From: Candidatus Latescibacterota bacterium
GTDB lineage: Bacteria > Latescibacterota > UBA2968 > UBA8231
NCBI GenBank assembly: GCA_965221775.1
Contig: CBDCSU010000006.1
Coordinates: 1,824,001 to 1,888,000 of the forward strand
DNA length: 64,000 nucleotides
Direction: 5' to 3'
Numbering within the stretch: position 1 is the stretch's first letter; every line of letters starts with the position of its first letter. A program made the position numbers and the translations under genes. The notes beneath the pieces were generated by a model that was not told the DNA's origin, ran no database searches, and saw only the letters and a list, made by a program, of their open reading frames with translations. Of the stretch, positions 1 through 64,000 are shown piece by piece.

Positions 1-1886
1 TGGCACGGGTGCAGCGGGCGCGAGAGCACCTGGAGCGACTGCATTCTTGGGTTCCCGAAGGGCGATGTTCACTGGCCTCGATGGCAGACGCGGCCGCCGG
101 CTTCCTGAAAGCCCGAACTCCGGCCGGCCGGGGAGCGGGAAGCGACAGGGACACCCGCGCCGGTGAGGTGCTGGAAGCCCGCCTGCTCGAGGTCTCCAGA
201 GGACCGGAGCTCACCGGCACCCCGGCTGAACAGGCGAGCCGGCTGCTGGACGCGGTGGGGGGCATGAATGTGGATGCACAGCGAGCCAGTCCGGGCCGCC
301 TGCATGTGGCGCCCCTCGATGGTGCCGGTTACACCTTTCGCCGGCACCTGTACGTCATAGGCCTCGACGAGGCCCACTTCCCCGGTGTCGGCGCCCCGGA
401 CCCGATATTGCCGGAGGAGTCGCGGCGGGCCCTCGGGCTGCGCTCGGAGCGCTCGCGGCCGGGAGATGCGGTCTTCCAGCTGGTACGTCTGCTAGGCGCT
501 GCCGCGGGCGAGGTGACGCTGGTGGCCAGCTCCCTGCATCTGGCCGATGGCCGTGAGCCCTACCCGACACCCCTTTTCGAGCTGGCCAGGGACCAGCTCG
601 GCATCGAGCCGTTTTGGAGGCGGCCGTTGCCGTCGGAGCCGGAAGGCGCCGCCGACGACTTCGAGATCGTCCTGAGCCATCGGGGGTGGCCGGGGTACCG
701 CGAGGCGGTCGCCGCCTCGTACTGCGATGCGGAGCGCGGCGCACGGGTCCAGGATGCGAGGGCGGCCAGCGTGCCCAGCCGCTTCGATGGCTGGACCGCC
801 GCTCCGGGGGAGCAGGCCCTCGACCTCGAGGGGGAGCGGACTCTGTCGAGCCGCATGCTGGAGACCCTGGCGGCCTGTCCCCGCCGCTACCTGTGGCAGG
901 ACGTGCTGGGCGTGCGCGCCCTGGAGGAGCCCGAGCGGGACTCGCGCCGATGGCTGCAGCCTCTCGAGATGGGCTCGCTGCTCCACGATCTCTTCCTGAC
1001 CTACATGCAGAGACTCGGCGAGCGCGGGGATCGTCCCTCGGCGGCTCACGAGTCCGAGTTGGAGGAGCTTGCGGCCGCGGCGATCGCCAGGTGGGGCGAG
1101 CGGATCCCGGCGCCGCTGGAGGCGGCCTTCCGCAACGACTGCCGAAGGATCGAGCGCGCCTGCCGCGTCTTCCTGTTCGCCGAGGCGCAGCGCATGGAAC
1201 AGGATCCGGCGATCACGCCCCGCCGCCTGGAGTGGGACTTCGGCGCCGCGGAGGGTGTGGAAGTCCTCCTGTCCCCCCAGGTCGCGTTCCGCCTGCGGGG
1301 GCGCATCGACAGGGTCGACCAGATCGAAGGCAGCGACGACTACGAGGTCTGGGACTACAAGACGGGCAGCACCTGGGGGTATGACTCGTCGGACTTGCTG
1401 GCCGGAGGCCGCAATCTGCAGTGGGCCCTGTACTCCCACGCCCTCCCGCGGCTGCTCGGGAGCGGGAAGGTCCGGCGCGCCGGTTACTTCTTCCCCTCGG
1501 ACCGGGGCTCCGGCCAGCGTTTCGCGCAAGAGCCCCCCGCCGCGGATCTGCTGGCCGGAGTCCTTCAACCTCTCTTCGGGCTGGCCAGGGAGGGGTTCTT
1601 CCCGGCCCTGCACAAGGGGGACGACAACGGCGGCGGCCCTTGCCGCTTCTGCGACTACCGCCGCATCTGCGCCGACGAGGCCCGAGGCGGGCACCACGTC
1701 GACGAAATGACCGAGGCGGCGGCGCACGCCGCGGCATTGGTCGAGGGCTGGGCGGAAGCCGCCGCGGCCGGCCGCGAGCAGTCCCGCCGGGCCCTCGAGG
1801 CGCAACTGGCCACCCTCGGTCTGGAGCCCGCCGATGCCGTTCCGTCCGAGGCCGTCGCCTTGGCCGCGGAGTGGATGAAGGGATGA
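1..1886 (+). CDS. addB: AddB-like ATP-dependent helicase/nuclease subunit B (PD-(D/E)XK nuclease with Fe-S staple); 5' end lies outside the window
   Basis: LSSRMLETLAACPRRY, RGRIDRVD, VWDYKTG nuclease motifs, C-terminal CRFCDYRRIC (4-Cys Fe-S set); stop overlaps the addA start (ATGA). Confidence 0.8.
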   Translation, partial: ARVQRAREHLERLHSWVPEGRCSLASMADAAAGFLKARTPAGRGAGSDRDTRAGEVLEARLLEVSRGPELTGTPAEQASRLLDAVGGMNVDAQRASPGRLHVAPLDGAGYTFRRHLYVIGLDEAHFPGVGAPDPILPEESRRALGLRSERSRPGDAVFQLVRLLGAAAGEVTLVASSLHLADGREPYPTPLFELARDQLGIEPFWRRPLPSEPEGAADDFEIVLSHRGWPGYREAVAASYCDAERGARVQDARAASVPSRFDGWTAAPGEQALDLEGERTLSSRMLETLAACPRRYLWQDVLGVRALEEPERDSRRWLQPLEMGSLLHDLFLTYMQRLGERGDRPSAAHESELEELAAAAIARWGERIPAPLEAAFRNDCRRIERACRVFLFAEAQRMEQDPAITPRRLEWDFGAAEGVEVLLSPQVAFRLRGRIDRVDQIEGSDDYEVWDYKTGSTWGYDSSDLLAGGRNLQWALYSHALPRLLGSGKVRRAGYFFPSDRGSGQRFAQEPPAADLLAGVLQPLFGLAREGFFPALHKGDDNGGGPCRFCDYRRICADEARGGHHVDEMTEAAAHAAALVEGWAEAAAAGREQSRRALEAQLATLGLEPADAVPSEAVALAAEWMKG

Positions 1887-4800
1887 CGGCCGCCCTGCGC
1901 CAGGACCACGAGGCCCGACGCCGCATCCGCGAGGACCTCGATGTCAATCTGATGTGCGAGGCGAGCGCGGGCACAGGCAAGACCCGGGCCCTGGTAGAGC
2001 GGATGGTGGAGACCGTGGCCTCCGGGGCGGCGGAGATCGATCAGATGGCGGCCATCACCTTCACGCGGAAGGCGGCCGGGGAGATGCGGAGCCGGTTCCT
2101 CGGGGCCCTGCGGGACCAGGCCGAGGAGGAGGCGCGCCTAAACTCGGGACGAGCGCGGCGTCTGCGGCAAGCCGTGCAGCGGGTGGACCAGTGTGCCATC
2201 GGCACCATTCACGCCTTCTGCGCCCGCCTCCTGCGCGAGCGTCCTTTCGAGGCGGGGCTGCCGCCGGACTTCCGCGAGGTGGAAGAGCGCGACGAGGTGT
2301 GGCTGGCACGTGAGGCCTGGGACCGTTTCCTGCAGGAGAGGTCGGCGGTAGGCGACGAGCGGCTGCTGGCCATGGAGGAGACGGGGCTCACGGCCGAGCA
2401 GTTCTACGGCTTCTACCGGCAGCGCTGCCAGTTCAGCGATCTGGCGCTGAAACCGACCCAGGGGCCCCGTCCGGACCTGGCGCCGGCGGTGGCGAGGGCG
2501 TGCGAGCTGGTTCGCGAGATCGAGGCGGGGATTCCCGACCCGCTGCCGGAGGGCCGGCCGGACAACCTGATGGCGACGGCGCGACGCCTGCGCCACTTCG
2601 TCGACTTCGCCGGCCCGCCGAGCGATGCGGACCGCGAGCGGCTGCTGCGCTCCCTGGCCTCGTCCAGGCAGACTTCGGTGACTCTGAAGTGCTGGGGGCC
2701 GAAGGGCAGTCCGGAGCAGGCGCTGGCGCGGCGCTTCCGCGACGAGGAGTTGCCAGCCTTCCGCGATGGCGTCCTGAAGCCCTTGCTGAGAGAGTGGCGC
2801 CAGCACGTGTACCGCCTGACCGGCGATCTGGTGGACGAGGCCATGGGGTTCTACCGCCGGTCCCGCCTGGAGGGGGCGGCGCTGACCTTCAACGACCTGC
2901 TGGAGCTGACCGAGTCGCTGCTGCGAGACTCGCCCGGTGCCCGGGTGGTCCTGCAGAGGCGGTACCGGCGTCTCTTCGTCGACGAGTTCCAGGACACCGA
3001 TCCGCTGCAGGCGGCGATTCTCCTCTACCTGACCGCGGACGACCACGGAGAGGGCGACTGGCGGCGGCTGACCCCGGCGCCGGGCCGGCTGTTCCTGGTC
3101 GGGGACGAGAAGCAGGCCATCTACCGCTTCCGGCGCGCCGATCTCGAGGTCTACCGCCTGGTCCGCGACCAGGTCTCCAACTCCGGTGGCGATGTCGTGG
3201 AGTTGACCACCAGCTTCCGGTCGCGGCCCGGACTCGTGGGGTGGTTGAACGATGCCTTCGAGCCCCAGTTCGAGAGTCACGACGCCCGCTACCAGGCGGC
3301 GTATCGCCCCCTGGCGCCGGAGCTTCCCGAGAAGCGGGGGGCTGGCGTCTATCGGTTGAGAGGGCGGGCGGGGGAAGGCAGCCGCCAGGAGCAGGCGCGA
3401 GAGGAGGCGGATCGCATCGCCGTGTTCATCGCCGCCGCCCTGAGGGGCGGCACCGACCTGAACGGCGTGGACAAGGTTCTCGGGGAGACCGCCGGCCCCG
3501 GCGACTTCATGGTCCTGACCCGCACCCGCCGGTACCTGTCCGAGTACTCCCGAGCCCTGGAGGAGCAAGGAGTCCCTTACGACGTCACGGGTGCCGGATC
3601 CCTGCGCTCATCCGGAGAGCTGCGCGCCCTTGTGGATGCCCTGGAGGCCGTCCTGCGGCCGGATGACCCGGTGGCCCTGATCGCCTGCCTGCGCGGCCTC
3701 CTCTACGGGTTCGGCGACGACGATCTCTACCGCCTGCGGAAAGCGGGATGGCGATTCCGCATCACCGAGGAGGGGCCCGAGGGTTTGGAGGCCCCTCTGC
3801 ACGAGCGCCTCGACGGCGCCCTCCGGGGCCTGCGCCAACTGCGCCGTGACCTGGACCGGCGAACGGCTGCCGCCGCCCTCGAGCGCTTCGTCGAAGGCTC
3901 GGGCCTGGCCGCGGCGGCCGCCGGCCGTTCGGCGGGTTCTTCCCGGGTCGGCAATCTGCTGAGGGTGCTGTCGATGGTGCGCGAGTGGCAGGGCCGCCAC
4001 GGCCTCGACTGGGCGCGCGTCGCCTCCTGCCTGCGGGATCTGCTCGAAGAGGACGAGCTGAGGGTTGAGGAGATGACCCTCGAGACGGGGCGCCCCGACG
4101 TGGTCCGGGTGATGAACCTGCACCAGGCCAAGGGTCTCGAGGCGAAAGTAGTGTTCCTGGCCGATCCCGCCGATCAATCGGCGGCGCGGCAGGCGGTGGA
4201 CACCCACGTGTCCCGCTTGGGCGAGTCACCGTACCTGTCGATGGCGGTCACCATGGGCGGCCGCTTTCGGCCAGTGGTGCTGGCCGAGCCCGCCGGGTGG
4301 GAGCAGGACCAGGCCGAGGAGGAGCGGTTCGCCGCCGCCGAGGAGTTGCGCCTCGTCTATGTCGCCGCTACCAGGGCCAGCGACGTCCTTGTGGTCTCCT
4401 TGTCTGCGCACCGGAGGGGTGGGCCCTGGTCGGCGCTGGACCACAAGTTGAGCGGGGCGCCGGAACTGCCCCTTCCCGCCGCGGACACTCCCGCCCCGGC
4501 GCCGCGGGATTCGGCTCCCGCGGCCGCCTTTGCGGCGCTTTGCCGGGAGCGGGTGCGGTCACTCGAGGCGGCGGCCGTGCCCTCCTATTCCCAGAGGGTG
4601 GTAACCGAGGAGGAGGAACTGGCGGCGAGCGAGGCGGATCCGGAGACCCTTGGCCGGGGGCGGAACTACGGGACCGCGGTCCACCGGCTGCTGGAGAGTC
4701 TGGTGACCCACCGGCTCGAAGGGCTGGACGATGCCGGCCGCCGCGCCTTCGTCCGTGGTGTTCTGGTGGAGGAGGGCCTGGACCCCGAAGTCCTGGAGCA

Positions 4801-5152
4801 GCCGGCCATGACCGCGATCGACCGCTTCCGGAAGTCTGAGCTCTGGGGCGAACTGCGGGCGGCCGGCGACGAGGTGCATGCCGAGGTGCCTTTCGGAGAA
4901 GCCCGCGGCGAGGGGGTGCGCCGGGGGGTGATCGATCTGGTGTACCGCGTCGGGCAAGGCGCGTGGAAGGTGGTCGACTACAAGACTCACAGTGGCGAGG
5001 GGGATCGGGCGATGGAGAGCCTGGCGGCGCGCTACGCGGACCAGGTGGCCGCCTATGCCGATCACTGGGAGAGGGCGAGCGGAGAACGAGTCACGGAGCG
5101 AGGCCTGTGGCTGGCCTCCTCCGACGGTGCGGATCGATACATCAGCCTGTAA
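1883..5152 (+). CDS. addA: AddA-like UvrD/SF1 helicase-nuclease subunit A
   Basis: Walker A ASAGTGKT, TFTRKAAGEM, VDEFQDTDP, VGDEKQAIYRFRRAD, LHQAKGLE, YVAATRA, C-terminal GVIDLV..VVDYKT nuclease; ATG 1883 overlaps the addB stop. Confidence 0.88.
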   Translation: MTAALRQDHEARRRIREDLDVNLMCEASAGTGKTRALVERMVETVASGAAEIDQMAAITFTRKAAGEMRSRFLGALRDQAEEEARLNSGRARRLRQAVQRVDQCAIGTIHAFCARLLRERPFEAGLPPDFREVEERDEVWLAREAWDRFLQERSAVGDERLLAMEETGLTAEQFYGFYRQRCQFSDLALKPTQGPRPDLAPAVARACELVREIEAGIPDPLPEGRPDNLMATARRLRHFVDFAGPPSDADRERLLRSLASSRQTSVTLKCWGPKGSPEQALARRFRDEELPAFRDGVLKPLLREWRQHVYRLTGDLVDEAMGFYRRSRLEGAALTFNDLLELTESLLRDSPGARVVLQRRYRRLFVDEFQDTDPLQAAILLYLTADDHGEGDWRRLTPAPGRLFLVGDEKQAIYRFRRADLEVYRLVRDQVSNSGGDVVELTTSFRSRPGLVGWLNDAFEPQFESHDARYQAAYRPLAPELPEKRGAGVYRLRGRAGEGSRQEQAREEADRIAVFIAAALRGGTDLNGVDKVLGETAGPGDFMVLTRTRRYLSEYSRALEEQGVPYDVTGAGSLRSSGELRALVDALEAVLRPDDPVALIACLRGLLYGFGDDDLYRLRKAGWRFRITEEGPEGLEAPLHERLDGALRGLRQLRRDLDRRTAAAALERFVEGSGLAAAAAGRSAGSSRVGNLLRVLSMVREWQGRHGLDWARVASCLRDLLEEDELRVEEMTLETGRPDVVRVMNLHQAKGLEAKVVFLADPADQSAARQAVDTHVSRLGESPYLSMAVTMGGRFRPVVLAEPAGWEQDQAEEERFAAAEELRLVYVAATRASDVLVVSLSAHRRGGPWSALDHKLSGAPELPLPAADTPAPAPRDSAPAAAFAALCRERVRSLEAAAVPSYSQRVVTEEEELAASEADPETLGRGRNYGTAVHRLLESLVTHRLEGLDDAGRRAFVRGVLVEEGLDPEVLEQPAMTAIDRFRKSELWGELRAAGDEVHAEVPFGEARGEGVRRGVIDLVYRVGQGAWKVVDYKTHSGEGDRAMESLAARYADQVAAYADHWERASGERVTERGLWLASSDGADRYISL

Positions 5153-5226
5153 CGGCCTTCGTTGCCGGGATCTGGGCCCCGCTCTAAGTTGACTCAACCC
5201 CCCTTGCTCGCCTTTCGAGGATCGCC

Positions 5227-6327
5227 ATGAGCCCACCGGCCACGACCTACTCCGATTCCGGCGTGGAGACCGGGGCGGCGGACATGGCCCTTGCCCGGCT
5301 CGTCGCCCATGTCAGCCGCCCCCGGCACCGCCGGGAGGATGGTTCCCGCGCCGGCGAGAGCCTCGTGGAGAGTGGTCTCTACGCCTCGGTTCTCGCCCTG
5401 CATGACCGCCGCGGACTGGCGCTCACCACGGATGGCGTGGGTACCAAGGTCCTGGTGGCCGAGATGGTGGGCCGGTACGACAGCATCGGCATCGACTGCG
5501 TGGCCATGAACGTCAACGATCTCGTGTGCGTGGGCGCCGAGCCCCTGGCCATGCTCGACTACTTGGCCGTGCAGAAGACCGATGCCGATGTCTTCGACCA
5601 GATCGGACAGGGTCTGGCCGCCGGCGCCGAGATGGCCAACATCTCAATCCCCGGGGGCGAGGTGTCGCAGATGAAGGAGATCATCCGCGGCCTCGAAGAA
5701 GGCGAGGGAGTCGATCTCGTCGGCGCCGCCGCCGGCCTGGTCGATCTCGATCGACTGGTGGTGGGGGAGGGCATCGAAGACGGAGATGCCGTCGTCGGCC
5801 TCGTGAGCAACGGGCTCCACTCCAACGGCTATTCCCTCGCTCGACGCGTCCTCTTCGGGACGCTCGGGCTGGATGTCGACGACCACGTACCCGAGTTCGG
5901 CCACACCGTCGCCGAGGAGTTGCTGCGGCCCACCGCGATCTATGTTCGACCGGCGATGGCCATGCTGCGGGCTGGTCTGCGGGTCCGGGCCTTCAGCCAC
6001 TTGACCTCCGGGGGCTTCCTGAACCTGCTGCGCATCCGCAGCCAGACCGGCTTCGTCCTCCACACCCTGCCCGATCCCCAGCCCGTCTTCGACCTCATCC
6101 GGCGCGCCGGCCCCGTGGCCGACGTGGAGATGCACCGAGTCTTCAACATGGGCATCGGCTTTGGGGTCGTGGTGCCCGAGTCCGAGGCCGATGCCGTTCG
6201 CCGGATCGCCTCGGAGCACGGGTTCGAGAGCCTCGTCCTCGGACATGGCAGTTCCCGGCACGCCGGACGGGTCCTCCTCGAGCCTCGGGGGCTGGTCGGC
6301 GAGGGCGACCATTTCCGCCCCCTCTGA
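5227..6327 (+). CDS. purM: Phosphoribosylformylglycinamidine cyclo-ligase (AIR synthase)
   Basis: TYSDSGV, TDGVGTK, DCVAMNVND, GGE, SNGLHSNGYSLAR, FNMGIG motifs; GAGG RBS. Confidence 0.93.
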   Translation: MSPPATTYSDSGVETGAADMALARLVAHVSRPRHRREDGSRAGESLVESGLYASVLALHDRRGLALTTDGVGTKVLVAEMVGRYDSIGIDCVAMNVNDLVCVGAEPLAMLDYLAVQKTDADVFDQIGQGLAAGAEMANISIPGGEVSQMKEIIRGLEEGEGVDLVGAAAGLVDLDRLVVGEGIEDGDAVVGLVSNGLHSNGYSLARRVLFGTLGLDVDDHVPEFGHTVAEELLRPTAIYVRPAMAMLRAGLRVRAFSHLTSGGFLNLLRIRSQTGFVLHTLPDPQPVFDLIRRAGPVADVEMHRVFNMGIGFGVVVPESEADAVRRIASEHGFESLVLGHGSSRHAGRVLLEPRGLVGEGDHFRPL

Positions 6328-6345
6328 GGCCGGCCTCCGACCGAA

Positions 6346-7224
6346 GTGTTCAAGACCGTACATCAGACCGTGTGGGCCTTCGACGCCGAGTGGGTGCCGG
6401 ATGCCGACACCGGAAGGCGGGTGTACGGGCTGTCCTCCGACTGGACCGAAGAGGAGGTCGTGGCCGAGATGTACCAGCGGGGCGGGGCAACGGACGAGGA
6501 ACCGCGGCCCTATCTCAAGACGGTCATGTGCCGCCTGGTCTCGCTGTCGGCGGTGGCCCGCACCGAGGAGGAGGGCGGAGCGGTGCGCCTGCAGCTGCGT
6601 TCCCTGCCCGCGACCACGGAGCCAGGTGCGCCCGAAGCGTCGGAGCCCGACATCCTCCGGCGCTTTCTGGACGGAGTCGGCCGAGCCAAGCCCCAGATGG
6701 TGGGCTACAACTCGGGTTCGGCGGACCTGCGCATTCTGGTTCAGCGAGGGGTGGTTCACGGCATCCGGGCCGCCGCCTTTGCCGAGCGTCCCGACAAGCC
6801 CTGGGAGGGTGTCGACTACTTCGCGGGTGGAGACTGGCACGTCGACCTGATCGAGATCCTCGGTGGTTGGGGCCGAGGTCGACCGTCTCTTCACGAGATG
6901 GCGTCGGCCTGCGGCATTCCCGGCAAGTTCTCGGGTGCGGGGGACAGCGTTCAGGATTTGTGGACGAGGGGAGAACTGGGGGCAATCATCGCCTACAACG
7001 AGTTCGACGCCTTGACGACGTACCTGCTGTGGCTCCGGGTGGCCCACTTCGGTGGATTCTACGACTCCGGGCAGTACCGGGAGGAGGAGAACCGCTTACG
7101 CGACCTGCTCGAGCGTGAATCGGCCCGGGAAGGCAGGGAACACCTGGCCGAGTATCTCAAGGAATGGAACCGCACCCGTCGTCCGGTGATTGCCGCGAGG
7201 ACCCAGCTGAATCTCGGCTTGTGA
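6346..7224 (+). CDS. Predicted 3'-5' exonuclease related to the PolB exonuclease domain (DEDD)
   Basis: FDAEW (ExoI), GYNSGSADL (ExoII), YNEFDA (ExoIII) pattern; HVDLIEIL and SLHEMASACGIPGK segments typical of the family. Confidence 0.75.
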   Translation: MFKTVHQTVWAFDAEWVPDADTGRRVYGLSSDWTEEEVVAEMYQRGGATDEEPRPYLKTVMCRLVSLSAVARTEEEGGAVRLQLRSLPATTEPGAPEASEPDILRRFLDGVGRAKPQMVGYNSGSADLRILVQRGVVHGIRAAAFAERPDKPWEGVDYFAGGDWHVDLIEILGGWGRGRPSLHEMASACGIPGKFSGAGDSVQDLWTRGELGAIIAYNEFDALTTYLLWLRVAHFGGFYDSGQYREEENRLRDLLERESAREGREHLAEYLKEWNRTRRPVIAARTQLNLGL

Positions 7225-7266
7225 AGCGGAGGGCGGGACCAGGCACTCCGAGTGGCCGAGGGGGTG

Positions 7267-7294
7267 GTGCCAAGGCGGCCAACCTCGCTATAAT
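7267..7294 (+). promoter_or_regulatory. Candidate sigma70 promoter for the fic gene
   Basis: Perfect TATAAT at 7289-7294 in a GC-rich context, weak -35 GTGCCA at 7267-7272, about 55 nt upstream of the fic start. Confidence 0.45.
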
Positions 7295-7349
7295 ATCGAT
7301 GTACGCGCTTCCACGATAAAATCTTCAGGATTTCAGCCCGAGGGGTCTG

Positions 7350-8501
7350 GTGAAAGCGGTCGCTCGGTCGGGGATGTCCCAGGCAGCCGTCAAGGCCTTC
7401 GAACCGCCGACCCTGCCCCCTCCCGGACTGCGGCTCGACGGAGCCACCCACCGCGCCCTGTCCGAAGCCGACCGGGCCCTCGGCTTTTTGTACGGCCAGA
7501 TCGCGGCTCGTGAGACGGCCGGCGATCTGATCGGCATGGCCAGCCGGCGCGAGGCGGTCGCCTCCTGCCGGCTGGACGGCAGCCGGATCACGCTTCGAGA
7601 CCTGCTCTGGTGGGAGATGGACGGGGGCAAGGCCGATCGGCTCGGTGTCCCCGGAGGGGAAGCCCGGATCTGCGCGAACTACGCGAAGGCACTTGGGAGC
7701 ATGCTCCCTGAGTCCAGCCCGGGGCAGGACGAGGCCGTGAGTCAGAAGGGCCTCTGCTCCCTGCACAAGGCCCTCTTCGCCCGGCTCCGTGGCCGCGATG
7801 ACCGACCCGGCGAGTTCCGAAAAACCCTCATCTGGCTGGGCCCGGCAGGGAGCACCGCGGCGACGGCCCACTTCGTGCCTCCGCTGCCGCAGCGAATTCC
7901 GGAGCACATGGATCGGCTCAAGGCCTTTTGGAAGGGGGACGTGCCACTGCCGCCACTGGCCAGGATTGCGCTGGTCTTTCTGCAGCTGGAGTCCCTTCAC
8001 CCTTTTGTCGACGGCAGCGGCCGGGTCAGCCGCCTGTGCCTGTTGCGGATGCTGCAGAGCACCCACGGACCCTGGCCGCCGCTGCTCACTCCTTCGGAGG
8101 GGATGGCCGCCGACATCGGCGAGCACTTCCGACAGCAGCAGCGGGCGCGGATTCAGGGGGACTGGGAGGGCTGGGTCCGCTACTTTGCGCGGCGGCTGGA
8201 AGAGGCGGCCGAAGCGGCCGTGGGCCGCCTGGAGCGGATGGACGCGGAACTCCGGGAGCACGAGGAGCGTATCGGCCAGCACATGGCCGGACTGAGGCAG
8301 ACGGCGGGGGCGCTTCTGAGGGAGCTGGTCTCCAAGCCTCTCATCACGGTGTCCGACGTGGCCCGCATCTGCGACCGAACGTTTGCCAACGCCAATCTTC
8401 TGGTCGGCCGGCTGGAGGAGCTTGGTCTCCTGAAGGAAATCACGGGCCGCCGGCGGAACCGGCGGTTTCTATATACCCCCTACGGGGAGGAGGGGCTATA
8501 G
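7350..8501 (+). CDS. Fic family protein (N-terminal Fic_N region, Fic domain, C-terminal HTH-like region)
   Basis: RPGEFRK, HPFVDGSGRVSR (Fic motif variant), GDWEGWVRYF, C-terminal LKEITGRRRNRRF. Confidence 0.85.
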   Translation: MKAVARSGMSQAAVKAFEPPTLPPPGLRLDGATHRALSEADRALGFLYGQIAARETAGDLIGMASRREAVASCRLDGSRITLRDLLWWEMDGGKADRLGVPGGEARICANYAKALGSMLPESSPGQDEAVSQKGLCSLHKALFARLRGRDDRPGEFRKTLIWLGPAGSTAATAHFVPPLPQRIPEHMDRLKAFWKGDVPLPPLARIALVFLQLESLHPFVDGSGRVSRLCLLRMLQSTHGPWPPLLTPSEGMAADIGEHFRQQQRARIQGDWEGWVRYFARRLEEAAEAAVGRLERMDAELREHEERIGQHMAGLRQTAGALLRELVSKPLITVSDVARICDRTFANANLLVGRLEELGLLKEITGRRRNRRFLYTPYGEEGL

Positions 8502-8836
8502 CGGTTTTATTGTCGTTCCACCGAACCATTCAATAAATAGACAGAGGGCGGTTCTCAAGGGCTCTTGGAGGCTTGCGGGAGGCCCCTGCTCTCGATCCCG
8601 GCGCGCAGCCGGGGAGGGCTGACCAGCCAGCTGCGGGGGGCGGCGGCAACGGGTTCTGGCGTGCCCGGGCGGGGGAGGCGAGAGCCCATGTGGATGGGTC
8701 TCGCCCGACGGGGCCCGGTCACCTGCGGCGGGGTGATTTTTCAGGTGGCCGAGCCTGTCAGAAAGCGTTACCTTCTCGGGTCACGCCCAATCTTCCTTCC
8801 CCCCCCACGGCACGCGGCCAAGGAGTGATTGCCCAA

Positions 8837-9688
8837 GTGAACTACGAAAGCTGGACGGACGAGGATGTCAGTCTGCAGACGTATTTCAATGAGATCGCAA
8901 GTTCACAGCCGCTGTCCCGGGAGAAAGAGGCCGAGCTGGCCGAGCGCATCGCCGCCGGCGACGAGCGAGCTCGCGAAGAGCTCGCCGAGGCCAATCTCCT
9001 GTTCGTCGTCACCGTAGCCAAGCAGTATCGCAACCGCGGGCTGTCCTTTTCGGAGTTGATCAGCGCCGGCAACCTCGGGCTGATGACCGCCGTGGACAGG
9101 TTCGACGCCACGCGGGGTTACAAGTTCATCTCCTATGCGGTGTGGTGGATCCGTCAGGCCATCCAGCAGGCGCTGGCCGAGGACAGCCGCACCGTACGCC
9201 TTCCACTCAATCGCCTCAATCTCCTTCGGAAGATCGCCCGCACCGCCCAGCAACTCGGCAACGCCAACGAGGGGGAGCCCCACGACGAGGAGATCGCCGC
9301 GGCTCTGGAGTTGTCCATCACGGAGGTGCGGGACACCATGTTGAGTGGGCGGCGCGCCGTTTCACTCGACCGTGCCGTCTTCGATGAGGACGAGGACACG
9401 ACTCTGCTGAAGCGGCTGGCCGACCCGGCCCAGGAGCAGCCGGACGAGTGCATCACCCGGTCTTCCAGCCAGCAGCAGTTGGAGAAGGTCCTGGAGGGTC
9501 TCGACGAGCGCGAGCACGAGATCATCCAGCTCTACTTCGGCCTCGACGGCTCAGAGCCGATGACCCTCGAGCAGATCGGTGACCGCATGGGACTCACTCG
9601 GGAGCGTATCCGCCAACTCAAGGAGCGGGCCTTCTGCAAGCTGCGGCACCCGTCGCGCCACGAGGAGCTGCGGTCCCTCGAGGACTGA
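8837..9688 (+). CDS. RpoD/SigA-family (group 2-like) RNA polymerase sigma factor lacking region 1.1
   Basis: LQTYFNEI (region 1.2), ANLLFVVTVAKQY, FDATRGYKFISYAVWWIRQAI (region 2), TLEQIG..LTRERIRQL (region 4.2); AGGAG at 8821 precedes GTG 8837 (GTG 8825 is an alternative start). Confidence 0.9.
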   Translation: MNYESWTDEDVSLQTYFNEIASSQPLSREKEAELAERIAAGDERAREELAEANLLFVVTVAKQYRNRGLSFSELISAGNLGLMTAVDRFDATRGYKFISYAVWWIRQAIQQALAEDSRTVRLPLNRLNLLRKIARTAQQLGNANEGEPHDEEIAAALELSITEVRDTMLSGRRAVSLDRAVFDEDEDTTLLKRLADPAQEQPDECITRSSSQQQLEKVLEGLDEREHEIIQLYFGLDGSEPMTLEQIGDRMGLTRERIRQLKERAFCKLRHPSRHEELRSLED

Positions 9689-9706
9689 ACCAGCACTCGC
9701 CGAAAG

Positions 9707-9745
9707 GCAAAGGCGGCCTCCGCTCCGGGCGGGGGCCGCCTTTGC
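9707..9745. terminator. Intrinsic (probably bidirectional) terminator hairpin
   Basis: 17-bp stem gcaaaggcggcctccgc / gcgggggccgcctttgc with a 5-nt loop, between convergent genes. Confidence 0.75.
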
Positions 9746-9775
9746 ATGTACGGACGGACGGATGCGCTGGCCGGT

Positions 9776-10843
9776 TCAGACGTGAAAGACGTAGAGACCG
9801 CGGTCGACGCCGGGAAGTTCGACCCAGGCCCCGCCTCGCCGATGGGACTCGGCCACCGCCAGGCAGGCCTCCGTGATGTGATGGGTCACGTCGATGTGGC
9901 CGCGAGTCGGCCTTCCTTCCTCGTGGGCGTCGAGGAGGTCCTCCAGGCAGGAGACCACCGTGCTCCTCGGTTCCACGGCCGGGAGCCCGGCCTCGGTCCA
10001 GTTGCGTCCTTCGCCGAGGCGCAGGCTGGCGCCGGCGCCGTTGCCCAGGGACCGCACGGTCCCTTCGGACCCGATGACCTCGAACTCCCAGGGGGCGGCC
10101 GGGACCGACCACGCCTGCACGCCGCCGCCGAAACGCAGTTGGTAGGTGGCGGTTGGATCGAAGGGCACGTGGCCATCCTCGATGACGTAGTCCGGGGGCT
10201 CGAACTCCCCGCGCACGTGGGTGATCGCCGGGTCCCCGATCAGCCAGGAGACGGTGTCGATGGAATGGATATGTCCGTGCAGGAGGTTCGAGGAAGCGTA
10301 GTGGACGACGACTCTGGGCTCGCCGATGCGGCCCCCGAGCACGGCGTCTCGCACCACGTCGTAGCGGTTGTCGAAGCGTCGCAGCACGCCGGTATTGAAG
10401 ACCGTGCCGTTGCGCTTCACAGCGTCGCGGATCTCGTCGGCCCTCTGCATGGAGCAGGCCATGGCCTTCTCGACGTAAAGCATGGGCACGCCGAGGTCGG
10501 CCAGGCCCACCGTCAGGTTGGCATGCGAGTCGCCCCGGAAAGAAGTATCGGGGCTCTCCCGGCCCGGTTTCTGCAGTCCCGTGGCGGTGGTGCACACCGC
10601 AACCAGATCGGGACGCTCCTGCGCGACCATGTCCTGGTAATCCTCGTACACGGCCGCGACGCCCCAGCGCCTGGTGAAGTCCGCCCGTCTCTCGGCAAGC
10701 AGGTCGCAACCGGCGGCCAGCTCCAACCGGTCGCTGGCGCGCGCGGAGGCGGCGATGGAGTAGGGCAGGGACGAATGGCCTTCGTCGTCGATGGTGGAAC
10801 CCATTCGGCCCAGGCCGATGACGCCGACTCGGTAGGTTGTCAT
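9776..10843 (-). CDS. Gfo/Idh/MocA family oxidoreductase
   Basis: VGVIGLGRMG Rossmann motif, YEDYQDM, VEKAMA, H..D motif. Confidence 0.85.
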   Translation of the reverse strand: MTTYRVGVIGLGRMGSTIDDEGHSSLPYSIAASARASDRLELAAGCDLLAERRADFTRRWGVAAVYEDYQDMVAQERPDLVAVCTTATGLQKPGRESPDTSFRGDSHANLTVGLADLGVPMLYVEKAMACSMQRADEIRDAVKRNGTVFNTGVLRRFDNRYDVVRDAVLGGRIGEPRVVVHYASSNLLHGHIHSIDTVSWLIGDPAITHVRGEFEPPDYVIEDGHVPFDPTATYQLRFGGGVQAWSVPAAPWEFEVIGSEGTVRSLGNGAGASLRLGEGRNWTEAGLPAVEPRSTVVSCLEDLLDAHEEGRPTRGHIDVTHHITEACLAVAESHRRGGAWVELPGVDRGLYVFHV

Positions 10844-10965
10844 GGTCTGTCTCCGGATGATGAGCGGGGACCAAGTATAGAGGCCCGCCACCCTGGTGCC
10901 ACCCCCGGCGGGGTGGAAGGAGTGCGATTGTCGCGCTCTCGAGGAGAGGCCAGATTCTTGGCGCC

Positions 10966-11925
10966 ATGGCCGACCACGACTCAGGAGAATTCGTCCGTTC
11001 CGAAGACGCCTTCCGCGGCCGGGTGACGGCCGACGGCTCTTCGGGCTTCCCGGCCGAGGCCGGCCGCTACCACCTCTACGTCTCCTGGGCCTGCCCCTGG
11101 GCCCACCGAACCATCATCGTGCGCCAGCTCAAGGGCCTCGACGCCGTCATCGGCATGACCGCCGTCGACCCCATGCGGGACGACCGCGGCTGGGCCTTCC
11201 GCGATGGCGATGGCCACGGCGCCGATCCCGCCAACGGTTTCGCGTTCCTCCGCCAGGCTTACACGGCCACGGATCCGGGATACAGCGGACGGGTCACGGT
11301 GCCCGTCCTCTGGGACACCGAGAGCGAGTGCATCGTCAGCAACGCGGACGACGACCTGATGCGGATGCTGACCCGGGAGTTCGACGCCTTCACCGACCGG
11401 GATCTCGACCTCTACCCCGAGGACCTGCGCGAGGAGATCGACGAGGTCAACGAGGTCGTCTACGCCGACGTGAACGACGGCGTGTACCGGTGCGGCTTCG
11501 CGCGCTCCCAGAGCGTCTACGACCGGCGGGTGCGCAGGCTGTTTGCGGCACTGGACGGGCTCGAAGAGCGGCTTGCCGCGCAGCGGTACCTGGTGGGCGG
11601 GAGGATCACCGAGGCCGACTGGCGGCTCTTCGTCACCCTTGTGCGCTTCGACGCCGTCTACCACGGACACTTCAAGTGCAACCTGCGCCGGGTCGTCGAC
11701 TACCCGAATCTCTCGGGCTATCTTCGGGACCTCTACCAGCAACCGGGGATCGCCGAAACCGTGAACTTCGACCACATCAAGCGTCACTACTACGGCACGC
11801 ACGAGGACCTGAATCCCGGCGGGATCGTCCCCGTCGGGCCGGATCAGGACCTGACCGCCCCTCACCATCGGGACTCCCTGGGGCCCCGGGACCTCGCACC
11901 CACCGCCGGGGATCTCGACCGATGA
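10966..11925 (+). CDS. yqjG: Glutathionyl-hydroquinone reductase (YqjG/Xi-class GST)
   Basis: GRYHLYVSWACPWAHR, GRVTVPVLWD, VYRCGFA, TEADWRLFVTLVRFDAVY, HIKRHYY, NPGGIVPVGP. Confidence 0.88.
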   Translation: MADHDSGEFVRSEDAFRGRVTADGSSGFPAEAGRYHLYVSWACPWAHRTIIVRQLKGLDAVIGMTAVDPMRDDRGWAFRDGDGHGADPANGFAFLRQAYTATDPGYSGRVTVPVLWDTESECIVSNADDDLMRMLTREFDAFTDRDLDLYPEDLREEIDEVNEVVYADVNDGVYRCGFARSQSVYDRRVRRLFAALDGLEERLAAQRYLVGGRITEADWRLFVTLVRFDAVYHGHFKCNLRRVVDYPNLSGYLRDLYQQPGIAETVNFDHIKRHYYGTHEDLNPGGIVPVGPDQDLTAPHHRDSLGPRDLAPTAGDLDR

Positions 11926-12485
11926 CCGTCCTTGGCGCGGCGACCCTGGGGGGAGGCTGCTTCTGGTGCCTCGAGGCGGTCTACGAGCAGATGCGGGGAG
12001 TTGTCTCCGTCGAATCCGGGTACAGCGGCGGACGGACCGCCGACCCGAGCTACGAGAGCGTCTGCTCAGGCACCACGGGGCACGCCGAGGTGGTGCAGGT
12101 GCGCTTCGATCCCGCCGTGGCGAGCTATCCGCAGGTGCTCGAGGTGTTCTTCGGCATCCACGACCCAACGACGAAGGACCGCCAGGGGAACGACATCGGC
12201 ACCCAGTACCGTTCCATCATCTTCGCCCACGACGAGGACCAGGCGGCCACGGCGAGAATGCACATCGCGGATCTGGAGACGGAGGGGGTGTTCCCCGACC
12301 CCATCGTCACCGAGGTGCAGCTACTGGAGCGGTTCTGGCCGGCCGAGGACTACCATCGCCAGTACTACCGGCGCAACCCGGCCCAGCCCTACTGCATGAT
12401 GGTGGTGGGTCCCAAGGTGGCGAAGTACCGTGAACGCTTCGGCCGGTTGCTGAGGGATCCCGGAGAGCTCTCTCCGGGCGGCTGA
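11922..12485 (+). CDS. msrA: Peptide-methionine (S)-S-oxide reductase
   Basis: GGGCFWCLE, SGYSGG, TGHAEVV, HDPTT..RQGNDIGTQYRS, AEDYHRQYY; ATGA overlap with the upstream gene. Confidence 0.95.
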   Translation: MTVLGAATLGGGCFWCLEAVYEQMRGVVSVESGYSGGRTADPSYESVCSGTTGHAEVVQVRFDPAVASYPQVLEVFFGIHDPTTKDRQGNDIGTQYRSIIFAHDEDQAATARMHIADLETEGVFPDPIVTEVQLLERFWPAEDYHRQYYRRNPAQPYCMMVVGPKVAKYRERFGRLLRDPGELSPGG

Positions 12486-12511
12486 GGCAATCCAGGCCCG
12501 GCCGGCGGCGG

Positions 12512-13891
12512 TCAGCTCACCTCGCCTCTGAGGAAGCTCACGAAGGCCGCCATGAAGAAGGCCACGGCGAACAACGCCAGCAGCAGCACGTCGACGAAGC
12601 GGGCATCGAGCCGCTCCCCGAGGCCGTCGGTGCGGTACCGGAAGCCCGGCAGGCCGTCGATGTCGTACTCCTCTCCGCTGTCCGCGGCTGCCTCCGTCTG
12701 CTCGGCGACATAGCTGGCGAACTGCCGCTGGTACTGGCGCAGGGAGCCGATCAGGCGCTCCTCGTGGCGCACACCGGTGGCGCCGAGATCGGTGTTGGCG
12801 AAGACGAAGCAGGCCACCGGCGAGATGCGCGTGAGCACGCGGGCCATGTCGGTCTGACGGCGCAGGCGGGTCTCGAAGTCGGAGATGACCTCGGCGGAGA
12901 CCTTGTTGACATCCTGCTGCAGCTGGTCGCGCTGTTCCCGCCTCTGTCGGAAGAACTCGGAGCGTTGGGCAGCCGTCATGTTGCGGAAGGAGCGCCCGCC
13001 GCGCCGCCACTGGCTGCGGTAGTCGGCGGCCAGCGCCTCGGTGCGCAGGCCGATCTCGCGCTCCACCGAGCCCATGTCCGGCACGGGGACGGCCAGCTCG
13101 GCCAGGTAGGGCCCGAGGTTGGGAACCACCAGGGCCAGCAGCACCCACAGCGCCACCAGGCTGAGGATGGCCGTGGATGACGAACGGGCCCGGACCGAGA
13201 CCAGCAGGCCGATGGAGAACATGACCGCCAGCAACAGCAGGGAGACGATGCCGGTCACGGCGAAGGCCTCCCAGTCGGTGGCGGTGAATGGCACCTCCTC
13301 CGAGATCGAGATCAGCAGCGCCCCGATGAGCAGCGCTGCCAGGAAGGGCAGGGCGAGGCTGCAGTAGCCGCCCAGCCACTTGGCCAGGATGACGAGATCC
13401 CTCGGCACCGGGTAGGACATGACCAGCTTCAGGGTGCCCGACTCGCGTTCGCCGGCGACGGTGTCGTAGGAGACGAAAAAGGCGAGCAGGCTCAGGACCA
13501 CGGCCACAACGAAGAGCATGTCGGCCACGGGAAAAAGCAGCACCGCGGGGTTGGCGTTCAGGTCGCCCTGGAAGCCGGGGAGGTAGTCCTCCGAAACCAC
13601 GGCGGTGCGGTCCAGGGTTTTCTCGACCCCGTAGAACAGGACCTGGAAGGACTGAGGAGGCCGGTCGACGCGCACGCCCCGGCGCTGCAGGTCGCGGTAG
13701 GATCCGTACTCGTCCGCCTGGTCCCGGTAGAGGGCCTGGTTGCGGCTGAACTCGGTGCGCCGCGCCTCCAGGTCGGCCCGCAGGACGACGACGCTGATGA
13801 GGCCCAGCAGAACGCACAGGGCCGCGCAGACGAGAAACCGCAGCTCCAGCAGGCTGGTGAGCCACTCCTTGGCGATCAGGGCGCGCAGCAT
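12512..13891 (-). CDS. ABC-2-type transporter permease subunit
   Basis: Multiple TM helices, YDTVAGERESGTLKLVMSYPVPR..LAKWLG signature, periplasmic coiled insert. Confidence 0.8.
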   Translation of the reverse strand: MLRALIAKEWLTSLLELRFLVCAALCVLLGLISVVVLRADLEARRTEFSRNQALYRDQADEYGSYRDLQRRGVRVDRPPQSFQVLFYGVEKTLDRTAVVSEDYLPGFQGDLNANPAVLLFPVADMLFVVAVVLSLLAFFVSYDTVAGERESGTLKLVMSYPVPRDLVILAKWLGGYCSLALPFLAALLIGALLISISEEVPFTATDWEAFAVTGIVSLLLLAVMFSIGLLVSVRARSSSTAILSLVALWVLLALVVPNLGPYLAELAVPVPDMGSVEREIGLRTEALAADYRSQWRRGGRSFRNMTAAQRSEFFRQRREQRDQLQQDVNKVSAEVISDFETRLRRQTDMARVLTRISPVACFVFANTDLGATGVRHEERLIGSLRQYQRQFASYVAEQTEAAADSGEEYDIDGLPGFRYRTDGLGERLDARFVDVLLLALFAVAFFMAAFVSFLRGEVS

Positions 13892-13900
13892 GGCCTGTCC

Positions 13901-15283
13901 TCAGTCCACGAGATCGAACCGCAGGAAACCGACATAGGCGGCCAGGAAGAACAGGCCGTTCAGGACGATCAGCACCAGCAGGTCGACATAGGTGCTGGTC
14001 AGCACCTCCGCCAGCGGCCGGCGGGGAGGCGCGAAGGTGGGAAGGTCGTCCGGATCGATGGGGGCCTCCATGATCTCGCTCCGCTCCTCGGAGTCCTGAA
14101 CCCCCTCGGCCAGCAGACGCCGCTCGCGCTCGATGGCGGCCAGGGCCTCGAAGTGCTGGTCTCCGTAGCGGTCGATGAAGGTCCGCAGGCCGGAGTAGTC
14201 CTCGAGCCCCGCTCCGGCCAGCGACGCGGTGGCGTACACGTAGCTGGAGGAGGGCGAGATCCGGGCCAGGGAGACGCCGGCCGCCACTTGCTTTTCCAAG
14301 CGGCGGGCATAGTCGTCCAGCAGCCGGCGGGTCTTCTCGTCGGCCTCCGCTTCCGCCTGCTGGCGCAGCTGGTCTCGCTCCTCCCGGCTCATGCCGCGCC
14401 AGTTCCGGCCGCGGAACTGCGACCACGCGGCGCGCCGGATCGCCTCGCGCTCCCCTGCGATGGAACCCGGCGAGGGTATCGGGACCGCTGCCCTTGCGAC
14501 GATGGGCGCCACGTTGGGGACTGCGAGAACGAGCAGCACCCAGATGAGGAATCCGGTGACGAGGGAGGTGGAGGAGCGCCGGGTGTACACGGAAATGCCG
14601 AGGGCCAGGGTGAAGAACAGGGACAGGTAGAGGGCCGCCACCGCGAGCATGCCGGCAAAGGCGGACCGCTCCCCGGCGCCGAGGTCGAAGGAGGTGAGCA
14701 GGTTCGCGAGGAGCAGCCCGAGGAGAACGGCAGCCAGCAACGGCGCCATCAGGGCGAGGTAGCCCCCCAGCCACTTCGACAGCAGCACCGTGTGCCGGGG
14801 CACGGCGTTGGCCATGACCAGCCGAAGGGTCCCGTCCTCGTGCTCGCCGGAGATGGCGTTGAAGGCGAAGAGCATGGCCAGCAGCGAGCCGACGATGTTG
14901 ACGATGTAGAGCAGGTCCGGCGGCGGGAAGAGTGTGTACAGGGCGCTGGCGTACTTGCTGCGGCCGAGCTCGGGCTCGCCCCGGGAGATTTTGACCGAGC
15001 GCGACAGCTCGCGCTCGAGGCCGACGGTGAACACGGAGAGAGGGTTCGGCGGCTTCTCGTGCTGGGTCCCCCGCCACCTGAGGGTGCGGAAGTCCACGGA
15101 CTCCTCCAGGCGCTGCTCCCGCGCCGCCTTGGCCTCGGAGAAGGCGGCGAGCCGACGATCGTAGTCAAGGCCGAGGACCAGCGTCGAGCCGATGACGAGG
15201 AAGGACAGCAGCACCGCCGTCAGGGCGAAGCGGTAGGTGAGCAGGTGGGAGTGCAGTTCGCGCAGGAGCAGGGTGATGAACAT
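13901..15283 (-). CDS. ABC-2-type transporter permease subunit (paralog of the downstream gene)
   Basis: FNAISGEHEDGTLRLVMANAVPR..LSKWLG signature, same architecture as 12512-13891. Confidence 0.8.
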   Translation of the reverse strand: MFITLLLRELHSHLLTYRFALTAVLLSFLVIGSTLVLGLDYDRRLAAFSEAKAAREQRLEESVDFRTLRWRGTQHEKPPNPLSVFTVGLERELSRSVKISRGEPELGRSKYASALYTLFPPPDLLYIVNIVGSLLAMLFAFNAISGEHEDGTLRLVMANAVPRHTVLLSKWLGGYLALMAPLLAAVLLGLLLANLLTSFDLGAGERSAFAGMLAVAALYLSLFFTLALGISVYTRRSSTSLVTGFLIWVLLVLAVPNVAPIVARAAVPIPSPGSIAGEREAIRRAAWSQFRGRNWRGMSREERDQLRQQAEAEADEKTRRLLDDYARRLEKQVAAGVSLARISPSSSYVYATASLAGAGLEDYSGLRTFIDRYGDQHFEALAAIERERRLLAEGVQDSEERSEIMEAPIDPDDLPTFAPPRRPLAEVLTSTYVDLLVLIVLNGLFFLAAYVGFLRFDLVD

Positions 15284-15575
15284 GCGATGGCCCGTTGTGG
15301 ACGGGGTCCGGTGGTCCAGAGGGAGTACCTGCCACCCGGTACCACTAAGGTACGACAGGCCGTACCTACAAGTGCTCCCAGGAATCAGTGGTTTTCGTGA
15401 CCCACGGCGGGAATCCCCGTCGCGGACCGATTCCAGCTCGTGCCCAAGGCCGGCCCTGGCTGGTCCCCAGCGTCCATGGCCCTATACTACCCCGACTCGG
15501 TGAGCGCAGGCGACCGGCCGGTGCCGTCGGAGGGGTGGTCCGCCGACCGCCATTGGATACCCGCGAGAGAAGAGC

Positions 15576-16685
15576 GTGAGAGTCGAGACCGTCCACACAT
15601 ACGACCTGCGCTACCCCGTGCAGCGGCCGTTCGCCAACTCCACGACCTGGAACCGGGCGCGGACCGCCGGGGTCGTCGAGGTGGTCACGGATGACGGCCT
15701 GACGGGATGGGGGGAGGGAACTCAGGTTCCCGGGGCCGGAGTCCTCGCCGACCGGGTGATCGGCAGGGATCCCTTCGACGCCGGCGTCATCGGCCGCGAT
15801 GTGGCGGCGGCCGGCGCCTCCATGGCCGAGGTCAGCGCCGTCGACATCGCCCTCTTCGACCTGATGGGCCAAGCCGTCGGACGGCCTTGCCACCAACTCC
15901 TCGGCGGGGCCGTGCGCGAGCGGGTGCCCGCCTACGCCAGCGGGCTGTTCCTGCTGTCGGACAGCGATCCCGTCCTGGGCATGGAGACCGAGGCGGCGGG
16001 GTACGCCGAGGCCGGGTTTCCCGCCGTCAAGATGAAGATCGGACATGGCCCCCGGAACGATGTGGCCAGGGTGGCGGCCGTGCGGCGGGCCATCGGCCCC
16101 GACGTGCTGCTGGCGGTGGACGCCAACTGCGCCTACGACCGGGCCACTGCGCTGGAGTCGATCCGGAGCATCGGGGAGCACGACATCTACTGGTACGAGG
16201 AGCCCGTGCCGCCCGCGGAAGTCCAGGCCTACCGTGAGATCCGGGCCGGATCCGGTTTGCGGATCGCGGGAGGAGAGGCCCTGGAGGGGCTCGACGCCTT
16301 CCGAGACCTGATCTCAAAGAGGGCCCTTGATATCGTTCAGCCGGATATTTCGATAGCAGGGGGATTCACGGTCTGCAAGCAGGTGGAGGCGCTGGCCAGT
16401 GCCCACGGTGTCCAGGTGCTTCCCCACATGTGGGGCACCTCGATTCGCCTGGCGGCCACCCTCCACTGGCAGGCCGCGATCCCGAATGCTCCCGGCCTGT
16501 TCCCGGAGCCGTGTCTCCTCGAGTTCGACATGACGGAGAACGCTCTGCGCACCGAGCTGAGCAGGGAGCCTTTCCAGCTGGAGGACGGCGCCGTCGCGGT
16601 CCCTTCCGGTCCGGGCCTGGGAATCGAGATCGACCGGGAGGTCCTGGAGCGGTACACGGTGACCACAAAGCGGGTCGGATCCTGA
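15576..16685 (+). CDS. Mandelate racemase/muconate lactonizing enzyme family (probable acid-sugar dehydratase)
   Basis: SAVDIALFDL, VPAYAS, KMK, DAN / EEP / GGE metal ligands, QPD, PHMW, GPGLGIEID. Confidence 0.88.
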   Translation: MRVETVHTYDLRYPVQRPFANSTTWNRARTAGVVEVVTDDGLTGWGEGTQVPGAGVLADRVIGRDPFDAGVIGRDVAAAGASMAEVSAVDIALFDLMGQAVGRPCHQLLGGAVRERVPAYASGLFLLSDSDPVLGMETEAAGYAEAGFPAVKMKIGHGPRNDVARVAAVRRAIGPDVLLAVDANCAYDRATALESIRSIGEHDIYWYEEPVPPAEVQAYREIRAGSGLRIAGGEALEGLDAFRDLISKRALDIVQPDISIAGGFTVCKQVEALASAHGVQVLPHMWGTSIRLAATLHWQAAIPNAPGLFPEPCLLEFDMTENALRTELSREPFQLEDGAVAVPSGPGLGIEIDREVLERYTVTTKRVGS

Positions 16686-16719
16686 GGACCCGGGGGCCGG
16701 GATGGGCAGCGGACTGAAG

Positions 16720-17493
16720 ATGCTGACGCCAGAGCAGAAGAGCTTTTTCGAGGAGAACGGCTACCTCCATCTGCCTGGATTCTACCAGGGGGAAGCTCTG
16801 GAAGAGCTGCGGCGGCAGTACCACGAGCTGGTCACCTGCACCGAGGGCAGGCCGGCCAACATGAGCTACTCCTTCATGGAGGCTCCGGAGGGATACCCGC
16901 CGGACGAGTTCAACCCCAAGAACGTGGTGGGCATGATGGACCAGACCCTGGCCGGCGACTTCTGGTTCGACCAGTTCACGGAGCCGCGGGTGGTCTCGGT
17001 CCTGGTCGACTGCCTGGGACCCAACCTCGACTTCCACAACGGCAAGGTACGCAACAAGCCCCCGGGGTTCGTGGCCGGGCAGGGCTGGCACCAGGACTGG
17101 CCCTACGAGCGCCACTCGGAGCCGGGGCTGGCCGCGGCCATCACCTATCTCGACCCGACCGATCTCGAGGCCGGGGCGACCGAGGTGATCCCGGGCAGCC
17201 ATCGCCGGGCCCTGCCGACGGCAGAGGGCCAGTCGACGCTGGTGCAGGAGGACGTGGAGGAGTCCCGCCGCGTGGTCTGCAAAGCCGAGGCCGGCGACGT
17301 GGTCATCATCCACGTGCTCGTCGTTCACCGCGCCGGGCACAACTACACCGATCGCAGCCGCAACGCCATCATCAACGAGTACAAGACGATGGAGGCGGTC
17401 GACGAGTGGAACAACCGGTGCGCCTTCGCCGGCATGCCCTTGGCGCGAGAGGGGCGTCTCCTGATGCCGAGGCTGACCGCGTGGTCAAAATAG
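16720..17493 (+). CDS. PhyH family Fe(II)/2-oxoglutarate dioxygenase
   Basis: MLTPEQKSFFEENGYL, WHQD, IPGSH, AGDVVI, HRAGHN..R; ATG 16702 is an alternative start. Confidence 0.88.
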   Translation: MLTPEQKSFFEENGYLHLPGFYQGEALEELRRQYHELVTCTEGRPANMSYSFMEAPEGYPPDEFNPKNVVGMMDQTLAGDFWFDQFTEPRVVSVLVDCLGPNLDFHNGKVRNKPPGFVAGQGWHQDWPYERHSEPGLAAAITYLDPTDLEAGATEVIPGSHRRALPTAEGQSTLVQEDVEESRRVVCKAEAGDVVIIHVLVVHRAGHNYTDRSRNAIINEYKTMEAVDEWNNRCAFAGMPLAREGRLLMPRLTAWSK

Positions 17494-17569
17494 AGCTTCT
17501 TGCCAGGAACGGGGTTCCAGCCAAACTCGGTGAGGATCTGAGGGCCCAGCCGCCAGAGCGGAGAAGACC

Positions 17570-19252
17570 ATGAGCAGCCAGACATACGGCGTCGACCGCC
17601 TGGTGGACGTCAGGGTGCCGATGCGGGACGGGGTCGAGCTCTCGGCCGACATCTACCTGCCCCGGGGGGCCGGCCCGGTGCCCGCCGTGCTGATGCGGAC
17701 CCCTTACAGCAACAGCATCGAGCCGATGATCGAGAAGGGCCGGCGGCTGGCCGGCTCGGGGTACGCCTGCGTCATCGGCGACTGCCGGGGCCGCTGGGAC
17801 TCCGACGGCGACTACTACCCCTTCCTCAACGAGGCCGAGGACGGCTTCGACACCCAGGAGTGGATCGGCGCCCAGGCCTGGTGCAACGGTAGCATCGGCA
17901 CCGCCGGCGCCTCGTACGTGGGCACCACCCAGGTGCGCCCCGCGCCGCTGGCCAGCCGGTTCCTCAAGTGCATGGCGCCGCGGGTGATCTGCGCCGACTA
18001 CCACGGCGGGCTGGTCTACCCGGGAGGGGCCCTGCAGCTGAACGTGGCCATGACCTGGGGCATGCGCACCCACGCCCGCACCGGCCAGGACATCGACTTC
18101 CACAACTGGACCGAGGCCTTCCGCTCCCTGCCCGTGGTCGACATGGACGCGGCCGGCGGCCGGCGGCTGCCGTTCTGGAAGGACTGGATCGCCCATCCGG
18201 CCTATGACGACTACTGGGCGGCCATGGACGACGAGCCGAAGTGGGGCAGCGTCCAGGCGCCGGCCTTCCACATGGGCGGCTGGTACGACCTCTACGCGAG
18301 CCAGACCTTCTCCAACTTCAACGGGATGCGGTTGGCCGGCGGCTCCGAGGAGGCGCGCCGCAGCCGGCTGATCGTCGGTCCCTGGCCGCACTCGCTGAGC
18401 GCGTCCACGCGCACCGGCGACATCGACTTCGGCGAGAGCTCCCTGGTGGACCTGGAGCACGAGGAGCTGCGCTGGTTCGACCACTGGCTCAAGGGCCGGG
18501 ACAACGGCATCGACCAGGAGCCGCCGCTGCGCCTGTTCGTCATGGGGGTCAACGAGTGGCGGGACGAGCACGAGTGGCCCCTGGCCCGCACCGACTGGCA
18601 GGACTGGCACCTGCACTCCGGCGGCCGGGCCAACTCCGTCCTCGGCGACGGCGCCCTGGGCCGGGAGGCGCCGGGGGACGAGCCGCCGGACGAGTTCGTC
18701 TACGACCCCGACCACCCGGTGCAGACCCTGGGGGGCAACAACTGCTGCTCGCCCCACATCGTGCCCTGGGGACCCCACGATCAGCGTCCCGTGGAGATGC
18801 GGGGCGACGTGCTCGTCTACACGAGCCCGGTACTGGAAGAGGACCTGGAGGTGATCGGGCCGGTGGAGGCCGTGCTCTACGCGGCCACCGACGGCCGGGA
18901 CACGGACTTCACGGCCAAGCTGGTCGACGTCTCCCCGAGTGGTTACGCCATGAACCTGTGCGACGGCATCCGACGGGGCCGCTACCGGGAGAGCCGGGAG
19001 CAGGCGGCGATGCTGGAGCCGGGGAAGGTGTACGAGTACCGCATCGAGGTCGGGGTGACGGCCAACGCCTTCCGGCGGGGGCACCGGATCCGCCTGGAGG
19101 TCTCGTCGAGCAACTTCCCCCGCTTCGACCGCAACCCCAACACGGGCAACCCCTACGGCTTGGACGCGGAGTTGCGCCGGGCGCACCAGACCGTCCACCA
19201 CTGCCGGGCCTGGCCGAGCCGGCTGCGCCTGCCGGTGGTGCCGTCGCGCTGA
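17570..19252 (+). CDS. CocE/NonD family serine hydrolase
   Basis: MRDGVELSADIYLP, RTPY, DCRGR, GASYVG nucleophile elbow, GGWYD, GPWPH, SSNFPRFDRNPNTG. Confidence 0.92.
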   Translation: MSSQTYGVDRLVDVRVPMRDGVELSADIYLPRGAGPVPAVLMRTPYSNSIEPMIEKGRRLAGSGYACVIGDCRGRWDSDGDYYPFLNEAEDGFDTQEWIGAQAWCNGSIGTAGASYVGTTQVRPAPLASRFLKCMAPRVICADYHGGLVYPGGALQLNVAMTWGMRTHARTGQDIDFHNWTEAFRSLPVVDMDAAGGRRLPFWKDWIAHPAYDDYWAAMDDEPKWGSVQAPAFHMGGWYDLYASQTFSNFNGMRLAGGSEEARRSRLIVGPWPHSLSASTRTGDIDFGESSLVDLEHEELRWFDHWLKGRDNGIDQEPPLRLFVMGVNEWRDEHEWPLARTDWQDWHLHSGGRANSVLGDGALGREAPGDEPPDEFVYDPDHPVQTLGGNNCCSPHIVPWGPHDQRPVEMRGDVLVYTSPVLEEDLEVIGPVEAVLYAATDGRDTDFTAKLVDVSPSGYAMNLCDGIRRGRYRESREQAAMLEPGKVYEYRIEVGVTANAFRRGHRIRLEVSSSNFPRFDRNPNTGNPYGLDAELRRAHQTVHHCRAWPSRLRLPVVPSR

Positions 19253-19281
19253 GAAGGAACCCCAACGAAGAGGAGAGAGGG

Positions 19282-20274
19282 ATGGACCGAGTGGGAGTGA
19301 TCGGCTGCCGCGGCATCGGCGTGCGGCACGCCCAGGGCATCGCCGGGCTCGAGGACGCCGAGGTCGTGGCGGCCTGCGACCTGTCCACCGACCAGCTGGA
19401 CGAGTTCGGCCAGCGCTTCCAGGAGACCTGGCCGGACCTGAAGCGCTATACCAGCCACCGCCGCATGCTCGACGAGCAGTCCCTGGACATCGTCTCCGTG
19501 GCCACGGGGGACAACGCCCACGCCCAGCTGGTCGTCGATGCGGCCGAGGCCGGCGCCAAGGGCATCTTCTGCGAGAAGCCCCTGGCGACGACGGTCGAGG
19601 ACGGGGCCCGCATGTTGGAGGCCTGCGAGCGGACCGGCACCGTCCTGTCCGTCGACCACACGCGGCGCTTCATGCCCATGTGGGCCCACGCCAAGGAGCT
19701 GATCGAAGCCGGGGAGATCGGCGAGGTGCAGTACATCGTCGGCTCCTTGCGCGGCGGCCGGGCGATGCTCTACCGCAACGGGACCCACTCCATCGACGCC
19801 ATCTGCTGGTACGCGGACTCGGCCCCCGAATGGGTGCTGGCGGACCTGGAGACCGGGTACGAGGACTACACGGAGTACCGCGGCGACGGCGGCCACGACC
19901 CGGCCACCGAGCCGGGCGCCTACGGGATGATCCGCTTCGCCAACGGGGTCCGCGCCTTCTACGCCGGCGGCTCGAAGACGACGCCGGGGCCCAAGTCCAC
20001 CACCGAGGTCATCGGCTCCACCGGCCGCCTGCTGATGTCGGGCACGGATGACGGGGTGATCTTCCGCGGCGAGGAGGCGGAGCCCCTGCCGATTCCGGAG
20101 TGGCCGGTCTCGGGGATCGAGGCCGGCATGCAGAGCCTGGTGCGGGCCGTGCGCGAGGGGCGTCCCCCGACCTCGACCGGGCGGGAGGCGCAGCGCGTGG
20201 TGGAGGTGATCGCCGGATTCCTGCAGTCCCAGCAGGAGGGTCACCGGCCGGTGATGATTCCCGCCGACCGCTGA
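19282..20274 (+). CDS. Gfo/Idh/MocA family oxidoreductase
   Basis: VGVIGCRGIG, CEKPLA, DHTRRF, GTHSID; GAGGAG RBS upstream. Confidence 0.88.
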   Translation: MDRVGVIGCRGIGVRHAQGIAGLEDAEVVAACDLSTDQLDEFGQRFQETWPDLKRYTSHRRMLDEQSLDIVSVATGDNAHAQLVVDAAEAGAKGIFCEKPLATTVEDGARMLEACERTGTVLSVDHTRRFMPMWAHAKELIEAGEIGEVQYIVGSLRGGRAMLYRNGTHSIDAICWYADSAPEWVLADLETGYEDYTEYRGDGGHDPATEPGAYGMIRFANGVRAFYAGGSKTTPGPKSTTEVIGSTGRLLMSGTDDGVIFRGEEAEPLPIPEWPVSGIEAGMQSLVRAVREGRPPTSTGREAQRVVEVIAGFLQSQQEGHRPVMIPADR

Positions 20275-20278
20275 GGCC

Positions 20279-21163
20279 TCAGTCGAGCCGGTACAGCCGC
20301 GCGGCGTTGCCGTGCAGCAGGGCGCGCTGATCCTCCTCGGAGCGCGAGGCGATGATCCGCCGCAGGGCCTGGACCCACTCCCCGAGGCTGGCGCCCAGGG
20401 TGCAGACCGGCCAGTCGCCGCCGAAGACGACGCGGTCGGGGGGGAAGGCGTCCAGGCAGTGGTTGACGGTGGGGACCAGCAGCTCGGCCGACCAGCCCTC
20501 GGTTACCCGGGCGACGATGCCGGAGATCTTGCAGACTACGTTGGTCCGCTGACCAAGGGCCGAGATGCCGTCCCGCCACTGGCCGGCCGTGTGGGCGAAG
20601 GGGCCCTCCTCCGGCCCGGCGGTGCCGGCGACGATGTTGGGATCGGCATTGCCGCAGTGGTCGAGGATGAGCAGGGTCCCGGGGCAGCGCTCGGAGAGGG
20701 TTACCGCGTCGTCCAGCTCACCGGGACGCAGGCAGACGTCGAAGCTCAGACCGGCATCCCCGAGCCGCCGAACGCCGTCCACGAAGGCTTCCTGCAGACA
20801 GGTTCCCGGCGGCGCGTCGGCGTGCAGGATCCGGCGCACGCCGCGCACGTGGGGCTCGTCGCGCAGGCGGCCGACCCAGTCGGCGAACCCCGGGTCCGCC
20901 GGACGGCCGGAGACCACGGCGGCGGCCATCGGGTCGGCCGGGTCGGCGCACAGCTGTCCCACGTGGTCGACCTCGGCGGCGATCTGCTCCGGCGCCACGT
21001 CAACCTCCATGTACACGGTCCGCTCCACGCCGCAGTCCTCGGCGGCGGCGGCGTAGTCGGCGGGCAGGAAGCTGCGGTTCAGGGGCTCCACCCCGTCGAG
21101 CCAGGGGAGCCGGAAACGAGACAGGTCCCAGAGGTGCTGGTGGGTGTCGATGATGGGATGCAT
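20279..21163 (-). CDS. Amidohydrolase-2 family protein (L-fuconolactonase-like sugar lactonase)
   Basis: IIDTHQHLWD, GVRRIL, LILDHCGN, CKISG, VFGGDWPVC, NAARLYRL. Confidence 0.8.
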   Translation of the reverse strand: MHPIIDTHQHLWDLSRFRLPWLDGVEPLNRSFLPADYAAAAEDCGVERTVYMEVDVAPEQIAAEVDHVGQLCADPADPMAAAVVSGRPADPGFADWVGRLRDEPHVRGVRRILHADAPPGTCLQEAFVDGVRRLGDAGLSFDVCLRPGELDDAVTLSERCPGTLLILDHCGNADPNIVAGTAGPEEGPFAHTAGQWRDGISALGQRTNVVCKISGIVARVTEGWSAELLVPTVNHCLDAFPPDRVVFGGDWPVCTLGASLGEWVQALRRIIASRSEEDQRALLHGNAARLYRLD

Positions 21164-21259
21164 GGGGGAAGCTCTCCGGGTTGTGATTGGTTCGGGACCG
21201 AGGCGGACCTCGCGCGCCCGCAGGTCCGCAGGATCCGGGACGCCTGCAGGCGCGGCCCA

Positions 21260-22129
21260 TCAGGGCCACAGCAGGCGGCGCGCTGTGGAGTACAATATGG
21301 ACCGCTTCTCGGCGTCGGTGAGGAACTCGGCCTTGCGGATGGCGTCGACGGCGGCCGGCAGGTCCCGGGGCGGGTCCGCCATGAGCACCGGTCCGCCGCT
21401 GTCGCTCTCCCACATGCAGCGGTCGGCGCCGAAGGCGGAGACCACGGCGCGCAGCAGGGGCTCTGTGCCGGCGAAGGGGCGGTCGCCGCCGCCGAGGGCG
21501 TGGATCGGCCCCAGCTTGACGTAGACCCGGGGGTGGCGGGCGAGGGCGGTCAGGCTCTCCAGCTCGGCCGGGTCGATGCGGCCGCCGCGGAGGCGCACGC
21601 CGGCCATGTGGTCGAGGATGACGGGCGCCTCCGGGAAGCGCCCGCACATGCGGTCGACCTCGGCCAGGTCCTGGGGGCCGAGGAGGAAGCTGAGGACGAG
21701 GCCGTGCTCCGAGGCGGCGGCGAACATGCGCTCGTACCCGTCCTGCTCCAGCCAGCGCTCACCCTGGCCGAAGTCGGACTGGGCGCTCCGGCCCCTGATG
21801 CGGAAGGCGCGCACCCCGCGGGCGGCCAGGTCGAGCATGGTCCGGTCCGGCCGCCCAAGGGAGGCGTCGGCGACGGCGGGAACGATGCCGGTGCCCACGC
21901 AGCGGTCCGGATCGGAGTCGATGAGGTCGACGATGTAGCTGTGGTCGAGCCCGTACCAGGTGATCTGGATCAGGTTCAGGCACATCGGCTCGCCGACGGC
22001 CTCGCTCCAGCGGCGGTGGTCGTCGGGCGTGAAGGAGCGCAGCCAGGGGTCGGAGGGGCCGAAGCCGGGAGCGTAGGGGTAGCGGTCCCGGGCGGGGCTC
22101 CAGACGTGGATGTGGGCGTCGACGATCAC
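21260..22129 (-). CDS. Amidohydrolase-2 family protein
   Basis: VDAHIHVW, ILDHMA, VKLG, CMWESD. Confidence 0.82.
   Translation of the reverse strand: MIVDAHIHVWSPARDRYPYAPGFGPSDPWLRSFTPDDHRRWSEAVGEPMCLNLIQITWYGLDHSYIVDLIDSDPDRCVGTGIVPAVADASLGRPDRTMLDLAARGVRAFRIRGRSAQSDFGQGERWLEQDGYERMFAAASEHGLVLSFLLGPQDLAEVDRMCGRFPEAPVILDHMAGVRLRGGRIDPAELESLTALARHPRVYVKLGPIHALGGGDRPFAGTEPLLRAVVSAFGADRCMWESDSGGPVLMADPPRDLPAAVDAIRKAEFLTDAEKRSILYSTARRLLWP
21389..21421. repeat. 33-bp identical segment shared with 40351-40383 (paralogous amidohydrolase coding sequence)
   Basis: cggtccgccgctgtcgctctcccacatgcagcg occurs at both positions and encodes RCMWESDSGGP on the minus strand. Confidence 0.8.
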
Positions 22130-22233
22130 CGGCGGGTTCCTGCCTCCGGGGGGTTGCCCGAGGGGCTGCGCATCGTACGCACGGGGAAGGGCGGGCTCAA
22201 GGCCGGTCCGGCCGTCGCCGAATCGAGGAGATC

Positions 22234-23082
22234 ATGAAAGAGATCGAGAAGTACCTCTTCGACCTGCAGGGTTACATCGTCCTCGAGGGAGTCCTCTCCG
22301 AGGCCGAGGTAGCCCGGGCCAACGAGGCCGTCGACCGTCACGCCGACCGCATCCGCGAGCGCACCGGCGAGCTCTCCCTGTCCGGTGACTCCGCCGCCCT
22401 GAGAGGGACCACAGGGCGCGGAGACCTGGGCGGGCTCCTGGGCTGGGAGAAGCCCTGGTGCGATCCCTTCCGGGAGATGCTCGTCCACCCCCGCGTCGTC
22501 GCCTGCCTCAACGTCATCCTCGGCCCTGGATGGCGCCTCGACCACAACGGTGGCCTGATCTCCATGCGCAAGGGGGCCGAGGGTCATCTCCTCCACGGCT
22601 CCTCGGGCCCCGGCTTCGACCGCCACCAGTACTACCACTTCCAGAACGGCCAGATGCACAACGGCCTGACCGTGGCGGCCTGGCAGCTGACCGACAGCAA
22701 CCCCGGGGACGGCGGCCTGTGCCTGATCCCGGGAAGTCACAAGGGCAACTACGCCTGTCCGCAGGAGGTGAGGAAGTGGCTGGCGCATCGGGAGATCGTG
22801 CGCCAGGTCGCGTGCAGGGCGGGTGACGTGGTGATCTTCACCGAGGCGGTGACCCACGGCACCCTCCCCTGGACGGCGGACCACGACCGCCGCAGCGTGC
22901 TGTTCCGCATGTCCCCGGGAAACCTGGCCTACGCCACCGGCTACAACCCCTGGCCCGAGGAGATGCTTGTGGGCATGACCCCCGAGCAGCGCGCCGTCCT
23001 CGAGCCCCCGTACCACTCGCGGCTGAACCGGCCTGTGCTCGGCGACGACGGGAAACTGGTGCAAGAGCCGGAGGCGCGCTGA
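22234..23082 (+). CDS. PhyH-like Fe(II)/2OG-dependent enzyme with an atypical first iron motif (LHGS)
   Basis: EKYLFDLQGYIVL, GGLCLIPGSHK, AGDVVIFTEAVTHGTLPW..RRS; GAGGAG RBS. Confidence 0.82.
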   Translation: MKEIEKYLFDLQGYIVLEGVLSEAEVARANEAVDRHADRIRERTGELSLSGDSAALRGTTGRGDLGGLLGWEKPWCDPFREMLVHPRVVACLNVILGPGWRLDHNGGLISMRKGAEGHLLHGSSGPGFDRHQYYHFQNGQMHNGLTVAAWQLTDSNPGDGGLCLIPGSHKGNYACPQEVRKWLAHREIVRQVACRAGDVVIFTEAVTHGTLPWTADHDRRSVLFRMSPGNLAYATGYNPWPEEMLVGMTPEQRAVLEPPYHSRLNRPVLGDDGKLVQEPEAR

Positions 23083-23117
23083 ACCCCGGGCGCCTTACTT
23101 GGGAGGGCCGACGGAGG

Positions 23118-23906
23118 ATGACCATGCTTGCCGACCGCATCACCGAACGACAGTGGAGCGACTTCCAGGAGCGGGGGTACCTGCGCCTGGGCCGGGCCGG
23201 GGCCGGGGAGATCGCCGGCCTGCAGCGGCGCATCGACGAGATCATGCTGGGCACGGCGGAGATCGACTACGACGAGGTCCTGATGCAGCTGGACCGCTCG
23301 GACGGCCCCGACTCGAGGCCCGGTCCGCAGTCCAGGGGCCACAAGGGAGCCACCCTGGCCTATCGCAAGATCCAGAACCTGGAGCTCGACCCGCTCTTTC
23401 TCGCGTACCTGCAGAAGCCCCTGTTCCGCCACGTCTGCGGGAGGACCTACGGCGAGGAGGCGGCGGTCGCCTGCTACCGCGCCATGTTCATGAACAAGCC
23501 CTCCGGACTCGGCACCAACCTGATCTGGCATCAGGACCGCTGGACGGCCCTGGACAGGGATCCCCTGGTCACGGTGTGGACGGCGCTGGACCCGGCGACC
23601 CCGGAGAACGGCTGCGTGCAGATCGTCCCCGGCTCGCACGGGCGGCTGCTCAACCCCGAGCAAGGGTCCGGGTTCCTCACCGAGGAGATGGCGGGGGAGA
23701 TCGCCTGCCGCTCCGACATCGAGCAGCTGGAGATGGAGGCGGGGGAGGTGGTGCTGCTGCACAACCACCTGCTGCACTCCTCGGGCGTGAACCGCACCCG
23801 GCAGTCGAGGCGCGCCTTCAGCGTCTGCTACATGGAGGCGGCCACCGTGTGCAGCAGCGGCGCCACCTTCCCCGTCGTCTTCGGGGAAGGGGCCCTGGCG
23901 GCTTAG
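23118..23906 (+). CDS. PhyH family Fe(II)/2-oxoglutarate dioxygenase
   Basis: FQERGYL, MNKP, WHQD, ENGCVQIVPGSH, LLHSSGVN..R. Confidence 0.88.
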   Translation: MTMLADRITERQWSDFQERGYLRLGRAGAGEIAGLQRRIDEIMLGTAEIDYDEVLMQLDRSDGPDSRPGPQSRGHKGATLAYRKIQNLELDPLFLAYLQKPLFRHVCGRTYGEEAAVACYRAMFMNKPSGLGTNLIWHQDRWTALDRDPLVTVWTALDPATPENGCVQIVPGSHGRLLNPEQGSGFLTEEMAGEIACRSDIEQLEMEAGEVVLLHNHLLHSSGVNRTRQSRRAFSVCYMEAATVCSSGATFPVVFGEGALAA

Positions 23907-23916
23907 GCCGGCCGGC

Positions 23917-24657
23917 TCAGACCGCCCAGTACTTCCACAGGTCCTCCGGCACGTCGTACTTCATCTCCTCGCGGTCGGTGCGGTGCCAGCGCGCGAAGAC
24001 GCCCAGCCTCGGGCGGGCGCGCACGTTGGCCGATCCGGTGTGACAGAGGAAACAGTGCCAGAGGATGACGTCGCCGGCCCGGCCGGTGAACTCGACGGGC
24101 TGGTGCGGCGACTCGTCCGAGAACAACCCCCATTGTCGCTCTTCCCAGTCCGCCCGGTCGCGGAAACTGCCGTCGATCTGCTCCGGGTGCTCCCGGAAGT
24201 AGGCCTGCACCGGCTCGTGGCTGCGCGGCCAGTAGACGAAGCCGCCGCCCCCGGGCTCGACGTCGTCCATGTAGGTGGTGGCGCCGAGCATGAAGCCGCC
24301 GCTCCAGCCCCCCGGGCCGTAGCCGTCGATGTGGCCGGAATCCGGCATCTGCCAGGCCGCGTCTTCGGGCCCCGGCCACTTCACCAGCATCGACCCCCCG
24401 CCGCCTCCGAACATGCCGCCGCCGACCTGCTCGATGATCGCCCGCATGCGGGGAAGCTGCCCGAGGGGCGGGTCCACGCCGAAGCCCTGGATCACGTAGT
24501 CTTCCGGCCAGGTGGCCGGGTCGTCGCGGTCGGCGCCGACGTGGGACCAGAACTGGTCGCGCCAGGCGGAGAGCGTCTCCGGGTCGACCAGCCCCTCCAG
24601 GAGGAGGAACCCCTGGCGCTTGAAGAGGTCGATCTGTCCGCTGTTGAGGGGGCTCAT
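23917..24657 (-). CDS. PhyH family Fe(II)/2-oxoglutarate dioxygenase
   Basis: FKRQGFL, GHIDG, GGGF.YWPRSH, AGDVILWH..CHTGSAN..PR; GGAGG RBS. Confidence 0.82.
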   Translation of the reverse strand: MSPLNSGQIDLFKRQGFLLLEGLVDPETLSAWRDQFWSHVGADRDDPATWPEDYVIQGFGVDPPLGQLPRMRAIIEQVGGGMFGGGGGSMLVKWPGPEDAAWQMPDSGHIDGYGPGGWSGGFMLGATTYMDDVEPGGGGFVYWPRSHEPVQAYFREHPEQIDGSFRDRADWEERQWGLFSDESPHQPVEFTGRAGDVILWHCFLCHTGSANVRARPRLGVFARWHRTDREEMKYDVPEDLWKYWAV

Positions 24658-24838
24658 CGGGGTTCCTCCAGGTCAGGGGGCCGGACGCTCGGCCCTCCGG
24701 GGGGTTGCGGGGCAGCGGCAAAAGGAAACCCGGCGGTCCCGGCGGCGGCAAGGACCGGGTTGTGGGCGGGTGGGCAGGGGCGCTTCTTTGCTGCCCCCGC
24801 CCGGATCCCGGGCAGGGCCAAGAGAGGGAGGGAGATTC

Positions 24839-25597
24839 GTGAGCAACCCGCTGTCCTACCGCGCCGGGACCCTCGAGGACCCGGGCCTGCCCTGGGCCCG
24901 CATCGCCGAGACCGGCGTGCAAGGCATCGAGATGGTCTGGAGCGACGGCCTGACGGCGCCGGCGGCTTCGGCGGCGCTGGAGCCGCACGGCCTGCGGGTG
25001 ACGTCGCTGAGCGTGCTCTGTCCGCTGGAGGACGACGGTCTGCCGGCAAGCATGGCCGCCCAGGCGGCGGTGGCCGCCGACCTGGGGGCCGACTACCTCT
25101 TCACCAGCGCCGGGGGCGCGGGCATGTCCCTGGCCGAAGCCGGCGAGCGGCTGCGCAGGCTGGGCGACGCCGTTGGCCCCCACGAGGTGTACCTGGCCCT
25201 GGAGACGCACCCGGAGCTGTGCACCAACGCCGACCGCATGGAGGCGACCATGGCCGCCGTCGACCACCCCTGGGTGGGGGTCAACTACGACACGGCGAAC
25301 GTCCACTACTACAACCACGGCGTCGACACCGTCGATCAGCTGCGCCGCTGTGTCTCCCACGTGCGCGGCATGCACCTGAAGGAGACCAGCGGCGGCTACC
25401 ACGACCACGACTTCCCCGTCTTCGGCGAGGGCATCGTCGACTTCGCTGCGGTCTACGAGGTCCACGGCCAGGCCGGGTACGAATCCGCCTGCACCATGGA
25501 GCTGGAGGGGCCCGTCTTCGGGCGCCGGGACCCGGACGACCTGGCAGCCAAGGTGGCCCGCTGCGTGGAGCACCTGAAGAGCGTCGGCGTCGCTTGA
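24839..25597 (+). CDS. Sugar phosphate isomerase/epimerase (xylose isomerase-like TIM barrel)
   Basis: LALETH, NYDTAN, MHLKE, FGEGIVDF, TMELE metal motifs; GGAG RBS before GTG 24839. Confidence 0.85.
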   Translation: MSNPLSYRAGTLEDPGLPWARIAETGVQGIEMVWSDGLTAPAASAALEPHGLRVTSLSVLCPLEDDGLPASMAAQAAVAADLGADYLFTSAGGAGMSLAEAGERLRRLGDAVGPHEVYLALETHPELCTNADRMEATMAAVDHPWVGVNYDTANVHYYNHGVDTVDQLRRCVSHVRGMHLKETSGGYHDHDFPVFGEGIVDFAAVYEVHGQAGYESACTMELEGPVFGRRDPDDLAAKVARCVEHLKSVGVA

Positions 25598-26880
25598 CGG
25601 ACCGGCCCAACATCCTGCTGATCAGTACCGATCAACAGTCGGCCTCGGCCATGAGCTGCGCCGGCAACCAGGACCTGCGCACCCCGAACATGGACCGCCT
25701 GGCGGCCGAGGGCGTTCGGTTCTCTCGTGCCTACTGCACCCAGCCCCTGTGCGCGCCGGCGCGGTCGAGCTACGTCACCGGCCGCATGCCCCACGACACG
25801 GGCGTCACCAGCAACAACGAGCCGCTGCGGGAGGCCCTGCACGGCCAGACGCTGGGCCGCCTGCTGGGTGACGCCGGGTACCGCTGCGCCCTGGCCGGCA
25901 AGTGGCACGTCCCCGGCATCACGCCGGAGGAGGGCGGCCTCGAGGTGCTGTGCGGTCCCAGGGACGACGAGGTCTCCGGGGCGGCGGCGGAATTCCTGCG
26001 GTCGGGGGAGGGCCCCTTCTTCCTCTTCGCATCCTTCCTGAATCCCCACGACGTCTGCCAGCTGGCGCGCTCGCAGCCGCTGCCCCAGGGGCCGGTGCCG
26101 GAGCCGGCTTCCCTGGCCGAGTGCCCGAACCTGCCGGTCAACTTCGAGGAGCCGCCCTTCGGCCCGGAGATCCTGCGCTTCGTGCAGGTCCACAGGCCGC
26201 GGGTCTACGCGGCGGCGGGATTCATGGCCGAGGAGTGGCGCCGCTTCCGGCACCAGTACTTCCGCATCGTGGAGAAGGTGGACGCCGAGATCGGTCGCCT
26301 CCTCGAGGCAGTGCGAGACGCCGGCCGGTGGGACGACACCCTGATCCTGCTGACCTCCGACCACGGCGACGGCCACGGTGCCCACCGCTGGAACGGCAAG
26401 ACGGCGTTGTGGGAGGAGGTGATCCGGGTGCCGCTGCTGGCCCGCGGGCCCGGGGTGCGGAGGCCGGGGCGCGTCGAGGAACGGCTGGTCTCCAACGGTC
26501 TCGACCTGCTGCCGACGATCTGCGAGGCCGCCGGAGCCGCGGCTCCCGCGGATCTGCCGGGACGCAGCCTCGGGCCCCTGCTGGCGGGAGAGGAACCGGG
26601 TGACTGGCGGCAGGATCTGGTGGTGGAGACGATCACCGGCATCGGCGACGGCCCCGGCGGGCCGGCGCTGGCCCGGGCCCTGGTGGGGGAGCGCCGCAAG
26701 TACAGCGTCTACGCCCTCGGGCGCGGCCGGGAGCAGCTCGTCGATCTGGACTCCGACCCGGGGGAGATGGTGAACCTCGCCGTGGAGGCCCGCTACGGTG
26801 AAGAGCTGGCCGCCTGCCGCGAGCGGCTGCGGTCGCTGTGCCGGGCCGGCGGCGACGACGTGGGGAGGCTGATACCGTGA
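25594..26880 (+). CDS. Formylglycine-dependent sulfatase (choline-sulfatase-like)
   Basis: RPNILLISTDQ, TPNMDRLA, CAPARSSYVTG (CxPxR), GKWH, NPHD, TSDHG, GK; TTGA overlap with the upstream gene. Confidence 0.9.
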   Translation: MTDRPNILLISTDQQSASAMSCAGNQDLRTPNMDRLAAEGVRFSRAYCTQPLCAPARSSYVTGRMPHDTGVTSNNEPLREALHGQTLGRLLGDAGYRCALAGKWHVPGITPEEGGLEVLCGPRDDEVSGAAAEFLRSGEGPFFLFASFLNPHDVCQLARSQPLPQGPVPEPASLAECPNLPVNFEEPPFGPEILRFVQVHRPRVYAAAGFMAEEWRRFRHQYFRIVEKVDAEIGRLLEAVRDAGRWDDTLILLTSDHGDGHGAHRWNGKTALWEEVIRVPLLARGPGVRRPGRVEERLVSNGLDLLPTICEAAGAAAPADLPGRSLGPLLAGEEPGDWRQDLVVETITGIGDGPGGPALARALVGERRKYSVYALGRGREQLVDLDSDPGEMVNLAVEARYGEELAACRERLRSLCRAGGDDVGRLIP

Positions 26881-28154
26881 AGGTGACCGGAGTGGAGCGG
26901 ATCCTGGTGGACGTGCCGTTCACCGAACGCCAGCGGCGCATCACCCAGCGCACCGTGTACAACTGGTCGATCCTGGAGCTGTGCCGGGTCACCGCCGACA
27001 GCGGCCACGTGGGCTGGGGCGAGACCGTCGTCCACTACACCCACCAGCGGGTGACCGACGCCAGCGTCCGCCGCGTCACCGGCGCCAGCGCGGCCGAGAT
27101 GCTCTGGGAGGACGGCCTCGGCGCGGGCCTCCAGATGGCCCTCTTCGACCTCGTGGGACGGATCGCAGAGGTCCCCGTGCACCGGCTGTTGGGCGCCAGG
27201 GTGCGGGATGCCACGCCGATCTCGTGGTGGTGCAGCCACGCCTCGCCGGAGGACTGGGCCGCCGAGTCCCGCGACGCGGTGGCCGCCGGGTACACCAGCT
27301 TCAAGAACAAGCCGCGCCCCTGGTGGGACGTGTACGCCCAGGTCGAGGCGGTGACGGCGGCGACGCCGCCCCACTTCAAGCTCGATCTGGATCCCAACGG
27401 CATGCTGGTCAACTCCGCCCAGGCCGTGCCCGTGCTGGCCCGCCTGGCCGCCTGCGACCAGGTGGCCATGTTCGAGACGCCGATCCCCCAGAACGACGTG
27501 GCCGGGAACCGCCAGATCCGCCGCTCCGTGCCGCGGCCCATCGCCATGCACTTCGGCAGTCCACCGTACGTCACGGCCGTGCGCGAGGAGGTCTGCGACG
27601 GCTTCGTGATCAACGGCGGCGCCTCCCGGGTGATGCGTCAGGGGGCGCTGGCCGCCGAGGCGCAGATGCCGTTCTGGCTGCAGCTGGTCGGCAACGGCCT
27701 GACCACCATCTGGGCCGCCCATCTCGGCGCCGTGCTCAGCCACGCCACCTGGCCGACGATCAGCTGCATCAACCTCTACACCGAACACCTGCTCACGGAG
27801 CCGGTGACGGTCAGCGGCGGTTACCAGCCCGTACCGGAGGGACCGGGGCTGGGCGTCGAGATCGACGAGGAGGCGGTGCAGCGGTTCCGGGTGCCGGCGG
27901 AGTCGCTCGACGCCCTGGCGCCGGGGCAGGTCTACACCCACCCGAGACCGCGGATCATCAACACCGTGGTCTTCCCCGACGGGACGCGGGTGCACACCGG
28001 CGTCATGGGCGCGGGTCCGGCCGGGGCGGGGCCCGGGTGGTCGGAGGGCGTGCGTGTGGAGCCGGCCTGGGAGGACGACGGCTCGAAGGAGTGGGCCGGG
28101 CTTTGGGAGCGGGTCAGAGACGGCGGCGTCGTGCGCGCCGGGAGGGACTCATGA
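26877..28154 (+). CDS. Mandelate racemase/muconate lactonizing enzyme family protein
   Basis: GWGE, MALFDLVG, KNK, DPN, ETP, PEGPGLGVEID; GTGA overlap. Confidence 0.85.
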   Translation: MKVTGVERILVDVPFTERQRRITQRTVYNWSILELCRVTADSGHVGWGETVVHYTHQRVTDASVRRVTGASAAEMLWEDGLGAGLQMALFDLVGRIAEVPVHRLLGARVRDATPISWWCSHASPEDWAAESRDAVAAGYTSFKNKPRPWWDVYAQVEAVTAATPPHFKLDLDPNGMLVNSAQAVPVLARLAACDQVAMFETPIPQNDVAGNRQIRRSVPRPIAMHFGSPPYVTAVREEVCDGFVINGGASRVMRQGALAAEAQMPFWLQLVGNGLTTIWAAHLGAVLSHATWPTISCINLYTEHLLTEPVTVSGGYQPVPEGPGLGVEIDEEAVQRFRVPAESLDALAPGQVYTHPRPRIINTVVFPDGTRVHTGVMGAGPAGAGPGWSEGVRVEPAWEDDGSKEWAGLWERVRDGGVVRAGRDS

Positions 28155-30010
28155 GAGAAGACTTGGGCAACGGCTTCAACCACCACGGGGTGGCCACGCC
28201 GGTGAGCAACCACCGCGGAACGGCGGCCACGGTCGACGGCGCCGGCCGCAACGTGGTGCTCCTCTGGCTCTACGACCACCGCGGCTGCTACGCGCTGCTG
28301 CAGATCGACGCCGGCACCGGCGAGTCCCTCGAGGTGCCCGTGCCCTTCGATCCGGGCGGCGACTGCCCCTTCGCATCGATCCTGTCGACGCGGAACCGGT
28401 TCTACACCCACTTCAACAGTCACTTCTGCGAGTACGACCCCGCGGCCCGGGAGTTCACCTTCCACCACCGCACGGTGCCCCAGATGGCCATGGGCATGAC
28501 GGAGGACGACGACGGCCGCATCTGGCTGGCCAGCTACCCGGACTCGGGCGTCGCCTGCTTCGATCCGGGGGTGCGTGCCTTCCGCGACTACGGCCACGTG
28601 TACCACCAGAACTGGCGCCAGTACCAGCGCTCGATCGCCGCCGACGACAGCGGCTGGATCTACTTCGCCGTGGGCAACACCTCGAGCCAGATCGTGGCCC
28701 TCGAGCCGGACGGCGGCGAGGCGAGGCCGCTGCTGGCCGAGGAGGAGCGGCACCAGGGCTCGGCCCACGTCTACCGCGACGAGGACGGACGCGTGTACGG
28801 GCAGGCGAGGGCCGGCTCCGAGGGGGACTGGCTGCGGCTCTACAAGGGGGAGGCCGAGGCGATCGGACGCCACGAGAACCGCCGGCCCAAGGCGATCATC
28901 GCCGGCAGCCAGGGGCTGTTCCACCGCGACTTCCCGGACGGCGCCAGGCTGCTGGTCTGCGACACGGTTGAGAAGCGCATGGTCGTCCAGGACGCGGACG
29001 GCGGCCGCCGCGAGATGTCCTTCGACTACACCAGCGAGGGCGCCCACATCATGGGCCTGGCGGCGGCGCCGGACGGCACGATCTGCGGCGGCACCGCCTT
29101 TCCCATGCGGTTCTTCCGCTACGACCCCGCCGCCGACGAGTGGACGAACCGCGAAGCCTTCGGCCAGTGGAACACGGTGCGCGCCACCGGCGACCGCTTC
29201 TTCGTCGGCGGCTACGGGGGCGGCTTCCTGCTGGAGTGGGACCCGGCGCGCGACTGGGTGGCCACCGAGAAGGGCGACGAGAGCGGCAACCCGCGCTGGT
29301 GGACGCAGTGCTCGCCGGCGATCAACCGCCCCCACTGCCTGCTGGCCACGGCCGATGACCGGTGGGTCGTCCTCGGCGGCACCCCGGGCTACGGGTACAC
29401 CGGCGGCGGCCTGCTGATCTGGGACCGCGCCGCCAAGGAGGGCCGGCTCCTGGAGCACACGGAGCTGGTGCCGGAGCAGGCGCCCCACAGCCTGGCGGAG
29501 CTGCCCGGTGGACAGGTGCTGGTGGGCATGACCGTGGCGCCCGGCACCGGCGGGGAGCAGAAGGCACAGCGGGCGGAGATGGTCATCGTCGACCTCGAGG
29601 AGGGAGCCGTGACCTGGCGAGGGGTGGTCCTGGAGAAGGCCGCGTCGTACACCGACCTGTCCGCGGGACCGGACGGCCTGGTCCTCGGCTTCGCGGACTC
29701 GGCGCGGCTCTTCGCCTTCGACCCGGCGTCGCGGCAGGTGGTGCAGGAGCTGGACGTGGAGGCGCAGCTGGGGCGAACCTGCGGCCAGCAGGGGCCGCGG
29801 GTCTTCGTGACCGGCCCGGCCGGTGAGCGCTTCGTGCTGCTGCGGCGGGGCGTGGCCGAGATCGTCGACGAGGGCGCGGGAGCGGACCGCTTCGGCATCC
29901 GCCTGCGGGCGGAGTCGCCCGTGCCCATCGGTCCGGGAGGCGATCACCTCGACGGCCGCGTCTACTTCGGCAGCGGCTCCCACGTCTACTCCTGGGGGGT
30001 GAGCGGGTGA
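28151..30010 (+). CDS. Hypothetical protein, probable multi-bladed beta-propeller
   Basis: 619 aa with recurring blade-like units (YDPA, FDPG, DDDGRIW, DDSGWIY, DEDGRVY, APDGTI, GPDGLV); ATGA/GTGA overlaps at both ends; GC3-rich codon usage. Confidence 0.7.
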   Translation: MREDLGNGFNHHGVATPVSNHRGTAATVDGAGRNVVLLWLYDHRGCYALLQIDAGTGESLEVPVPFDPGGDCPFASILSTRNRFYTHFNSHFCEYDPAAREFTFHHRTVPQMAMGMTEDDDGRIWLASYPDSGVACFDPGVRAFRDYGHVYHQNWRQYQRSIAADDSGWIYFAVGNTSSQIVALEPDGGEARPLLAEEERHQGSAHVYRDEDGRVYGQARAGSEGDWLRLYKGEAEAIGRHENRRPKAIIAGSQGLFHRDFPDGARLLVCDTVEKRMVVQDADGGRREMSFDYTSEGAHIMGLAAAPDGTICGGTAFPMRFFRYDPAADEWTNREAFGQWNTVRATGDRFFVGGYGGGFLLEWDPARDWVATEKGDESGNPRWWTQCSPAINRPHCLLATADDRWVVLGGTPGYGYTGGGLLIWDRAAKEGRLLEHTELVPEQAPHSLAELPGGQVLVGMTVAPGTGGEQKAQRAEMVIVDLEEGAVTWRGVVLEKAASYTDLSAGPDGLVLGFADSARLFAFDPASRQVVQELDVEAQLGRTCGQQGPRVFVTGPAGERFVLLRRGVAEIVDEGAGADRFGIRLRAESPVPIGPGGDHLDGRVYFGSGSHVYSWGVSG

Positions 30011-30834
30011 GGGCCCCCGTCATCGACGGCGCCGAGCACGCCTGGGTCCTGAACAACGAACGTTTCCCCATCGACCCGGCCGTCTCCAGCTGCCCGCGGG
30101 CCATGCCCGATCACGAGCAGTCGGGGGAGGACCTGATCGCCCTGATGCAGCAGCACGGCGTCGACCGCACCGTGATCAGCCACGTCTGCTACTACGGCCG
30201 CAACAACGACTACGCCGTGCACTGCGTGAAGCGGTGGCCGGAGCGCTTCGCGGCGATCGGCCTGCTCGTCGGCGCGCGGCTCTTTCCGCCCCACGACGCC
30301 GAGCGCAACGCCGACCGCCTGGAGCAACTCGTCGTCGAGGGCGGGCTCTCCGGGCTGCGGCTGAGCCCGATCTACGACCGCGACGTGACCTGGCTGAACG
30401 ACCCCGTCTGCGATCCCCTGTGGCGCAAGGCCGCCGACCTCGGCGCCACCTTCAACATCTTCCTGGGCCCGGAGCAGGTCGGCCAGGTGGGCGACATGGC
30501 GGGCCGGCACCCCGGCGTCGACGTCGTCATCGACCACTTCGCCATGATCGACATCGACCATCCCGACGAGGAGGGCATCGGCCCCCTGCTGGACCTGCAC
30601 CGGCTGCCCAACGTCTACATCCGCACCTCCCTCCACAATCCATCCCGCCAGAAGTTGCCCTTCCGGGACATGTGGCCGTACCTCCGGCGTGTTTACGACG
30701 CCTTCGGCCCCGAGCGGATGCTGTGGGCCAACTACTACGAGTACCTGATCATGGCGGAGATGATCGACTTCTTCACCGCCGCCGACCGCGAGCACATCCT
30801 CGGCGGCACGGCGCAGAGGCTCTACTTCCGATGA
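30007..30834 (+). CDS. Amidohydrolase-2 family protein with atypical metal-site residues
   Basis: MQQHGVDRTV, GLRLSP, VIDHFA, LPNVY, DAFGPERMLWA, ILGGTAQRLY. Confidence 0.78.
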   Translation: MRAPVIDGAEHAWVLNNERFPIDPAVSSCPRAMPDHEQSGEDLIALMQQHGVDRTVISHVCYYGRNNDYAVHCVKRWPERFAAIGLLVGARLFPPHDAERNADRLEQLVVEGGLSGLRLSPIYDRDVTWLNDPVCDPLWRKAADLGATFNIFLGPEQVGQVGDMAGRHPGVDVVIDHFAMIDIDHPDEEGIGPLLDLHRLPNVYIRTSLHNPSRQKLPFRDMWPYLRRVYDAFGPERMLWANYYEYLIMAEMIDFFTAADREHILGGTAQRLYFR

Positions 30835-31205
30835 GGGGGCGGGACCGGAACTCCGAGCTGGTCTATTCCACGGGAACCGGCGACGTCCGTGGGGAGACCC
30901 CCCGGCGCCGGAAGGACACGCGGCGCGGCGGCACGGGGAGGCCAGCCGCGCAGGCTGCGCCGGCGGACGGCATCGTCCGCGTCGGCCGCGAGACCAGGGG
31001 GCGCAAGGGCAAGGGGGTGACGGTCCTGACCGGCCTGCCGGTCAGCGGCCGGGAGCTGGAGGCGCTGGCCCGGGAGCTGAAGGCCCTGTGCGGCGCCGGC
31101 GGCACGGTGCGGTGCGGGGTCGTGGAGATCCAGGGGGATCACCGGGACCGCCTCGTGCGGGCCCTGGAGGAGAGGGGATGGCGGGCGAAACGGAGCGGAG
31201 GATGA
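30831..31205 (+). CDS. yciH: SUI1/eIF1-like translation initiation factor (YciH)
   Basis: LVYST, DGIVRVGRETRGRKGKGVT, LKALCGAGGTV..GVVEIQGDHRD, KRSGG. Confidence 0.92.
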   Translation: MRGRDRNSELVYSTGTGDVRGETPRRRKDTRRGGTGRPAAQAAPADGIVRVGRETRGRKGKGVTVLTGLPVSGRELEALARELKALCGAGGTVRCGVVEIQGDHRDRLVRALEERGWRAKRSGG

Positions 31206-32686
31206 GGGTGCGTCGGAAGGTCCTGATCGGGTACTTCTTCCAGGAGACGTCCCACTTCAACCCCGGCCTCACCACGCGAGACCGCTTCGACATCTCCCGC
31301 GGCGAGGAGCTGATCGAGCGCTACGCGGGGACCAACACCTACGTCGCCGGCGGTCTCGACGTCTTCAAGGAGGAAGGCGTCGACGTGGTCCCGACGTACG
31401 GCGCCTCCTCCGTGACCTCGGGCGGTCCCGTGCCGGCCCCCGATCTGGACGGCATGACCGACGAGATGCTGGAGGCGGTCGCCGCGGCCAGGGATGCGGA
31501 CGGGGCCTACATCGCCTTTCACGGAGCCATGGCCGGCACCGAGGAGCACGACCCGGAGGGCCGCATCCTGGAGCAGCTGCGGAGCATGATGGGAGACAAG
31601 CCGATCGTCGCCTCGTACGACCTTCACGCCATTCTGACGGACCGCCTCGTGCGCTCGGCCGATGTCACCGTGGCCCTGCATACCTATCCGCACACCGACA
31701 TGCGGCTCACCGGGCAGCGCGCGGCGGCAGCTCTGGTGCGGCTCCTTCAGGGGGGCGCGCGGCCGACAGCGGCCCAGGTCAAGCTCCCCATGCTCGTCCG
31801 CGGCGACGAGCTGATCACGGAGACCGGGCTCTTCGGCCAGGCCATCGACCGCTGCAAGGCCTTCGAGTCGGACGAGAAGGGGCTGTCGGCGCTGGTGAAC
31901 ATCGGCAACCCCTTCACCGACGTGCCTGAGCTGCGTACGAACACCCTGGTCACCAGCGACGGCGAGCCGCAGATGGCGCGCGACCTGGCCGAGGAGCTGG
32001 CCCGCTTCATGTGGGAGCACCGCGGGAGCATGCAGGCGGAGCTGATTTCCGTGGAGGAGGCCGTGGCCCTGGCCGCGCGGGAGCCCGGGCTGACCGTGTT
32101 CTCCGACGCCGCGGATGCCACCTCCAGCGGCGCCTCGGGCGACAGCAACTGGATCCTGAGGGGCCTCATCGAGGCCGGGTACGGCAAGCGGGCCCTGCTG
32201 CCCCTGGTGGATGCGCCGGCCGTGGAGGTCGCCTTTGCGCGGGGGGTCGGCAGCCGGTTCACCGTGCCCCTCGGGGGAACGGTCGACCGGGAACGGCACC
32301 AGCCCGTGGAGTGCGAGGTCTACGTCCAGAGCCTCCACGACGGCCACTTCCGCACCGAATCGGGGGAGACCTCGCGGGCGGGCAGGACGGCGGTCCTGGT
32401 GAGCGGCGGCACGGTGATCATGACGACGGAGTTTCCCGTCTCGATCATGGGGCGACGGGTCTTCGAGGCGAGAGGGCTGAACCCGGTTGATTTCGACCTT
32501 GTGGTCTGCAAGAGCCCCAACGGGTTCCGCACCCACTACGAGGCGATCGCCGAGCGCATCGTGCCCGTGGACTGCCCCGGGTCGACGAGCGCCAACCTGA
32601 GGTCCCTGCCCTACCGCAACGTGACCCGGCCGATCTATCCCCTGGACGAGGACGCGGAGGCGAAGATCACCGCCGCTCCCGGGTAG
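31202..32686 (+). CDS. M81 family metallopeptidase (MlrC-like)
   Basis: QETSHFNP, FHGAM, DPEG, DLHA, TYPHTD, FTDVPE, DAADA.SSG; ATG 31178 is an alternative start. Confidence 0.88.
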   Translation: MRVRRKVLIGYFFQETSHFNPGLTTRDRFDISRGEELIERYAGTNTYVAGGLDVFKEEGVDVVPTYGASSVTSGGPVPAPDLDGMTDEMLEAVAAARDADGAYIAFHGAMAGTEEHDPEGRILEQLRSMMGDKPIVASYDLHAILTDRLVRSADVTVALHTYPHTDMRLTGQRAAAALVRLLQGGARPTAAQVKLPMLVRGDELITETGLFGQAIDRCKAFESDEKGLSALVNIGNPFTDVPELRTNTLVTSDGEPQMARDLAEELARFMWEHRGSMQAELISVEEAVALAAREPGLTVFSDAADATSSGASGDSNWILRGLIEAGYGKRALLPLVDAPAVEVAFARGVGSRFTVPLGGTVDRERHQPVECEVYVQSLHDGHFRTESGETSRAGRTAVLVSGGTVIMTTEFPVSIMGRRVFEARGLNPVDFDLVVCKSPNGFRTHYEAIAERIVPVDCPGSTSANLRSLPYRNVTRPIYPLDEDAEAKITAAPG

Positions 32687-32697
32687 GCCGGGTCTCC

Positions 32698-33723
32698 CTA
32701 TATCTGGTTGCCGTAGACGGCGTCCACCAGCTCCATCGTCTGCAGGGCGTCCTCGAAGTTCGTCTCCGGCGCAACCCCGCGGCGCACGCACTCCAGGAAG
32801 TGGGCGTTGGTGTCCCAGGCGCCGTGGGCGCGGTGGGGCTCCTCGCTGCCGGTCAGCTCCACCGGGTCGAGCCGCTCGACCGGGTCGGACCGGTCGTCGG
32901 CGAAGAGCCGGCCGCCCTCCTCGGGGTCCCCGTAGAAGCTGACGCCGGCGGAGTGGATCTCCACCGAGAAGCTGCGCCGCCCGGCCATGAAGTTGTTCAG
33001 CAGCAGGCCGGTGGCGCCGCTGGAGAACCGCACCAGGGCCAGGTGGATGTTCCAGTGGCCGGCGTCGAGACGGCGGTTGTCGGAGGCCACGCTGACCACC
33101 ACTCCCCCGCACAAGTAGCGCAGGGTGTCGACGGCGTGGATGCCGTCGCAGGTGAGCATGTCCATGGCGCCCCTGTAGTAGGGGGCGCCGCCGACCTGGT
33201 TCTTGTAGAACGAAGCATGGGCCGTGTGCACGGGTCCGCGCTGCTCGCAGCGCTCCTTGCCCTGGCGGATCACGGGCGAGAACCGGCGCTGGAAGGTGAC
33301 GCCGGTGAGCACCTTGCGCCGTCGGGCGATCGCGGCCAGTTGGCGCACCTGCTCGGTGGTTACGGCGGGGGGCTTCTCGACGAAGAGGTGGCACCCCATC
33401 TCCATCACCTCGGCGGCCACATCGTAGAGGTGGTGCGGCGGCATGATGGCGTACACGGCGTCGGGCCGCTCGGCGCCGATCATCTCCTGGTGGCTCTGGT
33501 ACCGTCCGGGGATGCCGAAGCGGCTGCAGACCTGCTCCAGCCGGGCCTCGTCGAGGTCGCAGGCGGCCACGAGATCGCAGCCGGGCAGTTCGGCCAGGCA
33601 TGGGTAGTGGGCGCTGGCGGCGCGGCCTCCGGCGCCGATGACGGCGACCCGGACCGGGCGCCGCCGGCTGGGTCGCTTCGGGGCCGCCGGGCGGGCCGGA
33701 GCCCTTCTCTTGGTCCTGGCCAA
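32698..33723 (-). CDS. Gfo/Idh/MocA family oxidoreductase
   Basis: VAVIGAGG, VEKPP, FQRRF, GIHAVD. Confidence 0.88.
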   Translation of the reverse strand: MARTKRRAPARPAAPKRPSRRRPVRVAVIGAGGRAASAHYPCLAELPGCDLVAACDLDEARLEQVCSRFGIPGRYQSHQEMIGAERPDAVYAIMPPHHLYDVAAEVMEMGCHLFVEKPPAVTTEQVRQLAAIARRRKVLTGVTFQRRFSPVIRQGKERCEQRGPVHTAHASFYKNQVGGAPYYRGAMDMLTCDGIHAVDTLRYLCGGVVVSVASDNRRLDAGHWNIHLALVRFSSGATGLLLNNFMAGRRSFSVEIHSAGVSFYGDPEEGGRLFADDRSDPVERLDPVELTGSEEPHRAHGAWDTNAHFLECVRRGVAPETNFEDALQTMELVDAVYGNQI

Positions 33724-33727
33724 GCTG

Positions 33728-34831
33728 TCAGCCGCGCTCGCGGAAGGTGCCGGCCTGGCGCAGGGCCACGACGCCGTTGTCGAGCCGGCTCAGTGGGAAG
33801 GTGACGGGCCGGCTCCCGGTGAGCTGCGACTGGTACACGGCGGTTACCAGTTCCATGGAGCGACGGCCCACTCGGCCGTCGGAGCGCAGGGTCCCCTCTC
33901 CCTCGAGGGCGGCCAGCAGCTCCAGGAGGGCGCCGACGTATGTGCTGGCCGGAGCCGGCCGCTCGACCTCGGCGGCCTCGAGGTCGCTCCACTGGAACCC
34001 GGAGTCGGGCTCGTACATGCCCTGCTGCGACTGCTGAAGATGGACCTGCTCCCCCACCATGCGGATCAAGCCGGTGGAGCCCCGCAGCTCAAATCCGTGG
34101 TCAGAATACGTGGTCAACTCAGCGCCGCGGATCGTGCCGGTCACGCCGCTGTCGAACTTGAGGAAGGCGGCGGCGTAGTCCTCCACCGCCCAGGGCCGGG
34201 TCCGCTGCTCGGCGGTGCCGCAGAGCCAGGCCACCGGCCCCCCGTAGAGGTCCATGAGGTCGAAGTAGTGGGTGTAGTCGTGGAGCAGGGGCCCCTCGTT
34301 CTCGGAGCGCCAGGAGGGTTGCGGCTTGCAGCCGTCCATGAAGCAGTCGATGTGGATCAGGTCGCCGATGGCGCCGTCGGCGAGCAGCCGGGCCGCCAGC
34401 TCCCACTCGGGATGCCAGCGCCGGTTGTGGTTGACCTGAAGGAGGACGGACTCGGCCTCGCAGGCGGCGATCATCCGGTCGCACTCCTCCAGGGAGAGGG
34501 CCATCGGCTTCTCGCAGATGATGGCGCGTACCGAGGGCGCCGCGGCGCACTCGAGGACCATCTCGCAGTGCAGCTCGGGGTGGGTGGCGACGATGACGAT
34601 CTCCGGCGACGCCTGCTCCAGCATCTGCCGGTAGTCGCGGAAGAGGGCGTCGATGCCGAAGCGCTGCCCGAAGGCCTCGAGCTTGTCCAGGCCGCGGTTG
34701 ACGCCGGCCACCAGGCGCACTCCCTCGCAGGCGGCCACGGCCTCCGCGTGATTGTCGGGCAGGTCTCCGAAGGAGAACTGGTAGCCGACGCGGCCGGTGC
34801 CGATGATGGCGACGCCGAGGGGGGCGGCCAT
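33728..34831 (-). CDS. Gfo/Idh/MocA family oxidoreductase
   Basis: VAIIGTGRVG, CEKPMA, NHNRRW, THYFD. Confidence 0.88.
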   Translation of the reverse strand: MAAPLGVAIIGTGRVGYQFSFGDLPDNHAEAVAACEGVRLVAGVNRGLDKLEAFGQRFGIDALFRDYRQMLEQASPEIVIVATHPELHCEMVLECAAAPSVRAIICEKPMALSLEECDRMIAACEAESVLLQVNHNRRWHPEWELAARLLADGAIGDLIHIDCFMDGCKPQPSWRSENEGPLLHDYTHYFDLMDLYGGPVAWLCGTAEQRTRPWAVEDYAAAFLKFDSGVTGTIRGAELTTYSDHGFELRGSTGLIRMVGEQVHLQQSQQGMYEPDSGFQWSDLEAAEVERPAPASTYVGALLELLAALEGEGTLRSDGRVGRRSMELVTAVYQSQLTGSRPVTFPLSRLDNGVVALRQAGTFRERG

Positions 34832-34934
34832 CAGGCAGGCTCCGACGGGTGGCGCGGGTGTCGGGAAGAGTGTCTCCGATCGATTCCCATGGTGGCGCGT
34901 AAGCTAACCGACGCCGCCCAAGGACAGCAACCGG

Positions 34935-36458
34935 TCAGCGGCCGGTCCCCGCGGCCAGCAGAGCGGCGTTCGTCCAGACCGTCGGCTCCAGGCCGGGGAT
35001 GTCCTCGTCGAGTGGGAAGTAGGGGCGGGGCATGCGCCGCAGAGGATGGTTGCGGATGGTAGCCGGCGTCGGTCCCGGGGTGTCGAGGACGTGGAAGGCG
35101 GCGGCCACCTCGTCGTAGACGTTGTGGAAGTTCATCGGATTCTTGGCGACGACGAACTTCGTCCGCCGGGGGTCGATGCCGACGGCCCGCCACTGCTCGT
35201 CGGCCCAGTCGTAGGTGGCGTGGCTGGTGATCAGCACCCGCACCGCTTCGATGGCGAGCACCGCCGTCGGCCCCATGTCACCGTCCACCCCGTCCCAGAT
35301 GCCTCCGGTGTACCGGAAGCGGCCGTCGTGCACGCTCTCGACCTGCCCGTGGACCTGCAGCGGCCGGCCCCAGGCCGGGTCGAGTCTGTGGCCGAGGGAG
35401 GTGGAAACCTCCGCTTCGGCGCCGGCTCGGTGACATGCTGCGGCCGCCCCCGGATCGACCACCGGCACGAGGGCCGGCGGCGGGTCGTCCAGGGCCAGCA
35501 GGGCGGCCAGGGCGGCGACGCTGTCACCCGACGCGCCCCCGCCGGCGCAGTCGGCGGCCTCGATGAGAACGACCGGCTGGCCGCTGGTCTCCAGGCCGGC
35601 GCGGATCGCCGCTTCCGGCTCCAGGGCCGCGGCCTCGAGCTCGTGGCGCCGGCTCCAGTAGTCCCGCGATGTGTCGAGGGCCAGCCGCCGGGCGCGGTCC
35701 ATGTCGCCATCGACGACGAAGAGGCCGCCACCGCCGAGATCCGGCTGGTCGAGGAAGGGATGGACCAGGAACAGGCTGGCCGACAGCACGCCCGCCTCCA
35801 CCTCCCGGCGGCGCAGGTCCCGCATCATGCGGGCGAAGGCTCCGCCGCCGTCGGTGGAGCCGTTGATGCCGCCGACGATGACGGGCACCTTGGCCAGGGC
35901 CATGGCCGGGCGGCAGCGCCCCGCGGCGGCTTCGAGGAGAAGGCGGGCGCCGCGCTCTCCGGTGGAGGCGGCGTCGCGGTGCGGATAGGTCGCCCAGGCC
36001 ACCAGGCCGTGGGCGTTCTCGACCATGGCGCGGGTCACGTGGGCATGGAGGTCGAGGGTGGCCACCACGGGGACGGCCGGGCCCACGAGGGCGCGGACCC
36101 CCGAGATCAGGTCTCCCTCGACATCATCGACGCCTTCGGCGACGGCGCTTCCGTGAAGGGCGAGGAGCACCCCGTCGACGGGCAGGGCCCGGGAGAGGCG
36201 GTCGAGCAGCTCGGCGCGCAGATACTGGTAGCAATCGGCGGTGATGCAGCCGCCGGGGCAGGTGCTGGCCGAGATCAGGGGAGCGATGTCGGCGCCGGCG
36301 CCGCGCAGGGCCTGCAGGGCTCCCCCGACGACGCCGGCCTCCAGGCCGAGGACCTCGTCGCCCCGGCACAGCTCGTAGCGGGCGAACCAGTCGAGGTCGA
36401 TCGGCGAGCCCCCGAACTGGTTGCACTCGGTCAGCACCGAGCCCAAGGCGATCTTCAC
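34935..36458 (-). CDS. M81 family metallopeptidase (MlrC-like)
   Basis: TECNQF, LHGSA, DVEG, LDLHAH, TYPHRD, HPFLD, ADCAGGG, MPRPYFPLD. Confidence 0.88.
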   Translation of the reverse strand: MKIALGSVLTECNQFGGSPIDLDWFARYELCRGDEVLGLEAGVVGGALQALRGAGADIAPLISASTCPGGCITADCYQYLRAELLDRLSRALPVDGVLLALHGSAVAEGVDDVEGDLISGVRALVGPAVPVVATLDLHAHVTRAMVENAHGLVAWATYPHRDAASTGERGARLLLEAAAGRCRPAMALAKVPVIVGGINGSTDGGGAFARMMRDLRRREVEAGVLSASLFLVHPFLDQPDLGGGGLFVVDGDMDRARRLALDTSRDYWSRRHELEAAALEPEAAIRAGLETSGQPVVLIEAADCAGGGASGDSVAALAALLALDDPPPALVPVVDPGAAAACHRAGAEAEVSTSLGHRLDPAWGRPLQVHGQVESVHDGRFRYTGGIWDGVDGDMGPTAVLAIEAVRVLITSHATYDWADEQWRAVGIDPRRTKFVVAKNPMNFHNVYDEVAAAFHVLDTPGPTPATIRNHPLRRMPRPYFPLDEDIPGLEPTVWTNAALLAAGTGR

Positions 36459-37441
36459 GGGTCCCGCAACCCTTCGAGAATCCCCTTGCTGTGGCCGACG
36501 CAGAAGGCGATGTAGGCCTTGCCGGACTCGTCTCCGACCAGGCGCATGATGTGGTCGTAATCGATGGCGCGGTCGTAGCCGACATCGCGCAGGGCCCGGG
36601 CAACCTCGAACATGGACAGATCGCCTTCGTCCGGGGCGCGCTCCTCGTACCAGCCGTCCACGGGGATGCGGCCGTGGACGTTGCGGAAGTGGACGTGGAA
36701 GATCCTGCCGCGGTCACCGAAGCGGCGGATGCCCTCGAAGACGTCCTGTCCCGACTCGTAGCGGGTCCCGACGCAGAAGGTCATGCCCATGTTCGGCGAG
36801 TCGATCTCCCGGAAGAGGCGGTCGAAGCAGTCGAAGTCGTAGAGGATCTGGGGCACGCCGTAGAGGGCGGGCACGGGGGGATCGTTGCCGTGCATGGCGA
36901 CGAGCACGCCGCCGCTCTCGGCGATCGGCACGACCCGCTCGAAGATGCGGATCGTGCGCTCCCAGAGCTGGTCCGCCGTGGGGGCGCCCTCCGGCGGGGG
37001 GCGGTCCCGCAGGGCTTCGGACAGATCGGAGCGCAGGTACTGGTAACCGCCCCGTCCCTCGACCCAGCTGTAGCCAGGCTCGGGAAAGTGGCCGAAGCTG
37101 CTGCCCTGGAAGCACTGCACCCCGAGGACGGGAAGGCCGAAGTCGCAGCAGACCCGGGTGTTGTGGGCCAGGTTGTCCAGCTCCTCCTCGGCGCCGGGCA
37201 GGCCGAGGAAGGTCTTGTGGGTCATGTCGCCGGTGCTGTTGATGCGCTCGATGCGCAGGTCGGCCGCGGCGAGGAGCTCCACGGCCCGCTCGACCCCTTC
37301 GCGGCCGAGGCGGCCCGTCTCGTCGTACCCCGGGATCAGGGACATGGTGATGTCGACGACATCGACGCCGATCTGCTTGAGGAAGCGCAGGTCGTCGGGG
37401 CGTTCGAGCCAGTCGGGGGAGATGCGGGTGCCGATCAGCAT
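36455..37441 (-). CDS. Mannonate dehydratase-like protein (UxuA family TIM barrel)
   Basis: LKQIGV, GRGG, LWER...VVPIAE..GV.VAMHGNDPP, SPNMGMTFCVGT, IFHVHFRNV, DYDH. Confidence 0.78.
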   Translation of the reverse strand: MLIGTRISPDWLERPDDLRFLKQIGVDVVDITMSLIPGYDETGRLGREGVERAVELLAAADLRIERINSTGDMTHKTFLGLPGAEEELDNLAHNTRVCCDFGLPVLGVQCFQGSSFGHFPEPGYSWVEGRGGYQYLRSDLSEALRDRPPPEGAPTADQLWERTIRIFERVVPIAESGGVLVAMHGNDPPVPALYGVPQILYDFDCFDRLFREIDSPNMGMTFCVGTRYESGQDVFEGIRRFGDRGRIFHVHFRNVHGRIPVDGWYEERAPDEGDLSMFEVARALRDVGYDRAIDYDHIMRLVGDESGKAYIAFCVGHSKGILEGLRDP

Positions 37442-37462
37442 GGAGGGTGTTTCCCTGGGTGA

Positions 37463-38485
<1,023 letters not shown>

Positions 38486-38510
38486 CCGCTTCTTCGGCCG
38501 GGCCAGAACG

Positions 38511-38543
38511 AGAAAACGGGGCCGGTGGAGACCACCGACCCCG
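38511..38543 (-). terminator. Intrinsic terminator of the cold-shock gene
   Basis: Minus strand cggggtcggtgg-tct-ccaccggccccg followed by ttttct, downstream of the csp stop. Confidence 0.7.
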
Positions 38544-38575
38544 CTTCGCTCGGACTTCGCCGGGCGACGTGCCTC

Positions 38576-38791
38576 CTAGGCAGAGGCGGCCGTCACCCGC
38601 TCAGCGGCCGGGCCTTTCTGACCCTGCACCACGTCGAACTCCACCTGCTGACCTTCGGCCAGCGTCCGGAACCCATCCATCTGGATCGCGGAGTGGTGGA
38701 CGAAGACGTCGGTGCCGTTCGCCCGCTGAATGAAGCCGTAGCCCTTGGCGTCGTTGAACCACTTTACGGTTCCGACTTCGCGCTCGGCCAC
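38576..38791 (-). CDS. Cold-shock protein (CspA family)
   Basis: [15 protein letters not shown] (RNP1), DVFVHHSAI (RNP2), GQKGPAA. Confidence 0.95.
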
Positions 38792-38966
38792 TTACCAGCT
38801 CCTTCGCAAGAAGGGTGAAACAAAGCGTTGGACAGAGCGCGCAACGGACTCAAGCTGATGGAACTTCAGTTACCGCAATCTGCTGCTGCCAACTCGACAA
38901 AGCCGCCCGGTTTCCTCGCCACCGCCTTCGAGGGGAGAAGCTCGGGCCCGTGACGGCTTGAGCACG

Positions 38967-38994
38967 AATGTAAGGAATTCCCCCGGATTGGCAA
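38967..38994 (-). promoter_or_regulatory. Candidate sigma70 promoter for the csp gene
   Basis: Minus strand TTGCCA-16 nt-TACATT, about 170 nt upstream of the csp start. Confidence 0.5.
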
Positions 38995-39011
38995 TCGCCC
39001 GCCCCCGCCTC

Positions 39012-40205
39012 CTAATCGTCGGAACGCGTCTTGCCGCGGGTCAGGCCGCGGTCGAAGCTGGGGCGGACCAGTTCCGTCAGGACAGGAGGAAGCTCCCCGC
39101 GCCGGGCCTTCAGCGCCCACACGGGCGGCACCTCCCAAGGGGGCTGGGCGCTCCCGTCGGTCCATGGCTTCCGGTAGCAGAACAAGGAGCACAGGCGGGT
39201 CTGCCTGCCGGCAGCCTTGGGCGCCACCCCGTGGGCGGCGTGGGACAGGCAGCAGACCACCGAGCCCTCCGGCAGGGCGAGATGCTCCATCTCGAGGGGT
39301 CGCCCGGTGACCGGGTGGGACCGGCCGTCGAGCCAGCCGCGGGCCATCTCCGCGTCCGTCGCCGCGCGGCATCCCTCCGGGTCGCGGAAAAGGTGGCTGC
39401 CGCGGATGATCTTGAGGCCGCCGTCGTCCCCGGCGTCGAAACCGTTCAGGTAGCAGAGGGTCAGGAGCAGGTTCGGCTGCCGGTCGTACTCGTCCGGGAG
39501 GATCGTGCCGCGGTCGCAGCCGGCGCCGAGCCGATGGCTGTGCCAGGCCCCGCCGGCGTAGCCGGGGGGACGCGATAGCAACTGGTTGTGGTCGAAGTAG
39601 ACGGTGGCGCTGCCGAGGCAGAGGCGCTGCAGGGCGAGCATGTCCGGGTGGGTGAGGACCTCGGCCAGGAAGGGCAGATGGCCGGCCGGGAAATACTCGG
39701 CGAAGACCGAGTGCAGCCTCAGGGTGAGGACCCCGGCGGCGTCGGTGCCCTGGGGCACTTTCTGGCTGCCTCCGAGGGCCTTTTCCAGGTGCGCGCCGGG
39801 AACCCTCTCCTCCGGCGGCCGGCGGCCGAGGCCGTGCCAGTCGATGGTCGACCAGTCGGCCCGGAGCAGCGTGTCGTTGAGGTGCTGTCCCCGTGCGAGC
39901 GCCGCCAGCCATCGCTGGCGGGCCCTCGGCCTGACGACCCCTTCGAAGACTGCGTAGCCGTCCTGGAGGAAGCCGCCGCGGTCGAACTGCTCCTCCACCG
40001 CCGCCAGGTCGAGCAGGTCGTCACGGGCGGCTTCCATGTCGTTCCAGTCGCCCGCCGACCACTCCACCGGAGAGCGGGGGTTAGCGAGGAAGTCCGGCCG
40101 GGTCGCCCGGGCGAGACGGGCGGACGGCCCTTCGAGCACCCGCGCCGCAGCCGGGTCGCTCACCCCGGCCAGGAGAGGGTTCCTCGGCATCGTCTCGGCG
40201 GCCAT
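39012..40205 (-). CDS. PhyH-like Fe(II)/2OG-dependent enzyme with an N-terminal extension and an HxH motif
   Basis: FLQDGYAVFEG, FDHNQLL, WHSH, GGLKIIRGSH, GSVVCCLSHAAHGV..R. Confidence 0.75.
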   Translation of the reverse strand: MAAETMPRNPLLAGVSDPAAARVLEGPSARLARATRPDFLANPRSPVEWSAGDWNDMEAARDDLLDLAAVEEQFDRGGFLQDGYAVFEGVVRPRARQRWLAALARGQHLNDTLLRADWSTIDWHGLGRRPPEERVPGAHLEKALGGSQKVPQGTDAAGVLTLRLHSVFAEYFPAGHLPFLAEVLTHPDMLALQRLCLGSATVYFDHNQLLSRPPGYAGGAWHSHRLGAGCDRGTILPDEYDRQPNLLLTLCYLNGFDAGDDGGLKIIRGSHLFRDPEGCRAATDAEMARGWLDGRSHPVTGRPLEMEHLALPEGSVVCCLSHAAHGVAPKAAGRQTRLCSLFCYRKPWTDGSAQPPWEVPPVWALKARRGELPPVLTELVRPSFDRGLTRGKTRSDD

Positions 40206-40209
40206 GCTC

Positions 40210-41070
40210 TCAGCTCCTCCCACGGAAGAAGAAGCCCTCCGCCGTCCCCCAGAGGATCGCCTCCTTCTCGTCCTGGCCGAGGAAGCTCGCGTGGTCGCGG
40301 ATCAGGGCCACCGCCGCCGGATAGTCCGTCATGGGATCCTCCATGGTGATCGGTCCGCCGCTGTCGCTCTCCCACATGCAGCGATCGGCCCCGTAGGCCT
40401 CCACGACGCGCTGAATGAGGGGGAGCGTGTCGAGGTAGGGAGCACGCCGGGAGCAAAGGGCCTGAAGCGGTCCGATCTTGACCATCACCTTCGGGTGCCT
40501 GGCGAAGCGGAGCAGGGCCGCGAGATCCTCCTCGCTGTAGTCCGCTTCCCTGATGCCGACGTGGCAGACGTGGTCGAGAATCACCGGTGTCTCCGGATAG
40601 CGGGTGCAGAGGCGGTCGAGGGCGGGCAGCCGATCGACGCGCATGTTGAAGCTGATGGCCAGGTCGTGGTCCGCGCCGGTGGAGAACAGTTTCTCGAAGG
40701 CCGGGTGGTCGAGCTCCGACGGAGGCTCCCGGAAGGCGCGGCACCCCTTCCCCGCGAGCTCGAGCATGGTCCGGTCCGGGGCGGGGTCGTCGAGGCTGAC
40801 GATCCCGGTGCCGGAAAACGTCCCGGGGTCGCCGGCGATCAGGTCGAGGATGTAGCGGTGATCCGTCCCGTACCAGGTCATCTGCACGAGGTTGATGCGA
40901 ACGTCGCCGACGGCGCGGCTGTAGCGGAAGTACTCCTCGGGGGTGAAGGTGGGGAGCCAGAGGTCCTCCTTCTTGATCCCCGGGGCCAGCGGGTAGCGGG
41001 TGAAGTCATCGGTCCAGACGTGGATGTGGGCATCGATGATTCTGTGGGCTGACGGGGGCATGTTGTCCAT
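40210..41070 (-). CDS. Amidohydrolase-2 family protein (paralog of 21260-22129)
   Basis: IDAHIHVW, NLVQMTWYG.DH.YI.DLI, ILDHV, CMWESDSGGP. Confidence 0.82.
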   Translation of the reverse strand: MDNMPPSAHRIIDAHIHVWTDDFTRYPLAPGIKKEDLWLPTFTPEEYFRYSRAVGDVRINLVQMTWYGTDHRYILDLIAGDPGTFSGTGIVSLDDPAPDRTMLELAGKGCRAFREPPSELDHPAFEKLFSTGADHDLAISFNMRVDRLPALDRLCTRYPETPVILDHVCHVGIREADYSEEDLAALLRFARHPKVMVKIGPLQALCSRRAPYLDTLPLIQRVVEAYGADRCMWESDSGGPITMEDPMTDYPAAVALIRDHASFLGQDEKEAILWGTAEGFFFRGRS

Positions 41071-41089
41071 CTCCGGCCGAGGGCGGCGG

Positions 41090-42241
41090 TCAAGGGTCGA
41101 GGGACGGGGCGAGGTGGCGGGTCAGGATCCGCGCCGACAGCTCGTGGCCGAGGGCGGTGAAGTGTCCGTAGCCGCCCCGGTAGATCTCCCGGCCCTCCTC
41201 GATGTGCTCGATGAACCGCTCCCGGGGATGGACGTGATCGATCCGCAGCTGCGCCAATGCGTCCAGAACCCGGGACTCGATGAACTCCTTGTCCCTGCGG
41301 AATACGGGCAGGGGCGCGCCCGGATCACGGCGGTGGCGGCGGATGTCGATGACGTCCCGCACCAGCAGGGGATCGGGGATCAGGTACACGAGGAGGCCGA
41401 TCCGCTGCTGCTGCAGGTGGGCGGCGATCCCGTCCAGCAGCCGCCGGGCCAGGGAGGTCATTCCCGCCAGGTGGCCATCGGTGGTCCGGGTTTCGGGTGA
41501 GGCGATCATGCCCGCCCCGCGGGCCAGGGCCGCGATCTCCGGGCGGGTCTTGACCCCGTACATCCAGACCAGCCGGGCGCTGGCGGAGCGCGCCAGGACG
41601 TTGTCGCGCAGCCAGAACCGCGGGGTGTACGGAGGCGCCGGGGAGTAGACCAGGGAGTCGCCCACCACCTCGAAGCGGGGGACCGAGGCCGAGGCCAGAG
41701 GAGCGTAGTTGTCCTGGAGGTCGTTGCCGAGGAACAGGACGAGGACCACCGCGTCCGGCCTCCAGTCCGCGGCGCGTTCGCAAACGCTGAGGAAGTGCGA
41801 CCCCAGGCCATAGCCGTGAACGCCCCAGTTCAGGGCCTCCACCCTTCCCCCGCCGCCTCGCGACAGGTTCCGCGCCAGTCGCTGGGAGAAGTTCTCGTCG
41901 ATCCCGGCCTGGTAGGCCTCGAGGAACGAGTCACCGAGAAAGAGGATGCGCCGGGTGCCCGGGGACGGGGCCATGGCGCGCTCGTGATCGTGGTATCCAA
42001 GGCGGTTGGTCCTCACCCGGCGCGCCTCCCCTTCCATCTCCCGGGTCCAGGCGATGTCGAGGTGAGGCCGGCCGCGGAAGCCGAGGAGCGCGTCGTACCG
42101 CAGCGTCGGCGGCTCGAGGGGGACGACCAGGGGCAGCAGAGCCTCCGCCAGGACCAGGACCACCGCGAAGGAGAGGAGGGCGGCGGCGGCCCTGGCGGCC
42201 CAGCGGCCCAGGGCGGGCCACCTCGAGGTTTCCCCGTCCAT
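41090..42241 (-). CDS. Membrane-anchored SGNH/GDSL hydrolase family protein
   Basis: N-terminal TM, TNRLGYHD, LFLGDSF (block I), NWGVHGYG, LGND, GHFT. Confidence 0.78.
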   Translation of the reverse strand: MDGETSRWPALGRWAARAAAALLSFAVVLVLAEALLPLVVPLEPPTLRYDALLGFRGRPHLDIAWTREMEGEARRVRTNRLGYHDHERAMAPSPGTRRILFLGDSFLEAYQAGIDENFSQRLARNLSRGGGGRVEALNWGVHGYGLGSHFLSVCERAADWRPDAVVLVLFLGNDLQDNYAPLASASVPRFEVVGDSLVYSPAPPYTPRFWLRDNVLARSASARLVWMYGVKTRPEIAALARGAGMIASPETRTTDGHLAGMTSLARRLLDGIAAHLQQQRIGLLVYLIPDPLLVRDVIDIRRHRRDPGAPLPVFRRDKEFIESRVLDALAQLRIDHVHPRERFIEHIEEGREIYRGGYGHFTALGHELSARILTRHLAPSLDP

Positions 42242-42282
42242 CCGCCCTCGGCGTCACCCCGGCCCGGGCATCAGGGCGCGGA

Positions 42283-42918
42283 TCAGAGTCTCCATCGGAT
42301 CACCTCGAAGCTCTCCGCGAAGGCTTCGCCGATCTGTCCTCCCCGTGTCCGGGCCCAGCTGAGGATGAACTCGTCGTTGACGTAGTGCCGGCCCAACTGG
42401 GAGTAGTAGCACTTCAACGCCTGCAGCTTCGTCCGCATGTGGTCCTCCGTGACGACGCAGAAGGCGTTGGTGTTGAAGGTCAGGTTGTTCCACGGCACCT
42501 CGTAGCCGAGAAGGCTGGTCTTCTTGAAGGCGCGAAAGCCCTCCTGGGCCACTACCTGGTGGTCCTGGTGGGTATCGTTCGGCGAAGGGATGAAGACGAG
42601 GTCGGGATCGTACTCGTTGTTGAGGGCCACCATCCGTTCGAGAATCTCCTGCCGGTGGCTGGGGAAATGGCGTACCGGGAATCTCTCCACGACCAGGTCC
42701 TCCGGCCCGATGCCCAGGACGGAGGTCGCTTTCGATACCTCCGTCGCCAGGATGTCCCGGGGCAGGTCGTCGGAGACCGACTCCTCCGAGATGGAGAAGG
42801 CGACATACCTGACCCGGACTCCGTCGCTGATCAACCGCGCCATCGTGGCGCCGCAACCGAACTCACCGTCATCCGTATGGGGGGCGAGGACCAGTACCCT
42901 CCGGGCCTGCTCGATCAC
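42283..42918 (-). CDS. PIG-L/LmbE family deacetylase
   Basis: LAPHTDDGEFGCG, DTHQDH, GYE, AESFE. Confidence 0.88.
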   Translation of the reverse strand: MIEQARRVLVLAPHTDDGEFGCGATMARLISDGVRVRYVAFSISEESVSDDLPRDILATEVSKATSVLGIGPEDLVVERFPVRHFPSHRQEILERMVALNNEYDPDLVFIPSPNDTHQDHQVVAQEGFRAFKKTSLLGYEVPWNNLTFNTNAFCVVTEDHMRTKLQALKCYYSQLGRHYVNDEFILSWARTRGGQIGEAFAESFEVIRWRL

Positions 42919-43029
42919 GCGTCACTCTCCATGGCCAGTGGGCCTCCCGAACCGGCGGGAAGATCGGCGAAGAGGGGAGCGGGGGGCATGGGAGTACCGA
43001 AGGACGGATGGAACGCCGGGGGCGCCTCT

Positions 43030-43986
43030 TCAGGCGCCCGGTCGGCCGTTGAGGCCGTGCTCGCGGAACCAGGCCACGGTGCGCTCGAGTCCCTCGCGGG
43101 CGGCCACCGCCGGCTCGTAGCCCAGCAGCCGCTGCGCCTTCTCGGTGGAGGCCAGGGTCTTGGCCACGTCTCCTGGCCTTTCGGGCCCATAGCGGATGTC
43201 GCCGTCCACGTCGGTCAGGTCACGCAGCACCTCGATCACCTCGTTCAGCGTCCAGCAGGCGCCGCAGGCGACGTTGAAGGACTCGCCGGAGGCCCCCTCG
43301 GCCGTGGCGGCGCGCAGGTTGGCGTCGACCACGTTGTCGACGAAAGTCCAGTCCCGGGCGATGGAGCCGTCTCCGTACACCGTCAGGCGCCGGCCCTCGA
43401 GCAGCCCGGTGGTGAAGATGGCCACGAAGGCGGCGTAGTCCGACATGGGATCCATGCGGGGGCCGAAGACGTTGAAGTAGCGCAGGGAGACGGTCTCGAG
43501 ACCATGGAGACGGGTGAAGACCTTGCAGTACTTCTCCCCCGCCAGCTTCGAGACCGCGTACGGCGACATCGGGTCGGTGCCGGCTTCTTCCCGCAGCGGG
43601 AAGTCGTCGAGATCGCCGTACACCGAGGAGGACGACGCGTTCACCACCCGCCTTACCCCCGATTCCCGAGCCGCCTGGAGCACGTTGAGGGTGCCGCCCA
43701 CGTTGACTTCGTTCGTGGACAGCGGGTCGTCGACCGACCGGGGAACCGAGCTGAGGGCCGCCTGGTGGAGGACGTAGTGGGCGCCGTCAAAGGCGCGGCG
43801 GAGGTCGTCGAGCCGGCGCAGATCCCCTTCGATCAGCTCGATGCGGCCGAGGAGAGGCTCCAGGTTGTCGCGCCGGCCCGTGGAGAAATCGTCGAAGACG
43901 CGGACCTGCTCCCCGCCCTCGAGCAGTGCCTCCACGAGATGGGAACCGATGAAGCCGGCGCCTCCGGTGACTACGTACAAGGCCAT
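43030..43986 (-). CDS. NAD-dependent nucleotide-sugar epimerase/dehydratase (WbpP/GalE-like)
   Basis: VTGGAGFIGSH, HQAALSSVPRS, ASSSSVYG, YAVSK, RYFNVFGPR. Confidence 0.9.
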   Translation of the reverse strand: MALYVVTGGAGFIGSHLVEALLEGGEQVRVFDDFSTGRRDNLEPLLGRIELIEGDLRRLDDLRRAFDGAHYVLHQAALSSVPRSVDDPLSTNEVNVGGTLNVLQAARESGVRRVVNASSSSVYGDLDDFPLREEAGTDPMSPYAVSKLAGEKYCKVFTRLHGLETVSLRYFNVFGPRMDPMSDYAAFVAIFTTGLLEGRRLTVYGDGSIARDWTFVDNVVDANLRAATAEGASGESFNVACGACWTLNEVIEVLRDLTDVDGDIRYGPERPGDVAKTLASTEKAQRLLGYEPAVAAREGLERTVAWFREHGLNGRPGA

Positions 43987-44060
43987 GGGTCGATCGTCGT
44001 TTCGGGGATACCGCAAAGAACAACACGGCCGGCGAAAGGCAAGTCAAGCTCGAATCCCGA

Positions 44061-45602
44061 TTGAGGAAGTCCACCCTATTGCTTATATCGAAAAGCATGC
44101 GAGCCTGTCGCAACTTGGTGCGGCCCTTGGCCATGGGGGGCCTCCTGGGGTGCCTCCTCACAGTCCCCGCCCACGGGGACGAGCCCTCCGACGCTGTAGC
44201 CGCGGTCCCGGACACCCTGACGCTGCCGGAGTGCTTGGTCCTGGCCTATCGAAACAACCTCGACCACAGGATCGACCTGGCGACTCTGGCCGCCGGCCAG
44301 GAGCGCCTGCGCGCTGCCCGCGCCCCTTTCGAGGCCAACGTCAACGCCGACCTGACCCTGCCCAGCTACAGCGAGAGGCGGGACGTCATCGACAACGAGG
44401 CCCTGCTGGCCCGCATCCGCCAGGAGGACACGCGCCTCGACTACGAGGGCCGGGTCAGCCTGTCCCAGAGGTTCCGGAACATCGGCGAGTTCTCGCTCGT
44501 CGGCTCCGGGTTTCGCAACGACTTCAGCTCCAATCGGCGCCAGGACTTTCGCGAATACAGCGCCGACCTGAGCCTGGCCTACGAGCAGGAGATTCTGACC
44601 GATCCCGAGGAGGAGCTCCAACTGCGCACGGCCGAGCTGTCCTACGCCGCGGCTCTCTCCACCCTGCAACGGCAGCGGGTCCAGCTCGAGTCCCGGGTGG
44701 TCAACGCCTACTACGACCTGGTCCAGGGCGTCCGTCAGCTGGAGATCCAGAAACAGCGGCTCGATCAGTCCCAGGCTGCCCTCGAGCTGGCAAGGCGCAA
44801 GTTCGAGATCGGCCTCATCGCCGAGGTCGAGGCGCTGCGGCTCGAGGTCGACGAGTTGCGCGCCCAGGCGGAGTACGCCGAGGCGGCGACCCGGATCGAG
44901 TCCCGGCGCGACGCCCTCCGGCAGGTCTTGGCCATGGACGTCGAGACCCCGCTGGCGGTGAGCACCAGGGTCGACTTCACCATCCTGGCCGTCGCCGAGG
45001 AGACCGCCGTCGCCGTCGCCCTGGTGCGGCGCACCGACATGGAGCAGCAACGCCTGCGGCAGCGGATCGCCCGGCTGGACCTGAAGCGAACCGCCCAGAG
45101 CCTGGGTCCGTCCGCCTCGCTGAGCGCCCGGGTCAATCTGACCGGCCGCGGACCCGACCCCTACGACGTGGGCCGGACGCTGGAGCGCAGCCTCATCTCG
45201 GCCAACATCCGCGTGGGCCTGCCCCTCGTCGACGGCGGCCGGCGCCGGGGCCGGGTGCGTCAGGCGGAGATCGACCTGGAGCAGAGGGAGCTCACGGCGG
45301 AGCAGGTGCGCCAGCAGGTGGTGCTGGAAGTACGGGAGGCGGTGCGCTCGGTGCAGGAAGCGGAGCGCCAGATCCGGCTGTTGAACTCAGCCCTGGAGGT
45401 GGCGGAGCGGACCTTCGAGGTGGAGCAGAGCCGGTTCGAGCTCGGCCTGGCCAACAGCCAGGAGCTTCTCGACGCCCAGACCGACCTCACCCAGGCGCGC
45501 ACCTCGGCGCTCAACGCCGTGGTCTCCTACCAGAGGGCCCTGCAGGATCTGCGGCTGGCGACGATGGCGGAACCGCAGGAGCTGGTGGCCGGGGACGGTT
45601 AG
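44061..45602 (+). CDS. TolC family outer-membrane efflux protein (start uncertain; ATG 44097 or 44133 possible)
   Basis: Signal-like N terminus, LTLPECL..AYRNN, VVNAYYDL, RFELGLANSQELLDAQ repeated helical pattern. Confidence 0.82.
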   Translation: MRKSTLLLISKSMRACRNLVRPLAMGGLLGCLLTVPAHGDEPSDAVAAVPDTLTLPECLVLAYRNNLDHRIDLATLAAGQERLRAARAPFEANVNADLTLPSYSERRDVIDNEALLARIRQEDTRLDYEGRVSLSQRFRNIGEFSLVGSGFRNDFSSNRRQDFREYSADLSLAYEQEILTDPEEELQLRTAELSYAAALSTLQRQRVQLESRVVNAYYDLVQGVRQLEIQKQRLDQSQAALELARRKFEIGLIAEVEALRLEVDELRAQAEYAEAATRIESRRDALRQVLAMDVETPLAVSTRVDFTILAVAEETAVAVALVRRTDMEQQRLRQRIARLDLKRTAQSLGPSASLSARVNLTGRGPDPYDVGRTLERSLISANIRVGLPLVDGGRRRGRVRQAEIDLEQRELTAEQVRQQVVLEVREAVRSVQEAERQIRLLNSALEVAERTFEVEQSRFELGLANSQELLDAQTDLTQARTSALNAVVSYQRALQDLRLATMAEPQELVAGDG

Positions 45603-45618
45603 CCGTCCGTGCGGGGCC

Positions 45619-46107
45619 TCAGTCCTTGTCGTTGTTGTCCATCAGGGGGTGGGAGAACTCCTCGCCGTCCTGGAAGATGGCGCGCCGGGGCCGCAGCTTC
45701 GTGTAGGTGGGGATGCGGTTCTGTTCCTGCGCCTCCTGGCAGGCGACACAGAGGCGCGCCGTGGGCAATGCCTCGAGCCGCATCTTGGGGATGAAGGGGC
45801 ATCCCTCGCACAGGTTCAGGGGCGTTTCCAGGCAGGCCTCGCACTCGCCGTAGGTGCCGGTCTCCAGCTTCTCCAGGGCCAGCGTGATCTCCTCGAGCTC
45901 GCGGCGCTCGGTATCGCCGAGGGCGACGAGCAACTCCATGGCGCCAGCCTCCACGGCCCGGTCGAGGTCGTCGGCCTTGGGATCCTGCAGGGTGTCGATC
46001 TCCTGCTCGGTGCCGTCGAGGTCGTCCAGGATGTCGGACCGCCGCGCGAGGAGGTACTTCTTCATCTTCTCGCGGTCCCGCTTGTTCAGTGCTACCCGTT
46101 TCGCCAT
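45619..46107 (-). CDS. TraR/DksA family transcription regulator with an extra CxxC
   Basis: Coiled-coil tip DDLDRA (DxxDxA), ALEKL..GTYG.C..C and RLEALP.ARLC..CQ. Confidence 0.85.
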   Translation of the reverse strand: MAKRVALNKRDREKMKKYLLARRSDILDDLDGTEQEIDTLQDPKADDLDRAVEAGAMELLVALGDTERRELEEITLALEKLETGTYGECEACLETPLNLCEGCPFIPKMRLEALPTARLCVACQEAQEQNRIPTYTKLRPRRAIFQDGEEFSHPLMDNNDKD

Positions 46108-46123
46108 TCCCCCGCCTCTCCCC

Positions 46124-46894
46124 CTACCGTGGCCCGTGGGCCCGGCCGGTTTCCATCTCCTTGAGCCGGTCCCGCAGTGACGCGGCCAGCTCGAACTCCT
46201 CCTCCTCCACCGCGGCCTCCAGGTCGACCCGCAGCTGCTCGCTGCGCGACCGGGGCCGGTTGCTCTCGACCTCCTGCTCCCAGTCGCGCAGGAAGACCAG
46301 CTCGGTGCAGGTCTCCATGGCCTCCGGGTCGCCGAGGTTCCTCAGGATGCCTTCCACCTCGGTGATGCCCGTGCGGATGACGGCAAGGGCCTCGCCGTGG
46401 TCCTCCTTCTCCAGGTGCTTCAGGGCCCGCGCCTGGATGCGGTGGGCGGTGACGAAAACCCGGTACTGGTCCCGGATCTGCCGGTCTTCCTCGTGCTCGC
46501 CGAACTCCCCGCACAAATCGAGAATGCCAAGGTTGTGCACAGCGTCCTGCTCGGCCAGCTCGTACTGCTTCAGCTCGAAGAAGCTGATGCGGCGCCAGTA
46601 GTACTGCATCGCCTCCTGGCCGAGGGCCCAGCAGTCCTCCCGACCCAGCACGAAGGGTTCGGAGCTCCCGGAGGACCGGTGGCGCCGGCGCTCGGCCCGG
46701 TAGTGGTCGAGCAGCGACGGCTGGTCGTGCACGATGGCCCCGTCGGGGCGCCCCGACCACTCCAGTTGCATGATGCCCAGGTCCATGCGGATCTGGATCA
46801 GATCGCGCCCGTCCTCGGAGGTGATCTTGCGGACGCGCAACTCTCCGGGCTCGTAGGTCCAGGCCTTGAGGATGCGGCTGATGTCGTCGGTCAT
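46124..46894 (-). CDS. UvrB/UvrC-motif-containing protein of unknown function
   Basis: C-terminal LEAAVEEEEFELAASLRDRLK UVR motif; N-terminal VRKI..DGR..IQIRMDLGIMQLE..GRPDG. Confidence 0.75.
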   Translation of the reverse strand: MTDDISRILKAWTYEPGELRVRKITSEDGRDLIQIRMDLGIMQLEWSGRPDGAIVHDQPSLLDHYRAERRRHRSSGSSEPFVLGREDCWALGQEAMQYYWRRISFFELKQYELAEQDAVHNLGILDLCGEFGEHEEDRQIRDQYRVFVTAHRIQARALKHLEKEDHGEALAVIRTGITEVEGILRNLGDPEAMETCTELVFLRDWEQEVESNRPRSRSEQLRVDLEAAVEEEEFELAASLRDRLKEMETGRAHGPR

Positions 46895-46960
46895 GAAGGT
46901 TGGAAGGGGCGGCTCGGCGCGCGGCGCGTGGAGGGAGAGCCGCCGGAAAAAAGGCGCGCT

Positions 46961-46989
46961 ATAATAGCCGGCGGCCCGGCCGAAGTCAA
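46961..46989 (-). promoter_or_regulatory. Sigma70 promoter for the UVR-motif gene and dksA-like gene
   Basis: Minus strand TTGACT-17 nt-TATTAT, near consensus, about 65 nt upstream of ATG 46894. Confidence 0.65.
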
Positions 46990-47849
46990 CCGGTCTCACC
47001 GGGGGCGGAGGCCTGCCCCTGGCGGATCTGCTCGACGATCTCGACCAGCTCGTTGCGCAGGGTGACCGTGGTCTCGCGCTGCGCCATGTGCCGCTCGATG
47101 ACGGGCAGGGCAGGGTCGCCGACGCGAACCAGGGACTGGTGGGCCAGATCCCGCTCCTTGGGCGTCGTGTCCTCGGCCTTCATCCCGGGAGTGCCGCTGC
47201 CGGGACCGAAGAAGCCGCCGACGGGACCCTGCTGGCCGGGGAGGAGGCCCGGGCCCTGGCCGGTGAGGCCGAAGGGGCGGCGCAGGGAGTCCTGCAGGGC
47301 GCGGAGGCCCTGATCGTCGCCGGTGAACACGCCCCTCAGGCTGCGGCTTTCCTGCATGAGCATGGCGCGATCGTAATAGGACAGGGCGTTGAGCAGGATC
47401 TCCGCCGCCTCGGTCCCGCCGATCTGCCCGAGCACCTGCATGGCCACCATGCGCAACTCCTCGCCGGAACTGCTGAGGCTGCGGTCGAGGAGGCGCCCGA
47501 TCTCGGCGACGGCCGAGCTGTCGCCGATGCTGCCGAGGGCGATCATCGCCTCCTGCTGCAGAGTGGTGCGCTGGGACAGCTCGCGCAGGATGTTGATCAG
47601 AGTGGGCACGGCGCGGGGATCGCCGATCTCGCCGAGGATCTTGACCGCGCTCTTGCGGGTGGCGTACGGATAGTCCGGGCGGCCGGCCACCTCGAGGATC
47701 TTGTCGTACTGGCTTTCGTCTCCCGCTTCGTAGCGGCTCTTCATCTGGGAGACGCTGGTGCAGGCCGTCCACAGGAGGCCGATGGACACCAAGCCCATGG
47801 CGGCGAGGGCGGTCAGCGGCCGGAGCGTCTTGCCACTGCGCCGGCTCAA
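46986..47849 (-). CDS. HEAT/PBS-lyase repeat lipoprotein
   Basis: Lipobox-like LWTAC after a hydrophobic stretch; repeats AVKILGEIGDPRAVPTL, AMIALGSIGDSSAV, AMQVLGQIGG; Gly/Pro-rich linker. Confidence 0.75.
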   Translation of the reverse strand: MSRRSGKTLRPLTALAAMGLVSIGLLWTACTSVSQMKSRYEAGDESQYDKILEVAGRPDYPYATRKSAVKILGEIGDPRAVPTLINILRELSQRTTLQQEAMIALGSIGDSSAVAEIGRLLDRSLSSSGEELRMVAMQVLGQIGGTEAAEILLNALSYYDRAMLMQESRSLRGVFTGDDQGLRALQDSLRRPFGLTGQGPGLLPGQQGPVGGFFGPGSGTPGMKAEDTTPKERDLAHQSLVRVGDPALPVIERHMAQRETTVTLRNELVEIVEQIRQGQASAPGETG

Positions 47850-47875
47850 AGGGATATTCCCCGGCGGTACAAGGG

Positions 47876-48670
47876 ATGGCTCAAATTCAGACCCATAATC
47901 GCCAAGTCGTTGAAGGCGTGAAAGATATGCTCGCCGTATCGAGCGGCAAGGGCGGCGTGGGCAAGTCCACCGTGAGCGCCAACCTGGCGGTGGCCATGGC
48001 CGCGGAGGGCCGCCGCGTCGGGCTGATGGACACCGACATCTACGGGCCGAACATACCCGGCATGCTCGGAGTATCCGGCCGCGCCGAGGCGGTTCCCGGC
48101 ACCCAGCGCATACGCCCGGCCGAGGCCGCCGGCGTGCGCGTCATCTCCATGGGACTGCTTGTCGATGCCGGGGTTCCGGTCATCTGGCGGGGCCCCATGC
48201 TGGCCAAGATGGTCACCCAGTTTCTGTTCTGGGTGGAGTGGGGGGAGCTCGACGTCCTTCTGCTCGACCTGCCTCCCGGCACCGGGGACGTGCAGCTCAC
48301 CCTGACGCAGACCGCGCCTCTCACCGGCGCCGTCATCGTCACCACGCCGTCGACCCTGGCCCTGGAGGACGTGGCCCGGGGCGTCCAGATGTTCCGCCAG
48401 ACCGATGTCCCCATCCTCGGTCTGCTCGAGAACATGGCCACCTTCTCGTGCCCTTCCTGCGGCGGCGCCAGCCACCCCTACGGACACGGCGGCGGGGCGG
48501 CGGCCGCGGCCGAACGGGGCATCCCCTTCCTCGGGGAGATCCCCCTCGACCCGAGTCTGCGGGACGATGCGGACGAGGGCACGCCTACCGTGTTCTCCCA
48601 TCCCGAGGCCGCTGCGGCGATCGCCCTTCGAGGCGTCGCCCGCGAGCTGCTCGACAGGCTGGAACCCTAG
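47876..48670 (+). CDS. mrp: Mrp/NBP35 (ApbC) iron-sulfur cluster carrier ATPase, short form
   Basis: SGKGGVGKST, DIYGPNIP, WRGPM, DLPPGTGD, TTP, ENM..F.CPSC. Confidence 0.92.
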   Translation: MAQIQTHNRQVVEGVKDMLAVSSGKGGVGKSTVSANLAVAMAAEGRRVGLMDTDIYGPNIPGMLGVSGRAEAVPGTQRIRPAEAAGVRVISMGLLVDAGVPVIWRGPMLAKMVTQFLFWVEWGELDVLLLDLPPGTGDVQLTLTQTAPLTGAVIVTTPSTLALEDVARGVQMFRQTDVPILGLLENMATFSCPSCGGASHPYGHGGGAAAAAERGIPFLGEIPLDPSLRDDADEGTPTVFSHPEAAAAIALRGVARELLDRLEP

Positions 48671-48682
48671 CCGCGGAGCACC

Positions 48683-50962
48683 CTACCGCGAGGTGAAGGT
48701 CACCTGGCGCCGGGTCTCGTTGCCCGCCCGGTCGCGCACCGTGACCACGAACGCATGGGGTCCGGCGGCGAGGGGGGCGTCGGGTACGGCCGTCACCCGG
48801 GCCGCCTCGGGATCGTACTCCGAGATGAGCCGTTTCCCGTCGAGCTCGAGGACCACATCCTTCTCGCGGCCGATACCGGAGCCCTGGTCGAGGACCCGCG
48901 CCGAGAACCGGGGGGCCGTCACGCTGGCGCCCTCTGTCGGCCGTACGCCGCTCACCTCCGGCGGCGTCTCGTCGATCATCACGGCGAAGTGCCCGAGAGC
49001 GCGAACCTTCGCCGCCAGGTAGCGTCCTCCCTCCTGCCGGTCGCTGCCCCGGAATCCCCAGCGGCCCCGGCCGCTGCCGGAGTAGACTCCGGCCTTCTCC
49101 ACCGGCACGCCCGCCGGAACCCGCAGCCACAGGTGGACGGGCTCGTCGAAGGCGGCGTCGGCGGGGCCGAGCCGGCAGCCGAGAGCGGTGGCGCGCAGGC
49201 CCTTGGACGCCTTCGGGTTGAAGCGCCGGGCCTGGGGGGCGAGGGGCTCATAGGCAGAGCCGGCGGAGGCCTGGAGGCGCACGTGGTCATCCAGGTAGCT
49301 CAGGGTCGCCCGCGCCCCGGGGCGCATACGCTGGCCGGAAAGGGCCAGGTCCTGCCGCGACCGGTTGCCGCCGGCGCCGCCGGCGGTGACACTCACCAGG
49401 ACCGGGTGCACTTCCGGCCCCGGCAGGGGGACGACCGCCCGATAGGTCCACCCGCCGACCTGCCGGACGGGTACCGGCGCCGGTGAACCCGCGATCTGGA
49501 CGAGGGGAAGGCCGGAGAGGGGCCCGCTGGATTCGATGTCGATCAGGGCGTGCAGGGGCCTCGCCTCGGCCGTGACCTGCAGGGCCGGGGGCCGGGGGGC
49601 GGCGGTATCGCCCGGCGAGGCCAGGATCACGGACTCCGAAGGGGCATCGCCGGCCCGCAGCGACAGCCTCCAGAACGGCGACCGCCCGGGAAGCTCCCAG
49701 GTGAAGGGGCCGTCGCTGGCCGGCACCTGTCCCTCGAGAACCTCCTTCCAGCCCTCGCCGTCGGGCGAGCTCGACAGGGTGACGGCGAGCCGGCCGCCAC
49801 CGTCCAGGGCCAGGTCGGCGTCCAGGAAGCGTCCCTCCGACGACTCCGTCAGCCGCGCCCAGCGGACCCGCGGCGGCGGGGTGCAGTGCAGGCTCAAGGC
49901 CGCGCGGCTCTCGTTGCCGGCGGCGTCGCTGGCCCGCACCTCGATCCGGTGTGTACCGGCCTCCAGGCCGCCGGGGCCGCAGGTGAGGGTACCGTCGCGG
50001 CCAGGGTCGGTCTCGTAGAAGGAGAGCCGGTTGCCGGGCCGGCGGTAGAGCAGGCTGTAGACGCCGCCCTCGAGGCGCAGGCGGTCGAGGGCCATCTGGT
50101 GCCTGTCGGCGTAGGTGAAGCGGCGGTAGCGAGAGCGCAGGAGCCGCTGGCCGTCCACGTACAGCTCGTGGACCAGGACGGCGAGCTTGTTGGGGGCCTC
50201 GTCGGCCTGGTCGTGGGAGTTCACCCCGATTCCGATACGCCCCCAGGCCGACACTTCCCGTGCGGCGACGAAGCGGCCTCTGCCGGAGGCGCTCAGGGGA
50301 ACCTGCCGTCGGAGGTGGCCGCCGTCCACGGTGGACCCGGGCCCGATGGGCAGCAGCATCAGCCCGCGCAGCACGGGGGGGGTCGTGTCCGTCACGGGCC
50401 CGATCCCCTGGAGCAGGGGGTTCACCGGTGCGTTGGCGGAGTCGCGGATCTCCAGGTGCAGGTGCGGCGGGCCGGCTCCGCTCTGGCCGGTCCAGGCGAT
50501 CCCCTGGCCTCGGCGAATCCGGATCTCCCCTTTCTTCAGCCAGAGATCGACGGTGTACTGGCGGGTACGCTGCTGCTCGGCGCGGACCCGCGAGGCCGCA
50601 GGCGCGAAGAACCTCTCCAGGTGGGCGTAGACGACGAGGCGCCCGTCGTCCAGGCGCTGGTAGAGGGCGAGGCCGTATCCCCATGGGCTGGTGCGCAGCC
50701 GCTCCACCCATCCGTCGGCCACGGCGTGCACCTGGAACCCGGTCTTGCCCCAGGTCTTCAGGTCCACCCCGGCGTGGAAGGAGGAGCTGCGGGTCTCGCC
50801 GAAGGTGGAGGTGAGGGCCGCCGGCTTCAGGTCGAGGGGCCAGCGCAGCGGAGCGGGCTGCGCCGAGGCGGAGGCGGCGCAGATCAGCGACAGGAGGAAG
50901 AGCCCCCGGCGGACCCGGCGGAGTCGTGGGATGGTGCCGCACCCGCGCCGGTCAGGCGCCAT
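48683..50962 (-). CDS. M23 family metallopeptidase with long C-terminal beta-rich/Ig-like regions
   Basis: Signal peptide, TFGETR..FHAGVDLKT (HxxxD), YAHL, GPPHLHLE (HxH), repeated D.AGNE modules. Confidence 0.82.
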   Translation of the reverse strand: MAPDRRGCGTIPRLRRVRRGLFLLSLICAASASAQPAPLRWPLDLKPAALTSTFGETRSSSFHAGVDLKTWGKTGFQVHAVADGWVERLRTSPWGYGLALYQRLDDGRLVVYAHLERFFAPAASRVRAEQQRTRQYTVDLWLKKGEIRIRRGQGIAWTGQSGAGPPHLHLEIRDSANAPVNPLLQGIGPVTDTTPPVLRGLMLLPIGPGSTVDGGHLRRQVPLSASGRGRFVAAREVSAWGRIGIGVNSHDQADEAPNKLAVLVHELYVDGQRLLRSRYRRFTYADRHQMALDRLRLEGGVYSLLYRRPGNRLSFYETDPGRDGTLTCGPGGLEAGTHRIEVRASDAAGNESRAALSLHCTPPPRVRWARLTESSEGRFLDADLALDGGGRLAVTLSSSPDGEGWKEVLEGQVPASDGPFTWELPGRSPFWRLSLRAGDAPSESVILASPGDTAAPRPPALQVTAEARPLHALIDIESSGPLSGLPLVQIAGSPAPVPVRQVGGWTYRAVVPLPGPEVHPVLVSVTAGGAGGNRSRQDLALSGQRMRPGARATLSYLDDHVRLQASAGSAYEPLAPQARRFNPKASKGLRATALGCRLGPADAAFDEPVHLWLRVPAGVPVEKAGVYSGSGRGRWGFRGSDRQEGGRYLAAKVRALGHFAVMIDETPPEVSGVRPTEGASVTAPRFSARVLDQGSGIGREKDVVLELDGKRLISEYDPEAARVTAVPDAPLAAGPHAFVVTVRDRAGNETRRQVTFTSR

Positions 50963-51623
50963 TCGGATATACCCTCAAATCGATCCGGCCGCCGGACACC
51001 GCGACGTAGTGGTGGGGCTCTTCGGTCCAGGCCCCGGTGTTGAGGTAGCGCCTCCCGTCGCGCTCCAGCTCCATCGGAGCGTGGGTGTGGCCGCAGGTGA
51101 TCGCCTGCAGACCCTGGGCCCGGGCGGTGTCGAGGGCGCGGTGGGCGACATGCTCGTTGAGCACCCGGTAGAGCAAGCCCCAGTTCTTGGCGTAATGGGC
51201 GACGTGGACATCCTCCAGCCCGAGACGGACGCGCAGCCGGTGGAAGCGCCTGAAGGCCGCGATGAACCAGGGATGGCGCGGCATCACTCCGTCGAGCTTG
51301 TCGCCGTGTACGACCAGGAGCCGCCCGTCCACCGTAAGCCGGTGCACGAACTCGATGCCGCCAGGGTCGGCGAGGCCGAAGTCCTCGTCGTGGTTCCCGA
51401 AGACGAAGACCACCGGGCGGTGGGCCGACTCCTCCACCAGCCGGCGCAGCACCTGCTCGTGCTCGGGCGGCAGGGGATCGGCCGGGTCGTCGATGGTGTC
51501 GCCATTGAGGACGAGCCGCACCCCCTCCGGCAACTCCCTGAGGAAGCGCAGGAAGTTCTCGTGGCGGAAGTAGGCGCTGCCCAGGTGGAGGTCGCTGACG
51601 ATGTACGTATCGCCGGCTGCCAA
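50952..51623 (-). CDS. Calcineurin-like metallophosphoesterase (UDP-2,3-diacylglucosamine diphosphatase/LpxH-like); start uncertain
   Basis: SDLHLG, LNGDTID, GNHD, HGD, CGHTH, YLNTGAW; AAGGA before TTG 51623. Confidence 0.8.
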   Translation of the reverse strand: MAAGDTYIVSDLHLGSAYFRHENFLRFLRELPEGVRLVLNGDTIDDPADPLPPEHEQVLRRLVEESAHRPVVFVFGNHDEDFGLADPGGIEFVHRLTVDGRLLVVHGDKLDGVMPRHPWFIAAFRRFHRLRVRLGLEDVHVAHYAKNWGLLYRVLNEHVAHRALDTARAQGLQAITCGHTHAPMELERDGRRYLNTGAWTEEPHHYVAVSGGRIDLRVYPNGA

Positions 51624-51714
51624 CGGGGTCCTTGCCGAATCTGGGAGAGGGCGGTTATTAACATCCCGCGCGTGGGGCGCGCGGCACCGGATGAATAACG
51701 CGACAAGGCAGGGC

Positions 51715-53190
51715 ATGTGCAAAGAAGACTCGGGCCGGCGGGGTCTGGAGCGCCGGGAGGAGGAACGCCAGGAGGCGCTTCTGGCCCACCTGGAGCGACT
51801 CCTGCCCGACCGGGGGCGGTCACAAGCCTTCCGCGCCGCCATGGTGGCCGAGCCTTCCACATGCGTGCGGCTCAACTCCCTGCTGCCGGTGGCGGAGAGT
51901 CTGCGCGGCCTGCTGGCGGAAGAGGCCGAACCGGTGCCCTGGTCCCCCGACGCCTTCACGCTGCGGACGGACAGCTCCGCCGCCGTCGGCCACAGTCTGG
52001 AGTACCGTCTTGGGGCGCTGTACGTCCAGGCCAAGGCCACCACTCTCGCCTCCGTCGTCCTCGATCCCCGCCCGGGCCAGCTCGTCCTCGACTTGGCCGC
52101 CGCCCCGGGCGGCAAGGCGACGCAGATCGCCGCGGCCCTGGGAAACACCGGGATCCTGGTCGCCAACGAGCCCGGCGCCCGGCGCCGGCCGGCGCTGGTG
52201 GGCCATCTCGAGCGCTGCGGCGCCCACAACACCCTGATCACCGGCGCCCCGGGGTCGATGATGGCGCGCTGGTTCCACAATGTCTTCGACCGGGTCCTGC
52301 TGGACGCCCCCTGCTCGGGTGACGGCATCTTGTGCAAGGACCGCCACATGCTCGCCTGGTGGTCGCCCGAAGATGCCCGCCGCAAGAGCGTGCAGCAGGT
52401 CGGCCTCCTGAGGGCCGCCTTCCACATGCTGCGGCCGGGGGGCCGCCTGGTCTACTCGACCTGTTCTCTGTCGACGGAGGAGAACGAGGATGTCCTCCTC
52501 GGGCTGGTGAAGAGGTACGGGGATCTGGCCGCCATCGAGACGGTGGCAGGGGTGAAGGCATCCGGTCTGGCGCCGGAGGCCGCCGCCCGGTATCCCGCCG
52601 CCTTCGGCGGGTGCGTCCGCGTGTGGCCCCACGAGCATGCTACAGAGGGGGCCTTCGTGGCGGCCGTGGGCAAGCAGGGGGCCACCGGATGGGACCCGGT
52701 CGAAGGCGACGCGGGTCGACTGCTGGCCGGGCCTCCCCCTGAGCCGGACCCCGCCGGCATGGCGGAGAGGATCCGCCAGCGCTGGGGCTTCTCGCCGGAA
52801 ATCGCCCCCGGCCAGGAGCTGATCGCCGGCCGGCGGCACCTGCAACTGCGGCCGGCGGGGGCCGCCCGGCTCCAGGGGGAGTTCCCGTGGTTCGTGCGCA
52901 CCGGGATGCGCGTGGCCGGTCTCCACAAGGGAGCCCTGCACCTGTCGCAGCAGGCCGTGGCTCTCTGGGGGCACCAGGTTCGCGAACGGCGCTTCGACCT
53001 ATCCTGGCCCCAGGTGGCGGCCCTCTTCCGCGGGGAAGAGGTGGACCTGCCCTCGCCGCCCGCGGGCGAGGGCATCTGCTTCCACGACGGCCACCCTGTC
53101 TGCCGGGGCCTGCCGACCGGCGAGGGCCGTCTGCGGGGCTACCTGCCCAAGGTCTCTCGGACCGACCGCCTCCAGGGGCTGTTTCGGTGA
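51715..53190 (+). CDS. RsmB/NOP family RNA m5C methyltransferase (RsmF/YebU-like)
   Basis: VLDLAAAPGGKATQ, ANE, DAPCSGDG, YSTCS..EENE, GAFVA. Confidence 0.88.
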   Translation: MCKEDSGRRGLERREEERQEALLAHLERLLPDRGRSQAFRAAMVAEPSTCVRLNSLLPVAESLRGLLAEEAEPVPWSPDAFTLRTDSSAAVGHSLEYRLGALYVQAKATTLASVVLDPRPGQLVLDLAAAPGGKATQIAAALGNTGILVANEPGARRRPALVGHLERCGAHNTLITGAPGSMMARWFHNVFDRVLLDAPCSGDGILCKDRHMLAWWSPEDARRKSVQQVGLLRAAFHMLRPGGRLVYSTCSLSTEENEDVLLGLVKRYGDLAAIETVAGVKASGLAPEAAARYPAAFGGCVRVWPHEHATEGAFVAAVGKQGATGWDPVEGDAGRLLAGPPPEPDPAGMAERIRQRWGFSPEIAPGQELIAGRRHLQLRPAGAARLQGEFPWFVRTGMRVAGLHKGALHLSQQAVALWGHQVRERRFDLSWPQVAALFRGEEVDLPSPPAGEGICFHDGHPVCRGLPTGEGRLRGYLPKVSRTDRLQGLFR

Positions 53191-54296
53191 GCCGCTCCGG
53201 CCCGACCGGGTTGGCCGGGCTGCTGGCTTGGGCCTGCCTCGTCAGCGCCCTGCCCCTTTGGGCTCAGCCCTCGGCGCACCGGCCTGTCTTCCAGAAGGGT
53301 ATGACCTTCACCCATGGCTACGGCAGCGACGACAACCTGATGTCCGGGACCTCGACGGCCGCCTTGGAGCATCTCCGCCGGGTCAACGTCGAGTGGATCG
53401 CCCTCAATCCCTTCGCCTACCAGCGCAGCGTGGACGACGCGGCCCTGCGATTCGGGAGAGACCCGCCCGACGAACATCTCCGCCACGGCATCCGCGAGGC
53501 CCGCCGGCTCGGCTTCAAGGTCATGCTCAAGCCCCACGTCTGGGTGCGCCGGCAGAGCAGCGAGCACTGGCGGGGCACCATCGGCATGGCCACGGAGGAG
53601 GCCTGGCAGCAGTGGTGGAGCCACTACGAGAGCTTCGTCCTCCACTACGCCCGCATCGCGGCGGCGGAGGGGGTGGAGATCTACTGCGTCGGCGTCGAGC
53701 TCACCCGTGTCGCCAGGGAACGGCCGGAGGACTGGCGGCGGCTGATCGCGCGAGTGCGCGAGGCCTACCCCGGGCCGCTGACGTACGCGGCCAACTGGTG
53801 GGAGGAGTACGACCGGGTCGAGTTCTGGGACGTCCTCGACTACATCGGCATCAACGCCTTCTTCCCCCTCGCCGAGCAACCGGACCCCGGCCTCGGGCCA
53901 CAGGATCCCAACCTGGAGCAGCTGCGCGCCGGCGCCGTGAGGATCGCGGACGGGATCGAGGCGCTCCAAGAGCTCACCGGACGCCCGGTGCTGCTCACGG
54001 AGATCGGCTACAAGTCGGTTCGCGGCGCCAGCCTGCGGCCCTGGGAGTGGACGCGCAGGCCGGAGCCGGACCTGTCGATGGAGGAGCAGGCCCTGTGCTA
54101 CCAGGCGGTGCTGGAGGCGTTCTGGCCGCGCCCATGGTTCCACGGCATGTACTGGTGGAAGTGGCACTCCGACCTGCGTGGCGGTGAGGAGCATGGCGGA
54201 TTCACGCCCCTCGGCAAGCCCGCCGAGAAGGTCCTCACCGAGTGGTACCAGCGTCTCCGGCCCGTGCCCTCCACCCCGGTTCGTCCCCCCCGCTAG
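53187..54296 (+). CDS. Secreted glycoside hydrolase, GH113-like TIM barrel
   Basis: Signal peptide, VMLKPHVW, GVEL, LTYAANW, LDYIGINAFFPL, LTEIGY, GMYWWKW, GFTPLGKPAE. Confidence 0.8.
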   Translation: MSRSGPTGLAGLLAWACLVSALPLWAQPSAHRPVFQKGMTFTHGYGSDDNLMSGTSTAALEHLRRVNVEWIALNPFAYQRSVDDAALRFGRDPPDEHLRHGIREARRLGFKVMLKPHVWVRRQSSEHWRGTIGMATEEAWQQWWSHYESFVLHYARIAAAEGVEIYCVGVELTRVARERPEDWRRLIARVREAYPGPLTYAANWWEEYDRVEFWDVLDYIGINAFFPLAEQPDPGLGPQDPNLEQLRAGAVRIADGIEALQELTGRPVLLTEIGYKSVRGASLRPWEWTRRPEPDLSMEEQALCYQAVLEAFWPRPWFHGMYWWKWHSDLRGGEEHGGFTPLGKPAEKVLTEWYQRLRPVPSTPVRPPR

Positions 54297-54364
54297 AAAC
54301 GGGAAACCCCTTCCCTCCGGCGGCAGCCTTTTCCCGGACAGGTGTGCGGATGGGGAGACGGGAA

Positions 54365-54380
54365 CCACCATATCTGGTGG
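54365..54380. promoter_or_regulatory. Perfect palindrome CCACCA-N4-TGGTGG upstream of the sigma54 site (possible regulator site)
   Basis: ccaccatatctggtgg, about 60-75 nt upstream of the predicted +1; followed by an AT-richer stretch. Confidence 0.4.
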
Positions 54381-54412
54381 AGCGTATTCCCCTACGATAC
54401 CATATCATGCTT

Positions 54413-54428
54413 TGGCACAGGGGTTGCA
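54413..54428 (+). promoter_or_regulatory. Sigma54 (RpoN) -24/-12 promoter
   Basis: TGGCAC-AGGGG-TTGCA (context TTTGGCACAGGGGTTGCAAG) matches TGGCAC-N5-TTGC(A/T) with exact spacing, in an intergenic region. Confidence 0.75.
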
Positions 54429-54438
54429 AGGAGACGGC

Positions 54439-54560
54439 CAACACCTCGTGACCGGGCGTTGCGTCCTCCCCGCCGCCCGGGAACGATCCCGGCGGCCGTC
54501 CCCCGGCCCCGGGTCCCGCGCCGGGCGGTCCGCTCCCCGAGACCGTCCGGCGCACCTGTT
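54439..54560 (+). ncRNA. Candidate sigma54-dependent small RNA with three C-rich-loop hairpins
   Basis: Begins at the predicted +1 of the sigma54 site; hairpins 54452-54480 (loop UCCUCCC), 54488-54513 (loop UCCCC), 54518-54553 (13-bp stem, loop CGCUCCCCGA); no plausible sense CDS follows. Confidence 0.55.
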
Positions 54561-55172
54561 CTACCCCCCCGTCCAGCGCGGGAACAGGTCGTGCTCCAGC
54601 CCCAGGAGGGAGAGGATGCGGCCGGCCATGAAGTCCCCCAGATCTTCGAAGGTCCGCGGCTTCTGGTAGAAGGCCGGCATGGCCGGCACCACCGACGCTC
54701 CGGCCTCGGCGGCGGCCACGAGGTTGCGCAGCTGGATCAGGTTCAGCGGGGTTTCACGCACCACCAGCACGAGGGGCCGCTTCTCCTTCAGAGTCACGTC
54801 CGCGGAGCGCTCGATGAGGTTCGACGAGGCGCCGCGGGCGATGCCGGAAAGGGTCTTCACCGAGCACGGCACGACGACCATGCCGTCCATCGGCGCCGAC
54901 CCGGAGGAGATCTCACGGGTCAGGTCGTTGACACCGTGTACATCGAGACTCCCCTCGCGGACCTCTTCCCCCGTGGTGCGCGCCAGGAAGTCGAAGATCG
55001 GCTCGCGGTCGGGTTCCCAGCCGAGCTCCTCGTGCATCACGTAGCGGCCGTACCGCGACATCACCAGGTGCACGTGGTGCCCGGAGGCCAGCAGCGCCCG
55101 CAGGGCGCGCGCTCCGTAGAGGGCGCCGCTGGCCCCCGTGACACCGACGACGAAAGACCTCGGCTGCCTCAC
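54561..55172 (-). CDS. ubiX: Flavin prenyltransferase UbiX/MqnM
   Basis: [53 protein letters not shown]. Confidence 0.93.
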
Positions 55173-57160
55173 GGGGAATCGTCCCCGTTCAGCGCCCGCC
55201 GGCCGGCGTCGAGCAGCTTCACGATCTCGTCGGGGTCGTAGACGCAGCCGCCCCAGGTGCCGCCGCCGGCCTGCTGCAAGGCCGCCCACAGGCGGGTGTC
55301 GTCGGGCAGCTCCTCCTCGGGCGCCAGGTCGGGTCGGGGAGGCCGGCCGGCGAGCACCCGCGCTCCCTCCTGCGCCCCGAAGACCTCCTCTCCGTGCCCC
55401 ACCAGGTCGATGCTCCCCCTCAGGTTGCGCGTGTCGATCCGGACCTCCACCACGTCGCCCTCGATCAACCGGCCGACCGGGCCGCCGGCGAGGGCCTCGG
55501 GCCCAACGTGGCCGATGCAGGGGCCGCTGGAGAACCCGGAGAACCGGGCGTCGGTCAGCAGGGCCACCTGGCCGCCGGACTCCCAGTACTTCAGCGCGAT
55601 CGTCACCTGGGCGATCTCCTCCATGCCGCTGCCCATGGGGCCGCAGGAGAGCAGCACCATCACCTCCCCGGCGGAGATCCGGCCTTCCTTGATCGCCGCC
55701 ATGGCGGCGCGCTCGGTGGTGAACATCCTGGCCGGTCCGCGCAGGCGGTAGACGCCGTCCTCGTCCAGCAGGGCCGGGTCGATGGCCGTGCTCTTCACCA
55801 CCGAGCCCTCGGGCGCCAGGTTGCCGGTGGGGAAGCAGACGGTGCTGGTCATGCCCTTGGCGCGGGCGCCGTCCGGGTCGTGGATCACGTCCCCGGGGTC
55901 GACCCCGTCGAGCGCCTGCAGCCGGTCCCGCACCCGCCGCCGGCGTTCGCTGTCCTCCCACCAGTCCAGGTTCTCGCCGAGGCTGCGGCCGGTGGCGGTG
56001 GTCGCGCCGAGGTCGAGGAGCCCCATGGCGCGCAGGTGCAGCATCACCTCGGGCACGCCGCCGGCCAGGAAGACGCGCACCGTCGGGTGGTGCGTGGGCC
56101 CGTTGGGCAGCACGTCCACCAGCCGGGGCACCTGCCGGTTCACGCGGTCCCAGTCCTCGACGGTCGGCCGCCGCAGTCCCGCGGCGTGAGCGATGGCCGG
56201 CACGTGCAGGAGCAGGTTGGTGGAGCCGCCGAAGGCGGCGTGGACGATCATGGCGTTCTCGACGGCGGCGTCGGTCAGCACGTCCGCCGAGGTGAGGCCC
56301 AGCGACTCCAGGGCGACGATGGCGCGTCCGGAGCGCAGGGCCATGTCGCGCCACACCGGCTCGCCCGAGGGAGCCAGGGCCGCGTGAGGCAGGGTGAGGC
56401 CCATGGCCTCGGCCACGACCTGGGCGGTAGCCGCCGTGCCGAGGAACTGGCAGCCGCCCCCGGGGGTGGCGCAGGCGCGGCAGCCGAGGTCGTTGACCTC
56501 GTCGATGGTGATCTCGCCGCGGGCCAGGCGCGAGCCCACCGACTGGATCTTGCCGGCGTCCTCGCCGTGCTCCGGGGGCAGGGTCACCCCTCCGGGCACC
56601 GCGACCACCGGCAGGCCGCGGGCGCCGGCGAGGGCGATCAGGATCGCCGGCAGCCCCTTGTCGCAGGTGCCCACGCCGATCACCCCGCGCCGCCGCGGCA
56701 GGGAGCGGATCAGCCGCCTCATGACGATGGCCGCGTCGTTGCGGTAGGGCAGGCTGTCGAACATCCCCGTGGTGCCCTGGGAGCGGCCGTCGCACGGGTC
56801 GGAGCAGTAGGCGGCGTAGGGGATGCTGCCGAGCCGGGTGATCTCCCGGGCGGCCTCCTCCATGAGCAGACCCACCTCCCAGTGTCCGGTGTGGTAGCCG
56901 AGGGCCACCGGCGTGCCGTCCGGAGCGCGGATACCGCCGAGGGTGCTGACGATGAGGAACTCCTTGCGCCCGAGATGGGCGGGGTTCCAGCCCATGCCGG
57001 CGTTCTGGCTGTAGGCGAAGATGTCGCCGCTCGGCGAGCCGATCACCGTCTCCTCGTCGAGGTTCAGGCGGCCTGCCGGCCCCGCGGCGCGGGTGCGGAT
57101 CTCGTAGACCTCGTCGCCGCCGCCTTCGAGGAGGTCGTCGAGGTTCACGGTCCCGGTCAC
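55169..57160 (-). CDS. YjhG/YagF-type D-xylonate dehydratase (IlvD/Edd family)
   Basis: [74 protein letters not shown]. Confidence 0.88.
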
Positions 57161-58044
57161 GGCAGGATCCGCGGAGGCTCGCCCAGCATCAGCAGGTCGG
57201 CCAGGGTGAAGGCGAGGTAGGCGACGCTCACGAGGCTGTTCATGGTCATGAAGGCGGTGTTCACCTTGGTCAGGTCGTCGGGTTTCACCAGGCGGTGCTC
57301 CCAGGCGAGCAGGGCGGCGATGGCGGCGACGCCGGCGAAGTAGACCAGGTGCAGGCCGGCGGCCAGGCCGACCCAGATCATGAACAGCACCGCGAGCAGG
57401 TGGAAAAGCCGCGCCAGGCGCAGGGCCCCGGCGAGGCCGAAGCGCGCGGGGATCGAATGCAGGCCGGCCCCGATGTCGAAGTCGTGATCCTGGCAGGCGT
57501 AGAGCACGTCGAACCCGGCGACCCAGGAAAGCACCGCCAGGCCGAGGAGGACCGGGGGCAGGTCGAAGCCGCCGGCCACAGCGATCCAGGCGCCCAGCGG
57601 GGCCAGGCCGAGGCTGGCCCCGAGGAAGAGGTGAGAGCCCCAGGTGAAACGCTTGGTGTAGGAGTAGCCGAGGATCACGGCGAGGGCCACCGGCGACAGG
57701 GCCAGGCAGAGCGGGTTCAACTGCCAGGCGGCGGCCACGAACACCGCCGAGGACAGGACGACGAAGGCGGCGGCGGCTCCCGTCGACAGGGCCCCGGTGA
57801 CCAGCTCGCGCTGCGCCGTGCGCGGGTTGTCCGCGTCGATGCGGCGGTCGACGATGCGGTTGAAGCCCATGGCCGCCGAGCGAGCCGCAACCATGGCGAC
57901 CACGATCCACAGCACCTGACGGGGGTGAATGCCGGTGACGGCGGCGGCCAGGGCGGCGCCGCTGAGGGCGAAGGGCAGGGCGAAGATGCTGTGGGAGAAC
58001 TTGATCAACCGGCCGTAGAGGAGGACCGGGGACAGGACGTTCAT
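57157..58044 (-). CDS. mqnP: UbiA-family polyprenyltransferase (MqnP-type)
   Basis: [57 protein letters not shown]. Confidence 0.88.
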
Positions 58045-58850
58045 GTGTAGAAGCGCAGCTCCGGGACGGACCCGATCAGCCCGTGACCGTGGGCGAGGCG
58101 GTAGAACTCGGTGAGGCCGGCCACCTGGGCCGGCCCCAGGTCGTAGCAGATGTGATCGCGGAGATAGCTTTCGTAGAGCTCGGCGGAGCCGGTGCGCTCG
58201 CGCTGGAAGCCGGCGGCGATCTCGGCCATGTGCGCAACTCCTTCGCGGCGGGCCCTCTGCAGGCGGGCCACGTGCTCGGCGGCGACCGCCTCTTTCTGTC
58301 CCGCCCAGAAGGCGAAGACGCCGGGCCGGCGGGTAAGCTCGTGCCATTCCCGGCCCAGGTCCAGACTGGAGCGGCCAGCGGCGCCATCGGGGCCGACCAG
58401 GGGAAGCACCGGGTCCCCGATCAGCAGGGCGGCGTCGGCGCCGTGGAGCATGGCATCGAGGTCCGGGGGAGCCGCGGCGATCTCGGGATCGATGCCGTAG
58501 CGCTCTCGAAGCAGGATCTGCAGCAGCACCACCGAGGTGCGGGAGCTGGTGTCGGCGGCGACCCGGCGCACGCGGTCCAGTCGCCCCCGGTAGAACAGGC
58601 GCACGGTCAGGACCTCGCCCTCGGAGCCGATGGCCAGGCCGGGGACGATCCGGAGGGCGGCGCCCCGCCGCGCGTACTCCACCGTGGGGATCAGGCCGAC
58701 ATCGAGGCGGCCGGAGGCGAGACGATCGGCGCAGGCCGAGGGCACGCCGTAATCCACCTCGAAGAGGTCGTCCTGATCGAGACCGTAGGTGAGAGGCCGG
58801 GAGTTGAGATAGCTCACCGCGCCGAGGCGGACGCGGCGATGGGCGCTCAT
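58041..58850 (-). CDS. mqnA: Chorismate dehydratase
   Basis: [40 protein letters not shown]. Confidence 0.88.
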
Positions 58851-60004
58851 GAAGCGGCGGCGTGCTGCAGGGCCTGCAGGCGGGGCCGGGTGGCCACCCT
58901 CTCGTAGCGCGTATTGCGCCGCACCGGGTCGAACCCGGCGTCGCGGATCAGCCGTTCCATGTTCGCCAGGTCCATCTCGTTGGTGTGGCTCGTGCCGGCG
59001 GCGCTGACCACGTTCTCCTCGAGCATGGTGCTGCCGAAATCGTCGATCCCGCAGCGCAGGCTGACCTGGGCGATCCGCGGCCCCTGGGTAACCCAGGAGG
59101 CCTGGAAGTGGTCGAAGTTGTCGAGGAAGAGGCGGCTCACGGCCACAGTCCGCAGGTGGTCGAAGCCGCTCGCTTTGACGCCGTTCCAGCGCGCCGAATC
59201 GGCGCCGAGGTCGGTCTCGTCGGGCTGGAAGTTCCAGGCTATGAAGGCGGTGAAGCCGCCGGTCTCGTCCTGCAGCTCGCGCAGCAGGCGCAGGTGCTCG
59301 AGACGGTCTTCGACGCTCTCCACGTGGCCGTACATCATCGTCGCCGTGGTGCGCATGCCGAGGCCGTGGGCGGCGCGGTGCACGTCGAGCCACTCGTCGG
59401 TACGGTCCTTGCGGAAGCCGATGACGTCGCGCACCTCGTCCACCAGGATCTCGGCGCCGGCGCCGGGGATCGAGTCGAGGCCGGCGTCGCGCAGCCGGCG
59501 GATCGTCTCCTCCAGGGAGAGCTTCGACAGGTGGGCGATGTAGATGATCTCGGTGGCCGACAGGCAGTGGAGCTGCACCGAGGGGTAGCGGCCCCGGATA
59601 CTGCTGAGCAGGTCCTCGTAGTAGTCGAGGCGGAGTTTGGGGTTGAGCCCCCCCTGCATGAGGATCTCGTTGGACTTGGGCTCGTGGCCCCCGAAGGCTA
59701 CGAGCTCGTCGATCTTGGCGAAGATCTCGTCGTGGGGAAGGGTGTAGCCCTCGTCGGACCCCGGGGGCCGGTAGAAGGCGCAGAAGTCGCACCTCACCCA
59801 GCAGACGTTGGTGTAGTTGATGTTGCGGCCCACGTTGTAGGTGACCACCGGCTCGGGGTGCTTCCGCATCCGCACCTCGTGGGCCAGCATGCTCAGCTCC
59901 GCCACGTTGGGATGGGCGAAGAGCCGGCGGGCGTCGTCGACGGTCAGCCGCTGGTCGCGGACGACCTTCCTGCCGAGGTCCTCGATGCCCCGGGACCCGT
60001 TCAT
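58847..60004 (-). CDS. mqnC: Cyclic dehypoxanthine futalosine synthase (radical SAM)
   Basis: RNINYTNVCWVRCDFCAF, LMQGG, IPGAGAEIL, TATMMYG, AFIAW.FQ, QASWVTQG, DFGSTMLEENVV. Confidence 0.9.
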   Translation of the reverse strand: MNGSRGIEDLGRKVVRDQRLTVDDARRLFAHPNVAELSMLAHEVRMRKHPEPVVTYNVGRNINYTNVCWVRCDFCAFYRPPGSDEGYTLPHDEIFAKIDELVAFGGHEPKSNEILMQGGLNPKLRLDYYEDLLSSIRGRYPSVQLHCLSATEIIYIAHLSKLSLEETIRRLRDAGLDSIPGAGAEILVDEVRDVIGFRKDRTDEWLDVHRAAHGLGMRTTATMMYGHVESVEDRLEHLRLLRELQDETGGFTAFIAWNFQPDETDLGADSARWNGVKASGFDHLRTVAVSRLFLDNFDHFQASWVTQGPRIAQVSLRCGIDDFGSTMLEENVVSAAGTSHTNEMDLANMERLIRDAGFDPVRRNTRYERVATRPRLQALQHAAAS

Positions 60005-61128
60005 CCCGCCGCCTCGCCCAGCAGCTCCTCGGTGCCGGCCACCACGTTGTAGAGGCTGTCGCGCTCCACCGGTTTCCTCCCGGCTTCCACGATGCGGCCC
60101 AGCAGCTCCCGCTGCGTCAGCCGCTGGCGGGTCGCCTCGAAGCTCTCGCGGGTGATCTCGTAGTCCATCACCGTGCCGTCGAGATCGTTGGCGCCGTACC
60201 AGAGAGCGACCTGGGAGATCTCGATGGTGTTCATGATCCAGAAGGTCTTGATGTGGGGGAAGTTGTCGAGCATCAGGCGTCCCACGGCGATCTCGCGCAG
60301 ATCGAGCTGTCCGGTGGGGCCGGGGAGGTGGTCGATCTCGGTGCGCTCGGGATGGAAGGAGAGAGGGATATAGCACAGGAAGCCGCCGGTCTCGTCCTGC
60401 ACCTCCCGCAGCCGCGTCAGGTGGTAGACCTTCTCCTCCGTGTTCTCCACGTGGCCGTAGAGCATGGTGGCGTTGGTGGGCAGGCCGCTGCGGTGAGCGG
60501 CGGCGGCGATCTCCAGCCAGTCCTCGGAGTCGGCCTTGGTCCAGAACAGGTCCTCCTGGACGCGGTCGGAGAACACCTCGGCGCCGCCCCCGGGAAGCGA
60601 CTCCAGGCCGGCCTCGCGCAGATCCGCGAAGACCTCCTCCATGGGCATGCGGGCCACCCTCTGGATCTGGGCCATCTCGATCATGGTGAAGGCCTTGAGG
60701 TGGGCCTCCGGCCGGGCCGCCTTCATGGCCCGCATCAGGTCGAGGTAGTACTGATACGGCAGCTTGGGGTTGACGCCTCCCACCATGTGGATCTCGGTGA
60801 TCGGCGCATCGCCGTAGTCGTGGATGCGGCGCGCCACCTGCTCCGGATCGAGGACATAGCCCCGGTCGTCCTTCGGCTTGACGTAGAAGGAGCAGAACTT
60901 GCACAGCTTGTTGCAGATGTTGGTGTAGTTGATGTGCTGGTTGCGCACGTAGTAGGTGAGATCCCCATGCCGAGCCTCGCGCACCAAGTTGGCCAGGTAC
61001 CCGAGGGCGGGAAGGTCGGGGCACTCGTACAGGCGCAAGCCGTCGTCGGCCGACAGGCGCTGGCCGTCGAGGACCTTGGCGTGCACGTCGGCCAGACCGG
61101 CGCGCTCGATTTGTCGTTCGAGGATCAA
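60001..61128 (-). CDS. mqnE: Aminofutalosine synthase (radical SAM); start uncertain
   Basis: HINYTNICNKLCKFCSF, EIHMVGG, HLKAFT..E, LPGGGAEVF, NATMLYGHVE, DNFPHIK.FW, DLDGTV, VERDSLYN. Confidence 0.88.
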   Translation of the reverse strand: MILERQIERAGLADVHAKVLDGQRLSADDGLRLYECPDLPALGYLANLVREARHGDLTYYVRNQHINYTNICNKLCKFCSFYVKPKDDRGYVLDPEQVARRIHDYGDAPITEIHMVGGVNPKLPYQYYLDLMRAMKAARPEAHLKAFTMIEMAQIQRVARMPMEEVFADLREAGLESLPGGGAEVFSDRVQEDLFWTKADSEDWLEIAAAAHRSGLPTNATMLYGHVENTEEKVYHLTRLREVQDETGGFLCYIPLSFHPERTEIDHLPGPTGQLDLREIAVGRLMLDNFPHIKTFWIMNTIEISQVALWYGANDLDGTVMDYEITRESFEATRQRLTQRELLGRIVEAGRKPVERDSLYNVVAGTEELLGEAAG

Positions 61129-61174
61129 GGGGAGGATTCCGCGGCAGCGTGGTCTCGGGGTGACGCTACCCAAC

Positions 61175-61918
61175 TTACCCAGGCCCCCCCGGTGCGACAA
61201 CCCCGGAGCGGGGCACCCGGCCCTGGTACACGGCGCTGATCCCGAGGGTCAGGGGCACGTGGCGGTTGTCCTCGAACCCGGCTTCCTCCATGAGCTCGAG
61301 GAAGGCCCGGCCCTGGGGAAAGACCCCCACCGACTGCGGCAGGTAGGAGTAGGCCCGGCGGTTGCCGGAGATCAGCCCCCCGACGACGGGAAGCACGCGG
61401 CGGAAGTAGAACCGGTAGAGTTGGCGGAAGCCGAAAACGGTGGGCTCGGTGAAGTCGAGGACCAACAGCTCGCCGCCGGGCCGCAGGACGCGGCGGGCCT
61501 CGGCGAGACCGGCGGGGATGTCGCCGAAGTTGCGCACGCCGAAGGCCGCCGTAACCAGGTCGAAGCTGCCGCTGGCGAAGGGCAGGCTCTCGGCATCGCC
61601 GCCGAGCCAGTCGATCGGTGCGCCCCCGCCCTCGGCGGCCTTGGGCACTCCCCGGCGGACCATCTCGAGGGCGACGTCGGCGGCGATGATGCGCTCGGCG
61701 CCCAGCCGCCGCGCGGCGATGGCGAGATCGCCGGTTCCGGCGGCCACGTCGAGCAGGCGCCGGGGGGCCTCGTGGCGCACGAGGGACAGGGCCCGCCGCC
61801 TCCAGTAGATGTCGATGCCGGCGCTCAGCAGGTGGTTGAGCAGGTCGTAGCGGTGGGCGATGGCGTTGAACATCTCCCGGACGGCCCGCTTGCGCTGATT
61901 CACCTCTATGCCGGTCAT
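61175..61918 (-). CDS. menG: Demethylmenaquinone methyltransferase (UbiE/MenG)
   Basis: MFNAIAHRYDLLNHLLSAGID..WRR, LDVAAGTGD, DAESLPF, FGVRN, AYSYLPQS. Confidence 0.92.
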   Translation of the reverse strand: MTGIEVNQRKRAVREMFNAIAHRYDLLNHLLSAGIDIYWRRRALSLVRHEAPRRLLDVAAGTGDLAIAARRLGAERIIAADVALEMVRRGVPKAAEGGGAPIDWLGGDAESLPFASGSFDLVTAAFGVRNFGDIPAGLAEARRVLRPGGELLVLDFTEPTVFGFRQLYRFYFRRVLPVVGGLISGNRRAYSYLPQSVGVFPQGRAFLELMEEAGFEDNRHVPLTLGISAVYQGRVPRSGVVAPGGPG

Positions 61919-61958
61919 CTAGGGGCGGTCCTTCGCGGCCCTTTCGGTGGACGTATCC

Positions 61959-63047
61959 ATGAGTGAGCGCGAGCCTACCGGTTCCGGGAACCGGTGTCAA
62001 TCGGACGAGACGCCGGCCTTCCTGGCTTGGGAGGCCCTGCGGGCCATGCCCGACGCGGTGGTGCTCTTCGACGACGGGGGTGCCGTCAGCTTCGCCAATA
62101 GGGCGGCTTCCGAGCTGCTGGGGGAGGCCGCGCAGGCCGGGGCGAGCCGGAGCGCCGCCCTCGAGCGCTCGGCCCCCCTGGCGGACCTGGTGAGCCAGGC
62201 CTGGCGCAGCCGAGACCCGCGCACGGCGGTGGACGTGCCCTGCGACGGCCGCCGCCTGCGGGCCTGGGTGACCCCCTTCGACGGGGGCTGCCTGCTCATT
62301 CTGCGCGAGTCCACGGGGGATCCCCCCGACCGGCACCTGTGGCAGGCGGAGCGGATGGCGGCCCTCGGGCGGCTGGCCGGATCGGTGGCCCACGAGGTGC
62401 GCAATCCCCTCGGCGCCGTGGACATCCAGCTTCAACTGCTGGCCCGGGACGCCGAGTCCCTCGGGGAAGAGACCGCCGACCGCGTGCGCGAGCGCGTCGG
62501 CCGGGCGCGGGCGGAGGTCCGCCGACTCGACGGCATCGTGCAGAACTTCCTCCGGTTCTCGCGCCCGCCCGAGGTGCGCCTGGCGCCGACGGACCCGGCC
62601 CTGGTGGTGCAGCGCATGCACGAGCTGGTTGCACCCGAGGCCCGGGAGCGGGGCATCCGTCTCGAGCTGGTCCTGCCGCCGCAGGTCCCGCCGGTGCACG
62701 CCGACGAGAACATGCTCAGCCAGGCGCTGCTGAACGTGCTGATCAACGCCTTCCAGGCGGTGGAGGAGGCCGGCGAGGATGCCCTCGTGGAGCTGACTCT
62801 CGAGGAGGCGCAGCCGGCGGAGGTGCGGATCCAGGTGAACGACAACGGTTGCGGAGTGGCCCCCGAGGATCTGGAGAGGGTTTTCGAGTACTACTATACT
62901 ACCAAGGACAGCGGCACCGGCCTGGGACTCTCCATCGCCCAGGGCATCCTGCGGCAGCACGGCGGCAGCCTGCATCTGACCAGCCGCCCCCAGGGCGGAA
63001 CCACTGTCTCCCTTCTCCTGCCCACCGGTTCCCCCAACCCCTCCTGA
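61959..63047 (+). CDS. Cytoplasmic PAS-domain sensor histidine kinase (NtrB/AtoS-like)
   Basis: PAS-like MPDAVVLFD..G.VSFANRAA, H-box AHEVRNPL, N-box NVLINA, DNGCG, TTKDSGTGLGL; no TM helix. Confidence 0.9.
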   Translation: MSEREPTGSGNRCQSDETPAFLAWEALRAMPDAVVLFDDGGAVSFANRAASELLGEAAQAGASRSAALERSAPLADLVSQAWRSRDPRTAVDVPCDGRRLRAWVTPFDGGCLLILRESTGDPPDRHLWQAERMAALGRLAGSVAHEVRNPLGAVDIQLQLLARDAESLGEETADRVRERVGRARAEVRRLDGIVQNFLRFSRPPEVRLAPTDPALVVQRMHELVAPEARERGIRLELVLPPQVPPVHADENMLSQALLNVLINAFQAVEEAGEDALVELTLEEAQPAEVRIQVNDNGCGVAPEDLERVFEYYYTTKDSGTGLGLSIAQGILRQHGGSLHLTSRPQGGTTVSLLLPTGSPNPS

Positions 63048-63069
63048 GCCCTCGCCGCCTCACCCTCGC

Positions 63070-64000
<931 letters not shown>

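Follow-up and report, generated by a model that had tools for sequence, protein, structure and literature searches.

What, if anything, is transcribed from a sigma-54 type promoter that has no recognizable gene behind it? The question is raised by a gap of 264 nt in the window, the whole stretch of 64,000 nt of Latescibacterota DNA that was analysed, between the end of a GH113 ORF at 54296 and the stop codon of a convergent ubiX gene at 54561–54563 (minus strand). A sequence-only reading of this DNA had proposed an unannotated small RNA of three hairpins. To our knowledge, the Latescibacterota have no cultured member, and a regulatory RNA from them was found neither in Rfam 15 nor in a limited literature search.

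Genomic context and coding potential

The genes considered here are the following:

52887–54296, plus strand: GH113-family glycoside hydrolase, upstream neighbour (Pfam PF22612, E 5.9e-60)
54561–55241, minus strand: UbiX-type flavoprotein of the flavin prenyltransferase family, convergent neighbour (Pfam PF02441, E 4.5e-42)
61947–63047, plus strand: histidine kinase (Pfam), half of a candidate activator pair
63070 to past the window end, plus strand: NtrC-type response regulator with a sigma-54 interaction domain (Pfam), candidate activator

The coding potential of the gap was considered first. Three plus-strand ORFs overlap it (163, 69 and 299 aa long), and relatives encode small proteins behind the corresponding promoter, so a small protein-coding gene would be a natural product. 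However, the Pfam search of the gap-spanning ORFs returned no match, and genome G006 carries indels of +1, -2 and +1 inside an otherwise near-identical RNA stretch, by which every reading frame is broken. Nor was ORF B of the relatives found in G000 with a protein query and a profile. A protein-coding reading of the gap is opposed by the frame-breaking indels and the absence of Pfam matches, in agreement with the first impression that no credible coding sequence lies downstream of the promoter, and we hold a small protein encoded in the gap to be very improbable.

Promoter and upstream region

Three elements were located between the GH113 stop codon and the predicted transcription start:

54298–54339, no strand assigned: conserved block with a GGGAA...TTTTCCC inverted repeat, just past the GH113 stop (clade comparison)
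54365–54380, no strand assigned: palindrome CCACCATATCTGGTGG, read from the sequence, possible protein-binding site
54413–54428, plus strand: sigma-54 type -24/-12 promoter TGGCAC-N5-TTGCA, 0 mismatches, predicted +1 at about 54439

The letters of the promoter, described earlier as near-perfect, were confirmed (TGGCAC at 54413–54418, TTGCA at 54424–54428, with GG and GC ten bases apart). The -24/-12 motif by itself is not above chance: one match was found in the window where 1.03 were expected, and 15 exact cores were counted in the genome versus 6–12 across five shuffles. The case for the locus rests, therefore, on comparison. TGGCAC and TTGC are invariant in the five clade genomes (G000, G002, G004, G006, G007), while the N5 spacer drifts. 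The exact core was present, again with a varying spacer, in 16 of the 16 related loci first examined, and in all three loci of genus g22. Of nine further loci with upstream DNA, three had the exact core and six differed from it by one letter while keeping GG and GC. The relatives' conserved RNA starts at a constant spacing from the promoter. A scan of the gap region for a sigma-70-like promoter found none. The genome encodes rpoN (Sigma54_DBD, 206.8 bits), the absence of which had been named in advance as fatal to the proposal. It also has 15 bEBP genes with strong Sigma54_activat matches (213 bits or more). Comparison thus supports a promoter that is real and conserved. It had been called an orphan, which holds in that no coding sequence follows it; it does not hold in that the site appears to be the local, ORF-less form of a widespread family locus.

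The kinase and the NtrC-type regulator near the end of the window are a candidate activator pair for this promoter. A clear ortholog of the regulator (63–97% identity, against at most 47% for paralogs) lies 7.8–8.5 kb from the RNA locus in five of five genomes from three genera; since the whole block is syntenic, this closeness is a lead and not evidence of regulation. A comparison with a second exact promoter, located just after the neighbouring bEBP gene (G000:C6:1888577), gave no sign of a shared activator: the two upstream regions have no 9-letter word in common, and the shorter words that they share are all GC-rich.

The block at 54298–54339 is near-invariant in the five clade genomes, whereas the remainder of the 5' gap is 69–80% identical. 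A similar block ending in TTTTCCC is found in 13 other genomes, where its position relative to the promoter is -193 to -195; in the window it is -84. The block may be an activator site or part of the regulatory region. G000, G002 and G007 have the palindrome letter for letter, G004 has an altered form, and in G006 it has diverged. Its part ACCATATC recurs at 54399–54406, a second copy that is not conserved within the clade, and CCACCATAT is also present upstream of the promoter in genus g22; these observations hint, weakly, at a putative protein-binding site. The upstream region of the window is about 110 bp shorter than in relatives and lacks their AT-rich box, which lies about 100 nt upstream of the promoter. 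With this activator-site region missing, activation may differ in the window or be lost.

Structure and conservation of the predicted RNA

The following features were predicted downstream of the promoter:

54439–54560, plus strand: predicted small RNA of about 118–125 nt (fold and conservation; 3' end set at the base of hairpin 3)
54446–54486, plus strand: hairpin 1, with an outer UCGU/ACGA helix, CCGGGCG/CGCCCGG and GCG/CGC; loop UCCUCCC at 54464–54470
54488–54513, plus strand: hairpin 2 (minimum-energy fold); loop UCCCC at 54499–54503
54518–54553, plus strand: hairpin 3, canonical CUCCCC module (R2 match); loop motif at 54533–54538, G.U pair 54525.54546

The three successive GC hairpins with C-rich loops that had been read by eye were all recovered in the minimum-energy fold, and the comparison with shuffled controls proposed at that time was favourable. 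The plus strand of 54439–54570 folds at -75.4 kcal/mol against -55.7 ± 3.5 for shuffled sequences (z -5.71; 0 of 200 shuffles as low), whereas on the minus strand z was -1.54 and 14 of 200 shuffles were equally good. A plus-strand RNA is favoured by this difference, by the invariant G.U pair of the module described below, which would read C.A on the opposite strand, and by the homologous RNA of genus g22, which ends with a hairpin and a U9–10 run in plus orientation.

Identity to G000 over 54439–54556 was 118/118 in G004, 117/118 in G002, 115/118 in G007 and 109/119 in G006. The RNA is thus 92–100% identical in four sister species, compared with 75–93% at silent codon positions; for G006 against G000, third codon positions agreed at 149/199 in ubiX and 381/469 in GH113, and the 5' gap at 81/118. 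These data support a structured plus-strand RNA under purifying selection as the product, with the C-rich loops as its conserved feature.

Among the five clade genomes no compensatory change was found in the 39 predicted pairs. In hairpin 1, two pairs are each broken in a single genome without compensation; hairpin 2 is identical at 26/27 to 27/27 positions in four relatives and shows no covariation because it shows no variation. Judged by these alignments, hairpins 1 and 2 are conserved without covariation, and only hairpin 3 is a canonical conserved module. The expectation that promoter and loops would be kept while the stems covary was accordingly borne out for the promoter, the loops and the hairpin 3 module, and not for hairpins 1 and 2. 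The loop of hairpin 1, together with the next base, contains CUCCCC. The 5' flank of this hairpin (AACACCUCGUG...CCGGG) resembles the 5' end of the relatives' RNA at an equal distance from the promoter; as the model of that RNA (R3) has no match in the window, we only infer that the two are homologous.

The Rfam search of 53800–55200, carried to E 10, left the gap without a match; the P35 and MIR918 rows lie inside the flanking genes and far below threshold, and the RNA is indeed unannotated there. Hairpin 2 was also sought in JGI metagenome contigs by an exact scan with 26 letters of its sequence, which returned 0 matches.

The CUCCCC hairpin module

The module was aligned from 16 hairpins of 8 genomes (model R2), with hairpin 3 of the window among the 16 training rows. 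In this alignment 93.8% of cells pair, against 31–41% with slid partners; both sides have changed in 11 of 13 pairs, and the covariation score was reached by 0 of 500 shuffles. The CUCCCC loop and a G.U pair are invariant in all 16 modules, the latter five pairs below the closing C-G pairs, amid other stem pairs that covary freely. Hairpin 3 scored 41.5 bits (E 1.5e-5) against this model, of which it is itself a training row; hairpins 1 and 2 did not match it, and neither has the G.U pair.

At E <= 0.001, R2 matched 21 of 63 genomes of the family and none of 87 genomes of other families, the matches being clustered at one locus. No second copy was found in G000 with models R1 and R2. An R2 match at C4:406621 was observed in G000 (E 0.028). 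Matches with E 1.9e-4 to 0.04 in G001, G011, G016, G018, G021 and G087 were read as chance, because no ubiX lies within their flanks of about 1.5 kb and those in G011, G016, G021 and G087 lie away from the R3 match of the same genome. Within the genomes sampled, the searches confine the RNA locus to one locus per genome and to one family.

Distribution and forms of the locus in the family

The class to which the window was compared, the ubiX-adjacent sigma-54 RNA locus of Latescibacterota family f1, was defined in this analysis. In relatives, a sigma-54 promoter and a covarying RNA of about 110 nt (15 of 23 pairs compensated) are convergent to ubiX, followed by a U-run alone, one or two small ORFs, and/or one to five CUCCCC hairpins. 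This 5' RNA domain, with loop CUCCUCGCG (model R3), was detected in 35 of the 63 family genomes and in 0 of the 87 others, so the locus was found in over half of the family genomes sampled. The small ORFs of the relatives belong to no Pfam or NCBIfam family; ORF B is Arg-rich.

The window has the promoter facing the convergent ubiX 3' end and a CUCCCC module with the G.U pair (R2), and lacks the covarying 5' domain: R3 did not match G000, G006 or G007, and the window shows only a short likeness to it at the 5' end. The relatives' ORFs and their canonical 5' domain are gone from the clade of the window, which keeps the promoter, a small hairpin whose loop is UCCUCCC(C), another hairpin with a C-rich loop and a single canonical CUCCCC module. 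From these comparisons, the window locus is most likely an ORF-less, rebuilt form of a family-wide ubiX-adjacent sigma-54 RNA locus.

The same losses, which extend to the AT-rich upstream region, would also suit a decaying operon remnant in which the promoter is silent and the hairpins are 3'-end or terminator structures for the convergent genes, the more so as hairpins form easily at 72% G+C and these adjoin the ubiX stop. Intrinsic terminators between convergent genes likewise place GC hairpins right after a stop codon, and in relatives a U-run follows the last module. In the window, by contrast, no U-run follows the hairpins on either strand, and a terminator would need neither a loop nor a G.U pair that is invariant across genera. 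The RNA is more conserved than silent codon sites in five species, the -24/-12 letters are kept while their spacer drifts, the minus strand folds no better than shuffles, and no fewer than three further lineages (G056/G070, G049/G050 and G045–47) have independently kept ORF-less forms with promoter and RNA. A silent remnant is, on balance, rather unlikely.

Alternatively, the promoter could act in cis on ubiX: read-through for lack of a terminator, or overlap of the two 3' ends, would reduce ubiX expression through collision or antisense pairing, with the hairpins incidental. In every related locus that was checked, ubiX lies next to the RNA and convergent to it, and hairpin 3 of the window ends 7 nt before the ubiX stop without a U-tract after it. 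Yet the RNA of relatives terminates with a hairpin and a U-run before ubiX (G070, G052–55, G045–47, G005 and G014), which indicates that read-through is not the conserved feature, and the invariant loop motif and G.U pair would be left unexplained. We regard an action in cis as improbable.

Expression and the 3' end

Four RNA-library runs, from sponge and marine metatranscriptomes, matched the window as Logan contigs of 90–95% likeness. One contig runs from GH113 to 54528 and another from upstream of the promoter to 54544. Being assembled, and including promoter or GH113 DNA, they give no evidence of start or strand, and DNA carry-over is possible. The earlier caveat concerning a missing U-tract was justified: no intrinsic terminator of GC stem and U-run was found on either strand in 53800–55300 (0 sites).

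Comparison with known systems

Cuckoo RNAs of the Alphaproteobacteria (CcsR1–4 / RSs0680, Rfam ar14 RF02344, NfeR1) are the closest in design. The cited accounts describe adjacent hairpins with CCUCCUCCC in every loop and variable stems (PMC4615179), tandem siblings, and placement in the 5' or 3' UTR of a small ORF as well as ORF-free forms (PMC4615179, PMC8034643). Two to four adjacent hairpins with C-rich loops occur there, and three in the window; tandem copies, small-ORF linkage and ORF-free forms are, as far as those accounts go, shared with the Latescibacterota locus. The differences are several. Cuckoo loops carry CCUCCUCCC, whereas those of the window read UCCUCCC, UCCCC and CUCCC(C) and the Latescibacterota motif is CUCCCC; cuckoo promoters are of the RpoHI/HII or sigma-70 type and not sigma-54; the Latescibacterota module has the invariant G.U pair, in a different phylum and with no Hfq found; and the Latescibacterota small ORFs, having no Pfam match, are not DUF1127. 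Against ar14, the hairpin array of G054 reached 23.4 bits, below the threshold of 58.8, and the window gave no match. Our best reading is that the window RNA resembles cuckoo RNAs in its working and is not a member of that family.

The best Rfam likeness of any related locus was to ar7 (RF02342), another RNA with C-rich hairpin loops: the G060 array scored 32.2 bits against it (E 0.0044), where the gathering score is 60. The window itself had no match. Given the sub-threshold score and the unrelated lineage, this is a likeness of shape and not membership. Apart from ar7 and ar14, the relatives' arrays showed no similarity to any Rfam family.

For GlmY/GlmZ of Enterobacteriaceae and Qrr of Vibrio, the cited accounts describe small RNA genes with a -24/-12 promoter that a response-regulator bEBP activates (PMC3045617, PMC10162802). 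The predicted small RNA gene of the window likewise lies behind such a promoter, while sequence and structure show no likeness (no Rfam match), and GlmY is a decoy. With RNAIII and the UCCC-motif sRNAs of S. aureus, whose C-rich loop motifs are, according to the source cited, thought to seize ribosome-binding sites (PMC4615179), the window shares a short C-rich loop motif in several hairpins. The likeness is one of motif only, the RNAs being unrelated and their promoters different. The same source reads the C-rich loops of cuckoo RNA and RNAIII as elements that pair with ribosome-binding sites (PMC4615179).

Proposed function

That the gap holds a sigma-54-dependent regulatory RNA of about 120 nt, acting through anti-Shine-Dalgarno-like loops, has in our judgement an even chance of being correct; we infer its transcription, its dependence on sigma-54 in vivo, its 3' end and its pairing mechanism. 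When an enhancer-binding activator fires, sigma-54 RNA polymerase would transcribe the RNA from TGGCAC-N5-TTGCA. The exposed C-rich loops, which carry CUCC, complementary to the GGAG core of the Shine-Dalgarno sequence, and which resemble the CCUCCU tail of 16S rRNA, would then base-pair with Shine-Dalgarno-like, G-rich stretches in other RNAs, lowering the translation or the stability of those targets.

The 16S rRNA tail is CCUCCU, and around crude gene starts GGAG has its peak at positions -13 to -9. Hfq, which Qrr RNAs require, was not found in the genome, which is 96.8% complete. A crude target scan, in which GGGGAG had to precede a start codon and a long ORF, yielded 383 sites, of which many are certainly internal. 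The best candidate, a perfect match of 12 nt between the hairpin 1 loop and the ribosome-binding site of a gene at G000:C5:453624, was rejected: the site is kept in G004 and not in G002, G006 or G007, and since only one of four sister genomes keeps it, it was dropped as chance. The first 225 residues of the product of that gene had no Pfam match. Thus the crude scan of G000, with its best site compared in four sister genomes, yielded no conserved mRNA target.

That the G.U pair is invariant at a fixed place of the stem favours recognition by a protein or RNase no less than it favours base pairing. The RNA could then be real and sigma-54 driven and bind a protein or RNase, as a decoy or sponge like CsrB/RsmZ or GlmY, the last of which is a sigma-54-dependent decoy RNA in the accounts cited above. 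The G.U pair fixed amid a freely covarying stem would fit this, as would the one to five tandem copies of the module and the failure to find a conserved mRNA target or Hfq. On the other side, no candidate binding protein is known, the Arg-rich small ORF B is absent from most module-bearing genomes, and hairpins 1 and 2 of the window are conserved despite having no G.U pair. A protein- or RNase-binding RNA is an unlikely but credible alternative to loops that pair with ribosome-binding sites.

A broader reading can be put forward tentatively, as possible though we would not yet rely on it. The CUCCCC hairpin with its G.U pair may be the recognition module of a new regulatory system, RNA–protein or RNA–RNA, switched by sigma-54, and the locus may have moved repeatedly among a stand-alone sRNA, a dual-function RNA that also encodes one or two small proteins, and a multi-module array. 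In the form present in the window, the ancestral 5' domain would have been replaced by module-like hairpins.

Significance

Three models (R1–R3) of an undescribed RNA locus were obtained, and two parts of it show real covariation. Covariation, a conserved sigma-54 promoter and a fixed genomic address are together enough to seed an RNA family. Within one bacterial family, and behind one promoter, the locus occurs as a bare sRNA, as an sRNA with small ORFs and as hairpin arrays, so that these three states offer a natural series for the interconversion of sRNAs and small-protein mRNAs. If the loops seize Shine-Dalgarno-like sites, the cuckoo-RNA design would have been invented a second time, independently. 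If the broader reading put forward above is correct, the locus would represent a novel type of modular regulator, in a phylum for which, within our limited search, no sRNA was known.

Intergenic region, promoter and predicted fold

The element lying in the 264-nt gap between a GH113-family gene and the convergent gene of a UbiX-type flavoprotein (ubiX) is a real feature and very probably represents the gene of a non-coding RNA that depends on sigma-54. Positions and predicted fold were re-derived and agreed with the sequence-only reading, which had described a -24/-12 element and three hairpins with C-rich loops.

Features in and beside the window
54296, + strand: end of the GH113-family gene, 5' neighbour of the gap
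54298-54339: upstream block kept in all five clade genomes (the present genome, G000, and its sisters G002, G004, G006 and G007)
54413-54428, + strand: sigma-54 promoter TGGCAC-N5-TTGCA, from sequence; predicted +1 at about 54439
54446-54486, + strand: hairpin 1, predicted fold from about 54439, loop UCCUCCC
54488-54513, + strand: hairpin 2, predicted fold, loop UCCCC
54518-54553, + strand: hairpin 3, predicted fold, loop around CUCCCC
54561-54563, - strand: stop of ubiX, convergent neighbour
61947-64000: histidine kinase and NtrC-type sigma-54 activator genes, 8.5 kb from the RNA locus
G000:C6:1888577 (contig coordinate): second exact TGGCAC-N5-TTGC, 577 nt past the window end

The proposed fold was far better than dinucleotide-shuffled controls on the + strand (-75.4 kcal/mol against -55.7 +/- 3.5; z -5.71, 0/200 as good); the reverse strand gave z -1.54, with 14/200 shuffles equally good. 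No sigma-70-like promoter or terminator-like site was found around the gap on either strand. The promoter motif occurred once in the window against 1.03 expected, and exact cores numbered 15 in the 5.36-Mb genome against 6-12 in five local shuffles; taken alone, the motif proves nothing. RNA-library runs with parts of the window were sponge and marine metatranscriptomes.

The GH113 gene also carries a GC hairpin (54023-54076, - strand) with a sub-threshold likeness to the Pseudomonas sRNA P35 of Rfam (26.9 vs 70 bits, E 0.14), most likely due to chance given the G+C content. On the other side, a - strand run of genes (55169-61024) ends in ubiX. Its other members include a dihydroxy-acid/6-phosphogluconate dehydratase-family gene, genes of a UbiA prenyltransferase and of menaquinone biosynthesis (VitK2_biosynth), and a radical-SAM CofH/MqnC-like gene; the run looks like a futalosine-type menaquinone cluster. 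The nearest UbiX relatives among named records were mostly Candidatus Latescibacterota MAGs (88%, 70% and 67% identity), and one of 96% identity is recorded as uncultured Gemmatimonadaceae.

Conservation in sister species

The gap was alignable in 4 of 41 related genomes, all congeneric with the present one (89-90% in G004, G002 and G007; 80% in G006). TGGCAC and TTGC are invariant in the clade alignment, and the five spacer bases vary. Identity to the present genome over 54439-54556 was 118/118 in G004, 117/118 in G002, 115/118 in G007 and 109/119 in G006. For G006, hairpins 2 and 3 combined were identical at 67/69 positions, the 5' gap at 81/118, and third codon positions at 149/199 in ubiX and 381/469 in the GH113 gene. 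Within the RNA of G006, indels of +1, -2 and +1 rule out a conserved reading frame. The expectation of a conserved RNA with covarying stems thus held in part: promoter and RNA are kept in the sisters, but none of the 39 predicted pairs shows a compensatory change across the five sequences, and three are broken, in one genome each. Among 76 family genomes, R1, the model of the whole window RNA, matched only these five, together with a partial weak match in G005.

A family-wide locus

Other members of the family carry related loci. G009, of the same genus, and G014, of another, have a small ORF followed by hairpins with loops CCUCCCC, UCUCCCC or ACUCCCC, convergent to ubiX.

Features of loci fetched from relatives (locus coordinates)
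L035:1501-1653 (G009), with the other rows of alignment A3: ORF B, behind a sigma-54 promoter
L036:1295-1498 (G005) and L141:1235-1405 (G055): ORF A, behind a sigma-54 promoter
L177:1482-1620 (G045), also L178 and L180: bare locus of genus g22, exact sigma-54 core and RNA of the R3 type

ORF B (Arg-rich, about 52-70 aa, pattern RWY..QL..LP..SRRRLS) was present in 11/76 family genomes and in 0/5 of those holding R1; searching 168 genomes from across the phylum with a profile added only one weak match beyond the family. ORF A (about 57-68 aa) has a single hydrophobic stretch. Neither matched Pfam or NCBIfam; the two represent undescribed small-protein families that relatives encode downstream of this sigma-54 promoter. 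The promoter's conservation in relatives was borne out by an exact TGGCAC-N5-TTGC in 16/16 loci (11 ORF B and five R1 genomes).

Behind this promoter, relatives have an RNA of about 110 nt in which a long helix is combined with an inner hairpin and the loop CUCCUCGCG hardly varies; 15/23 predicted pairs show compensatory change in ten sequences. Its model, R3, matched 35/63 sampled family genomes (a count including a weak off-locus match in G004) and 0/87 genomes of 13 other families, at one locus per genome; G000, G006 and G007 gave no match. In 3/3 genomes of g22, the promoter and the covarying RNA are followed by a run of U9-10 and immediately by the ubiX stop, without ORF or further hairpin, a predicted + strand locus of the textbook stand-alone sRNA type.

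The CUCCCC hairpin module

Sixteen hairpins from eight genomes, including window hairpin 3, were aligned without gaps around the loop. Pairing held in 93.8% of cells against 31-41% with slid partners, 11/13 pairs were altered on both sides and 0/500 shuffles equalled the observed covariation score, figures that lean towards structure because rows were picked by loop motif and the structure was derived from the same sequences. The slid-partner controls argue against an artefact. All 16 modules share, unchanged, the loop CUCCCC and one G.U pair (54525.54546 in the window). In L042 (G022), a run of N at about 1840-1960 of the oriented locus, standing for withheld or unassembled bases, interrupts the tandem array, so its count of at least four modules is a lower bound.

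The module model, R2, matched 28/76 family genomes at E <= 0.05 and, at E <= 0.001, 21/63 family genomes and 0/87 others, always as 1-5 tandem copies in a single place. Non-training hairpins were found in G003, G024, G049-G053, G055, G056 and G070, and 10/10 of these loci adjoin a convergent ubiX. Among the nine with upstream DNA (G003 lies at a contig edge), three had the exact promoter core; in the other six it differed by a single letter and retained GG and GC. G051-G053, G055 and G024 combine promoter and 5' RNA with the short hydrophobic ORF A plus three modules; G049, G050, G056 and G070 lack any ORF. A U-run follows the last module in several genomes. Window hairpin 3, itself a training row, was matched at 41.5 bits (E 1.5e-5); R2 did not match hairpins 1 and 2.

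The window element thus has the address and promoter of its relatives and one canonical module, without ORFs or a canonical 5' domain. Its RNA begins (AACACCUCGUG...CCGGG) like that of relatives, at equal distance from the promoter, and the loop of hairpin 1 aligns with their internal ACUCCCC stretch; we infer that hairpin 1 may be a shrunken 5' domain. The element is very probably a version, rebuilt without ORFs in this lineage, of an undescribed locus found family-wide.

Control region and candidate activator

In 13 other genomes the counterpart of the 54298-54339 block precedes the promoter by about 195 nt. In the window the distance is only 84 nt, and the AT-rich box found about 100 nt upstream in relatives is missing. 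The control region is therefore shortened by about 110 bp, and promoter activation may differ or be lost. An ortholog of the NtrC-type activator lies 7.8-8.5 kb from the RNA locus in 5/5 genomes of three genera, the block being syntenic throughout. The second exact promoter follows, by about 30 nt, a 492-codon open frame holding the activator gene; no upstream site shared with the RNA promoter was found.

Possible mode of action

All forms of the locus expose at least two C-rich motifs (CUCCCC, CUCCUC, 5' CCUC), all containing CUCC, the complement of GGAG, and resembling the 16S rRNA tail, which is the usual CCUCCU in this genome. Relative to crudely called gene starts, GGAG has its peak at -13 to -9 (95-134 per position versus about 35). 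Among known designs the cuckoo RNAs come closest, described in PMC4615179 and PMC8034643 as 2-4 adjacent hairpins, each with CCUCCUCCC. They often occur in tandem and often adjoin a small ORF, within its 5' or 3' UTR, and are read as anti-Shine-Dalgarno elements, with the C-rich loops of RNAIII as a further example. The window RNA is comparable as a modular C-loop RNA but falls outside the cuckoo family by its defining tests; no Rfam family reached threshold, with sub-threshold likeness in relatives only to ar7 (32.2 vs 60 bits) and ar14 (23.4 vs 58.8 bits).

Given the CUCC motifs, the GGAG peak and these designs, pairing of the exposed loops with G-rich, Shine-Dalgarno-like sites would tentatively be the most likely action. 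Recognition of the modules by a protein or RNase would suit the invariant G.U pair just as well, and in a crude target scan the one striking predicted target was not conserved in sister genomes.

The dependence on rpoN implied by the promoter agrees with the genome, which holds this gene and 15 strong sigma-54 activator genes. No Hfq domain candidate was found in the whole genome (96.8% complete). If this absence is true for the lineage, any base-pairing sRNA here would work Hfq-free.
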